A stretch of 64,000 nt of DNA, taken from Callorhinchus milii. Its lineage: Eukaryota. Made by a program: the position numbers and the translations under genes. Within the stretch, counting starts at the first letter, position 1, and each line of letters opens with the position of its first letter. Positions 1-64,000 of the stretch are shown piece after piece. The notes under the pieces were generated by a model. The model had not been told where the DNA came from and ran no database searches. It saw nothing but the letters and a program-made list of their open reading frames with translations. The stretch covers positions 9,550,001 to 9,614,000 of the forward strand of contig NW_024704742.1 in NCBI RefSeq assembly GCF_018977255.1, written 5' to 3'.

Positions 1-16
1 TATGGCCGTCTTATAC

Positions 17-70
17 AGCGCTCCGGGACGCTACCCTGCGTGAGGGGTGCTATGTAAATGCAGGTTGTTT
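17..70 (+). mobile_element. L2 LINE extreme 3' tail
   Basis: agcgctccgggacgctaccctgcgtgaggggtgctatgtaaatgcaggttgtt; same tail as the longer L2 fragments at 9131-9451 and 53690-54070. Confidence 0.65.
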
Positions 71-947
71 TTGCTGCTGTTGTTCTGCTGTGAATTTCTA
101 TGCTTTTGTGCTGAGTTTCCTCTATCTCCACAATTCCGAAGCGATTTCCCTTGAACTTAACTAGCTACCTCCCTCTCCCCTGGACTCACCATGAAGGATT
201 CCTCCCACTTGAGGAATTTAATTAATTAATATGCACTGACTAAGCAGGTGGCAGAGGTTTTGAGATCTTGGCAGTATTTGTGTATCAACCCCAATCCCAG
301 CACGTTGAAAATAGATCTTTCCTTTTTCTTTCCTTTTCTTTTTCTTTTACTTTTGGTACTTTTAGCTGTGAAGCCCCATTAACTGTAAGATGTTTAGTGA
401 TCTTGCAGGTGCTATATCAAGTGCTTATTTTGTAAAATTCAATGCCAGAGAGACTGTGGACTGCATGTTTCCTGGTTTGATTTATGATGCTGCATGCCTG
501 ACAGTGAAGTATTGCCGTCTGGCTGAGCTCTGGGAAATTACCCATTTTAGGACGACTAATGGCTTGGAGTCTGGACAAATTGGGACGGTGATTCTGACTC
601 CAAAGTGATGTTAGTCTTTCACAGACTGTGCTGCCTTGCTCAGCGTCTTCTCATATGCAGAGATGGTGTTAGACACCAATCAGCACAGGTTATGAGCTGG
701 ACCAAGAAAAAAACAACTTGCACTTATATAGCACCCTCCACGCAGAGCATCTCAGAGCGCTCAAATTAAACTGAACATTAAAGATGCAATGTTTAATCGA
801 TTGAGAATATTCTCTCATTGGAAACTGCGATGACAACCATGTCTTGGTGTGTGTCATTGGTTTATTTTCATGTGTTCAACTTGGCTGCAACGTTGACTAA
901 TACAATGCCTCACAATTTACAGTAAATAGTCAAAAGTAAATAGACGT

Positions 948-1263
948 GGAGTCCTGTAGCTCAGTGGTTAGAGCACTCGCTTTGCAAGTGAGAGACCTGA
1001 GTTCAATTCCAGGCAGAGGGCGAAACCTTGGGCAAGTTTCCTTACTCCACACGCCTAATAATAATCCTCCAAAAAACCAAAAACAATAATTAAATTGGTC
1101 ATTTTCAATCTACGACTGTTTGTGGGACATTGCTGTGCGCAATTGGCTGCCGCGTTCGCCCACAAATATACAGTCAATTCACTTTACAGTGTGTTCTGTG
1201 AAGCGCTTTGGGACGTCCTCCTGACGTGAAAAGCGCTATATCAAATGCAAGGATTATTATTAT
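948..1263 (+). mobile_element. Full-length tRNA-derived SINE, short subfamily, L2-type tail
   Basis: Head GGAGTCCTGTAGCTCAGTGGTTAGAGC (A box) ... GAGTTCAATTCC (B box); core tgggacattgctgtgcgcaattggctgccgcgtt (Deu-domain-like); tail ...gcgctatatcaaatgcaagg(ATT)n. Near-identical inverted copy at 62035-62349. Confidence 0.9.
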
Positions 1264-1507
1264 AAAAGCACTTTGAGACAGCATTCAGACATGAAAGATG
1301 TTCTATCAAATGCAACGATTATTATTAATCTGTTTGTGTACAAGCAACATAAATGATCAATGTGCAACCTGGCTTCACCGTATACGTCTGTGCTGCGTGA
1401 ACACCCCTGCTCTACATTGTTGTGCCAAATCGGTAACCACGAATGCCTACAAATACGCATTCACTAAACTTCTGTGAAGCACTTTGAGAAGACTCAACAA
1501 AGCAACT

Positions 1508-1643
1508 GGCTGTGTGCAATTGGCTGCCGTGTTTCGCCCACAAAATATACAGACAATTCAATTTGCAATATATTCTGTGAAACACTTTGAGACGTCTCGA
1601 AGACGTGATAAGACGCTATATCAAATACAAGAATTATTATTAT
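1508..1643 (+). mobile_element. 5'-truncated SINE, long-subfamily tail
   Basis: gctgtgtgcaattggctgcc...tttgagacgtctcgaagacgtgataag...attattat. Confidence 0.8.
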
Positions 1644-2494
1644 ATAACACCTTTCATGCATGGAGAATGTCCTAAGGCCCCTGACAGTCAAGGTTTTGCA
1701 CTCACAATAATAGTATTGAAGCCCCAATTACAAATTGCTTGACATCAAAGGACAGTGTTTGTTTATAGAGTCAAATGCTGAAACAATTTCACGTATATTA
1801 AAAAACTATAATAAAGAATTACAGATTGTGCATTCGACGATCAAATGAGAATTCGAGAAAGACAAGGATGCAGAAATAAAGCAGCAAGGAAAAGTCATAA
1901 AGCATTTATAAAGCTCCCTAGATAACTTGTCATATTTATTTTGGTAATGAGCTTTCAGAAGCATTCTCTACTTGAATGCTTCTGAAGTATGAGGAAGATC
2001 TAATATGTACTGAGGTACAGTAGATTAAAAAACCGTACCAGCTATATTAATGAATATTGACTACCAGTCATTTGGGGTATTTAATTAAACACAGTGTGTC
2101 AGCTAATCTCTCATTTGAATGCAGAATCCTCTTCCCCTCAGCTTGCATCAGTGGATAGAAAGCTACGAGTACTTACTGGTGGATAGAGTTTAAAATGTAA
2201 TGAAAATGACATTGACTTCTGGGCGAAGCTGGTGAACAGCTCTGGATTGTGTGTTATTAATGCCATGGTTGTATTGTAGGTAACCTGGGAACCCACCAAC
2301 ACCACACTTTGTCTATTTATGTGTAATATTATCCATACTCTTCTCTGCTTGATGCTTCCTCTAATCTCTGTGAAGCTCTTTGAGACGTTCAGAGTACATG
2401 ACAGAGGATGACTTCTCTTTAGGATTGCTGTGATATTATTGGACTCTAACCCACAAAGCCAGTTAATAAACTACCTGCAATTGAGAGGTACCCT

Positions 2495-2612
2495 ACCTGC
2501 CCTCCACCCTTCCTGATCCCAACCCCCAGCTCGGGTCCAAATCACCAACTATCCATGCCTTGGGACGTCCTCCCGACATGAAGGGCATTGCGTAAATGTA
2601 ATTTGTTGTTGT
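2495..2612 (+). mobile_element. L2 LINE 3' UTR fragment
   Basis: C-rich tract, cccagctcgggtcc, ttgggacgtcctcccgacatgaagggc, (TTG)n tail. Confidence 0.7.
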
Positions 2613-3039
2613 TCAGGTAGGAAATCTATCTGGCCATGGGTATAAATATGGAGGATATTATGAACTAGTTCAACAACAATAACACATTGCATTAATATAG
2701 TGCCTTTTATGTTGGGAGGAATAGTTCAGTACAAAATAAACAAGCCTCATTGCTCTGATCATTGGCAAATTTACTAACCGTGCTGAGAAAGTGAATCATA
2801 TTCTCTGGTGGTCACCTGAACGGGCTTACTTTTCTGTATTTCTTTAACATTTAGCATACTGATTGGGAACCCAAGCTCAAAATGCCAGTCTGTCTAAGAA
2901 ATTAAAATAATGGCTCAATTGTTTAAAAAATACAGAAGAATGGATTTCTGCCCCTTTTGACTTTGAAAGCCAGAAGAACAACCTTCAGGTGGAAGCATTG
3001 CTACTCTCCGGTTGGATTATCAATTGGGTTATAAGTGTA

Positions 3040-3607
3040 TGTGTCACTTGTGTGTCAGCATCTCAGTTGGTAGCACCTTCGCCTCTTGAGTCAGAGAGTT
3101 GTGGGTTCAAGCTGCACAGCGGGACTTGGAACTCATTTAGTCTAAGATGTTGCTTCCAACACAATCCTTGGGGTGTGTTGCAATGTTGGAGATGCTGTCT
3201 TTTGGATGAGACATTAGGTCCAGGTCGATATTAAAGATCCTGTGGCTCAATTCAAAAAGAGAAGGGAGTTTTTCCCAATGTCCTAGTCAACAAATAAAAT
3301 TGGTCACTCACTTAATGGCTGCTGGGGGACATTGCTGTGTGCAAGTTGGTTGCTGTGTTTGCCTAGAAAATACACAATTACTACATTCTACATAATAATA
3401 GAATGATTTAATACAGTGCTTTATCATGTTGTTGAGACGTCTCAAAACACTTCATGATATTTTAAAATAGATCGACTGTATTTTGTTGGTGAATCACGGT
3501 GGCAGCCAGTTGCCTCAGCAGTGCCCCACAGACAGTCATGGATTGAAAACTAGAAAGCTAATTCAATGTGATAAAACATGTTATGTCAAATGCAAGGACT
3601 ATTATTT
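3040..3607 (+). mobile_element. Older tRNA-headed SINE with an opposite-strand SINE fragment nested at about 3392-3545
   Basis: Head tcagttggtagcacc...gagtcagagagttgtgggttcaagc; core gggacattgctgtgtgcaagttggttgc; minus-strand SINE tail inside; plus-strand tail resumes at about 3568. Confidence 0.65.
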
Positions 3608-4644
3608 AAATCAGAAAGAAAAATTCCACAGCTCCATTTGATGATCGTCCTGCAAAGGACCCCATCTCGTGATTAGTGGTGTCGCTTTAATTTTGACAAT
3701 CATCACCAATGTAAAACGGGTTGAATTGAGATGTCAGGATTTCAATTGATTAATTAATGCAGCTTCACTTGAGAGGACTTTAAAGGCAGTTAATTTACAT
3801 CAATTACCAAGGACAGGGAGACCAGGAAATGGGATTAATTGAAAGGTGGACCAAACCAACACAGTATTTCATTAAGTGTTGCACCTTTCACAACTTGAGA
3901 AATTGAGTATAACATTCACTGTTCATAACTATGACAAAGGAAAGGCAGTGTCAAGTGGGCATTTTCCAGGCCTCAGTCCTGAAGAGTACTGCAGAGAGCG
4001 ATTGCTGACAAGAGATGAAAGCTGTATTCGTCCTTCTCATGTGCTTCGTTTGCGTTGCTGATAAAGGAACGTTCCCATCACAGGGCTGTGGGAGAGGGAG
4101 TGTTTCATAAATATGTTTGATTGAGGAGTTGAGCGATCATTAACCTGGCTGTTTTCACCAGAGCTACAGACAAGTTATATGTCTTTGGATGGATGGTCAT
4201 TTTGTATGTTCTGAAGGAGCAGAAGTAGCAGATGAGTTCTACTTGCCATTTCTCATTTCCTCTTCGCAGGCAGCAAAGGGAAATCACCCTGGGTATTGAT
4301 CCATCGCTAAAGCCTGCCTCTGTGCCTGGCTTTCCTCTTCGATCTTTGATGTTGTTGTTCAGTCCTGCTGGCTTTTCTTCGTTTGTTTGTTTATCATAGC
4401 ACAGACAGATCTTACAATAATGCACTTGAAAACAGATCCAGAGTGTGTGTGTCAGTGTGTATGTATGTGTGACCGATGGCCTGGTTCTTTATTTATCACA
4501 TGTGCCTCCTGTGACTGAGGCTCGAAGTTCCTGATACACTTCCTTGCCAATTATACTATTACTTCCAAAATTCCACAAATACAGAGCTGCTGCTCAAACT
4601 GAGCCTGTGCCCCTCTCCTTGGACTCCTTGCTTGTTTTATTCAG

Positions 4645-5118
4645 CTGAATCACCCCGTTCTTGCTCGGCTTCAGTGGCTACCCATCCCTCAGAGAATCTA
4701 GTACAAAAACCTTTGTTGTCACCTTCAAAGCCCTCCATGGTCTTGCTCTCCCCTACCTCTCCGACCTCCTAACATCATATCAGCCTGTCCCGCTCAACCG
4801 CTCAGTGGACACCGGGCTGCTTCAGGTCCCCCACACTTCGCTACACAGTGGCGGACAGGCATTCAGCATCTCTGCCCCATACTCTGGAACTCTATACTGC
4901 AATCCCAACGCCTCACCCTTTTCTTGCCTCTTTCAAGTCCCGTGTAAAGAACTTCCTCTTCGATTGTGCCTTCGGCACCCTCCCACTCTCACCCCTCCTG
5001 CCCTCCACCCCTCCTGATCCCAACGCCCACTTGTGTCCAAAACCCCCTAATTGCCCAGCACCCTTGACGTCTTTCCAACGTGAAGGGCTCTATACAAGTG
5101 TAATTTGTTGTCGTTGTC
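4645..5118 (+). mobile_element. L2 LINE 3' fragment (ORF2 C-terminus + UTR)
   Basis: Frameshifted peptides VTFKALHGLALPYLSDLL and FKSRVKNFLF are typical of the L2 ORF2 end; TTG-type tail. Confidence 0.85.
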
Positions 5119-5790
5119 TTGAATTGCAGCAGAGTAAAGCCTTCTGCAATACTTTACTGATCGATCTGGGTATAAATAAGTGAATCTGAAATTTAATAAT
5201 TCAAGATTATAAATTTGACAATGCATGTCTGAACAGGTTGGAGATGTTATTTAATATTAATCCTTGTGATTAATATAGTATCTATCACATCCAAATGCAT
5301 CACAGGCACAATGTGCATGCAGCAATCTCCCACAGATAGCCATAAGGTGAATTACTAAATTTGCTTAGGGGATTCTTATATTAAATAATAATAATTATAA
5401 TCTCTGCACTTAGTAAAGCACTTTATCACCTATATCATGTCTCATCCAAAGGACAGCATCTCTGTCAAGGCAGCATTACTCCCTAACCCAAAATTGGAGT
5501 GTAAATTTAGACTGTGACCCACAGTTTGAACATGGGGGTTAAACCTTTAACTTTCTGACCCAGAATCTAGAGCATTACCAAATGAGCCAGGCTGATATCT
5601 TAAACAGTTTGGTTGCACTTTGATGGTGATTCATAGAAGGTCGTGAAAAGAATGTTACATGCAGATAGCAGCCTCACATTTGGGTGTTGTTCTGTATTGT
5701 GCTCTGATTACACTGGGACTTCCTCCCGATGTGAAAGTCTTGTATAAGTATTAAGTTCTTGCTGTTGTTTTGGCACATCCATAATTTGTC

Positions 5791-6251
5791 TAATAATAAT
5801 CCTTGCATTCGATATAGCACCCACAAAAATATACAATTAATTACAGTATATTCTGTGAAGCTCTTTGAGACGTCTCGAAGACATGATAAAGCACGATATC
5901 ACATGCAAGGTTAATATTATCTCATCTTCAAGACGTCTCAAAGCACTTCACAGATATACTGTATAGTGTATTGATACTTTGTGGGTGGAACACAGCAGCC
6001 AATTGCACACAGCAAGTAGTGTCCCACAAACAGTCATGGATTGAGTGACCAATTTTTTAAAAAAAAGAAATTATTACCCCCTGAAAAGCGATCCACCAAT
6101 CGATTAACAGCCGGGTTCCTACTTATTGCTAGGTAAACAGAAATTTGTGGAGTAAGGAAACTAGCCCAACGTTTCGCCCTGCCTACCCAAGAATCGAATC
6201 CAGATCCTCTCACTTGTGAGTCAAGCGCTCTCACTACTGAGCTACAGGACT
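5791..6251 (-). mobile_element. Full-length SINE, long subfamily, with a nested + strand SINE tail at about 5821-5920
   Basis: Head reverse complement ...ctgagctacaggact ends at 6251; internal gggttcctactta segment; tail split by the insertion. Confidence 0.85.
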
Positions 6252-6364
6252 TCTAAGGGAATAGGGGAGAGGCGTCTCACCATCACATCTGGCTTTTACT
6301 ATAAATAGAAATCAGTGATGGTACAGATTGCTGGAGCTCCCATGTAAAGTGCTGTGTGATTCAT

Positions 6365-6990
6365 TCACAACACCAAAGGAGGCAATTCAGCCTAATGTGC
6401 ATGTGCTCTGACGGAGCTCTCCATATAGTCCCACTGTCCTGTCTCCTCACCATACCCATTTAGATTTCCCTTTTCCAAATTTTTTTTCTAATTCACTTTA
6501 AAATGCTATTGTGAAATTCTGCTTTCAACCATTGTTTCTGGCAGTGTTTCATGTCCTAATTACACTCTGTGTAAAAATAAAACTTTTTTGGGGTAACGAT
6601 CTTAAAGTTATGCCTAAAGGCAAAATACAGCAGATGCTGGAAATTTGAAATAGAAACAGAAGTCACTGGGAACACTCAGCAGGTCAAGTAGCATCTATGG
6701 AGAGAGGAAAGTGAGTTAATGTTTCAGGTCGATGATCTTTTGTCGGAACTCAGGCATAAATTTATGCCTGATAGTTACTAACTCAACAATTAGTGGAATA
6801 GACTTTCCAAATTTACCCTCTCAAGGCAGTTTTGAAGAACTCCTTCAGGTCTCCTCTCAACTTCCCTGTTCTAGTGACAAACTTTTCTTGCCTTTCCTCA
6901 TCAATGACGTCTCTCATTCCTAGTATCAGGCTAATGAGTCTCCTCTATACCCTTTGGGTCCTTGACATCCATTTTGGGACATGGACCCAC
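6365..6990 (-). mobile_element. Degenerate CR1 LINE 3' fragment, interrupted at 6616-6756
   Basis: Reverse complement resembles the CR1 end at 8040-8335 (ggaggcaattcagcc, ctgctttcaacc, ctctgtgtaaaaa). Confidence 0.65.
6616..6756. mobile_element. Short interspersed element inserted into the CR1 fragment
   Basis: cagcagatgctggaaatttgaaatagaaacagaa...ctcagcaggtcaagtagcatctatggagagagg...gttaatgtttcaggtcgatga; flanked by a near-direct repeat TAAA(G/T)TTATGCCT. Resembles a repeat I associate with chondrichthyan genomes; family not established. Confidence 0.6.
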
Positions 6991-7276
6991 ATTCTCTGAC
7001 TGTAGCTGTTATTGTAAGGCAATACTAAGCAGAATTCAATTGTCTCCCATAGAAGGATAGGCGAAAGGGCAAGGCAAGTTTCGGGGGCAAGTTGTGTGCC
7101 TTTCTCCTCGACTTAAGAGTCACACAGAGAGACATAAAACAGAGACTGGGAACAATTAACAAACCATCCGACCCATTCATATAAATGAAAGCAAGATTTG
7201 CAATGATGTCAGTCTTATTAATTCTAAATTCAATATTGTCATTGTCCTCCTTTCAAAGTCATTGCTGCTAGCAACA

Positions 7277-7391
7277 TGTTGAGCTAAGCTATACTGTGTC
7301 GATCTAAACCATATTATATTGACGTGAGCCATACAATGTTGATCTGAGACATACTATTATTAATCTGACCCATACTCTATTGATCTATAAG
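7277..7391. repeat. Degenerate minisatellite, about 20-nt unit x 5.5
   Basis: Units tgttgagctaagctatactg / tgtcgatctaaaccatatta / tattgacgtgagccatacaa / tgttgatctgagacatacta / tattaatctgacccatactc. Confidence 0.7.
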
Positions 7392-8039
7392 TGACCATGT
7401 CCTTCAATCAAGGATATTTTTGGTATCAAGTCAAACCTCCAGCCACTTGTGATGACAACAACAACAAGAACAACAAAATTAAATTTGTAAAGCGCCTTTC
7501 ATGTCGGGATGTCCTTATGACTGATGGTGATTAAGAGAATGTGTAAGATTAATTTAGCGGAGACACAGGCTGACTTACCCCAATCCATGCCCTTGTCCCA
7601 TGTTGAGTTGCTCTCACTCCCCAGTCAGGGGGAAATAATCCTTTTGTTCACATTCGGGGCACAATCTGTCAGCGAAGCTGCACTGAGATATTTACAGAAA
7701 CAGCCCTCCCGTGTTGAGGTCGGCTCCTTCAGAGCTGGGAACAGGAAAGGAAAATCTACCAGCAACAACAAGGTGAAACTTAGAGCACTTGGGGGAATTC
7801 AGCTCGTTTCTAGAAATAAATGTAATGCTGCACGGTTTGCAGTTAAGCTCCAAACCACACAGACTAAGTATATCCTCAAGTGGTCTTAAAATGGTCATTG
7901 ACTTTAATTTTTACTGAGCCTGGTATCCTTAACCCTTCCATTTAATGGCCTCCCTTCTTTTAGGCACTGAGTGCAGCTGTAGTATGGCTCCACGGATTTC
8001 CTGTATTTCACCCCCACTGGTGGGTGGGTCGGTAACCCC

Positions 8040-8332
8040 AGGACACCGATTTAAAATAATTGTTAAAAGAAACAGAGGGGAGATGAGGAGAAAAGTTTTC
8101 ACGCAGCGAATTGTTTGGATCTGGAATGCATTGCCTGAAAGGGTGGTGGAAGCCAATTCGATAACAACTTTTAAGAGAGAAGTAGATAATTATTTGTGGA
8201 GGACAAGTTTGCAGAGCTATGGGGAGAGAGCGGGGGAGTGGGATTGATTTGGAAGCTCTTTGCAAAGAGCCAGTACAGACACGATTGGCCGAATGGCCTC
8301 CTTCTGTGCTGTACAATTCTATGGTTCTATGA
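8040..8332 (+). mobile_element. CR1 LINE 3' end
   Basis: Peptide GHRFKI...RRKVFTQRIVWIWNALPERVVEANSITTFKREVDNYL is the CR1 ORF2 C-terminus; UTR ggccgaatggcctccttctgtgctgt followed by (TTCTATGG)-like terminal repeats. Confidence 0.9.
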
Positions 8333-8834
8333 ATAGCCATTCTTCAAGTGAGCTGGTGGATAATGAATGCTGGCAGGTTTCTCAAAAGTACACGTTCAAC
8401 TTTTAACCCTGAACTTTTTGTCCCTGCTGTTGTTAATTCACATGTGCTTTCCCCTGTCAAGGGATCGAGAGCACAGATCTTGATCCCAGCTGAGATTTCA
8501 CTCTGCACAGACTAGTGATCAAACCTTTCCCAGTTCATGTGGCTCCATTTCACACTGGGCAATGCCTCTGTCATCTGAGCAGCAGTGAGAGGTGAGCTTA
8601 TTTTCCTAGTTGGATGTAAAGACACAACTTTACAAACTCCAGTGTCATTGAGACAAAGTCCACAGAGATGACCACAAGATCTATTGAGGCATGATAAGAA
8701 TGGCTCTGGCTGTATCTTCACTGCTTGTACGTAGAGCAGAATAGCAAACACCACTGACTTGCTTAACAGTGAAGAAGTTAATATGCAACAGCAAGGGTTG
8801 AGGTTATGCTTTTATCAGAGGAGGTGCAATGAAT

Positions 8835-9500
8835 AAACCCAGTGTGAATGACATTCCAATGCAGGCTGGGGAGCCTTGCATTGTTGCAGGTGCCGTCCTT
8901 CTAATGAGATGTTAAATCAAGGTCCCATCTGCTTCTTTAGGTGGATGTTAAGCGCTCCAGGATGCTATCCCACGTGAAGGGCGCTATATAAATGCAAGTT
9001 GTTGTTGTTGTAAAGATCTCATGGCACTATTTGAAAAGAGAATGGAGCTTCTCCGGGTGTCCTGGCCAACAATTCCCCAGAAAATAATTGGTCGTTTACT
9101 CCATGGTTGTTTATTGGACATTGTGTATGCAACCACAACAGCACCAACCTGCATTTATACAGCGCCCTTCACGCGGGGTAGCATTCCGGAGCGCTTGACA
9201 GTCTGACCCCAAGCCAGGGGGAGAAGGAGAGGGGAGGTGACCGTAAGCACAATCAAAAATGAAGGTTTTTAGGTGGGATTTGAAGGTGGCGAGGGAGGGG
9301 GCAAGGCGGACGGATTGAGGTAGAGAGTTCCAGAGCTTTGGGGCATAGTAGTTGAAGGGACAGCCACGGATAGTAGAGCGGAGGGGACGAGGCACAAGCA
9401 GAAGGCCAGAGGCAGCCAAGTGAAGGCAGCGGGTGGTGGAGAGCGGTGTCCAAATTGGCTGCCACATTCATCTACAATATACACAGGCACTCCACTTTAT
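8835..9500 (+). mobile_element. Older SINE interrupted by two L2 insertions
   Basis: SINE body (gtgccgtcctt...gagatgttaaatcaaggtccc...gtggatgt|aaagatctcatggcactattt...gtcctggccaac) resumes at 9451 with caaattggctgcc. Confidence 0.6.
9131..9451 (-). mobile_element. L2 LINE 3' fragment
   Basis: Minus-strand peptide SGLLLVPR...APKLWNSLPQSVRLAPSLATFKSHLKTFIF. Confidence 0.88.
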
Positions 9501-10944
9501 GATTAATCCTATTTTGCCGACGTGCTAAGACATTATAGTAAAGTAAGGATCATCATTATGTAAGAAAACGCATTGGGTTATGAGTTCGTCCTTAAGATGA
9601 AACATTGCAGCAGCAGAAGTATAGAAAACTTGAAAACATATCAGAAATTGTTTTGACTGAGCAGCAGCTGCAGTGAAATTCTTAAGGGATTCCGAGACAT
9701 TTTTGGCAGATAGCAAGGGGTTTGGGGAGTGGGGGGGGGGGGGGGGGGGTGGAATGGTCTTTGTAATGTACTATTTCTCAGTGTTGGAACATTGTATTAG
9801 ATTTGCTTTCTCCCCCCCCACCCCTTATTTTAAAAACAAAACAGTACTTTTGCTGAAGTGGAGCAAGATCTGACACAAGGTTTGTGCTTGAGTCATTTAT
9901 TGATTGATTAAACCGTGGACTATACATGGGATTTGTGGGTGCTGAACAATCAGTGATGTACTTTTTGTTTGGGACATTTCCCGCTGGAAACAAAGTGTAA
10001 AACAGCGCTGAGCTCATTTTCTGGAACTGGTGGCGAGATGATCGCAGTAGATCTGAACGTGTGGCAAATTGAGCCGCCTGTTGCTCAGTAATAACCATGC
10101 TCCATCGAGGATCATGTGCAAATGGAGCTTGTGTGCTGTACTACACGCTGAAATCATCCATATGCAGTCAAAATGTTCTGTTGAAATATCCCATGCACTG
10201 AATAGAACACTCACTACCGCATTGGTTAACGAACTTGGCTTTACTAAAATCAGACTTTGCAAACAACAGCTGCATTTAAAAAGTAGCTTGATTCTGTGAT
10301 GGGGCGGGGGGGACACTGGGGTGGATTTCCTGAATGGATGAGACATGATGGGCTAAACGGCCTTCTTCATCCAACTCAATATTGTGTTCAAGAGATGGAG
10401 GCATTATGAGTAATAGCTTCTAACTCACCCCATACAGGTATTCAGGCAGGCAAATGGAAAAGGACATCTTGGCTGTTTGAGTAGAGCATTAGCGTGTCAA
10501 TGTCAACACACATTACATTCTATATTGTTATTCAGAGATGATGGCTAGAAAGTATTGCCTGTCACTACTACAAATTCCCTCACTCATCCCTTCCCCCCCC
10601 CTCCCCACCCACCATTTCCCAATCCAGTCAACTCTGCAGTAGACTGGTGCTAATACTGAGGAAAGGTTGACCATTTTATTCCATCATTGGCGATGTGGCA
10701 CAGGTAAGACCATTAACTGGCTTATTTCTGCAACTCGCAATACTTCCATAAGATTGGGGTCAGTGCTGCAAAATACTGATACTAAGTTCCCAGATTGTTT
10801 CCTTCACAAAAGAAAATATGCATTTTAATGTGTGCAGAAACCCGGTACAAATCAAATGAACGTGAGGATCAGTCTTGCAGCATACTGGGAAGCGAGCAGC
10901 AGGGTGGAATTAGACTCAGTGCCTCACTTGGAAATAAACAACAG

Positions 10945-11410
10945 TGACCCCATCTCCCCCACTCTCGCCCGACTTGACTGGCTCCCTATCCTTCAGAGGA
11001 TCCAGTTCAAGATCCTGGTCCTCACATACAAAGCCCTCCATGGCCTCGCCCCACCCTACCTGTGCGACCTCCTAACCCCCTACCAACCCACCCGCTCCCT
11101 CCGCTCAGCCGGCTCTGGTCCTCTCCACGTCCCCCGACCCACCCGCCCCACCATTGGCGGGAGAGCCTTCAGCCACTCTGCCCCCAACCTCTGGAATTCC
11201 ATCCCCCAGTCACTTCGCCTCGCCCCTCCTTAGTCTCCGTCAAATCCCATCTCAAGACCCTCCTCTTCGACCATGCCATCAGCCACCCCCTTCCCCTCCC
11301 CTCCCTTCCTCCCCCAACCCCAGCTCGGGTCTGAAATGCTGTACTATGTTCAGCACCTTGGAACGTCCTCTCAACGTAAAAGGCGCTACACAAATGTAAT
11401 CTTGTTGTTG
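10945..11410 (+). mobile_element. L2 LINE 3' fragment
   Basis: Peptide ISPTLARLDWLPILQRIQFKILVLTYKALHGLAPPYLCDLL...GGRAFSHSAPNLWNSIP; (TTG)n tail. Confidence 0.92.
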
Positions 11411-13161
11411 ATAGGCTGAGTGCCTCTACCTGTGCTGTAACAATGGCTGATTCACCATATCCTGAGCGGAGTTATCATGTGAAATTGTGATTGGATATTG
11501 ACCACTTGAAGTTACTTAACTGAACAGTAAAGCGTCAATGTGGAGACCGGCAACATTCTCCCAAACCCCCACCATCGTCAGAGCAATGGAAGTCACAGAG
11601 AGATTTCTTGCTATTCCATATTTCCTGGAAACCAATTGAAGAGCAGTTTTGGCAGATATCAGTGAGAATGGGTTTTCTACCGGGTGCTCCCTACAGGAGA
11701 CGTCGGGACTATTAGAAGGAAGCGAGATACCGACTGTCGTAATATTTCTTGAAATAGATGTTCACAATAGCGCTGAAACAGAATATATTAATGTAAATCA
11801 ATGTGGGGATCAGGCACGCTGCGACTCATGTCCTGAATGGAATAAAATTCACAACATTGCTCGTCCACCAATATTCATATTGTGTATTACATCTCTCAGT
11901 TTAATAATTACATTGCGCGTTATGTTGTCTGATTGTCTGTCCAGCGCCTTGGGACTCCTCCCGGCGTGAAAGGCCTATACAAATGTAATTTTGTTGTTGA
12001 TGTTGCAAATTGCCTGTCACATTGCCTTATCTTAATGCAGTAATCTCCGGCACTACGCTGAATGAAGGGCGCTAAATAATGCAAGTTGTTTTTAATAATG
12101 GCGTTGCCTCAGTTTAATAATTATGTTGGGTTTTGCAACGCATCATTTTTAAAGGTTGTATTGAAGAGTATGTGAGCTTTGCTGCATGTGAAGCATCCTT
12201 AACTGCTGTAAATGCAAGGGCCGGAGAATCTGCATTGAACTGACACTGGTGGCTGGCAGTCACGTGCTTTATGAAGTGAATTTTACTGAGTCTGGATACA
12301 GGCCAGCTACTTAATGGATCGTGAGAGAGTGTGTTTCATTCAGCCTTTTAGCAAAGTCAATAAGTCAGACAGCACACAATTTACTTTGATTTGGAAAACT
12401 CTTCAAGCAGCACCAAGACAAGTGATTTCATACTGCTTCTTGCTTAGTGAATAGAGAATAAAAATGAAGATTCAATAGCTCAGCTGCATTGCATTAAACT
12501 GCATTTTTACTTCAATTAAGCTTATTGGACAGTTTGTACAGCGGAAGGCCCTGCACTGTGCAGCTAATATCTCCAAAGTGGTTGGCAATGCATCTTTTAA
12601 TCTGTTCTTTGTCCTTGACAATTGCTGTTGGCTACACAGAGGAGATCCAGATTGGCGAACATTATTAAACACTCTTTCTAATCCAGTCTTTGGAATAGCA
12701 TGCAAAATTAAGATGCCCAAAGCCTTCTCTTATTATTTTCAGTTATTTTCTGAATAAGGCAGTCATGTTAATGACGATTTTCCCATTCCATTCAAAATGA
12801 AATGAATTGGCAATCCGGCTTCTAAAACATGTCTCATTGTAATATATCCCCTGACCGTAAGACTTCCCTGTGATCGACTGTAAATGGTTTCCTGTAAACA
12901 ATGAATCGATTGAACTGGTGGCATCTCATTGTGCAATATTGCAGTCTGGAGCCCTTGTCACCTGAAGGCTGGTGGGTACTGGGATCACAGTCACTAGGTT
13001 TAGTCGCATAGCCAATACTTTAACTCAATGCCTCAATTAGATTTATGCAAGGTCTCTGTTTTATTCTGGAGAAGGTTATTTCCGACGTGAAGGTCACTAT
13101 AGCCAGTTGTTGTAGCCAGCGTGACTGACCATCCACATTTTGCAGGTCATACAAGCTCCTG

Positions 13162-13285
13162 ATAATAATAATAATAATAATAATCCTTACATTTAATATA
13201 GCGCTTTTCACGTCGGGAGGACGTCCCAAAGCAATATAGAATATATATATATATCAATATATATATAATATATATATATATATGT
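13162..13285 (-). mobile_element. Short-subfamily SINE tail followed by an (AT)n microsatellite
   Basis: (ATA)n tccttacatttaatatagcgcttttcacgtcgggaggacgtcccaaagc, then (AT)n. Confidence 0.7.
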
Positions 13286-13617
13286 ATCAATAAAGATGGA
13301 ATGGCAACTATCTGGTTTTCCAGACCGAAGAAGATTTAAAAAAAAGTTTATCTATGGATTCTGGAGAACAGCTAGAACTGTCTATGTTTGTGATTGGTTT
13401 CAGGCCACGCACTTTCAACAAGCCCACCAAAGACTGTATTGCTCTCAGCCGCAGGAATGGCAGAGCTGCCAAATCTCATGCTGGGAGGTACATCTCGGGC
13501 ATCTTGTTCTGGCATCACAGTGATCAATGTAACTCTGTAGTAACTCTATGTAACCACGTTACTGTGAATCTGAAGACATTAATTTATTTCAATATGTTGG
13601 TCAGTTCACATAGCAGA

Positions 13618-13735
13618 GCACAACTGTTTGTGGGACGCTGCTGTGTGCAATTGGCTGCGTGTTTCGCCCACAAAATATACAGTCAATTCACTTTACAGTG
13701 TATTCTGTGAAGCGCTTTGAGATCTCTGGAAGACT
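13618..13735 (+). mobile_element. SINE core/tail fragment
   Basis: actgtttgtgggacgctgctgtgtgcaattggctgc...gaagcgctttgaga. Confidence 0.8.
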
Positions 13736-13971
13736 TCACAGGCCAGTCGTGGGTTAAGTCTAAGGAGGAGTGTCTGCCTCATTGCACCGCAGCCTGTCTA
13801 AATCCCGATACTTTGTCTGGATGAGATGGGATGGATGCAAGTTCCTTGGTAATGCAGTTTAAGACCTTTCCAATTGTTACTTACCCATTATACTTTACTT
13901 AAACACTAAATTCTACTGGACCCCGCTCACTGAGACACTGAACTCCATTCACTGAGACACTAGACCCCAAT

Positions 13972-14082
13972 TATAATAATAATAATCCTTACGTTTGATA
14001 TAGCGTCTTATCACATCTTTGAGACGTCTCAAAGAGATTCACAGAATATATTGTAAAGTGAATTGAGTGTACATTTTGTGGA
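13972..14082 (-). mobile_element. SINE tail fragment
   Basis: ataataatccttacgtttgatatagcg...ttttgtgg. Confidence 0.8.
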
Positions 14083-15212
14083 CAATGGACCTCCAGTCAG
14101 TGGGACTCTAATCCCAGTCACTCTGTCACTGAGTCAAAGACTAGGGTTTGCCACAACATATGCTACACATGAAGAGTAAAGTATGTTCTCCAGATCCAAT
14201 GCCAGACATTGACCTGAATCACTCTGTACTCCTTCACTGTCACGTGCGATAAAACAGCCATGACCACAGGACTACTCAAGGCTCACTGCAACCAAGAGAC
14301 AAGAGGCTGTACTAATAAAAAATAGATTTCAGCAGCCCCAACCCACAGCTTATCTGTTTCTGCTCAAGTGATGCTGCCTGTTCCATTAATACTGGAAGGT
14401 TGATGCTTACTGAGTGAAGATGAACAGTGGAGGGTCAGGTTTAACTCCAGGATTGCGCATTTCCCCTTGTCTGAGACACTCGGATCCCCTGGGTCATTGC
14501 GTTCTCCGAAAGCTGTGTCAGGTATGAGTCACAAGCTACACCAGTTTGAGATAGATTGTTCCATCAGATCTGATTTTCCACTTACTGCAAAGCATTATGC
14601 AGTATTATGTGGGTTGATGGTTCCTACAGTAAGCTTACACCAAGCACTCATAATTACATTCCACAGTCATTGGTCACTGTCCAAAAACAAGTCAGACCTG
14701 CGTGTGGCTGGAGAGAAGGCATTGGGTGATGGGAGGGCTGTGTTGCTTCAGCAGTGTGTGGGAGTCTGCAGGCAAGCAGGCTGAGAGCAAAACAGATCTA
14801 AGAGCCATGTGGATTAATTGTACTCTTTTGAGCTTTGCTCCCTGTCCCCAGCGAGATTCCTAAGACCCAGTGATGGTCGTGCCCACAAAAGTCACTTGCG
14901 GTGTATCCGGGGGACCTGTTAATCTCTGGCTACTGGTACCCATCAGCTTCAAATCACAAAGAAAAATCAAGAAATGGGAGACAGAGTAAGGGGAACACTT
15001 ATAATATACAGTCAATTCACTTTACAGTATACTCTGTGAAGCGCTTTAAGATGCCTCAAAGATGTGATAAGGCGGTATATGAAATTAAAGGATTATTATT
15101 ATAATGGAATGATAACTTTTTTGGGGGGCAGGGGATCAGCCGGGTGTCTGACACATTCAGAAATCCATCCCCGTGCTTAAGTTTATCCAAACCAGTATGA
15201 GGATTCCATGTG

Positions 15213-15352
15213 TAAATAATAAATATTATTAAATAATAATATTTATTAAATTATTCATTTAATTATTTAAATTATTATTAAATTCTTTATTATTATTGAA
15301 TTATTAAATGTGTACATAATTATTAAATTAATTTAATTAATTAATTTAAAAT
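15213..15352. repeat. AT-rich low-complexity tract
   Basis: About 140 nt made almost only of A/T (attattaaat-like units). Confidence 0.8.
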
Positions 15353-15519
15353 TGACATTTACACATGGTAATTCCAGTAGAGCCGATTGTTTACTCCAAT
15401 TGGGATTGGGCCCATTGTGGATAAGTAAACAGTGTGGATAATAGGTTTATCACACAATACACAAATTGTGAATACTGCTAACCAAAAATGTCTTGCAGCA
15501 AGATTAATTTACACGCTTG

Positions 15520-15722
15520 ATAATAATCCCTCAAGAAAAAAATAATAAATTGGTCATTTCAATCCACGACTGTTTGTGGGACATTGCTGTGCACAATTGG
15601 CTGCCACATTTTGCCCACAAATATAGTCTATTCACTTTACAGTATATTCTGTGAAGCGCTTTGAGATGGCTAGAAGACGTGAAAAGCTCTGTATCAAATG
15701 CAAGGATTATTATTATTATTAT
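15520..15722 (+). mobile_element. 5'-truncated SINE
   Basis: Core and tail match the 948 and 20602 copies. Confidence 0.85.
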
Positions 15723-17837
15723 TTATACAAGTCATGATAGTACCACCACACTGTGCTAGCTTTTCTCTTTCTGCTACTCTTCTGTTCCATCTCTCTCTCT
15801 CTCTGATAATCTCTCACTCTCTATCCCTCTATCCCCATGACTTTCTTTATCTCTGTACTATCACTAACTCTCTCTGACTCTTAACACTATCGTCATAACA
15901 ATTGCCTACCAGCAAAACAATCCAGTTGTTGCCCTTATTAGGAACATGATTTACTCTTCCATCATTTAGGTCAATTTGCCTTAAAGGTTAAGCTTGCACA
16001 AAATTGTGGAAAGCTCTTAAATGTAGTCATAATTTGGAAGATGGCATTCCACAATCCTGAAGAAGAACAGGCTTTCAGATTGATGCTTGTTTCAAGAAGT
16101 TTCCACAGTTCTGTGCAATCTTAACTTTCAAGACCGACTTAGACGAGGTGGAATTTCGGAGATAGTTGGTTCAGCAAGAGAAAGGACTTTTAGATGTATG
16201 GATCAAACTGCACTTGGTTCTTACCCAACAACAACAACAACCCACATTTATATAGTGCCCTTCACGCTGGACAGTGACTCGGAGCGCATATCAGCCCTAT
16301 TTCCACGAGGATCAACAATCGTTAAACGATATGGAAAGGGTTAGAAACCCTGGGTCATGTTCAGCAGGTTCCCAATGTCAGGTGTATCAAGCAGTGGACT
16401 ATTTACTTGATGGAATGTTGGCTGTTCACACTGTAAAAGAATACTTCTATTGGAGGATGATGTGGCTCTTGAAATGTTTGGAATTGTTTTCCTTCCCCTC
16501 CTGACACAAGCGTGCAGTGTTTTTTCTGTAATAGGCAAATGATGCATGTAAATTATTTGATTTGATTCCTGCAGCACTGCCACAAGCTATCTAAGGTTAG
16601 TCAGTGTCTGTGTGTGCAGAGATAACCAACGACGTACATTATAATTTAAATTGGTGTACCACATACTGTGCAGGAAAGATCAGAAGCAGGCCTGCCCAAC
16701 AGGCTCAAACCGCCGTCTTTCATCGTTTTCTGCTCCCTCCTCCAAAGGTCTATACACTAATAATCTTACACAAACCCTCTGTGCAAGGCTTGTGTGTGGC
16801 AGTTTCTACCAGACCTGATATAAGACAAGTCCAGGGCACCCCCCGGTTAGAACATGTTTTGTTACAGTTTAAATGGTCAAAAAAAGAGGTTATTCATAAT
16901 AATATGATAATAATCCTTGTATTTGATATAGCACCTTATCATGTCTTTCGAGACATCTCAAAGCGCTTCACAGGATATACTGTAAAGTGAATTGATTGTA
17001 CAATTTATGAACAAAATTGAGATGAGTTTTGAAAGCCGTGAGGAAGAGGTGATTTGGGAAGAGATTTCCAGACAGCGAGGACAAAGTGCTTGAACTCTTG
17101 TCCACTGTTGGTGGCCCAGATTCAATGGGGGAGATGGTAACACCACTGATAATTTGGTCCGAGTGCTCTCCTTCTGTGCTTTGAGTGTTCGATGACATTA
17201 ATGTCCTCCACACAGTGGGAGAAGCAATTTTGTGTAGTTTAATTTAGCCCGCTTTACAATATATCCTGTGAAGCGCTTTGAGACTTCTCGACGATGTGAT
17301 AAGGCGCTATATCAAATGCAAGGATTATTATTATTATTACTGTTACATTCATACCCGATTGGTATAACGCAACCTGTCTCAGTGAACCATAAGCGTGAAC
17401 GCATCAACTGGACTCCAATTGATTTCCTCTTTCAAATAACTACAAATGGAACAAAATTTGCTCCTCACGTCTGCACATTTCCATTCCTTTTTCTTAACAA
17501 GCGGAAACCTAAGAGCTTAGCTGTCAATATAATCTCACTATTTGAGGCCGGAGGCTGCATCCATACAGGTCTGAATGGGACCTAATGGGCTGACCAACAC
17601 CTGCAGGTCATGGGTCACTGATTCTGTCCTCCCCATAAATGCAGGGCCTGGGTGACAGATTATGTCCTGTCATAGAATGATGGATCGGGCCTACCTTCTG
17701 CCCTCATTAGCCTCTGGCTTTTCCAGACAACACAAACAAATGTTTACTAACAATGCAGGAGGAGGAAGTGGTAGAAATGAGCAAAAAAAAGAGACATGAG
17801 TTAAGAGTGCTTCCATGAATGGAACTGGGTGCTTATT

Positions 17838-18020
17838 ATAATAATAATAATTTGGTCACTCAATCCCTGACTGTTTGTGGGACACTGCTGTGCGCAACTG
17901 GCTGCTGATTTTCGCCCATAAAATACAGTCAATTCACTTTACAGGATATTCTGTGAACCGCTTTGAGGCATCTCGAAGACATGATAAGGTGCTATATCAA
18001 ATTCAAGGATTATTATTTAT
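17838..18020 (+). mobile_element. 5'-truncated SINE
   Basis: ttggtcactcaatcc...caaggattattat. Confidence 0.85.
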
Positions 18021-18857
18021 AAATCTTATACCAGCAGATGTAAATGTTTGAGGAGGCGGAAGTTAGAATAATAATCCTTACATTTTCATATGATGCCTTT
18101 CACATCAGGAGTTGTGTCTTAAAGCATAAGATATACTGCTTAAGTGAGGTTGTGCATTTTATAGGTGAATGCAGCAGCCAATTTGTGCACAGCCAATGTT
18201 CCACAAATAGCCATGAAGTTCTTTAGAAAGAAGTATCTTGTTGGTTCGACCCTATTTATCAATCAACTATGACAACGTTGGCTTAATTTGTGTCACATAA
18301 TGGTGAAGAGGTGGGGGCTGTTCTCTGCTGGCCTGTCCACTTACCCAACGTTGGTTCCTAATGGAAAGTGCTGTTAGTGGTATGTGCAGCAGAGCTTGGC
18401 AATTTATTGATGACAGTATAGTTACTATGCATTTACTCACACACATGCTCACATACATGCACACATACCTCAGTGTAGATATACTTAGAGAACAGGACAG
18501 TGAGGTATTTCAGCTTTTTGGGGTCAGTTTTCAATTTACCCCCAAAGTGTTTCATTAGTCTCATTCATTCTCCCTCAATCCACTGCCAAAGCCAGTCTAA
18601 TGAAGCTTTCTGGGTTATAAGTTGACTGTGAAGGAATGCGATCCTGGCGGGGAACTAGGCAGGACGATACAGACACTACCACGTTTCCTTGACAGAAGAC
18701 AAAGTGAACAGGATTGTAAATAAATCAAAAAATAAATCAATTGAGGTTCAATAGTTAAAAAGCTGGAGTATCATGTGAGCACTTGTCTTGTTGTCAGCGA
18801 AAGGGAATTTAGTGCTCCTCTGTTCTGAGTGCTAAATGCATCCAAAATAATATTATT

Positions 18858-19080
18858 AATAATAATAATCGTTGCATTTGATATGGCGCCATATCACGTC
18901 ATTGAGACATCTCAAAGCGCTTCACAGAATATACTGTGAATTGACTGTATTATTTTGTGGGATATTTTGTAGCAGCCAATTGCGCACAGCAATGTCCCAC
19001 AAACAGTTGTGGATTGAGTGAGCAATTTATTATTATTTTTTATTATTATTTTTTGAAGGGATTATTACCCCCAGAAAAGT
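18858..19080 (-). mobile_element. 5'-truncated SINE, long subfamily
   Basis: Reverse complement of the core and tail. Confidence 0.85.
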
Positions 19081-19849
19081 ATACCTATTAATAATAATGA
19101 TAATCATTTTTGCGTTTGACATAAAACAAATAGTTCTTGGACCTTAAAATTTAAGTAAAAAGCAGCTGGCCAGCATGCAGTGTTAACTAAAGAGAATACT
19201 TAGTGACACGGTGTAATTGGGGAAAAAAGTCCTCGGATATCTGTTGCTTCTGTGATAGTTACCGTGGGGATTTTTTTCATGGGCTGTAAACCTCTCAACT
19301 TCATGTCTAAGAAAACGCTGGTCTATAACGGTCAATTATTACATACCCCCTGTACGGTTGTGTGGCTGGGGGATCGGCACATTAGCGTGCCTTGTGTGAC
19401 AATGATTGCTGAATGTGATTTCTTGTGAGTGGAAGTAAAGGGACCACGGTGACCCCGATGGAGAGAATGCAAGCGGCAAGTGCTTACAGCAGCACCTTTG
19501 AGTTACGCTCCAGCGGACTTTTTTTTGAAGAAAGATGCAGTTCTTTCCAGTGGCATAAAGCTGTCTCCTACACAACGGCAGGATAGATAGAACTCATGAT
19601 TTGCTTTTTTTTAAGTTTCTCGTTCAAAAAAGCTTGCTGTCCGTCAGTCATCGGTGAACTTCAAAGCTTACAGTCTGTTTTTGCCCAGGATTCCTGGCTT
19701 GCCAGCCACAAATTGCCGATTACTGAGGGTTCATTTAACCCTTTGCTCCCCCCCTCCCCCACCACGCCATGAAGCAAACCGTGCAAATGTCTGTTTTGAG
19801 AAACCGATAGCAAATGCACTCACTGATGAAGCCCCCATCCTCTGCATGT

Positions 19850-19980
19850 ACGTGCACACACCTGCACAAACCTGCACACATACACTCACACATACACACA
19901 CACGCATGCATGTACATAGATACATGCAGACACACACATACACAGAGGCACCACACATACACAAGGCACCACACACAACT
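19850..19980. repeat. Degenerate (CA)n-rich tract
   Basis: cacacatacactcacacatacacacacacgcatgc... Confidence 0.8.
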
Positions 19981-20601
19981 TGCCGTCAATCCCACTACAG
20001 CCCTTAGTTGAGCGAGACCCAAGATCACCACATTGTTCACTTTGAATGAGGCAGACCTTACAGTTAATTAGACACGCTGACAGTGTTTCATTACAATATT
20101 GTCACAGCTTTCTGGGAGAACAGCTCCATAATGATACGCAGCTTACAAAAAATGCAGCTCTAAGGCTTATGAGACATCACAAGGTCATATCCCAAATGAA
20201 GAACAAGCTAAGCCCTATCCAGTACTTATTCAAGGACAGAAACATTCCTGGGAACATTTCTTTGGCTATTTTTTGCTATTATTCTAAAATTGGTTCAAAA
20301 TTTGCTGCTTTGCTTTTTAAAAACAAAGGAGGATTTTTTGTTTCCTTTACCACAGTTTCATTTGGTTCATTCATTTATCCTCCTCCCCCTCATATTCTTG
20401 CAACCACCTTGATGCATTATGCACCAAAGCTCATCTTCCCTTCTTCAGCATTGAGATCAAGTACCATCCCAGGCTGCCACTTTGCGATGTGCTTTAGTAT
20501 ATTTCTTACTCCACCCCATTTCCTCTTCCTCTCTCCACCCCCAGATAGGAGTTCATCGATGTGAACGGTAAATTGGGTTGGGTGTAATACTGAGAACCAT
20601 T

Positions 20602-20968
20602 TCCTGTAGCTCAGTGGTTAGAGCACTCGCCTCACAAGTGAGAGACCTGGGTTTGATTCCTTGGGTTTGAGTAAGTTTCCTTACTCCACACGCCTCTGTT
20701 TGCCCAGCAGTAAGTAGGAACCCGGTTGTTAGTCGGTTGGCGGATTGCTTTTCCGGGGGTAATAATTCTTTCAAAATTTTTTGAATAATAATAAATTGGT
20801 CACTCAATCCATAACTGTTTGTGGGTCACTGCTGTGCACAATTGGCTGCCGTGTTTCACCCACAAAATATACAGTCAATTCACTTTGCAGTATATTCTGT
20901 GAAGCGCTTTGAGACATCTCAAAGACGTGATAAGGCGCTATATCAAATGCAAGGATTATTATTATTAT
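20602..20968 (+). mobile_element. Near full-length SINE, long subfamily
   Basis: tcctgtagctcagtggttagagc head; internal cagcagtaagtaggaacccggttgttagtc segment; (ATT)n tail. Confidence 0.9.
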
Positions 20969-21609
20969 ATTTGCTGCTTTCCTCCCTCTCCCTGCTCTCT
21001 TGCTCGTTGTCCAAGGCTATAATTTTGAAGCACTCTGAGACTTTATCCTACACGAAGGGTACTACATAAATACAAGTTGTTCTTGTTAAATGGACAGCTC
21101 AGAATGCTCATTTTAACGGTGTTAGTGGTTGCTGCTTACCCATGACCTGAGAGGCTGAGAGTTGGTGCTTTACCATCATTCCTGTCTTATCATTCATTAA
21201 ATGTTCCAGGGCTTTAAATTTTATGTCACTTTATATCTTATGGTTCTATCTTTCTATTTCAGATGGATTTATATTTTTGTATGGATGTGTTTATCAAATC
21301 TGGGCTGAGGGTTCAGCCCAGATTTGATAAACACTCTTTTCCATTTATGTTGGTTATTTCTAGGTCAGGGTTAGCTCATCATTATGCACAGTAAAACTGC
21401 CAGCAATGTGTTGTAACACCTACTCTGAACATAGGCCCAACAGGCCAGGGGTTTACAGAAGTGACAATGATTTAACCATTTGACTTTCCTATGTTCCTAA
21501 GAGAAATATTGGTAACTAACCACACAGTACTTATCCAGCAAAGACATATCCAAGCTTGGACGTGCAGAGCTGAGGTCCTGTCCATAGCTCCAAGTCTATC
21601 AGATTATTG

Positions 21610-21950
21610 TCTCCCATATCAACCTGTCCGCTCCCTTCGCTCAGCAGGCTCCAGGCTGCTCTAAGTCCCCCGCACGGCCTGCCCCATTGTCGGCGGTTGG
21701 GCCTTCAGCTTCTCTGCCCCCACCCTTTGGAACTCCAACCCACATTCCCTTCACCTCGCTCCCTCACCTTGTTCAAGGCATGTCTCAAGACCCTCCTCTT
21801 TGACCATGCCTTCGACCACCCTTCTCGCCCTACTCTCCCCTACCTCTCCTGATCTGAACCCCCTGCCGGCGTCCAAATCCTTTACTGTCCAGCGGCTTGG
21901 GATGTCCTCCCGATATGAAAGATGCTGTGTAAATGTAATTTTGTATTGTA
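21610..21950 (+). mobile_element. L2 LINE 3' fragment
   Basis: Peptide remnant LFKACLKTLLF; tail ttgggatgtcctcccgatatgaaag...aatgtaattttg. Confidence 0.8.
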
Positions 21951-22284
21951 TTATTGTGAGCCTATCCTAGCTTTGCAAGGTTTGTCTTTAATCCACTGCA
22001 CACCCAAGCAGATTCCACTGGCTTCCCATCTCTCCTTTTCCCTGCACACCAATCTCCTCCCCCATTGTGTACTGTGGGGTTTAACCCCCAGTAATGGCTA
22101 AACTCATTTCAGTGCAAGTCCAAGTGCAATGAAGGGAAGCTTTTAATGGCCATGAGCCACAGCCTGGTGGTACAATAGCACATTTATCCAATTAAAACCC
22201 AGAGCTTTGCTTTTTTATGTTCTGCAACAAAACACTAGCCAAGTCTTTTGTTGGAGAATTCTTTTGGTGTCCTTTGAAAAAAAT

Positions 22285-22530
22285 AGCAGTAAGTAGGAAC
22301 CCGGTTGTTATTCGATTGGCAGATCACTTTTCCAGGGGTAATAAATCCTTTAAAAAATTGGTCACTCCTACCACGACTGTTTGTGGACACTACTGTGCGC
22401 AATTGGCTGCTGCATTTCGCCCACAAAATATACAGTCAATTCACTTTACAGTATATTCTGTGAAGTGCTTTGAGACGTCTCAAAGACATGTTAAGTCGCT
22501 ATATTAAATGCAAGGATTATTATTATTATT
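22285..22530 (+). mobile_element. 5'-truncated SINE, long subfamily
   Basis: Begins at agcagtaagtaggaacccgg and ends in (ATT)n. Confidence 0.85.
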
Positions 22531-23869
22531 GTTGCAATGCCACCGTTTGTCAATGTCCATTTTATTTATTTGCGTGTTACACTATATGTTGTCTAGTAGT
22601 GCTGAAGAAAGAGCTTCTTTGTATATATTCGGAAAGCTGTTCCACTCAAGCCGTTCGCTGAGAAGGTTTGAGTGCCTACCCCTTGTCATGTTTGTTTGTT
22701 TGCACCCCACATTTCAGTGGCCCAGGGCTCTTGCTGAAAGTCCGTCAGCCTGGAGATTCTTCCATATGTCGAGGCTACAGGGCAGGAAGAATCTAAAGGG
22801 CAAAACAAATCCACAGCAGCTAAAGCCTCATCTGATTCTTCAAGGAATGTGTTGCCAAAGGCAACAAGAACTCGCTGGAGGACCAGCACACGCAAGCAAG
22901 CCACTCTGCTAGAATTTAATCTGTTTGAAAGCACCATCCTTGTCACAGGTGGCCCGGATCAGGTCAAAGCAGGTCAATGGGCACATGGCAGATCCGACAC
23001 AAAGAAGGTTCCCAGAAATGAGCCACTTTCCGATTCCTTGGAGAGCTTTATTTCCTGAGCTCACAGCAGTCGCAATGCGTTTTCTGAATGCATGTTTCCC
23101 CTTGGCACGCACAGACTCCAATAAAAACCTTTGAACGTTTAACCCCGTTCAGGAATCAATGATGGAGATAGTGGGTCATGGCTGTTTGCTGCCTGTATCA
23201 GCCCTCATTACCTATATGAGTGAGATCTCGTTTGGTGCAGTGCCGAGAATGTTGATGCATGTTTTTTAAAAAAAGAATCCTGTTTACTTTCACGAGAGTA
23301 CAGATGGTACATGGCTGGAAGAAGGGGAAAAAGGAAGTAGGAATGTGAGCTTAACATCAATTATTGGCTCAGCCCTTTCAAGCTATCCTTTTTAAGTTCC
23401 CTTTGTTTCTTGAGACTTTTTCCAATTAACAAAGGTATGGGGTTACATTCCACCAGGTCTACATTTACTCTATTTACATAGCTTTTCAGAGCATCCAGAA
23501 TTTAGCAAATCACAACAACACAATATACATTTATGCAGCGCCTTTTGTGTGGGGAAGATGTCTCAAAACACTTAGCACTGCTGCCTGGGTTGGAGATGGA
23601 AGCCAAAGTGGGTGGGAATGGAAAGATGACCAAAAGCGCTATCAAAGAGCTACTTCCTGTTAAATTGTTAAATTCAGTTTTAATTTTGACTTTGAAGCCT
23701 AATTTCTACAGGTCTTCAAATAAACTTACAGGAAGAAAGAGCTGTAAAATTAAAGGTACTCTTTAAGAATTTGACAAATTGTGGATGTTCTGAAATGCTA
23801 CATGAACAGAGTAAATCTGGACTCTGGTGGAATTTCTATCCAGAGGTTGTTTGCTGCTACCTGCAAAAA

Positions 23870-24060
23870 ATTAATAATAATAATAAATTGGCCACTCAAT
23901 CCACGACTGTTTGTGGGACACTGCTGTGTGCAATTGGCTACTGCTTTTCACCCACAAAATATAGTGCCAATTCACTTTACAGTATATTCTGTGAAGCGCT
24001 TTGAGACGTCTCGAAGACGTGATAACACGCTATATCAAATGCAAGGATTATTATATTATT
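23870..24060 (+). mobile_element. 5'-truncated SINE
   Basis: Core and tail consensus match. Confidence 0.85.
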
Positions 24061-25448
24061 GTATTATACCTGCTGTGTTGGAACACAAGTTCCTTCATCG
24101 CCCTGTTACTTTGCAGAAGTAAACCACTTTTAACATATGTGATCTGATATCAGTCTGAATAACTGTGGCCTTGTCCCACATCCACAAATGTAATTCATTG
24201 CACTGCCTGTCACTGCTATATCTGGTCTATCATTACCAGAGAATTACTGAGTTTTAACTATGAGAGAATGGTTGAAGGATTTTGTTCTGTGTATGTATGT
24301 ATGTGTGCATTCAGTTGTACCATTTCTGTGTGTTTTCCAGTGACTGGTTATTATCCCAGATCATTACGATGCAGTGTGAATCACAAATCACACCGTGCCA
24401 TTTTAATTTTTTAACAGCCAACTCTGTAAAAATGATTCATATTGAACTGCCAGCCTTCAAACCACAATTGCATTTTATTCAGAAAAGTTTTCTTTCTTTT
24501 CAGTCTCAGAGTTTAATGAATACATATTAGAAACTAGAAAATGACCAATATTACATTTGATATAGCTGCAGCCTATAATGAAATGAAAAATATCAAGGAC
24601 CAATGACTGGCTATTTGTAGGCAAAAGCAGCAGACAATTTGTTCCGCAAACAACCATGAAATTAATTTATCTGGGGGATTATTGACCAGGATACCGTAAG
24701 AAACTTTTTTTTGAGTAATGGGATCTTTAACATCCACTTGAACAGGCAGACAAGACCTATAACATTTCATCCGAAACGCAGCACCTCAGACAATGTAGCA
24801 TTCTCCCATCATTGCAGTGGAGGAGGTGGGGCTGGGGCAACAGCCTTGTTTGTGAGCTTAAACCCCAATCAGTTGTTGGGCAAAAATTATCAGAATCAAT
24901 TGGTTGAAGAGGCTCAATGGTCTGAATGGTGCTACCAAGAGTCCTACCAACCTATCCAGGCTGACACCATAATTCACTTGTAAACCGAGAGTATGGTCAC
25001 TGATCCCACTGTTGCTCAGACTTAACATTCCCCAAGTATGTTCTGGTGTCCTCCTTGTGGTTACCATGCACAGAAGGATTAGTGGTACATTTCCCTCTGG
25101 ATTAGTGGTATAGTTTCATATATGCGCTAACTATAGGGAATTGTCAACCTTCAATTTGCAAAGCAGAGTTGGCTCTGCGAGTTGCCCCATCGAGGTCACA
25201 GCTGACACTTTACTCTTGGATTGGCCTGGAAAGTCCCACAAAAGGTCGGAGAGTAAAACCCAGGCTACCAGCTTTTCATGATTGTTTTACTTCACAAATC
25301 TGGTGGGGAATCGAGCAGTTTAGTTTATGAATTCTACACTTTCACCCCTTTACGTCTGCACCTGGCTATTACAGGCAGTTCAACAGCACAGCATCAGGTT
25401 TACAATAATAACAGTTTGGTTCAGCTTCAAAGCTTCTACCCTCTACCA

Positions 25449-25585
25449 CAGCAGTGTCCCACAAACAGTCGTGAATTGAGTGACCAATTTACTATTTTTT
25501 TTGAAGGAATTATTACCCATGGAAGAGTGATCCGCCAATTGACTAACAATCGGGTTTCTACTTACTGTTTGGTAAACAGAGGCGA
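25449..25585 (-). mobile_element. Internal SINE fragment, long subfamily
   Basis: cagcagtgtcccacaaacagtc...cgggtttctacttactg. Confidence 0.8.
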
Positions 25586-28500
25586 GGCGGCCTCTGTTTC
25601 TGTAAAGATGCTGCTATCACACCTGAACCATATTCTACTTCTCGCCCACCACGTGACAGGCCACTGTGTCAGAGGTGCCTTTATTTTAAAAATAAATTGA
25701 AGTGGTCAGGAAATGTATCGGCAAAAGTGTATGGCTTGCAAAAGCAGCAGCTGCTGGTGGAGCTGAATGGCCCGATCACAATAAAGTCTCCAGCCAGCAC
25801 AGGTCAATTTAATCTTGCATTTGGGTAACATCTGGGAGTTGTGTGTGTGTATGGTAATGGGCAGGGAGGGATCAGATCTTCTGTGCACATATCACCGTGG
25901 CTATATTTAGCAAATAGACTATTAAAAAGTGCCTGAAGGTCTACATGGGCTCACTTAATCACAAATCAAACCTTTAAACCCAAAGGCCTGGAGCTGCCAA
26001 GAAACACTGAGCTCAGTCCGTTCCTTCATTGGCTGCCCTGACTGGAATATACCAGCTCAGAACCGCTATTGTTCGAGAAATTAAATTTTCGGCAATGGTG
26101 TTCTATAATTTTGTCCGTTTGATAGAACGATGATGGGTTTTAACAGATGTGAAGCTGCCCTGGGCACTCTATATGCAGACCACATTGTCAGAACTACTTC
26201 TATCCTCCTCCACCACCAACCACCCCACCCCCCTCCCCTCTCATCTGATTTTCTCACCTTGCCTTTCCAGGCAGCACATTTGATGTGGCTGAGGGGAAGG
26301 GGCAACCCCCGCTCCCCATCTCAAACTGACTACTGGGTTATAGCTGAGAGAAAAAACAGTGATGGCTCTTCTTGTGATCTCCCTCCTTTCCTCTCTCTCC
26401 GTCCCTCCCTCCCTCCCTCCTTCCCTCCGGTCTCCTCTTGCACCAGAATGACTGAAAGACCCAATAATCTATCATTTCATAATAATGATTTGCACTATGC
26501 TTGGGGCTTCAGTTAACAGTCCTTGGCTGAGATAGGTAGCAGATCAGACTGGAAATGACAAACCTGAGCCCTTCCTGCTCTGCGTAACTCTGTTCCACGA
26601 TTGAGGAAGACGTGAGAGGGCAGATAATCAAGGTTCCAAAGATAACTCATTTGATCACTGTAAGATGAATCTGAATAATAATCCTTGTGTTTGATATCTA
26701 ACCTTTCACGTTGGGAAGACATCCCAAAGTGTCTGGCACTGTTGGTTTGGTGCATGAGCTGGGGGTGATAGTTGAATGGGGTGGGGAGGGGTCAGATTAC
26801 TGAAAGTGCACTTCACGAGGGAAATCTTGAGGCAGGCCTTTGACAATGAGGAGGGAGCGAGTTGGAGGGACTCCTTGATGGAGTTTCAGAGATTAGGGAT
26901 CAAATGGCTTAAAGTTCAACTGGCAATGATGCAGCAGATAAGGACAGAGGACATAAAGTAGAATTAAATGTAAAGTGAAATGTCTGTAGGCAAATGTGGC
27001 AGCCGATTTGCACACAGTAATGACCCGCAGACAGGCATGAAGTGAATGATTAATTTTACCAGGAAATTCTTGGCCAGGACACAGGGCAAAAATTCAGCAG
27101 TGGAATGTTGCGTCCCTGTATGTATAAAGTGTTTGAATTCTCACATCTTGGCATTAGGGGAGAGGTCAGTGTGATGAACGATGGCTGTGTAACTGACAGC
27201 TCTGATGACTGGGGACTTGCAGTGATCAACTCTCCGCAGTTTCTGTCTTTCTCTCAACAAAAGTCCCTTCGGGGAATGTTCTGCCAGGCCTGTGCTATGC
27301 AGTCCTTCATTTAAAGTAATTCCTTCTCTGTGTGAATTGGCACTGAATCCTCAGCACAGATTGTCATCACAGCCCAGTTTGGTTCCTCGCAAAGTCAACA
27401 ACATTATAACAGGATCAATAAATAAACCTTATATTTGAAACAGCATCTATATCATTCGAAAGCCTTGGTGGGTGTTCTGGAAGGACGAGATCCAATAATA
27501 ATAATAATAATCCTTGCATTTGATATAGCGCCTTATCATGTCTTTGAAACGTCTCAAAGCAATTCACAGAATATTCTGTCAAGTGGAGTGACTGTATATT
27601 TTACGCACTGCCCGGTTCATCCCAACTTCTCTTATGAACTTGTGACAATTGGAGGCACTTCCTCCTCTTTTCAAATAGTCTCACAGTTGCGAATAGGCAG
27701 ACAGGACCTCAGTTTAGCATCTTATCAGAGGCTGGCACCTAAACAGCGCACCCCCAGCGTTGCATTGTAATCCCAGCACACACTGTGTGTTCAAAACATG
27801 GGGCTTAAACCCACAAACCTCTAAGAACTAGGCCAGGCTGACACCACGATAGCCAAATCTAAATATTGCTTTCAAATTGCATACTTGTCTCTTGAGAAAA
27901 AAGTCAGGAACTAATTTGGCTTGATATTCAGGCTCATCTTCCCGCCTCTGCTGCTATTGTTAGAAAGAAATCAGTAATCGGGGATCAGTTATGCATTGGT
28001 CAACCAATAGCTTAACCTAAGTAAGATCTAATGTTTGCGTGCCATTGCTGTTCATTCAGGAGAGGGGTAGATTTGCCCTGTGGAAGTCTACTGCATACAC
28101 CCAGTTCGGATACAGGAAGGTTAGGTGCAGACTAAAGCAGAGTAAAGCTCTGTTTATCCTTCTCAAGCAGTTATCTTCAAAGGGTAACTAAAGTAGAGGA
28201 TGTCACACCAGCCATCCCCATGGCCTCTCCGAGATGGACAATTTGGAGCATATAATAGAATTCAGGTCTCCGAAGCACGCTACCCTTCTATTCCCCCATT
28301 ACCAGAATTCCCTAGTTAGCGATCTATGTTTAATTCAATTGATGAATGAAAATGTCCGCCCTGAGTGATGTGGTTTTAGTTCCACAGTCTCTTTTGTCTC
28401 CACGGCACTTTTTAATGATCATTTGCTTCACTTGTTCAACTTGCCCATTCTGTGGGACAGAGTAAAGCCTGGTGAACGTTAATTAGTCCCACAGACACGA

Positions 28501-29269
28501 CAAGCTTTTCTCTGGATACTTTTGAACGAGCTGACAAGCGATAAAATTGGCAAGAGTTCAGTCATGTATGGCAGACATTCAACATCAAGGCACAGGCTGC
28601 ATTTAGCAATGAAGATAGAGTGAACAGCCCAGCCGAACTACAACAACAACAAGATTACATTTGTATAGCGCCTTTCACGTCGGGAGAATGTACCAAGGAG
28701 GCATGTTGATGATCAGGGCTGAATACAAATAGATTCATGCCCCACTTCAGCTATTATTTGTGCTCTTGTTGTGCTTTCAATCAGAATTGTGAATCTGCTG
28801 CAATTCCACCCACAATTGCAATAACCACACTTCACACAAGCTTTGTGAAGTGCTCTGAGACCTTCTCAACATTTTAGGCTCTGTATGAAAAACGCTAGCA
28901 TTTGACAGGTCTAATGTTGTGCAGTCTCTCTTATTGGGAAATATCACAGGATGGGTTTAACCATAGGTTTTAGGTGCCCCATCTGCTATGACCACCGCAG
29001 GCCAAAATTGCTCCTCTTTCTGAGTGGAGTGCAAGAAGCTCCATAGTTAGTGTTGCCTTCCAGCACTAGTTCTGTAGACTTACTATAGTGAAGCTTCACA
29101 GTGTGGGGTCCCAGCATGGGCTCTGCTATCAGGGCAGATAGTTTGTCTTTTCATTAATCAGCCAGGGCAGTGGTTAAGGAACTCATTCACTCACAGCATT
29201 TTGTTAAATCTAATAACAATAATAATACTGCTAAAATGTCCAAAACATTACAAAGCTCTTTACAAGGAA

Positions 29270-29615
29270 TCGTTGTCAAGTGTAGCAACTGTGTATTTGT
29301 AGGCTAACACAGCAACCAATTTACATGCAGCGAGGTGCCATAAAGAGCCATGAAGTGACTGACCAATGTTTAGCTGGGCGATTGTTGGCCAGGACACCGG
29401 CAGAGAGAAACTCCCTTCTCCTTTTGAATGGTGCCACGGGATCTTTAGCATCAACGTGAACAGGCAGCCGGGACCTCAGCTTAACATCTCATCCAAAAGA
29501 TAGCGCTTCCGACAATGGAGTGTTAACCTAGATTATGAACTCAACATCCTGACACAGGGCTTGAACCCACAACCTTCTGACCTGAAGAGTACTATCAACT
29601 GAGCCAGGCTGACAC
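29270..29615 (-). mobile_element. Older tRNA-headed SINE
   Basis: ttggccaggacacc...gtgccacgggatcttt...ttaacatctcatcc...cttgaacccacaaccttctga...caactgagcca; relatives at about 24620-24965, 34900-35130, 37850-38240 and 52845-53235. Confidence 0.75.
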
Positions 29616-29984
29616 CTGTTGCGATGACACACTACAGAGCAATTACAAACCTCCCACATGTTTAGCATTTACTGGAGCCCAAGAGAAAGTGAAATAAATG
29701 TTCAGATCAACAAACCAACAAAATTCAGTATCTGAGATCTATTAAGATCATATTTCTATCAGTGACCAGCAGTTTCAATTTCCTTTTCATTTTTTCTCAA
29801 CAACCAAGAACAATTTGCATTTAATTTAGCGCCTTTCATGTGGGGCTAGCCTCTTGGAGCACTGAACAATAATAATAATAATCGTTGCATTTGATATAGC
29901 GCCTTATTACATGTTTCAGACATCTCAAAGCGCTTCACAGAATATACTGTCAAGTGAATTGACTGTATATTTTGTGGGTGAAAC

Positions 29985-30255
29985 AAGGATGTAAACCGAG
30001 AATTACTGTAATTTCTCAGTGAAACAGTTTCAGTGAGCGAGCAGTAAATGTATGGAACAGGCTCCCCTGGAGAGACAGTGGAAGCAGAAAGTATTGATCC
30101 TTTCAAGAAATATTCAATAGATTTCTGTTCAGAAATAATATCTCAAGATACAGTGTATAGTTTGGGACACGACATGTCAAGTGACTGCCAGGATGGTGGA
30201 AGGAGAACTGGATAGAACATTGGTCTTCTTTCGTGTAGCAAATTTTTATGTTCTA
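29985..30255 (+). mobile_element. Degenerate CR1-like LINE 3' end
   Basis: tggaacaggctccctggagagacagtggaagcagaaagtattgatcctttcaag reads WNRLP..TVEAESIDPFK-like. Confidence 0.6.
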
Positions 30256-30744
30256 AACAAACAACCCAAAACGAGGTTGCGAAGGTAAAACGGGAAGCGT
30301 TTCAATAGTCTGTTCATCACTCCTGCTTTGTGAAATGAAGTGTGGATTCAAAACTGTGGGGATGCTGCAAGGTTCAGCTGCCTTTTTGAAATCTCTGCTT
30401 AAATGTTGCCTTTGCTAGGTCTCCTGACGTTGCAGGTGAAGAGTAGCTGCTGAGTAATTTGCCCAGCTCGGAGTGTGTGTGTGTGCGCACTAATTAAAAA
30501 GGCCCCACACTCTTCCTCCAGGGGTAACGTTATCTGCATATCCACAGGGCATTAGCTTGTAGGATTATGTACAGCCTTTCGTTCATGTGAAATAAAGCAA
30601 AGTGCAGTTAATCATTTTCACTCAAAGCTCTTCAACAGATAGCTTCTCTTTATCTTCCACCTTGCTTGCTCTCTCTCTCCCACCTCACCACCCACGCGCC
30701 CCCCCACCTCCATATCCCAAAACACAGACTGTGCAAATTCCTTG

Positions 30745-30969
30745 GCAAGATTGTTTTTCCGGGGGTAATAATTCCTTCCAAAAAAATAATAATAATAAAT
30801 TGGTCACTCAATCCATGACTGTTTGTGGGACACTGCTGTGCGCAATTGGTTTCTGCATTTCGCGCACAAAATACAGTCAATTCACTTACAGTATATTCTG
30901 TGAAGCGCTTTAAGAAGTCTCGAAGACGTGATAAGGCATTATATCAAATGTAAGGATTATTATTATTAT
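30745..30969 (+). mobile_element. 5'-truncated SINE, long subfamily
   Basis: ttttccgggggtaataattcc...aaggattattattatt. Confidence 0.85.
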
Positions 30970-31363
30970 CAAGATTTCTCCATCTCAGTGCATTTCTCTG
31001 TTGATGACAATCCGATATATTGTCCTGAAATCCTAGCTCAGAGCTGGTGTATGTAAACTGAGAGATACAGCAGGCAAGTGAATTGTTCTGTTGAAATTAT
31101 TTTCGGATTAACCACTTTGATGTCTCTCAGTACGGGAGGATAAATTCTCTTATTGTGTTCCAACCCCCCATCACCACCTGCTCCAAACAAATCTGGAAAT
31201 ACTAGTTACTGGAAGGGTTTAATCTGATAAGGGAAGCTGTTGAACAGTCCAGGGCTCTCACATAGCCTCTGAGTCATTTCTGCACACCGCATAGCACATT
31301 CAGAAAGTATTACCTTTTCAGTCTTTGTAAGTTTTTCCGTTAGTTTCCTCTCGTCTTCTCCAT

Positions 31364-31731
31364 GGAGTCCTGCAGCTCAGTGGTTGGAGCACTCACCTTG
31401 CAAGCGAGAGACCTGGGTTTGATTTTCACCAGGGCAAAATGTTGGGCAAGTTTCCTTACTCTGCACCTCTTTGTTTACCCAGCAGTAAGTAGGAACCCAG
31501 TTGTTAGTCGATCGGTGGATCGCTTTTCCGGGGGTAATAATCCCTTCCAAAAATATAAGAATAAATGATCACTTCAATCCACAACTGTTTGTGGGACGCT
31601 GCTTGCGCAATTGGCTGCCGTGTTTCACTAACAAAATATACAGCCAATTCATTTTACAGTATATTCTGTGAAGTACTTTAAAACAACATGATAAGGCTCT
31701 ATATCAAATGCAAGGATTATTATTATTATTA
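31364..31731 (+). mobile_element. Full-length SINE, long subfamily
   Basis: ggagtcctgcagctcagtgg head through the (ATT)n tail. Confidence 0.9.
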
Positions 31732-32184
31732 TAGGACACTAGAACTTGTCCTGTGAAATATTAGGCAGAAATTTGGGAATAGGGAATTTGGTGGCATTCA
31801 AACTCTTCAATTTCACCTCATCTACTTGTCCCACTGTATGGTATAGACTGAGGGAGTTGATGGTTTGATAGATGGGCAGTTTGTGCAGTCTTAGCTGAGT
31901 AGTACCGGTACACATAATAATCCCCCCCACCTGCCACCCCCGGGCATCTCCAAATGATTTTGCCCACAAATTTAATTCACTGTACAGTATGTTCTGTGAA
32001 GCGCTTTGAGACGTCTCTAAGGTGTGATGAGGTGCTATATCAAATGCAAGGATTAATATTCGTAGTAGTATTTGTGCTTAAGCAGTGACAGACGCAGTGT
32101 GCTCATAAGTTAGGGATGTGACAGGCAGGTCTTGACACACTTCAGATATTGTACTGGTACCTATATTATCTGGAAACTGTACTG

Positions 32185-32545
32185 AGACCCTGCATCCCTT
32201 CGTGCCTTGGCACCTACCTACCTCTCCGACTTGCGTACCCCCCAACAACCCACAACCCGCTGCCTCTGCTCGACTGGCTCCAGGCTTCTGCATGCCACTC
32301 GTGCTCTCCGTTCCACCAATGGTCGCCACCAAGCCCCAAAACTCTGGAACACACTTCCTCTATCCCTCTGCCTTGTCCCTTCCTTCCCTATTTTCAGGTT
32401 GTACCTGAAGACCTTCCTATTTGACCTTGTGTACAGTCACCTCCCCCTCCCCCCGGCTTAGAGTCATGCTCCACCACTGTCAAGCACTCTGAGACACTAT
32501 CCTGTGTGAGGGACGCTATATAATGCAAGTTGGTAGTGTTGTTGT
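32185..32545 (+). mobile_element. L2 LINE 3' fragment
   Basis: Peptide APTYLSDL...QAPKLWNTLP...FRLYLKTFLF. Confidence 0.85.
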
Positions 32546-33457
32546 CCAATGTGTGATTGTGCAGTAAAAGTCAGAGCATGCTCAGACCACCTGAGATAAG
32601 TGGGCTCCACCCCTCACTGCTCAATGATCAACAATAGCTTTGTAAGATGCTTCAACATCAATGTGAAAAGCCCTATGTAAGCGCAAAGTGGTATTGTGAA
32701 CCTCTAAATAAAGTCTTCAGTACGAGTATCAACAAATAACAGCACAAAGGAGGAGTTGTCCACAGACCTTCATCACAATTGGAACCAGTCAGCAAAAGAT
32801 GCAATCTACTGCAGAAATCAAATCATCTCCGGCTGATGTGTACCGGCTACTGTTTAGCAGTTATTGAATAAGAGAGGTTAAGATGTATTTTTTTCCACCT
32901 ATAATAGCACACAGTCACTCACACAACAGCAAAATCACTTTCTTTTGAGCAGGGCCCCCAAATGAAATGAGAAATCACAGAGTGGTTTGTAACAAAGCAT
33001 GAGGCTTGCAGTCACAAATCAATTGTGTGGAACAATCACTTTAAATTGCAAAGTGGCTGTCCCAGATTGAGACCCATTCATACGGTGTCATCAGGGGGCA
33101 ATACCAGTTATTGTATTGTTATATTGTTATACTCCCGTATTTCTGCCAGGTCTCTGAGACTGCAAACACCCCCCCCCCCCCCTCTTTGGTCTCCCCCTGC
33201 TTCTTTTACCAGTTTCACCGCCAGCTCGGGCCTGCGCGTTTATTACACCATCGAGGTGATTGAGTAATCAATCATTTCTTCCTCACTGTGGAGATGGGAA
33301 AGGGCATGAGGAAGGGGGTTGGTGCAGATGTGGTGGGCATTGTGTGTGTGTATGTGTGGTTTGTTTGCTGTTCTTTAAAGCCCAGTGTTTTAGTCTGATT
33401 GTGCGTCTGCCACACGTTGCATCTTCAAGCACTGACCCTCCCCTTCTGTAAAGCTGA

Positions 33458-33570
33458 GATAATAATAATCCTTGCATTTGATATAGTGCCTTATCACTTC
33501 TACGAGACGTCTCAAAATGCTTCACAGGATATACTGTAAAGTGAATTGGCTGTATATTTTGTGGGCGAGA
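33458..33570 (-). mobile_element. SINE tail fragment
   Basis: ataataatccttgcatttgatatag...ttttgtgggcga. Confidence 0.8.
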
Positions 33571-36500
33571 TCAAGGGGTTTGCTCGGACAGAGCAACATT
33601 TGTGCTGGTCGAAAGAAATCTTGCTGCCCATCCTAAGCGCACAGACTCAAGTCTAGTTCCCAAGTCCCAGCATTGTCTCAAACAAGCCATTAAAGCATTT
33701 TGACTTCACTAATGATCAAGAATTTTGTTCTTCCCCAGCATTACCCCCCCCCCCCCTGCTCTGCCAATTGAGCTAATAAACAGAATAAAGTACAATGATA
33801 ACTGTTCCTCCGGACATCTATTTGAGTCTTAGGTTCTGAGATCTGCACCACTGAAACTATTTTTACCAGGAAATCATTCCCCTTTTACCAAGAGTTTTAT
33901 GAATGTCTTCACACAGTTCAAGTAATTACTGTGCCAGAAAGCAAGCAAACATTACAGAGCCTTGCTCTAACCATGTTCATACCGTAGCTCCCTGAAATAC
34001 CTTTGTATTTCATACTGAGACTCTTGTGCTCCTAAAATTACTCTTATATGTGAGCACAGCCCATTCGCCCCTCCCCAACATCATATACTCTGATCTCTTG
34101 TACTCCTGAAATTGCTCTTATATATATATCCAACCACAGTCTTCCTCCTCCCCTTTCCCTTCCTCTTCCCTTGTTTACCGGGTAAACTCTAATCAGAGCA
34201 GGTTTCTCTCAGCTCTTAGGCCTGGTGAATTACAGTCATGAACAATCATGATGTATCTGCCAGTCCTCCTCACTGTTGTTGCTCCTGGATAATTTGCAGG
34301 TTCAACCCTTTGCTTAGCCAACACGTGGAGGGAAGTGACAGTGGTGCTGATAAAGTACTAACAATGACAATGTGCTGCACGTTGAATTGAAATCCCACTT
34401 TCATGACTTGAAGCTCTGAGAATTCAAGCCTAGTCCTTCTTGTTCTGTCCATATGTTGCCCCATTACACCCGATGGCTGATTCACTGATTTTTAACGATT
34501 CCCTAAATTTTAACTGCCTAGACCAAAACGCAGACTGCCCATATTTCAGAGAGGACCAGAAAGAGGACCCCCGAGCTCCTTCTCTGGCTATCAGTAAATT
34601 TAATAACCTCTATTGTGAGGGCTTCTTATTCTCTTTGTTCTTTGGTTAGCCATGTGTCTGACCGCCTATACATGGAAATTCTTGAGATATTTATTTGAAT
34701 GGAATGTGCACTGTATCCCTGGAGAGAATCATCCTGCTTTCCTAATTACTGAGCGTATCAGGCATAAATTGGCGAGAGCCAACTTTGGTGCCACACTTTA
34801 GTGAATGTGCATTAGGGTAACTGCTGGAGTTCAACCAACTAAAACCGCATAGCTTGACATTGTCTGGCAAGCTTTCCCGCTGCTTGTCCAGCTAGGTAAC
34901 CTTACCCATAGGGCCTTGGCTTATTATTCTTTTTCAATAGTACGATGAGATCTTTAAAATTCATCTGATCAGGGAAATGGGACCTTAGGTTAATTTCTCA
35001 TCAAAAGGACTGCACTCCCTAGTGCTGCACTGGAATGTCAATGTAGAATGTGAGCTCAAAGTCCTCATGTGGGGCTTGAACCTGCAAACTTGTGTCCCTA
35101 GAAATGAGAATACTACCAACTGAGGCTAGGCACTTGTTAGTATTTAACCAGCAACATCAATCTAATGATGAGCACACACAATCCCAGGGTCTGCAGCAAG
35201 CACAAATGTTCAGGTTCAAATCCCACTTTGTGCTTGCTGAATTAGCCGGGTGCAAATGGATTGCTACAGTTGGCCTCCGTGCCTCTTGGTCTGGGAGGAG
35301 AAAATCAGTCAGGCGCCCTGCTCCTAATCGCAATTGAGACCCTTTTCAACCCCATCAACAGCCATTGTTAAGGCTCGAGTATGAATAATGGTCACTTGAA
35401 TGAGGTGAGTGACCTTGGAACTTTAACCTAGTAGAAATAAAAAAATTGAATGCTTATGAGAGGGGAGAACATTTGTAAAATAAAAACTCTCAGAGTGGGA
35501 TTGTGCTGAATGAAGCATTATCTATACTGTGGCTCTGTGCCAACCAGCAATTGGATGAGATGAGCATACACATTTCATTTTGGATCATTCCAGCCAGAGA
35601 GACAGTGAGAGAGAGACAGCTAGAATAAAGACTTTAATCCATTAGTCTGGGATTGTTTCAAATCTGTCCAGAAATGAAGGGGCAGGGTTTCAGTTTACTG
35701 CACTGCAGTTCCATATAATCGCATGGCGAAGAGCTGATAAAAAGAACAGTTGGTTAAAGGACTAAATATTTTTGATCACATTCCAACAGTGGATGTACTT
35801 AGATGACAAGCTAGTAGCATCGTGCCCACATTCTGTCATGAAGACGGAAGCCTTGCGTCAAAAATGGATAATCAGGATGGAAAACAATTTGCGAAGTCAC
35901 AGTAATCCTACCCTGCATTCTCGTTTTAACACGCATTCTTCTGAACTAAACGTGGTTATCTATCTCACCAACAGGACAGCACAACGGGTAAAGATACCAC
36001 CCGATGTTGTACAGGTCACCTCTGTGACCTTGGGTTAGGAGGGAGGAACAATCAGCAAGGTTCATGCCCCTATTATGATTCAGATACCTCTCCTGTAAGG
36101 TGTGTGTGGATGTCAGGCCCCTTGGGGGTCGAGTAACCTACACAAGTTCACTGCTGACAGTCATGCATAAATTGTAACCACTCAGTAATCGTAATCATGG
36201 CCACTTTGACTCTCTCAGAGCCTTTTGCCGATAGAAGGAAAAAAGATAGATGAGGGAAAATGAAATAAAGGGGTGTGGCAGAGGGGATTAGGAGGGGCGG
36301 ATTGGAGTGGCTCATGTGTAAACGCTAGCGGGGATTAGTTGGACCAAATAGCATGTTTCTGTTCGAAATAACTCTGCGCAGAGGTGACTAACTACCTGGA
36401 AGAGAGGAGGAGGAAGAAAAATGGGAGGAAGAAAATTGTCAAAGAAAAGAATAGAAAAGATGCTTGGGTGGTTGTGTTTTGCTGGCAAGGAAGAGTAAGT

Positions 36501-36636
36501 GAGAGTCCAGTCTCCCTTCAGTGCTGAAAAATTGTATGATTCTAAAAATCCAGGTGGTTAGAAGTCTTCTTGTCCATCAAGACAGTCTCTGGGTAGAAGA
36601 GACAGTGAGCATATAGCAATTATAAACTTAAAATAT

Positions 36637-36980
36637 TAATAATAATCCTTGCATTTGATATTGCGCCTTCTCACATCTTCAAGACTTCTCAAAGCGCTTC
36701 ACAGAATATACTGTAAAGTGAATTGACTGTATATTTTGTCGGCAAAACACAGCAGCCAATTGTGCACAGCAGTGTCCCACAAACAGTCATGGATTGAGTA
36801 AACTAATAATTTTTTTTGAAGGGATTATTACTCCGGATAACAACCGGGTTACCTACTTACTGCTAGGTAAACGGAAGCGTGTGGAGTAAGGAAACTTGGC
36901 CAGGGTTTCGCCCTGCTCCGGAATTGAACCCAGGTCCTCATGCTTGTGAGCGAGTGCTCTAACCACTAACCTACAGGACT
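36637..36980 (-). mobile_element. Full-length SINE, long subfamily
   Basis: Reverse complement from tail to head ...ctctaaccactaacctacaggact. Confidence 0.9.
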
Positions 36981-39900
36981 TGCTGCAGGTTTTGTTAGAA
37001 CGCAGCTTACTGGAAGCGAAGTAGACTTAATGCACAGTAATGAGAAGCATTCCTATTATGTTGTAGCATTTATTATCTGGGTTATGTAAATCGGCAGCCT
37101 TTGCCGTCACCTGATGCCTGAACAATACTATGTGACCTAATGTGAAGTGCATAATAGAAGAAGCTGTTCATTTTCCTCTTACCCTGCAGGAAGCCTAGGA
37201 TGTTCTATTATGGTGTGAAAAATAATGCCAATACACTCAGACTAATTATGCTTTTATTACATTTACGGAAATTAAAAGCCCCATTGTCTCTATTGTATTC
37301 CTCATCTTTATATCCGTGGCACTCTCTTAGCCTGCGGTAAAATCTGCTTCTCTTTGCTCAGCATGTGGAAAGTACTGTACTAATAAAATTTAAACTGCAC
37401 AGCTCTGCAAGTTTGAGTTCGCAATCTTGTGCAACAAGATGCAGTGTGAGAGGAAGTAGCCCATTTATTCAGTGTAATGGGATTATTGCTCTGGTCATTT
37501 TGTTTGGTCATTGCCTTCACTGAATTGAGTTTTGATTTATTCAGATCTCAGGAACCATCAGAATGAGACGATCAGTAGCGAATCTACAAGCATTTTTTAA
37601 AGGGTGCTCATAATCTCCCACTGTTCCTTGCTTAGTTGCTTCACATTCCTGTTTTAATTATTACAATAGGTTGGGATGGACATGTGTGGTAAAATGCTAC
37701 ATGGGTCTAAATTTATGCTGTTTATGGAGAATTTCAGTATCCAGAATTTGTCATATTCGTAAGTACAGTTCCTTTAAGAGCTAAAGAAAACCAACTGCAA
37801 AGTTAAGACTGAGTTTAACATTTTGCAAAATTTTGATCGCTTTGGAACAATAATAATAATCATTCCATTTGATATAGCATCTTATCACGTCGTAGAAATG
37901 TCCCAAAGTGCTTCATAGGATTTACCATAAAGTGCAGTGACTGTATAATTGGGGAAGCCACTTTGCGCACAGTAATACCCACAAACAGCCACAAACAGTC
38001 ACAAATGACAAATGATCAATTTTATTTGTGGGATTGTTGGCCAGAACACTGGGAGAAACTCCAACATCTTCTCAAATTGTACCATAGGATCATTTTCAGT
38101 CATCTGAATTGGCAGCCGGGACCTCAGTTTAATGCCTCAACTGAAGGACGGCGCCTCTATCAATGCAGCACTCCTCCAGCATTGGATTAGAATGATATTA
38201 TATATATATATATATATAATCGCAGTCTATGAGTTCAAAATCCTGAAATACTAAATAGAGGAAATATAGACCCAGGTGAATTTCTGCCCAAGGGGCCATA
38301 CAATCAACAATGTATATTACATGAACTAATTGTTAGTAGGAGTAGTTGTCCATTTTTTCAGGATAATTTGGATTTTTTTCCCAAAATTCCAACCATGTGT
38401 ATCTAGTTTCGGACATCTCGTTTGCAGAGCAAAGGGTAAAATGCAAGGATTATTATTTACACACTTCTAATCAAGGGATTCATTAGGTGGGGTAGAGTCC
38501 ATGGTAATGGAGGAGAAGGGAAATATGTTTCATGTAACGGCCTTATCTCAGTCCACGTTTTTACTGCTTGTTTTACATTTCTTATGATCTTAATTGAAAC
38601 AAAATCTGATGGAGCTGCATAAACGTAGCTGCACTCAGCTTCCTAACCTTGTTGGGTGCTTATCCGCAGTTGTACTCCCTCCCCCAACTCAGACCAACCT
38701 CAGCTGCCAAAGCTCATTCGGTGCAGATTGTGTCTCGGCTTTATGCGGAAAACGATCTGCAGTGTCACCCTGGCCTTTGCTGCTCTTTCCGGATGCATTT
38801 TCTAGACTGCAGCTATTGATCTGCATTTGCTTTATTCCAAAAACAGAACTGTGTCAGCAAAACGGCTGTAATGTAATAGCTCTGGTGCAGTCAGAAATCT
38901 GGAAGCCAAGTTGTTCTCAAGATCATTCATGGTCTGTGGTGCTTGTGTGTGTGTGAATGTGCGCAATGGAGGGGGGTGGGGGTGGGAAGTAACGGAAACA
39001 GTCGTGACCTTACTAGCTCTACGTCCTGTTATCAGGAGGACCGTCTTTTGTCTTATCTCACAGATTATGTTATTATATCGCTCAGCAAATTACCCATGTG
39101 ATCCTAATGTCACTGAGGCTGAATATACGTGCAGAAATTGTCTAGACAGAAATGAGGGCCACTTGTTTCAAAAGTTACACTTTTTAGACGAATGCTCAAG
39201 TGCCTGATTGTAAATGCCATTTCAACCCATTCTTGCAAAGCACTGGCACAGTTCCTTGAGTCACAGTTTCCATTAAACATGTCAGCTTTAGCATTATGCC
39301 TGCTGGAAGCAAAGGAGAACCTTTTGTGCTTCAGCATACATTATGATTAACTTGAGGAGGCACCAATATATGGTGCCCAATTGGCAGTCAGCTTTATTAT
39401 GTACAAATGGCCATTCAGCTGTTTGTGCTAAACTAGCTCTCGCTCTCATGTATGATCATATGTGTTGGCCTCAAGGCAATATAAGAGCTTTATGATATGA
39501 TGGCGGACAAGGCAAAGTCATAGGAGTAATCCAGCTCAAACTGGATTGAATTTTAATTCTGTGACAGGCAGAAGTGACTGTCAGTATGATTTTTTTTCTT
39601 TTCTTACAATTTTCTTTTTCTAACTGAAGTCTTAAAATGAGTCAACCAGAGTGCAAGTAATTCTCAGCTATCTGATGTCTCGTACATCACCAAAGACCAT
39701 CTCTCAGTTAGTGAAAAAGCTTGCCTCATAAAAGCTCAATCCATCAATAAACCTATTAAATGCATGACGTTCTGCATGTTCACATATTGACAATAAAAAG
39801 GCAGAATGGTTACTTTTTCTATGTGATTTGAATAGATTTCATTTAGATTGGCTGTGCTGCTATGCAGTGGGTTGACTCAGGCTGTTGATCCATAAATATC

Positions 39901-40194
39901 TCATTTGACTCCTCTCTGAATTGAGTCATGGTTGGAAATCATCTATCGGCACTGAGAAATATTTGTGTTTGCCACTCTTCCAATGTCGCTTTTTACCAGA
40001 AGAAAATAATAATAGTAACCCTTGGATTTCATGAAGTGCCTTTCTTGCTGTTAAACATATGAATGTGGGCAGCCTCAAATCTATTCCTAATGGGTTTGGA
40101 TTCACAGACAGGGGAATGGAGCTCCAAAGTGAGTACTTTCTGCTTAGAGTACTCTTTCTCCACCTCCCCCACCCCCTAATGTGCAGACAGAAAC

Positions 40195-40322
40195 ATCATA
40201 GAAGCATAGAATTATACAGCACAAAAGGACACCATTCGTCCCACCGTGTCTGTGCCAGCTCTTTTGAAAGAGCTATCCAAATCAGTCCCACTCCTCCACT
40301 CTCTCCCCATAGCCCTGCAAAC
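40195..40322 (-). mobile_element. CR1 LINE 3' UTR fragment
   Basis: catagaagcatagaattatacagcac...ctcttttgaaagagctatccaaatcagtcccactcc; reverse complement of the 8215-8332 segment. Confidence 0.8.
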
Positions 40323-41238
40323 TTGTTGTGCCGAAATAATTATCATCATAAAAGAATAGTTTCCCTGTGAAGCACTTTGAACCTATGCCCTCTACTCTTA
40401 GATGTGTCTAATAACTTCTTGTTCCACTGAGGAATTGCAAAGGTCTCAGAGCAAACCTATTGAGTTTATAGATAGCCATGTTGCCTACCTTGAGAAATTA
40501 CAGGACTTCTAACAAGGGCTTGCAAGAGGGAGAGAGTCTCAAGCTGCAATGGAGAACGGGGAGAGAGAAGGATTGGCATAAAATGTAAAACTGCACTGTG
40601 GATACAGAGAATTACTGAGCATGAAAGGTATACTTTGTATTTGCTTAGTTTTCCCAATATCTCGCACACTCTGACAATGGAAATGATCTAAGGAAAGTGA
40701 TTCTTCTCAACAAACCATGGTTAGCTTCACTGAGATAATCCTCAGACAGCATATTGTGATACAGGATCAATGTCTCAAACTCTTGCTAAGATATACAGTA
40801 TACTGTTTTGCCTCTGTATAAGTTTGTCAAAATGATGAAACGTTCTGAAGAATGAGATTGTTTCAGTCGTACATTGGTATTTAGAAACCAAACATCTAGG
40901 TACCATTCTGAAATTATTCAACAATGCTATGTTGTAGCTAGGAGGGTGCCAGGGAATTTGCAGGTAACTTTTACTCAGTTTGGCTTGAGAGCAGTATGCA
41001 TTGCTGATATGATCACCTTCTGAGTCAGACAATGGTGTCCAGGAGAGAGCAGAAAGGGCCTCTAGGAGAGAAAATGCCATAGAATTAGGAGGCGAAGTAT
41101 GGGAGGGAAGTGAAGTAGAATAGAGGAGGGTATAGCAATTTCACAGTGTTGCACACCCTCATCACAAGCACATACTTTGCTCTTTTGGGGTTCAGCCCAT
41201 GTGCCATCTTGAAGGTTCTGCCTACAGAATCCAACTGT

Positions 41239-41385
41239 GGAGTCCTGTAGTTTAGTGGTTAAGAGCATTCATCTCGCAAGTGAGAGTACCTGGGTTCGAT
41301 ACCTGGCAGGGTGAAACGTTGGGCATGTTTCCTTACTTCCTTACGTGATAAGGTGCTATATCAAATGCAAGGATTATTATTATTA
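41239..41385 (+). mobile_element. Internally deleted SINE (tRNA head joined to tail)
   Basis: Head to gtttccttacttcc, then directly acgtgataaggtgctatatcaaatgcaagg(ATT)n. Confidence 0.85.
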
Positions 41386-41439
41386 ACTGCTAAATATTCC
41401 CCCCTCCCCTTTCCAACACTGATAGAAAAACATGAAGCT

Positions 41440-41575
41440 CACTACTAGGAAATGGATCCGAGTTGGGGGTTCGAATTAGGAGAAAATGAAGGACAGGGAG
41501 GGTAGGGTTAGGAGAGTGACCAAAGGCGTTGTTGAAGAAGAGGGGCTTGAGACGGACCTTGAAGGAGGAAATTGT
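41440..41575 (-). mobile_element. L2 LINE 3' fragment
   Basis: Minus-strand peptide TISSFKVRLKPLFF. Confidence 0.65.
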
Positions 41576-44500
41576 CGACAAAAAAATAACAATTTGGGGA
41601 CTGAAAAGTAAAAGGTTTTGATAAAAAATCTGTCCATCACTTGACGACAGTGTCGAATGCATGAGCAGCGTTGCACAGTCCAACTTTTCAGTCTGTTGAC
41701 CTCTACTTTCTTTTTATTCCCCCAAAATCTTGCTTCAACGCAACAGGTATCTCATTTGTGTAATAGACTCTAATGGCTTCCTCATAAACGTGTCACCCCA
41801 AATGAAGGATCTGCAGTGTTTAACTCCCCTGTGAGCTATTTCTTACCGCAGTTTTTCGCCCTTTTTTTAGCTATTGTATTTTAGTAACAGCTCCTGCGAG
41901 GTGCTGTTTCTTTTCAGATATCAGCCAGAATGAAGTCAGCGAGAGAACAAGAAATCTGTCGGTTTCAATGATACTTATTTAACTCCCAATTAAACCTCGC
42001 CATCTGCTCATCCCAGCACGTGGAAGGTTTTCCTGTCGGATGCAAACAGTGCCATTTATTAGTGCAAATCCGGTTGCTGCATGAACTTCTATCAATCTGA
42101 TCTGCAGGATCTCTGCTACAGCACTAGAGAAAGCAGACACCACTTTTGAACCAGTCCAGTCAGTGTGTGTGTTCAATGTAATTAATGCGGCAGATTCCCA
42201 CAAACCATGAATTGGGAAATACCTTACCTTTGATGACTTGAAATTCCCCCCACTTGGCTTGTTAGAGATCAACATTACACCCAGCCCAATTATAATAATA
42301 ATCCTTGCATTTGATATAGGGCTTCTCAGGTCTTCGAGACTTCTCATAGTGCTTCACAGCAAATTCTGTAAAGTGAATTGATGTATATTTTGGGGGTGAA
42401 ACCCGGCAATTTGGGAGAAATGTGGGTAATTCCTAGTATTGTCATTGCTGTCAGACTGCCTAAAGTCTGGGCTGAGGGTGAATACATGATACCCTCAACC
42501 AGCCCGGAACTAGGAAAAGGCAACCATGCATAGAGCCCGGAAAACTAACAATCTGTAGTTTACCACAGCTTCATGTTTCAAAGTGAAATCGGGCACTGCT
42601 TCTTGATCATTCAGGAGTCGAGTGAAGGGGAACCTCAAGGAGATCAGAGTTTGTTAACAAAAGGGGAGAGCTGTCCTTGGTGCTGAAACCCTTGCACTGA
42701 ATAAACAACGTATTGGGTTTACTCAGCTTGTGACTGGTCTACATTGCAAATTTATATTCATGTGATAAAGTATATATACACTGTCTCATAAAGCATGAAA
42801 TATTTGCCGATATAAAAATGGGCCCACTGTATTCAGTGGAGAATATTTTATGGTATCTCTGAAGCTTACCACCACCAACAACAACAACTTGCATTTATAT
42901 AGCACCCTTCACACTGGGTAGCATCCCGAAGCGCTTAATTACCAGTAAGAAGCGTGGCTTTGCAGTACGTGTCCAGCTAGGACCACCCTACCCCCTTGGG
43001 CTTTGACTTGCAGGATTAAGATTGGGCTTCCAAATCACATTAATAATTTAGACTGACTGCCCATTCATAACCTACTTTACAAGAATATCCTGAATTATTG
43101 TATCCCTACCTTTTTTTGCCAACCCAGTTGAACTCCCAGAAAAGCTTCCCTTACCTCTTTCCTTCTGCCCCTAATCTCTCCCTTGAACACAAGACCTTAT
43201 TTTACTGTTAAGTGTTGTGCCTTTGATGACAGGCTAATGATATTTGTCCACTGTAAAAACAGTCCCAGGATATTATATGCATGTTCCTCAAACAGGTGAA
43301 GGGTTAAGTTGACTCACCATGATTCAACCCTAGAACCATTCACATACAATGGGGCGTATGTTAATCCCTGATTTGAATTTGCTTCCAAGCCTTTCGAATT
43401 AAAATTCACAAATGATGGTAAATGACTTGTTTAATATTAAACAAGCTTAAAACAACCTTTCCACTCAAATCACTTCCCTATACTACTGAGCATGCTAGTT
43501 GCTCTATTATTCATGCAGCTTCATTCTTGTAAAGTAGGTTATGATTCAGTACAGAGGTAAAATACAGGAAATAATAAATATTCCACAGTGAGATACAGGC
43601 AGTAATTTACTCTGGCAAAAACACAAGCAGGAGTTTTATGGGTGTCAGCAGAATCCCGGATTGAAATCCTGCTGCATAATTTGGCAGTGGATATAAAGCG
43701 TAATTTACATTTGCTTTTGATGCATTAGTGCTTACTCCAAGCTCTGCACTCTTGTTTCTGGTCCCAGAAAAGGGATAATAGGCTCTTTCCTACAAAGTGT
43801 TGTCTTGCTCTGCACAACAGCATTGATGACAGTGTTTCAATGTGGTTCTAAAGCAATTGAGTGGTGCACTGGATTTTACAACACTGCTCGCTCACCTCAG
43901 AGATCTTGCTATTGAATGCAGCCTGGACTGATGAAATGAATGTTTCTCTTCTCTGCCGGGCTGTATGGATCCTCCATGAAATGGATTCGGATGCCAGGAC
44001 CCACAAATCACAGCCCAAGTCTCTGGTAACTCTGAGAATTCCCAGAATGGCTGTTGGGAAAACTAGAAGTGCAGTAAGGAGATTTCTCCCAAAGTGGGAG
44101 CTGGAGTCTCTTGTAGAGTCCTTCCCTCTACATCCAATACAGGTATACATTCATGTAATGTACATGCATATACCTGGATGTCACTTAGGGACTGGAAGAT
44201 GTGTTATCCTGTGTGAAGGGCACTATATAAATGTGAGTTGTGGTTACTGGATATACCTGGATGCACCAATGGGGACTGGAGTTATGATGAAGTGTGGCGA
44301 CTTGGACTGTGTTTATTGTGGACGAATATCATTGCAACCACATGTCATCAAAGGCACAACACTTAACAATAAGGTAATGTCCTGAGTTCAAGTGCCTGAA
44401 TTAGAAAAGTATTCAGTTCCTCAGGGCTACCATCCCTCACCTCGGTGAGCTCAAAATTCAGCAAAATCTTTCAACAAAAATCTTCTTTTTGTGATTTCAC

Positions 44501-47500
44501 AACATAATTGTGTCCAGGGAGAGGAAATGGCCTAAACTAAGTATTGTTAAGAATTGAGAGGCTGCTTATCTTAAGCAGGATCCAAATGTGAAAGCATTAA
44601 AATAGCACCATGGCTGTTGTGATTAAGGAAATCTGAGTATGTGAGTTATTGACAGGTTCCTATCTAAATGCAAGTTGTTGTTGTTTAAGTAAAACATCAC
44701 TAATATGCACTTAGAAGCTTATGTACTGCTGTTAGGAGTAAATGGACAGCACAAAGGCAGAGGTTATCGTGGCACCTAACGTACAATAAAGCAATGACAG
44801 TATATTAATATTCCCACTACTGTATGGTTTGCCTCTCACTTCCTACTGCAAGTAGGAAAGGACCAATTCTCCTGTCATTTGCTTTAAACACAATTGAGGT
44901 GCAGAATGATGAATGTGGACCAGATGCAATTGTGCGATAGTACAGAGAAAATAGAGGTCTTCTCATCAAGTATATATTTTAATTGATTTATTTTTAAGCA
45001 AATGGCACAATAGATATATGGTGACATTGTGATGTAAGTGAAAAGCAGTGTTGTAGGTGGCAATGCACAGGTCTTCTTAGCTTTTAAGCTGTACTCATCA
45101 CCTCATATTTTAGTATTACTTCACCCCATGTTCCTATATTATGATCTTCACATGATATAGTCCAGCGCTGGAGACTTGAACGCACATTCTAGGCTAACAC
45201 TCCAGTCCAGATGGAGTGCTGCATTGTAAAATCCTGTGAAGTGCTTTGAGATGTCTTGACAACATGATAAGGCAATGCATCAATTGAAAGGATTATTATT
45301 GTCATGCTTTCTCACATCTATGAGAAAAGTGCAGATTACAAGATACACTAAAGGCAAAAGCAGCAGGGATGTAGAAAGGATAGAGAAAATGGAGAAATGC
45401 AGTGATGGTGATACAGAAAGAAGAAGAATGTGGAGCAACTAGGGTGAGAGAGGTGACTTTGGGCTTCCACAATTCCTCTTGTTGTGCAGTGCGGTGGGTC
45501 TGTGGTTCCCTCACCTTGGGGAGAGCAAAACCGCACTCACACACCTCTTTATCACTCACATAAAATAAGGCATTGACCGAGACTTGGGAGAGGCTGAGCG
45601 ATGTGGAGAGTCCTAAAGAAGTGAGAGCGTATTTGAAGTGTATATGTTTACGTGAAAGGGGCAATACAAATGCCAGTCATTATTGGTATAGTGTAATATG
45701 CCTTATTAAACAGGGAGTAGGGATAATAAAAGGCAGAGGGGTTAAGTTCAACTAATGTATTTGTACTCACTGCATTGTTACAAATAAAGTACAAGGATTC
45801 TGGAACATAAAGGCTGCATTAATACAAGCTGCACAATCCGAAAGGTCAAACTGTTCCCTCCTCCTTTACTATTAGGTTGTTTAAAAAAGTGCTGATGTGT
45901 CCAAGGATCAAGGTCTAGGCTTACACAGGATGTTGTTAAGTCGACCGTGCTGCTGGACGTTCTCCCAGTCTTTAAATGAGACCACAGGACTAAAACCCAA
46001 GCACACTCATCCCAGATGGCTGGAGGACTCCAGATAAGTGTGTTGCACAGGCAGGAGCATTAAGAAACCAAGTTGAAAGCCTGGCTCACGAAGCACAGTC
46101 ATCACAGAACTATAAGCGCTCGCATAACAGCGATCACCTGAACATATCCCAAGTGGAGCGCAGTACGCTTAGGCAGGTTGCGGATGGCTGACCCCGAACT
46201 GATTGCATTTCTTTTCCCTACTTGTGGAAAATGGAGTCATTAGTATGAGGAGACACACTTGGCGTTCTCTGGTTGACTTGAAGATTTCAGGCTTTGTTTG
46301 ATGACTGCATTGATTCACTGTGATAACATTTTCCGTAGCCTGATTTCCATTCCTTAATTCAGCGTGGCTCCTGGGAACTGTGGCGGAGCGTGTGTTTTGA
46401 TGTGGCTTGCGTACTTGTCTGTGACCTGAGATCCATCTGCAGGCAAATACATTATTTTCATTTGAGTGTGTTTTTGCTCCTCTTTGGCCTCTTTGTTTCG
46501 GGATGAGGTCTTACCTGTCGAATGGCGCGGGGATAAATTAGTTCTTTGATGGTGCAATGTCGTCTTTAGCAAATATATTTGAGGGAGAAAAGTCAAGAGT
46601 CCCGGAGCATTGAGAAGCACAGGAGCAGATGTGAGCTTGAAGCAGTTTCAGTGCAGAGAGCTTACAGGGGTAAACTTAGTGATTGTGTTAGGTAGGAAAT
46701 CAGACAGGCAATGCATCTTCACGCTTCCAGGCTTTTGAACAGCTTCCTCTCAGGTAAGACAACAAAAGCATGTGTTATGGCTGAATATTGATTGAAAAGA
46801 GGTAAACGTTCACAAAGAATCTTTTTCGGTTCAGATTTACTTTTTAACCTTCACTTTAATGATATTTGCACATGATCCCTGAAAGCTTTTATTGGGCAAC
46901 AAAGCCTTGTTGATTTGGTGAGGTTAGTTACCAATTTACTCACTCTTATTGACGAAACTCTGAGCTGTGTTTTTTGTCACAAGATGGTTTTTTGGGTCAC
47001 ACTTTGACTGCACTATCGGTCATCTTTCCCCGCTGCACCCCCTACCTAGTATTGTTTAGTGATTTTCAGACATCCTTCTGAAATGAAAGGAACAATATAT
47101 TCAAATGCCCACAAAGTATGCAGTCAATTCACTTTACAGTATATTCTGTGAAAAGCTTTGAGACCACCCAAAAATGTGTTAAGGCGCTATATATATCAAA
47201 TATATTATAATTATTAATATATTTGTTTACTGTATTATATTATCGCAAAATGTGATTGTTTTCGGAAGCTGGTGTTTTTTCGTACTAACCCTTATGTGCC
47301 TGTGGCGTAAGCACATGGGAGTGAAAGGGAGTCCCTCTGATGTGCAAAGAAACATAATCATGAATGTGCCACAAGTTGGTGGGAATACTTATCACTTTTA
47401 GAGTGAATAATGTGACTTTGGTATTGGGCTGCTCCTCAGGAAATGCGTGTATGGCACTGTGAGAAATGGAATGCAACTTTGCATTTGTTTTAGTCTTCCT

Positions 47501-47591
47501 TCCATCTGCTTCCCCTCCTCACCCAAAAAGTGACCTTTAAAGGAGTCATTTCCAGTCATCCCAGAATACAGTTCCTTGAACTAAGTGGGAT

Positions 47592-47770
47592 AATAATAAT
47601 AAAAATCCTTCCATTTGAAATAACGTCTTATCAAGTCTTCGAGACGTCTCAATAATACAGAATATACTGTAAAATGAATTGACTATGTGTTTTGTGGACC
47701 AAATGCAGCAGCCAATTGCGCACAGCAATGTCCCACAAACAGTCATGAATTGAGTAACCAAATTATTATT
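47592..47770 (-). mobile_element. 5'-truncated SINE
   Basis: Reverse complement of the core and tail; an L2 tail (+) follows at about 47826-47886. Confidence 0.8.
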
Positions 47771-49009
47771 TATTTGTTGATTTAGGGATGCAGGGAGAAT
47801 GGGAGGATGGTCTTTACATCCCACCAAGCGCTCTGGGACGCTACCCTGCATGAAGAGTGCTACATAAATGCAAGTTGGTGTTGTTAGAGACCTCAGTGTG
47901 ATGGTTATATTCAATCTTTGTTGGTGCTGAGCTATGTCCGCTCTGCTGTTCTGTGTGAATTATGGAACGTCAATAGACTGGACAACTTTGTTCTCGTTAG
48001 TAAGGTGGACCATGGACATGGTGAAGTTCTGCCTTAGTGGCAGTCAAAGAGTTAAATTCCGGTTGCTTGGGTTTTTTTTCACGAATTTGCCAGCTGGTGG
48101 TCGGGGAGAACACAGGCTGCTATGTGGTTGAGAACTACACTAACAGAAGCTGTGAAACTGCTGTGAAACATTAAATTGGGCTTTTTTTTTATCAGGCATG
48201 TGCAGTGTGCAATGCAACCAATGGTTACCCTGTGCAGAATTACTGTTACTGTGTAGAGAGATTTTGAAGGTTGGAGTCAATGTGACTTGAGTTTCTGTTA
48301 GACTTTTGTTAGAGCGCTGTAAGGATACACATCCAACAATAACTTGCATTTATATAGCGCCATTCACATAGGAAATGTCTCAGAGCGCTGCATAGTGACA
48401 TGTTGGACCATGGTCATGGGAGAGGGGTAGGAGGTGACTATACTCACAGCCAAAGAGATAGGTTTTCAGGTGGGATTGAAAGATAGTTGAAAATGGTTCG
48501 CTGACAATTAGAGAAACTAGTAATAATGTTATTTAATGTTTCCTTGTTTGTAGGAACAATAACAGATTTTGTGTGATGGAAAATATTTTTTGTTGATATG
48601 AGAAAATTAATGAAAGATATCATCTGTGTGGTTATGGGTGTAACCCCCCCCTTATCTCCAACATAATGTTCTTAGCAACAAGAGGAAAGCTATCTGATGC
48701 AGCTCAGAATTGTGAAGGTTAATCCTGGGTATATTTTGTGCAAAATCTTTTGGGCAAAATGCTTGAATGCAATGGTGACCTTAAACCACGCAGTCACTGC
48801 TGTAGATCCTGTGAAATGCTTTCAGATGTTTTGAAGGAACAATAAGATGTTAGATCAAATGCAAGGATTATTATTATATAATTTTCCTATAGATCTATTT
48901 CCTGGTGTTTGGGATAAAAAGAGCTCCTAGCTTTTACTGATTTAAAAGTAAAACTGATTACTTCCAGTGGTTGAATATTGACTTTCAGGATAATATTTAC
49001 GGTAATAAA

Positions 49010-49208
49010 TTATTCCAGAGTAATAGTTCCTTCAAAAAAAATTGGTCACTTCAATCTGCGACTGTTTGCTATGCTGTTTGCTGCTGTGTTTCACCCACAA
49101 AAATATACTGTCAATTCACTTTACAGTATATTCTGTGAAGCTCTTTGAGACATCTCGAAGATGTGATAAGGCGCTATATCAAATGCAAGGATTATTATAT
49201 TATTATTA
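49010..49208 (+). mobile_element. 5'-truncated SINE just upstream of the EGF exon
   Basis: aattggtcacttcaatc...caaggattattat. Confidence 0.85.
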
Positions 49209-49396
49209 ATCCCCACACATCCTGATATATGATATTTTCAAATGGCAACAAAAAAGATTTAGCCCTGGTTCAAAAATACTAAGAGCTCTTTCCTTGCACT
49301 AGACTGCTGACAAAGCTGTTAGTTAGTAATGGTGTTTTACTAATGTGTTTAATAATACTAATCTCTCATCTTTATTGTCGCTGTTCTTCCCACCAG

Positions 49397-49544
49397 CAGT
49401 TACCAAATCTCCTCCCATGCCTGGGTCGTCTCCCCCCACGCCTGGGTCAGGCCATGGCAGGCCTTGCAACGACAGTGAGAAGCTCTACTGTGTGAACGGA
49501 GGACAATGTTTCATTATCGACCGTATTAATAAAATCTCCTGCAA
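49397..49544 (+). CDS. NRG2: Neuregulin common EGF-like-domain exon (Cys1-Cys4), NRG2-like
   Basis: Translation (A)VTKSPPMPGSSPPTPGSGHGRPCNDSEKLYCVNGGQCFIIDRINKISCK has the neuregulin GH..C-x7-CVNGG.C-x10-CK pattern; the 10-residue C3-C4 loop is as in NRG2. Pyrimidine tract plus CAG/CAG acceptor (phase 1); donor AA|GTAAGT at 49544/49545 (phase 2). Family call is firm, paralogue call less so. Confidence 0.9.
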
Positions 49545-51549
49545 GTAAGTGAATTCATCCCCTCAGTTCTGCATATTGGCTTCGAGGGCGCGCATGTTAT
49601 TCTATTCAGTGTCAAGAGTTTGTGTTTAACGAACGTTATCAACACTGTTAGAGCACGTCACTTATGCCCATGCTAAATGTTCAAATGCAGCTCCATGCTT
49701 AACATGAAGGCAATGCATTTAAATGGTTGATCTTCAAACCTGTCACAAGGAATAGCTCCTCTTTTGATAAGTGTTGCATAATTACTTCAGCCCCGAAGCA
49801 TCTAAAAAAGCATTCAGTCATAAAATTATGACTTGTTCTTCAATGTTCTATAAGCAAAATAAGGTTATTCATTTAATGGTATATTGTAACACTAAGGTCC
49901 GTGAATAGAAAATGTGATTTTAATTTGGTTTAAAGGAAAAAAATATTAACCTTCCTTTCAGAACGAAAGTGCCATAATAATAATAATAATAATTATAAGC
50001 CAGTAAGAAATGTAGTTTCATTTTGTAAAGCAGGTGCTTTAAAAAAAACTGCAACCGAGTTAAACATAATTTATTATCCGTACAAAATTGAAGTAATTAT
50101 GTAGTGCAATGCTTCATTCAAAGAGAGCAATTGTCATTCTCAGTTTTAAGAACTTAATCGTATAGTCATTTGTTGGGTCTATTCAGTGCACCAACTCGCT
50201 TCATTTGACTTATGCTGCAACTATGGTCCTCGGTGCTTCTCATACCCCCCAACATTGCACCTGACACCTCCCCCGCTGGGGAACTGCCTCTATCCTAACC
50301 TATTTTTCAGTCTAACCATGCCTAACCTTGCACAGCTTGCTCCTGACAACGGTCTGTGAGAGAGAGAGCATCAGGAGAATCCAGAATTCGGCAAACTGTT
50401 AACTACAGCCTGAAATGTCAAGCCATTTAAGAATTGCAGAGAAAAAACTATATCAAAATTAAGACTGAATTCAACATTTTTGCCAAACTCTGGTTGCTCT
50501 AAAATGCTCTATAAATAGAGTAAATCTAGACCCGGCTAGAATTTTTCTCCCTGCGTGCCTGAAATAGATAAAATAGATCAATTTCACAGCAGCAACAATC
50601 ACTTAGATAAACCCAAGGTCACCTGTGACCTCCACCTACCCATATGGTTGCATGCTTTGATTCTGGTCTCATTTAATAAAACTAGTTATTTCTTTAAAAA
50701 TGTGATTATCTGGGGGGAGAAAATCTATACAGTTAAATACATAAAGTTGTGGGTTGTCTTATTGCTTAACACTGTAAATCCCAAGATTCACTTCCAAAAG
50801 CTTGAGCTTCACTAAAGCTCAATTACTTCATGATTGCGGAGAGAGTGATTTCCACCATGGGTTCAGGACACTTCCTTATTCCCGTTCAGATGCCTGTGAT
50901 GTCCTGTGTTATGCCTTAGTCTCTCACTCATGGGATGGGGAGCGGTGGGGAGATGGGGTGGGGGGAGCGTGGGTAGAAATAATTCAGTACGCAAACCTTC
51001 ATCACAAGCTGATTACATATTTAAGGGATGCTAACAAAACAATTTACATAGATGCTAGAATCTGCCACTTGCATGATTGACCTGTGATTAATCATTTCTA
51101 GATTTGCTTCAATCCTTCTAGGTAACTCCTAACACTTAAGTGGAAAGCCTGGTTCTATTGGTCTGCTGTGTGGTTGAGTTTATGTCTAACCTGCCTAGTT
51201 TTCTCAAAAGTTAACCTGCGATTGGTTTACACGCAATAGGACTTACACGACTAAGTTGCATGTGTGTATATACAATTGTTTATAAATCTATGTACAGTAC
51301 TTTACGTATGCATAATATAACTTGGGGCAAGCTTATATTGACTGCCTTTAAAAGATCCGGTGTTTCTGACTCCAGGACGGTTCACATGCTTATGTAACTG
51401 TCCTTGAAACGATATGAACAAAAGCAATGTACTTACAATTGTTTGATATCTGCATTGTTTCCTTTATCCATTTCCCACTGTCTCCTTGTCAGATTCCCAT
51501 GTCCCTTGTCCATTTCCTATGTCCATACTATATCCTTGTACTGTACTCC

Positions 51550-51675
51550 TACCCTCCCTGCCCTATGCCCCGCCTCATCCTAACCCCCAGCTCGGGTACA
51601 AATCCCTAACTGTCCAACGCCTTGGGACGTCCTCCCGACATGATAGGTGTTATACAAATGTAATTTTATTGTTGT
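51550..51675 (+). mobile_element. L2 LINE 3' UTR fragment
   Basis: cccagctcgggt...ttgggacgtcctcccgacatga...aatgtaattttattgttg. Confidence 0.7.
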
Positions 51676-52844
51676 CCATTTCCCATGCCCATACTGAATC
51701 TTGTCAGGTTTCCTTGTTCTAGTTTTATTTCTCATTAACCTTCCACTCAAAGTACAATCCAAAACTTCCAACAGTCATATGCACATTCGGCACATAGTGT
51801 ACCCATGCTGGCAAAGTGATTTGTTTTGTAAGTTCAGAAGAAAAGACCACTTTGGATTATTATTTGATTAAAAATGAGCGAATGATCACAGTTAAATCAA
51901 ACTATAGAGGCTTCTGGCAAGCGACAAGTGTTGCTCAGATTTGATCAACAGACTGAATGACATTTACATTTTGGGTCTTGCACAGCGAGTTTCTTTCCCC
52001 TCCCAATTAATGATCCCTCTTTATCAAATAATTTAATTTCTCCCTTCACTAACCCATTTCTCCTGTGTCCTCTTTGACCCAGTGTAACAGTTAAACCGTA
52101 CAATAAGTAGAATTTAAAATCATATCCTTCGGGTCTGTAACCCAATTTTCAATCTGAAACAATCATTTGTCACACTGAACCTGTGTTTATAGAGAGAGCA
52201 CACTTAAAACCAGTGTCAACATGGTATACTCTGAGTGTGCTCGCTGCTCTCACAATGCTGTGATAAGCCTTCTGCACTCGTTTTGATGCTGATCTTTCTG
52301 TGATCTAACGAGAGTTGAAGAATAGATTTGTAGAGGATGAACCCAAAAGATTACAAGGTCTTGACAATGTTGTAATGAAACAATAGTTACAAATACACTT
52401 GTAAAGAACCCAGCAATATTCAGAAATAACATGCGAGTATAAACTCTCAATGGTTTATAATTAATTGTTCCATACAATCTAGATTTACTCAATAATTTGT
52501 AGCATTTCAAAGCATCCTAAATTCAGTCTTTATTTTAAAGATGGGCTTGCTGTAGGTTTGTCTAACCAGGTGGAAAATTAAGGCTCAATTCAACAATTTG
52601 CCAAATTCTGCATATTCTGAAATGCTAAGAAAAGGTGAAATTTCTCCCCATATTTATTCTTAATTAATGCAAATTACATAACAGCAATGAAACAAAAATG
52701 CATCTAAAAAAATGCAACACATATGGGATGGTTTAGATAAACTTGCAGGCCCACATTTCCCACCTTATCTTGGCCTGTAAGACTGTTGTTTTAAAATTTA
52801 AGATCAAAAAGAATAATGGAGTATTGTTACACTAATAAATAATA

Positions 52845-53235
52845 AATAATCCTTACGTTTGGTGAGGATTTCCACTTTTACCTCAGGAGGATGTCCCAAA
52901 GCGCTCCACAGGATATGCTGTAAAGTGAAGTCACTGTGTATTTTGTGAGTGAACGCAGAAACTTTTTTGCGCTGAGTAGTGTCCCACAAACAGCCATGTA
53001 GTGAAACCCCAATTATTTTATTTGGGCGATTGTTGGCAGGTCACTGGAAGAAATTCCCTTCCGTTTTAGAATAGTGCCATGGGATCTTTAACATCCACCT
53101 TAACAGGCAGACAGGTTTAAGAGCTCATCTGAAAGACGGTACCTCCCAACAATACAGCACAGGCCCAGCATGGAGCATAAACTCACAACCTTCTGACTCA
53201 GAAGCGAGAGTGCCACCAACTGAGCCAGACTGACA
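52845..53235 (-). mobile_element. Older tRNA-headed SINE, near full length
   Basis: Tail aataatcctt..., core gtcccacaaacagcc, head acaaccttctgactcagaagcgagagtgccaccaactgagcc. Confidence 0.78.
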
Positions 53236-53689
53236 CACAAATTAAGACTCAGTTTGGAAGAACTGCTGAACTAGCAAATTAAGACAGAATTTTCCACAGT
53301 TCCGAGATTAAGATAAAATGGTTTTACAGCCTAAGACTGAGTGGAGCTTCATGCTTCTAACTAACCTACCTATTTATGGGTTATCTCTCCAAATCTGAGC
53401 ATCACAGCAGCAGCCAAACATTCAATAAGTCACAGCAAATGCTGCAAGTCTTTAAACAAAGGACCAAAATGAACTGCCAGAATCTCACTGTGGGTGGCCT
53501 TAGAAATTGCCCATTGTTATTAAGCGGAAACATGCTGGTGATATGATGTGGTTTCAGAATTCACAAGCAATTCCAAAATGCATTGACCTGTGAGATATTT
53601 TAGCTGCTTCATTAGGCTGATGCAGAGCTTGGTAGAGTTCTTTCATGTGCGTGCAAAACTCATCTTGGCTCGTCAGTTTCGATAGTCTT

Positions 53690-54070
53690 CGATTTCAAGA
53701 TCCTTTCAAATCACTTAATTCCCTCACAACTAACTACCTATCCGATTTGCTTACCCCACACTCCACCACCCGCTGCTTCTACTCGGCTGGCTCCAGCTTT
53801 CTGTTTGTCCCTCGTCCCTCTGCTCCACCATCGGTAGCTGTGTCTTCAGCCACTACGCTTCGAAACTCTGGAACTCTCACCCTCAATCCTTCCGCCTTGC
53901 CCCCTCCCTCCCCACTTTTAAATCTTGCCTAAAGTCCTTCCTTTTTTGCTCGTGCTTACGGTCACATCCCTTTTCCCTCTCCCCCTGGCTCAGGGTCAGA
54001 TTCCACCACTGTCAAGCGCTCCAGGATGCCACCTCGGGTGAAGGGCAATATATAAATGCAAGTTGTTGTT
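53690..54070 (+). mobile_element. L2 LINE 3' fragment
   Basis: Remnant NYLSDLLTP; ctctggaactctc; tail aaatgcaagttgttgtt. Confidence 0.85.
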
Positions 54071-55933
54071 ATCTTCCCTATGGGTGGAAGAATCGAACTG
54101 AGAAACTATGATCATGGAATTTAAGCAAACGGCAAATGCCACACTGATTCAACAGGGGGTTAAAATGTGACCATTACGTACGTCGGAGCAATGGAGGAAG
54201 GAGCTCCACATCATATTTAATGGATGCGTGTGATCCTTTCCCTCGAAAAGAAAATAAATGTCCATTTCCCCGAATGAAAACACAGCAATTTCATAATCTT
54301 ATCAGTGGCGCAGTGCATTGGGATGATTCTGTCACACTGACGCATCTTAGAATGCAGTTGGATGCTGATAAGTGCGTGAATAAGGTACCAAGAAATGTTG
54401 TGCTTGGATCAGAATACTGCTTGGGTCAGAAGTACATTTTTCCGGACTGGACTGTACGAAATACAGAAATCACAAAAGGCTCTTGTTCAAATGGCAAAGG
54501 TGAACCATTATCTGAGTGTTATTTCCTCAACCAATAGATTCATTTCAAGAAGTTATGTTTAAAAAAAAGCATGAAAAAAGTCCATTCGAGCATCAAACTT
54601 ATTTCTTCCCTTGACTTTGCCCAACTGGTGCTGTCTGCTGTATCCCTCAAGGATTGGACCAATGCCTCATGCAATTGCCAATGCCAATGTCCACCTCAGA
54701 CCCTGCACCTCACCGAACTCTGCCACTCTGAGACACTTAGAAATGTAAATGCAACTTATTGTTGTTGTTGCATTCATTTCTGCCCTTTAAATCGTAGTTC
54801 ACCCTTAACCGAATCATTAAATTCTTAAATGGAGTGTTTTCCATTCTCCTCTCCCCCGCACCCCACCCACACCACCCAAAGGAATCCTAACACCAGTGAT
54901 AAATTTGATCATTAGACTGCTGACCATTTGGTTTCACAGCACAATCTTCTAAGGCTAACCAAAAACATCGCTACCAAATAGCTGACTCTGGTTGCTATCA
55001 GGCATTTAGCTGCTGCTGGAATAGGGCACATGAAGTACCTTTATGATTTAATGACTCAATGGCAGCTCTGTGTGCAGGATATCAATCATTAAATGAGATA
55101 TTAGTTATGTAATCTTCCTGGTAACACAATCCCATAACTCTCAATTGAAAGCTTTCTTTCTTTGTATCCAGGAACAAAATACCTCTCTTTAAGATTCTCC
55201 CTATTGTTATTTGTACGTGTAAATGCACCACATCATGTTACCAGAATGAATATCTATTTAAGTGCAGCATCTTGCATGGTCTGGTGCTGTTGCTTTTATG
55301 GAAAGGATTTATTGCTGTGTAAAAGGTAATCAGAAATACCAAATTCTCTGTCCAGCTTGCAATGCGATGTGAGCAGGCTTTTTTAAAGCCCACAAAATAT
55401 ACAGTCAATTCACTTTAAGGTATGTTCCCGTGAAGCGCTTTGAAATGTCTCGAAGGCATGAAAAGGAGCTACATCACTTTAAAGATTATTATTATCAGAT
55501 TTTTAAAAGAGAAGATAGAAGGGGAGGTTTTGCTGTGTAATAATCTTTCCAGTGCCGTTTTAATTAATATAGATCATTGAAAAACCCCACACTCAAGCAA
55601 ATAGATTTCTGGTGACTATTCCCATTCATTGCTCCCTGACTGGAGCTGTGAAGCACGTGCATGTGAGATTCCATGTGTTTCCTACTTCAGTCCATTGTCA
55701 ATACATAGCATCAGGCTCTCTCCGATGAAGGTAATGGTAATTTCATTCATGGTAGGGGAATAACAGGGGCCTATTAAATATTGCCATCGGGCACGCAGCT
55801 GATTTTCGGAAACAGCTTCACAGGAGGTGGGTCTGTTGTGATCACCAAGGAGTGAGTGCTGATAACTGTTAAATGAATAGATCTCCACATGTGTTTTGTT
55901 CTGTTTGTTTTATGTCCCCTTTCTGCCCTCCAG

Positions 55934-56001
55934 GTGCGAAGATGGATTCACTGGAGAAAGATGTAGGATCACTGTACCCATGAGAGTCTTTATACCTGAA
56001 C
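55934..56001 (+). CDS. NRG2: Neuregulin EGF alpha exon (Cys5-Cys6)
   Basis: Acceptor tttctgccctccag|G; reads G TGC GAA GAT GGA TTC ACT GGA GAA AGA TGT... = (K)CEDGFTGERCRITVPMRVFIPE; donor C|GTATGT. The phase completes the AA|G Lys codon from the common exon. 68 nt. Not in the ORF track. Confidence 0.88.
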
Positions 56002-57174
56002 GTATGTGAAGATATAATAACGCCTTTTTTTTCTCCTCTCCCTACAGCTCAGAAAAGGATTCCTTGGTGCAGTCGCTGATAAGGGGGGATTTGTATTTCT
56101 TTAAAAAAACACGTTTCAATTTAAAATGTAAGCAGGTCGACAGCCTGCTATTCCTAATATTAATCTTTGTTTGAACAAAATACATAGCATAGCAACAATT
56201 TTGTTCAAATACCTTAAACTGTCTTTTCAGCCATTGAAATCCTCCCCAATTATCCCTCTGCTCCTCCCCCTCTTCGTCCCCCTCCCCCAGCCCCCTAAAC
56301 AGAGAGCTTAATCTTGTAACGTTTCATGCTGTTTCTGTAAAACAAATTCCAAAGACACAGTTCCTCCTGTGTTTATGATTGACAAAGGCTAAGGATCCCG
56401 ACAGCAAAACTGACATCGGTGTATGAGTCTTTCTGCTTGAAAGGTTTAAAAATCTGGCATTTTCAAGAAGTACATTGAAACACTGAAACCAAACTTTCTC
56501 AGACTCCTGGAAAACCTGGGTCTAGATTTACTCTTATTTTAAGAGCGTGCAGAATTTGGCAAACTCTCAAGGACGGTATTTAGAAACTTTTTTTTCCTGC
56601 ATTCTTTTAAGAACTACAGAAATAAGGGCTTCAAAGCTAAGTCTGAATTCAAAAATTATCCAAATCCTGTACACTCTGAAATGCAACATGAATGGAATAA
56701 ATCTAACGCTATCCCAGGTTGAATTTTACTTCTTAGCTTTCCTTTATAATCTGACGCATGTTCTTTTCATGATATTTCACACTTATGGAGTAGGATATTT
56801 CCCATCCATTTATATTGTGAAATAATCCCAAGTGGAATGATAGAAATATTCACAAACTGTGAAAGTATATTAATTGACAGCAAGCTTCCTGCAACGTTTA
56901 ATCAGATTGCAGCGTGGATTGAGAAGTGCTGCCGCAGAGCTCATTGGGTTGAATTTTCATGGCTGGAAAATGCAGGGGATAAATGTATATTTTCTCCCTG
57001 ATGTTCTCCTTCTCAATGGAAGCCAATGAGATGGTGAATATCGAGGGTAAATTTGCAGGTGAAGTGAAACAATCAGCGACCACACCAAGGTTATCAGGCT
57101 CAGTGCAGAGGTTTGCTCTTTCCTGACTGATCTTCTTTCTCCTCTCTTTCTCTCATTTTTATTTGTCTTGTCAG

Positions 57175-57233
57175 GTGCCCAAATGAATTTACTGGTGATC
57201 GCTGCCAAAACTACGTAATGGCCAGTTTCTACA
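57175..57233 (+). CDS. NRG2: Neuregulin EGF beta exon (Cys5-Cys6)
   Basis: Branch-like CTGAC at about 57123, long pyrimidine tract, tcag|G; reads (K)CPNEFTGDRCQNYVMASFY; donor A|GTACGT. 59 nt. The peptide equals the NRG1 beta sequence as I recall it. Confidence 0.93.
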
Positions 57234-59461
57234 GTACGTCCACTTCTTCTTCTGTCTCTCCCTGAATTGGAGCTTGCTTAGTCACACTGTTGCTTCCTGC
57301 TGCTGTTGCTGCTCCTGCTGCCTGCATCTTCCTCTAAGATTTCAGCCTTCAGTCAGACGATAGCTCTTCCCCTTAGAAGTGAGAGGAAAAAGATAAGAGA
57401 GGCCACATCTGCTTGCAGCATGTAGCTGGCCACAAAGCCGAGGGCCTGTGTTTAGTGTTGTGTTCTTTAATAAGGAGGCAAATGGTTAAATGGTTGACCG
57501 AGAGATAGCGCTAACCATGCTCAGCAACTATCGAGGCAGATGACAGGGAGATGGATTGCGGTGTTCAGCAATGAGAATTGCAGGTCAGAAAAGTTGGAGA
57601 GAGAGATGATAAGTCTTGTGATCAGTCTGGGAGGTGATGAAGCGATGATGGGTAGGGGAAGAGATCAAGGATAGTAACCCCCAAAAAATGCAGATTGAGG
57701 AAAGTAGGAGCAAGGACGAGACGGTGTAAGGTGACGTGGGGTGTACAGATTAAAGAGCATTCCCTCGAGAGATGGGGATGTTCAGAAGAATTGATGATTC
57801 AGGAAGAGTGAAGAGCCGAGAGATGACAGAGAGTTCATCATTAAAAACAAATCTATTGCTGGAAACACGAGATACAAGATATCTTAAAAAACAGCATCTT
57901 CTAGTTATTGTCTCAGCTGTAGAATAACATCTATTTTATGATGGAAAGAAACGAGTTAAGCTTTCAGTCAAAAGGGATATCGGATTGAAGACAACAAGGA
58001 TTTTATTTATCACCTTCTGTGTTGCACACCTCATTATTTAATGTATCTCACATTAAAATACCTGATGCTCCCACCCTCACAATTGAAAATTCCATTCATT
58101 TTATATTGACACTCTAATTTTTTTGTAACGCAACTTCAAATAATAGTTGTACAGGGAGATAGGTCTCTTCCATGAAGCTGAATGAAGCTGAATAAGTCAG
58201 GAAAAGTAGCACTTAATGACCTGCATGCCGAATGGAATACAGAGATACTGCCCGAAATAGCTGAGAGGATAATTGTATCAAATAGGGAGTCTATGATAAA
58301 TGATGACAGCTTGGATTTTATAGCATCTACACGGTGGGTAGAGCTAAGGATCTAAAATGCTACGTGGACAGGCACAGCAAGTGCAGGAAGAGTGCAAGTT
58401 CACCAACTGTGGCATTATAAACACAGCAGGTTTCTGTTTAGTGTTGGTTTTGTCACCACGACATAAGGATGCATTCGAGAGAAGAAATCAAGGAACAGAA
58501 GCCCAAAATGGGAGAACTGCAGGGATCCATGAGAGCAGGGAATCAAAGAGAAATGAGAGTGTTCTTAGAGTGTGCGTCTGTCACTGTCACATTCTCCAAT
58601 TAATGATTGGAGTCTTGCAGTGTAAGAACACAGGGAATAGACTGAAGGAGGCATCGCAAGAATAATAATGATGTGATTCTTCTGCCTTATTGTTTGGATC
58701 TGAGAGTTAATGGAGGAATACAGCCTCTAATATGGTAGAGTCAGGTAAACACCATTCAACCCTTGTAGATTAACCCTTTGAGTATTGAGACATGTGGCAC
58801 ATCATGTATTCCTCTCGCCCCTTAAAGCAAAAGCCACTCACTTAGGTATAGTAGCCTCTGATGTACAGTTCCCGAGAGATATAGCATCAACTGCACCCAT
58901 GAGAAAACATTGTGTCTATACTCATCGGGCTGCTGCGATACTGGCAAGTGATACTGAAGAAAATTGGAGAAAATGGTTAGAAAACTCGCTCACACAGACC
59001 GACAATTTTCCTGTACAAATCTGTTGCTGATGAGTTCAACCTGGAGCCCCAACGCTTTCCAGGACAAGGTATTGCATCATCACTACTGTCTGTGCAGCTG
59101 ATGTGTGCTTTAAGTTCTCTCTGAATCCCTCTGTTTGTTGGAGAAGCTTTACCCGGAGTAAGAGAGGAGATCAAGCAGCCCTGCCCATCACATTCCATCT
59201 TCTGTGCCTCCTTCTGACCTCCATCGATATACCAACAATTGATATACTGAGCCATGAAGAGTTTTGCAACCTATGTTTCCTTTCCCCTGGCCAGAATGTT
59301 CTTGTCAATAGTGACACATTGGGAAGGCAGAGGCATGAACAGAAGAACAGCTATGTCCTCAGTAACCTACGAAAGCGAAGCCTTCCTCAAGAATGAAGAT
59401 GTGCAATTGACGAATGATGGAATTAGATGGAATTGATGTCAGAGGATCAGGAAGAATAGTG

Positions 59462-59642
59462 TATTGTGAGCATCCATGTCAATGAGGTAGACACAAGCTT
59501 GATTGAGGGACTGAGCTTTCTCAGTTGCACAATTTCTAAGTTTGCATATAACACGGAAATAGGGATAGGTACTAACAATGAAGAAGATTGTAAGCAACAG
59601 GCTCGAGGGGCAGAATGGCCTACTCTTGGTTCTATGTTTCTA
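59462..59642 (+). mobile_element. Degenerate CR1 RT fragment joined to a CR1 3' UTR
   Basis: Peptide IHVNEVD...CTISKFAYNTEIG...NNEEDCK resembles the CR1 RT motif IYINDLD...CTISKFADDTK; followed immediately by aacaggctcgaggggcagaatggcctactc. Confidence 0.7.
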
Positions 59643-62034
59643 AGAGTAAAGGAATGGACACATTTAGACAGTGCTCTTTGCAGTTTTGAAGGAAGGAGAA
59701 GGTGAACAAATGGTTTTCATGGATTCTGACCTTCAGTGCACCAACTCCTTTTAATGTCTATGTAGATCCTAGGCTGTAGGAAGGGAGATTGTGATTTATG
59801 TGGAAAATCACAAGAGTGAAGATCTGTCTCCTGTATCACAATGTGCTTAAATATCTTTATAACGTCAGACTCAATAATATGCTTGTCACAGAGCCATGTA
59901 ATACGAGAGCACAGGGATAAATCAGTTTATTTTTCCCCAAGATAGACAGTGAGATGAATGGCCACAAATCTGTTTTAGCTGTTGTTGGATTGGCCATTGT
60001 TAGCAGGATATTCAGTGACTGAGAAATGATAGAGACCAGAGTCTGAGGTGAGGCAATGGAGTATTTGACCATATTTTTAAATCCCAAATACTCTGTCTGG
60101 CATTGTAAATTGTTACAGAGATTTATTTTGCTTTTTAGATTAGCAGAAAGGGATTGTGAAATCCCAAGGCAGGCATATAAGCAGAAAGGAATTGTGATTA
60201 AAATTAATTAGAATATGCTGATCTAGGATTATTATAATGGACACAAATCATTTTTCTAGTAGCTACTGCAGATATTACACAAGATTGCAAACATCAATAT
60301 CAATTAATAGTATGAGGATGTGAATCTGAATCATTTAGGCCAGAATATTCAAGCCATATTCAATCAGTTTGCTCCATTCCAAAGGTCCAATGCTTGGAAG
60401 AATGAATAAAGGAAAATGCACTGAATTTAGAAGATAAGTTGATGGACCTCAAGTTTTAAACAGCATTATCTTGGTGGAATGCTTTCAATGTGTGTTTGGC
60501 ATGAGGGAGAGAGAGAAGAGGCAAGGGGGGAGGGTAAAGGGTTGTAGGAGAGAGCATAGATTGGTTGAGTTTACATGAATTAGGGAATGATACAGAATCA
60601 ACAGGAGTCTGTCAAAATCAGTTAAGCAGTGAACAATGAGTGGATATGCTAGCGTGAGGTGGAGGCAGAATGGGACAGGAAGCTGCTGTCTGTCTGAAAA
60701 CTCTCCAATCTCAGTATTAGCATATCTCAGGATATGAAGTGGTGAAACAGGGACAAAGAATGCACCGTCTCAGAATGTGTCAAACCTACAATGTTACTTT
60801 AAGCAAAACATATCCCGAGCGAGATGAGACATGGGGGCCCGGACTATATCTAAGGAGGGAGAAGGTCGCTTAATTGTTTGGGGAGTGAGGGAGGGAGGGG
60901 GTTCAGAAAATATCTATGCACCACCTTCTTCGGAAAGGAGGGAGACAGGTAGATTTACCTAGGAATTAATAAAAGTGAATATTCCTGACAGCCCGTAACA
61001 AATAGATGGTCCTCAATCAAATTACAATGGGGCTAAGTGGTCAACCAAGGTTGGGTGCATCACCCAGATTGTGTTTAATTTACACTACCTAAGTTTGATG
61101 CAGAGAAAAAGAAATATTTATTTTGAAGCAGCACAGCAACTGTCACCCAGGCCAGCAAAGTCGCTTTTAAATCGAATTATGAACTATGTATAATTCCTAG
61201 TATTAAACATCAGCAGGAATCATACAATTGTGAATGGAGGGAATCAATGATCGTGTTACTGGAGATTGAGCGAGGAGATCCTTTAAGTTTATCCTCCATG
61301 TTTAGGAACAATTCAGATTTGGAATGAAAGATTCCGTGGCCAACGGAGAAGCCATATAACATTATAGTCAGCACTGCAGACTTTGGCCATTGCTTGAATA
61401 ACATGAGGAAGTATTGAAGGGTGAGAGGAGTGCTAAACTCTGATAGTGTAAGGAAATAAACAACAGCACAGACATCTTGCCATCCAGAAGTATGATGCTG
61501 TAACATTGGTCTTCCTGTAGTCTTCTTTAAAAGGCAGAATGTTTTGTACTGACACAGTCTGAGGCCAACGTGCATTTTTTCAGTACCTAATAAATGTGTT
61601 GTTAAACAAAGGAAAGAGGATATGATAAGATTCGACGGGTTCCAGCCAAGTACAGGCTGATAATTCCTAAAGTGCACATTCCACAGCTCCAAGCATGTGC
61701 TAGTTTTTTTCAAACAACCCATTTCAGTTGCTAATAATCTTGACACAATCCTTTATGTTGAGAATATGCAAGAATGATTTTAGAGCTGTCAACATTGTTC
61801 CAATGCAGTTCTTTTGAGATTTGAGCTTATTTAAACCATCTAGCATGCAATGTGTAACCTGGCGTACGACAGTCCCATTGAGCCAGGCAAGGAATATAAA
61901 TATATCCAATCCTCTTTAATGTTGACCATTTCACAAATGTGTATTATTGCCTCAAATAATATAACATGTTATTAATCTGCCGCACAATATTGTTCATGTG
62001 GTCCAAAATAACGTAGCACAGTTTTAATGTACTC

Positions 62035-62349
62035 AATAATAATCCTTGCATTTGATATAACGCTTTTCACGTCGGGAGGACGTCCCAAAGCGCTTCACAG
62101 AAGACACTGTAAAGTGAATTGACTGTATATTTGTGGGCGAACGCGGCAGCCAATTGTGCACAGCAATGTCCCACAAACAGTCGTAGATTGAAAATGACCA
62201 ATTTATTATTGTTTTTGGTTTTGGAGGAATTATTATTAGGCTCTGTGTGGAGTAAGGAAACTTGCCCAAGGTTTCGCCCTCTGCCTGGAATTGAACTCAG
62301 GTCTCTCACTTGCAAAGCGAGTGCTCTAACCACTGAGCTACAGGACTCC
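62035..62349 (-). mobile_element. Full-length tRNA-derived SINE, short subfamily
   Basis: Reverse complement near-identical to 948-1263. Confidence 0.9.
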
Positions 62350-64000
62350 ACATATAGACCATATTGTTCACATTTGATGGGTGTAAAACTTTGCAAATAG
62401 ATGCAGAACACACAGCAGTTCCTTTATATGTACGCTGTGTGGATTTAAGGGTAATGTTACTGAAATCTGCCTGCCAGCTCAACCTAATCCATTACAGGGG
62501 CTTAGACAGTGGTCAAAGAGAAACCAATTTGTACCACATGCGCCCACAGCAACAAATATGTCACATCCCTTATCTCTGCCAGAATTCAAATCACACTCTT
62601 CGCCCTCTTCCTGCGCTACCAACTAACGCAACTTCCAAAAATGTAGCAATAAATATTTTGACACTTGTAATCTTTTCTCTGAAATATTACGAATGCAGAC
62701 GAATTGTTATCAGCCGGAGCACCTTATTACAACTGAACTGAGTTTCAATTTCTATAAGAAAGCCAGTCTCTAGGAAGTTTACAACACAGAAATATTTTAA
62801 GTGGCAGTCTGACATGAACCAGATAAACGTATAGCTGTAGCTGTTTTTGTTGAATTCTTAATATAGTAGTTTCTGGTTAACTGTTTGTGTCCTTAAATAA
62901 AGTTGAATAACGTAGCTTGGATTTGTGTGGGAGTCAGAGATCTGTGAAGAGAGAGATGCATGCAGATAGTATTGTCTTTATGTTCTGTGAGCATGTTCCC
63001 TTTATAACGCCCCTAGTCTGAAGCTTATGAAACTCCTATTTTTTTCTCTCTTTTGATGGCCTTTTCTTGAACCCTGATGTGAATGTGCCTTTCTGTGCTG
63101 TAATTGTAGCTACAACTAACATTCTTTGTTCGTTCAAGTGCAAGCATCCACTAAAAATTGTAGTGATATGCATGTTTGAGCTTGTGAGTGTTTAACAGCG
63201 GTTACTTTTCTTTTCAATGGAACTAATATGTATTGTTGGCAGTGCTCACATAGGACTGCAGTGGTGATCAATGCTGGACAAGGAAACCCAAATGTGATCA
63301 TGTCGAGTTTCTTCCTGAAAGCAAAACATGAGCGTACAGGGAATATTTTGAAAACGAGACATTCTTTTTATGGGGGGGGTATTTTTTTTCCTGTAACCAA
63401 TGTGATTCTCGAATTGAAAGGGCTACTATCCCTTCTAATACCTTAAATATAAAATAACTCTAACTGTAGTGGAATAAGTTGTATGATACCGTTCGTACCT
63501 TGTCGAAAGGGGATTGACTTCAAACTCTGGACACTTGAGTGCCAATCAGTAGGTTTTGCCTGACTGTGTCCAGCCAGCAAACACAGAAGGGGTAGGGATT
63601 TGATCGCACTCATCTAAAATAGCAACCCCGCAGTCTTCCCATTACCGCTTCTAGCTGTTATATCAAGTGTGGAAGTCTCCCAGTTCATGGAAAGCCTGAT
63701 CGTATTGAAAGTTTTCTCCTCTGCCTGAAACTCTTGTCAACTCTTCACTCATTTTGATTTAAACATGCAGGAATGTAGCTCGTACTGAAAATCAAGCTCC
63801 ATTTTACACAGCCCAGGAAGGCACATTTAGCTGTGCTATGGATTATGATCTGTTTTTTTCTGAAGGGATGATTTCACAAATCTCACTTTTACCATTTCCT
63901 CCCCTATTCCATTTCTCCCTCACCATCTCTAGTCTGCACATAAGCAATGGCAACTTTGGCTTTACCATCACTAGTGTCAGAGTCCAACTGAAGAAATTAT

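What the first reader, a model, noticed from the sequence alone, without database searches (positions are those of the whole stretch)
49397..57265. Mosaic neuregulin EGF module: NRG2-type N-terminal exon with NRG1-type alpha and beta exons
Seen: the common exon reads GHGRPCNDSEKLYCVNGGQCFIIDRINKISCK (10-aa C3-C4 loop), alpha reads CEDGFTGERCRITVPMRVFIPE (68 nt) and beta reads CPNEFTGDRCQNYVMASFY (59 nt). Recalled: human NRG2 has GHARKCNETAKSYCVNGGVCYYIEGINQLSCK (10-aa loop) and NRG1 has a 13-aa loop. Human NRG1 alpha is CQPGFTGARCTENVPMKVQNQE (same length as here) and NRG1 beta is identical to the peptide here, unlike mammalian NRG2 beta (CPVGYTGDRCQQFAMVNF). Inference: an NRG2 that kept the ancestral NRG1/NRG2 C-terminal exons, an exon-level gene conversion, or a distinct paralogue lost in mammals. 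The beta residues affect ErbB3/4 affinity.
Basis: partly seen in the sequence, partly recalled or inferred. Interest (0 to 1): 0.75.

Follow-up and report, generated by a model that had tools for sequence, protein, structure and literature searches.

The report
Elephant shark NRG1 EGF-domain exons
These three exons encode the receptor-binding domain of the already annotated neuregulin-1 gene of the elephant shark, and its apparent NRG1/NRG2 mosaic comes from comparing it with mammals only, although it does suggest that the longer loop of human NRG1 arose in bony vertebrates.

Summary
Three spliced exons encode a neuregulin EGF module: common 49397-49544, alpha 55934-56001 (68 nt) and beta 57175-57233 (59 nt).

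The gene is NRG1, not NRG2 or a third paralogue.
- The common exon is 100% identical to a public Callorhinchus milii pro-neuregulin-1 model. That model's other exons map just downstream on the same contig.
- Its transmembrane region and tail group with NRG1.
- A type III exon lies upstream.
- A separate NRG2 locus sits on another contig next to Pur-alpha.

The "mosaic" comes from using mammals as the only reference.
- The beta peptide is invariant in NRG1 (19/19) and nearly the same in non-mammalian NRG2 (17-18/19 in cartilaginous fishes). Only tetrapod NRG2 diverged.
- The alpha exon is NRG1-type (17-18/22 to shark and skate NRG1 alpha).
- The 10-residue C3-C4 loop occurs in NRG1 of all 21 cartilaginous fish species seen and in every NRG2.
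- Every bony-vertebrate NRG1 seen has 13 residues, or 12 in squamates.

The best reading is that the short loop is ancestral and that bony-vertebrate NRG1 gained a 3-residue insertion. An ancient gene conversion is not excluded, and no jawless-vertebrate outgroup was obtained.

The parts
49397..49544 (+). Common EGF exon of NRG1 (148 nt). It encodes a short Ser/Pro-rich linker and cysteines C1-C4 of the EGF-like domain, with a 10-residue C3-C4 loop.
   Evidence: Searches show the open frame, AG acceptor and GTAAGT donor. It is 100% identical to P0001 (Callorhinchus milii pro-neuregulin-1).
55934..56001 (+). Alternative alpha exon (68 nt). It encodes C5-C6 and reads CEDGFTGERCRITVPMRVFIPE.
   Evidence: Searches show AG/GTATGT. 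It is 17-18/22 identical to shark and skate NRG1 alpha isoforms and 8-12/22 to NRG2 alpha. tblastn with Rhincodon NRG1 isoform X3 gives E 3.5e-7. It is absent from the 3 public Callorhinchus NRG1 models seen.
57175..57233 (+). Alternative beta exon (59 nt). It encodes C5-C6 and reads CPNEFTGDRCQNYVMASFY.
   Evidence: Searches show AG/GTACGT. It is part of P0001, P0285 and P0286 and is 19/19 identical to NRG1 beta of rabbit, Xenopus, paddlefish, eel and whale shark.
57234..57265 (+). Read-through of the beta donor. The frame continues as (Y)STSTSSSVSP and stops at TGA 57263-57265. It may be a beta3-type soluble C-terminus, which is an inference only.
   Evidence: The open frame is shown. The likeness to the human NRG1 beta3 end is recalled, not tested. 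No protein with such an end was among those fetched.

Best explanation
The interval holds the three exons that build the receptor-binding EGF-like domain of the elephant shark (Callorhinchus milii) NRG1 gene. The common exon supplies cysteines 1-4. One of two mutually exclusive exons, alpha or beta, supplies cysteines 5-6. The product is then joined to the juxtamembrane exon '1' or directly to the transmembrane exon, both just beyond the window. This gives the usual alpha/beta x 1/2 isoform matrix of pro-NRG1, and the shed EGF domain is expected to activate ErbB3/ErbB4-type receptors (an inference from the family). The apparent mosaic reflects unequal rates of change, not recombination. The beta exon has been frozen since before NRG1 and NRG2 separated, so it looks 'NRG1-type' in both genes outside tetrapods. 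The alpha exon is plainly NRG1. The common exon keeps the short 10-residue C3-C4 loop ending in ..GINKLSC, which NRG2 also kept. NRG1 of bony vertebrates gained three residues in the second half of that loop and diverged quickly there. Shown here: gene identity, exon structure, and the distribution of loop lengths among jawed vertebrates. Inferred: the direction of change (insertion in bony vertebrates) and the receptor function.
For: Gene identity:
- P0001 is 100% identical to the common exon and is named pro-neuregulin-1 of Callorhinchus milii.
- Its remaining exons map to C1:9619704-9628883, downstream of the window.
- In a tail tree of 38 proteins that I chose, a branch with 100% SH-aLRT and length 0.68 separates all NRG2 from all NRG1. 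The window protein sits with 9 other cartilaginous-fish NRG1.
- TM+tail identity is 80% to cartilaginous-fish NRG1, 65% to bony NRG1 and 44-50% to NRG2.
- A type III N-terminal exon lies at C1:9538946-9539578. It is 50% identical to paddlefish type III NRG1 (E 6.9e-39), and no counterpart was hit on C13.
- A separate NRG2 locus at C13:5868569-5886601 has its own alpha and beta exons. Pur-alpha, confirmed by exact protein look-up, lies 0.2 Mb away.

Loop lengths:
- All 15 cartilaginous-fish proteins named NRG1 among the 120 listed have 10 residues.
- So do all 64 of the 70 cluster members in which an EGF domain was found. Together these cover 21 species.
- Every NRG2 seen has 10 residues.
- Every bony-vertebrate NRG1 seen has 13: bichirs, sturgeon, paddlefish, gar, bowfin, teleosts, amphibians and mammals. 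Two squamates have 12.

Local remodelling, not whole-exon replacement:
- In the first 24 positions of the common exon the window scores 16/24 to paddlefish and sturgeon NRG1 and 15-17/24 to cartilaginous-fish NRG2. The NRG2 likeness is therefore confined to the last 8 residues.
- Caecilian and frog NRG1 read GIT-SSS-KYLCK against GIN-KLSCK, which is the short loop plus three residues.

Exon tests:
- Beta is 19/19 in NRG1 from shark to rabbit, 17-18/19 in cartilaginous-fish NRG2 and 18/19 in salmon nrg2a.
- Alpha is 17-18/22 to shark and skate NRG1 alpha. The motif GFTGERC..VP[ML]RV is shared with bichir and bowfin NRG1 alpha.
Against: - In the 35-column tree of the common exon, a branch with 99/99 support groups cartilaginous-fish NRG1 with all NRG2, apart from bony NRG1. 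An old exon replacement would produce the same picture.
- Forcing all NRG1 together costs 7.06 log-likelihood units (AU p = 0.085). This is not rejected, but it is not comfortable either.
- The two outgroups do not polarise the loop. Elephant shark NRG3 has a 12-residue loop and the NRG4-like exon has 9, and they attach at different places in the tree.
- No lamprey or hagfish neuregulin was obtained.
- The Pur gene near NRG1 on C1 is named 'Pur-beta-like' by its source. It was not shown to be the counterpart of the human gene next to NRG1, so synteny on the NRG1 side is only suggestive.
- Use of the alpha exon in this species has no transcript support here.
Confidence: 0.75

Rival explanations
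1. Ancient exon-level gene conversion. In the stem of cartilaginous fishes the common EGF exon of NRG1, or its 3' half, was overwritten by the NRG2 exon and has diverged since.
For: The common-exon tree groups cartilaginous-fish NRG1 with NRG2 (99/99 support). The last 8 residues RINKISCK/GINKLSCQ match NRG2 GINKLSCK at 5-6 of 8 positions. NRG1 and NRG2 do share unusually conserved DNA at other exons of this module.
Against: The two elephant shark exons are 68% identical in nucleotides. Third positions are 48% identical, as in the TM exon (44%), and only 10/22 conserved residues use the same codon. Similarity stops 7 nt past the exon. Cartilaginous-fish NRG1 exons form their own group (94/95) and are not nested in cartilaginous-fish NRG2. 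They keep F after C3, as most NRG1 do, where all NRG2 have Y. Most also keep the N of ..ING.. that paddlefish, sturgeon, bichir and amphibian NRG1 share. This reading needs two events (insertion, then conversion) where one insertion suffices. An event older than about 400 My cannot be excluded from DNA.
Confidence: 0.15
2. Independent shortening. The NRG1/NRG2 ancestor had a long loop (12-13 residues, as in NRG3 and bony NRG1). NRG2 and cartilaginous-fish NRG1 each lost 3 residues separately.
For: Elephant shark NRG3 has a 12-residue loop.
Against: This requires two parallel deletions that arrive at nearly the same sequence (GINKLSC in both). It also needs further changes to explain 12 versus 13. 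The NRG4-like exon has 9 residues. From recall, most other EGF-family ligands have about 10.
Confidence: 0.07
3. One reading: the gene is an NRG2 that kept ancestral C-terminal exons, or a distinct neuregulin paralogue that mammals lost.
For: Only the NRG2-like look of the common exon.
Against: A bona fide NRG2 with its own common, alpha, beta, '1', TM and tail exons lies on C13. PF02158 hits only two loci (8 of 8 matches on C1 or C13). Paddlefish NRG1 finds only the C1 and C13 loci plus one NRG3 TM exon on C7 (13 matches). The tail tree places the window gene in NRG1.
Confidence: 0.02

Closest known systems
Pro-neuregulin-1 (NRG1/heregulin) of bony vertebrates, e.g. the human EGF domain solved as PDB 1HAE/1HRE (alpha) and 3U7U, 7MN5 (beta)
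   Same: The exon plan matches: a common exon, then alternative alpha (68 nt) and beta (59 nt) exons, exon '1' HLGIEFM, and a TM exon. The beta peptide is identical at 19/19. The alpha exon is NRG1-type, a type III exon lies upstream, and the tail is 65% identical.
   Different: The C3-C4 loop has 10 residues, not 13, and the N-terminal half of the domain is only 11-16/24 identical. From recall, the extra residues of human heregulin were described as an insertion relative to EGF/TGF-alpha in the 1990s NMR structures. I did not find this in the papers I searched.
NRG1 of sharks, rays and skates (public models, 20 species)
   Same: They share the 10-residue loop, the alpha and beta exons and the tail (80% identity).
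   Different: The elephant shark common exon is only 22-24/32 identical to theirs. It has lineage-specific changes, for example GRP for ARP and RINKIS for GINKLS. No alpha isoform is among its 3 public models.
NRG2 of the same genome (C13) and of other vertebrates
   Same: It has the same 10-residue loop with GINKLSCK, a near-identical beta exon (17/19 residues, 53/59 nt by my count on the alignment) and a near-identical TM exon (32/34).
   Different: The alpha exon differs (GFFGQRC..EPLR, 10/22). The tail is 50% identical. It lies on a different contig, next to Pur-alpha.

Membership tests
ErbB-receptor ligand EGF module (criteria of Stein and Staros 2006, PMC1618406, passages read) | [quoted passage not shown] | tested here: met
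   C1-C4 lie in exon 49397-49544 and C5-C6 in the alpha or beta exon. The intron falls in the codon after C4.
ErbB-receptor ligand EGF module (criteria of Stein and Staros 2006, PMC1618406, passages read) | The module is placed close to the transmembrane segment | tested here: met
   In P0001 the EGF domain is followed by KAEELYQKR and then the TM helix. The TM exon is at C1:9619704-9619808.
NRG1 orthologue | The transmembrane and cytoplasmic region groups with NRG1, not NRG2 | tested here: met
   In the tail tree of 38 chosen proteins the NRG1|NRG2 branch has 100% SH-aLRT. Identities are 65-80% to NRG1 and 44-50% to NRG2.
NRG1 orthologue | A type III (cysteine-rich domain) first exon in the same locus | tested here: met
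   C1:9538946-9539578 matches residues 1-217 of paddlefish type III NRG1 (E 6.9e-39, 50% identity). I did not test whether NRG2 loci can also have such an exon.
NRG1 orthologue | NRG1-type alpha exon | tested here: met
   17-18/22 to 5 cartilaginous-fish NRG1 alpha isoforms, 10-12/22 to 4 teleost NRG1 alpha and 8-12/22 to 9 NRG2 alpha. The motif is shared with bichir and bowfin NRG1 alpha.
NRG1 orthologue | 13-residue C3-C4 loop, as in all bony-vertebrate NRG1 seen | tested here: not met
   The loop has 10 residues. No cartilaginous-fish NRG1 has the long loop (21 species), so it defines bony-vertebrate NRG1 and not the orthology group.
NRG1 orthologue | Conserved neighbourhood | tested here: inconclusive
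   A Pur-family gene lies 0.6 Mb upstream on C1, but its source names it 'Pur-beta-like'. The human arrangement is recalled, not checked.
NRG2 orthologue | It is the genome's NRG2 locus (tail, alpha exon, Pur-alpha neighbour) | tested here: not met
   Those features belong to C13:5868569-5886601.
Recent gene-conversion tract between paralogues | Raised nucleotide identity, including synonymous sites and flanks, limited to the converted exon | tested here: not met
   The common exon shows 68% nucleotide identity, 48% at third positions, and no flank similarity.

The most novel reading that the evidence does not exclude
The three-residue loop insertion and the fast remodelling of the N-terminal receptor-binding half of NRG1 are innovations of bony vertebrates. 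In cartilaginous fishes NRG1-beta and NRG2-beta still present almost the same EGF domain, so ligand-level divergence of the two genes came after the split from cartilaginous fishes. In addition, the alternative exons (alpha, beta, '1') carry a nucleotide-level splicing code. This includes a roughly 170-nt intronic element around exon '1' that has been kept in both paralogues since their duplication.
Probability: 0.5. Interest if true: 0.45.

Novelty: already known. Interest (0 to 1): 0.28.

Why it matters
The gene and its protein models are public, so the locus adds no new biology. The comparison does show that half of the NRG1 receptor-binding domain (beta) has not changed in any jawed vertebrate seen. 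The other half carries a loop whose length separates cartilaginous from bony vertebrates. This offers a natural experiment on what the extra loop residues of human NRG1 contribute to ErbB3/ErbB4 binding. It also shows why paralogue calls from mammalian reference peptides mislead. My four literature searches turned up no description of this distribution, judged from search listings only.

Tried and rejected
- the first common-exon tree is invalid. My pattern picked up the cysteine-rich domain of type III isoforms and a wrong stretch in one NRG2. I discarded it and redid it.
- exon '1' (HLGIEFM) and the TM exon are not in the window. They were found 0.4 and 5.7 kb beyond its end.
- the representative search with the whole protein was swamped by giant Ig-repeat proteins. 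About 30 of the 150 listed are neuregulins and none looked like a jawless-vertebrate sequence.
- this search gave basal ray-finned fishes but no coelacanth, lungfish NRG1 or cyclostome.
- exact look-ups named the C13 Pur gene (Pur-alpha) and the C1 Pur gene ('Pur-beta-like'). The C28 Pur open frame was not found.
- no RNA holder was listed for the common exon.
- laying reads gave no result, so splicing of alpha in this species was not examined.
- the paper searches found nothing on cartilaginous-fish or lamprey neuregulin, or on the loop insertion (listings only). I read passages of PMC1618406.
- this scan has no earlier notes on this locus or on neuregulin.
- A structure or complex prediction was considered and not run, because no claim here depends on it.


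Full report
**Observation.** The three peptides are in the window as described. The ORF listing shows them in open frames on the + strand. The sequence shows canonical splice sites:
- Common exon: 49397-49544 (AG | ... | GTAAGT).
- Alpha exon: 55934-56001 (68 nt, AG | ... | GTATGT).
- Beta exon: 57175-57233 (59 nt, AG | ... | GTACGT).

The phases fit. The common exon ends in AA, and the G that opens alpha or beta completes the lysine before C5. Alpha ends with C and beta with A. Joined to the AG that starts the next exons, these give Q and K, as in shark isoforms ..FIPEQAEELYQ and ..ASFYKAEELYQ. The C3-C4 loop FIIDRINKIS has 10 residues.

**What the gene is.**
- The window is C1:9550001-9614000 of a 991.5-Mb assembly.
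- The common exon is 100% identical to P0001, a 605-residue protein that UniRef names pro-neuregulin-1 of Callorhinchus milii. Two further public models of the same gene exist (P0285, P0286). All three are beta forms.
- tblastn places only the common and beta exons of these models in the window.
- Exon '1' (HLGIEFM) is at C1:9614419-9614442, the TM exon at 9619704-9619808, and the tail runs to 9628883.
- A type III first exon lies at C1:9538946-9539578, about 10 kb before the window.
- The first 49 kb of the window is therefore intron.

**Other neuregulins in the genome.**
- The common exon finds a clear NRG2 exon on C13 (SGHARRCNKTETSYCVNGGVCYYIDGINKLSCK), an NRG3-type exon on C7 and an NRG4-like exon on C26.
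- The public elephant shark NRG2 (P0014) maps to C13:5868569-5886601, with its own alpha exon (CHPGFFGQRCMETEPLRSYKPD) and beta exon (CPNEFTGDRCQHYVIASFY).
- The neuregulin tail family PF02158 hits only these two loci (8 of 8 matches).
- Paddlefish NRG1 finds only C1, C13 and one NRG3 TM exon on C7 (13 matches). There is no third NRG1/2-type gene and no long-loop exon elsewhere.
- Pur-alpha, confirmed by exact look-up, lies 0.2 Mb from NRG2.
- Another Pur gene lies 0.6 Mb from NRG1, but its source calls it Pur-beta-like. Synteny on that side is only suggestive.

**Orthology.** I built a tree of the TM+tail region of 38 proteins that I chose from those fetched. A branch with 100% SH-aLRT and length 0.68 separates all 16 NRG2 from all 22 NRG1. 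The window protein groups with nine other cartilaginous-fish NRG1. Mean TM+tail identities of the window protein:

| Compared with | TM+tail identity |
|---|---|
| Cartilaginous-fish NRG1 | 80% |
| Bony-vertebrate NRG1 | 65% |
| Cartilaginous-fish NRG2 | 50% |
| Bony-vertebrate NRG2 | 44% |

**Exon by exon.**

*Beta.* The peptide is 19/19 identical in NRG1 of rabbit, Xenopus, paddlefish, eel and whale shark. It is 17-18/19 in cartilaginous-fish NRG2, 18/19 in salmon nrg2a, 13-15/19 in a python and an unnamed tetrapod-like NRG2, and about 10/19 in Tupaia NRG2. It therefore does not discriminate the paralogues outside tetrapods.

*Alpha.* The window scores 17-18/22 to five shark and skate NRG1 alpha isoforms, 10-12/22 to four teleost NRG1 alpha, and 8-12/22 to nine NRG2 alpha. 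Bichir and bowfin NRG1 alpha share GFTGERC/GYTGDRC..IVP[LM]RV. This exon is NRG1-type.

*Common exon.* Over 32 aligned positions the window is on average 70% identical to cartilaginous-fish NRG1, 69% to cartilaginous-fish NRG2, 63% to bony NRG2 and 48% to bony NRG1. In the 35-column tree a branch with 99/99 support puts cartilaginous-fish NRG1 with all NRG2 and apart from bony NRG1. Forcing NRG1 together costs 7.06 lnL (AU p = 0.085).

**Distribution of the loop.**
- Of the 120 proteins listed, 119 gave an EGF match.
- All 15 named NRG1 from cartilaginous fishes have 10 residues.
- Thirteen named NRG1 from bony vertebrates have 13, and two squamates have 12.
- All the rest, which are NRG2, have 10.
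- Of 70 further cluster members, 64 gave an EGF match and all have 10. Together these cover NRG1 of 21 cartilaginous-fish species.
- Bichir, ropefish, sturgeon, paddlefish, gar, two bowfins and salmonids all have 13, as do the NRG1 representatives.

**Why retention fits better than conversion.**
1. One insertion on the bony-vertebrate NRG1 stem explains the distribution. Every alternative needs at least two events.
2. The NRG2 likeness is local. In the first 24 positions the window scores 16/24 to paddlefish and sturgeon NRG1 and 15-17/24 to cartilaginous-fish NRG2. Only the last 8 residues (RINKISCK against GINKLSCK) are NRG2-like.
3. Caecilian and frog NRG1 read GIT-SSS-KYLCK, which is the short loop with three residues added.
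4. Cartilaginous-fish NRG1 keeps F after C3, where all NRG2 have Y.
5. At the DNA level the two elephant shark common exons show no excess similarity: 68% identity, 48% at third positions, 10/22 identical codons among conserved residues, and no flank similarity. The TM exon gives 44% at third positions and 15/32 identical codons.

A conversion in the stem of cartilaginous fishes would no longer be visible in DNA, so it remains a rival at about 0.15. The outgroups do not settle the polarity, since NRG3 has 12 residues and the NRG4-like exon has 9. No cyclostome sequence was obtained.

**Mechanism.** By homology with NRG1, the common exon plus alpha or beta encodes the shed EGF domain that binds ErbB3/ErbB4-type receptors. 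Alpha and beta are mutually exclusive. Downstream choices (exon '1', direct joining to the TM exon, or read-through to the TGA at 57263-57265) set the juxtamembrane form. Exon structure and isoforms in relatives are shown. Receptor binding, use of alpha in this species and the read-through end are inferred.

**Seen in passing.** Between the two paralogues of this genome the alternative exons are conserved at the nucleotide level.
- Beta is 53/59 nt identical (my count on the alignment) and uses identical codons at 14/17 conserved residues. Alpha uses identical codons at 9/10.
- The constitutive common and TM exons together show 25/54. Fisher's test for 23/27 against 25/54 gives p = 0.0008.
- A 171-nt element around exon '1', just beyond the window, is 80% identical between NRG1 and NRG2, has sharp borders, and occurs only at these two places in the genome.
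- Paralogue-specific residues (I/F in exon '1', N/H in beta) are fixed in both sharks and chimaera. Constraint is therefore more likely than recent conversion.

**Verdict.** This is an annotated NRG1 gene. The "mosaic" comes from using mammalian references only. The lasting point is that the long C3-C4 loop of NRG1 appears to be a bony-vertebrate trait.

Noticed in passing
L009:308-478 (C1:9614308-9614478, 0.3-0.5 kb beyond the window end) and C13:5875594-5875758: A roughly 171-nt element holds the 24-nt juxtamembrane exon '1' (HLGIEFM) with about 110 nt of upstream and 36 nt of downstream intron. It is 80% identical between NRG1 and NRG2, has sharp borders, and occurs only at these two places in the genome. 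It may be an old splicing-control element kept in both paralogues.
   Followed up: partly
window 55934-56001 and 57175-57233 versus C13:5880904 and 5880537: Synonymous sites of the alternative alpha and beta exons are much more alike between NRG1 and NRG2 (identical codons at 23/27 conserved residues) than those of the common and TM exons (25/54). Fisher p = 0.0008, but the numbers are small. About 50 nt after the beta donor is also partly conserved.
   Followed up: partly
window 57234-57265: If the beta donor is not used, the frame reads STSTSSSVSP and stops. The NRG2 counterpart reads SMSDS.., and teleost nrg2a models carry RMSISSS(V) between beta and the TM exon. The stretch after beta may therefore be coding in some isoforms.
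   Followed up: partly
window 55934-56001: The alpha exon is intact, with good splice sites, and is used in public NRG1 models of sharks and skates. None of the three public elephant shark NRG1 models seen contains it.
   Followed up: partly
window 45230-45305, 47106-47218, 48802-48883, 49029-49207 and others: A short interspersed repeat (core ..CACAAAATA.ACAGTCAATTCACTTTACAGTATATTCTGTGAAG..) recurs in the NRG1 introns and at more than ten places in the NRG2 locus. One copy ends about 190 nt before the common exon.
   Followed up: no
C1:9538946-9539578 (about 10 kb before the window start): The type III (cysteine-rich domain) first exon of NRG1 is here. It is 50% identical to the paddlefish type III N-terminus.
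   Followed up: partly
C1:8953269-8954099, C13:6101634-6102287, C28:4272859-4273572: Three Pur-family genes are present. One lies near NRG1 (named Pur-beta-like by its source) and one near NRG2 (Pur-alpha), which fits an old duplicated block. The open frame of the C28 copy ends oddly after ..EMKEIQ, which suggests an intron or an assembly problem.
   Followed up: partly
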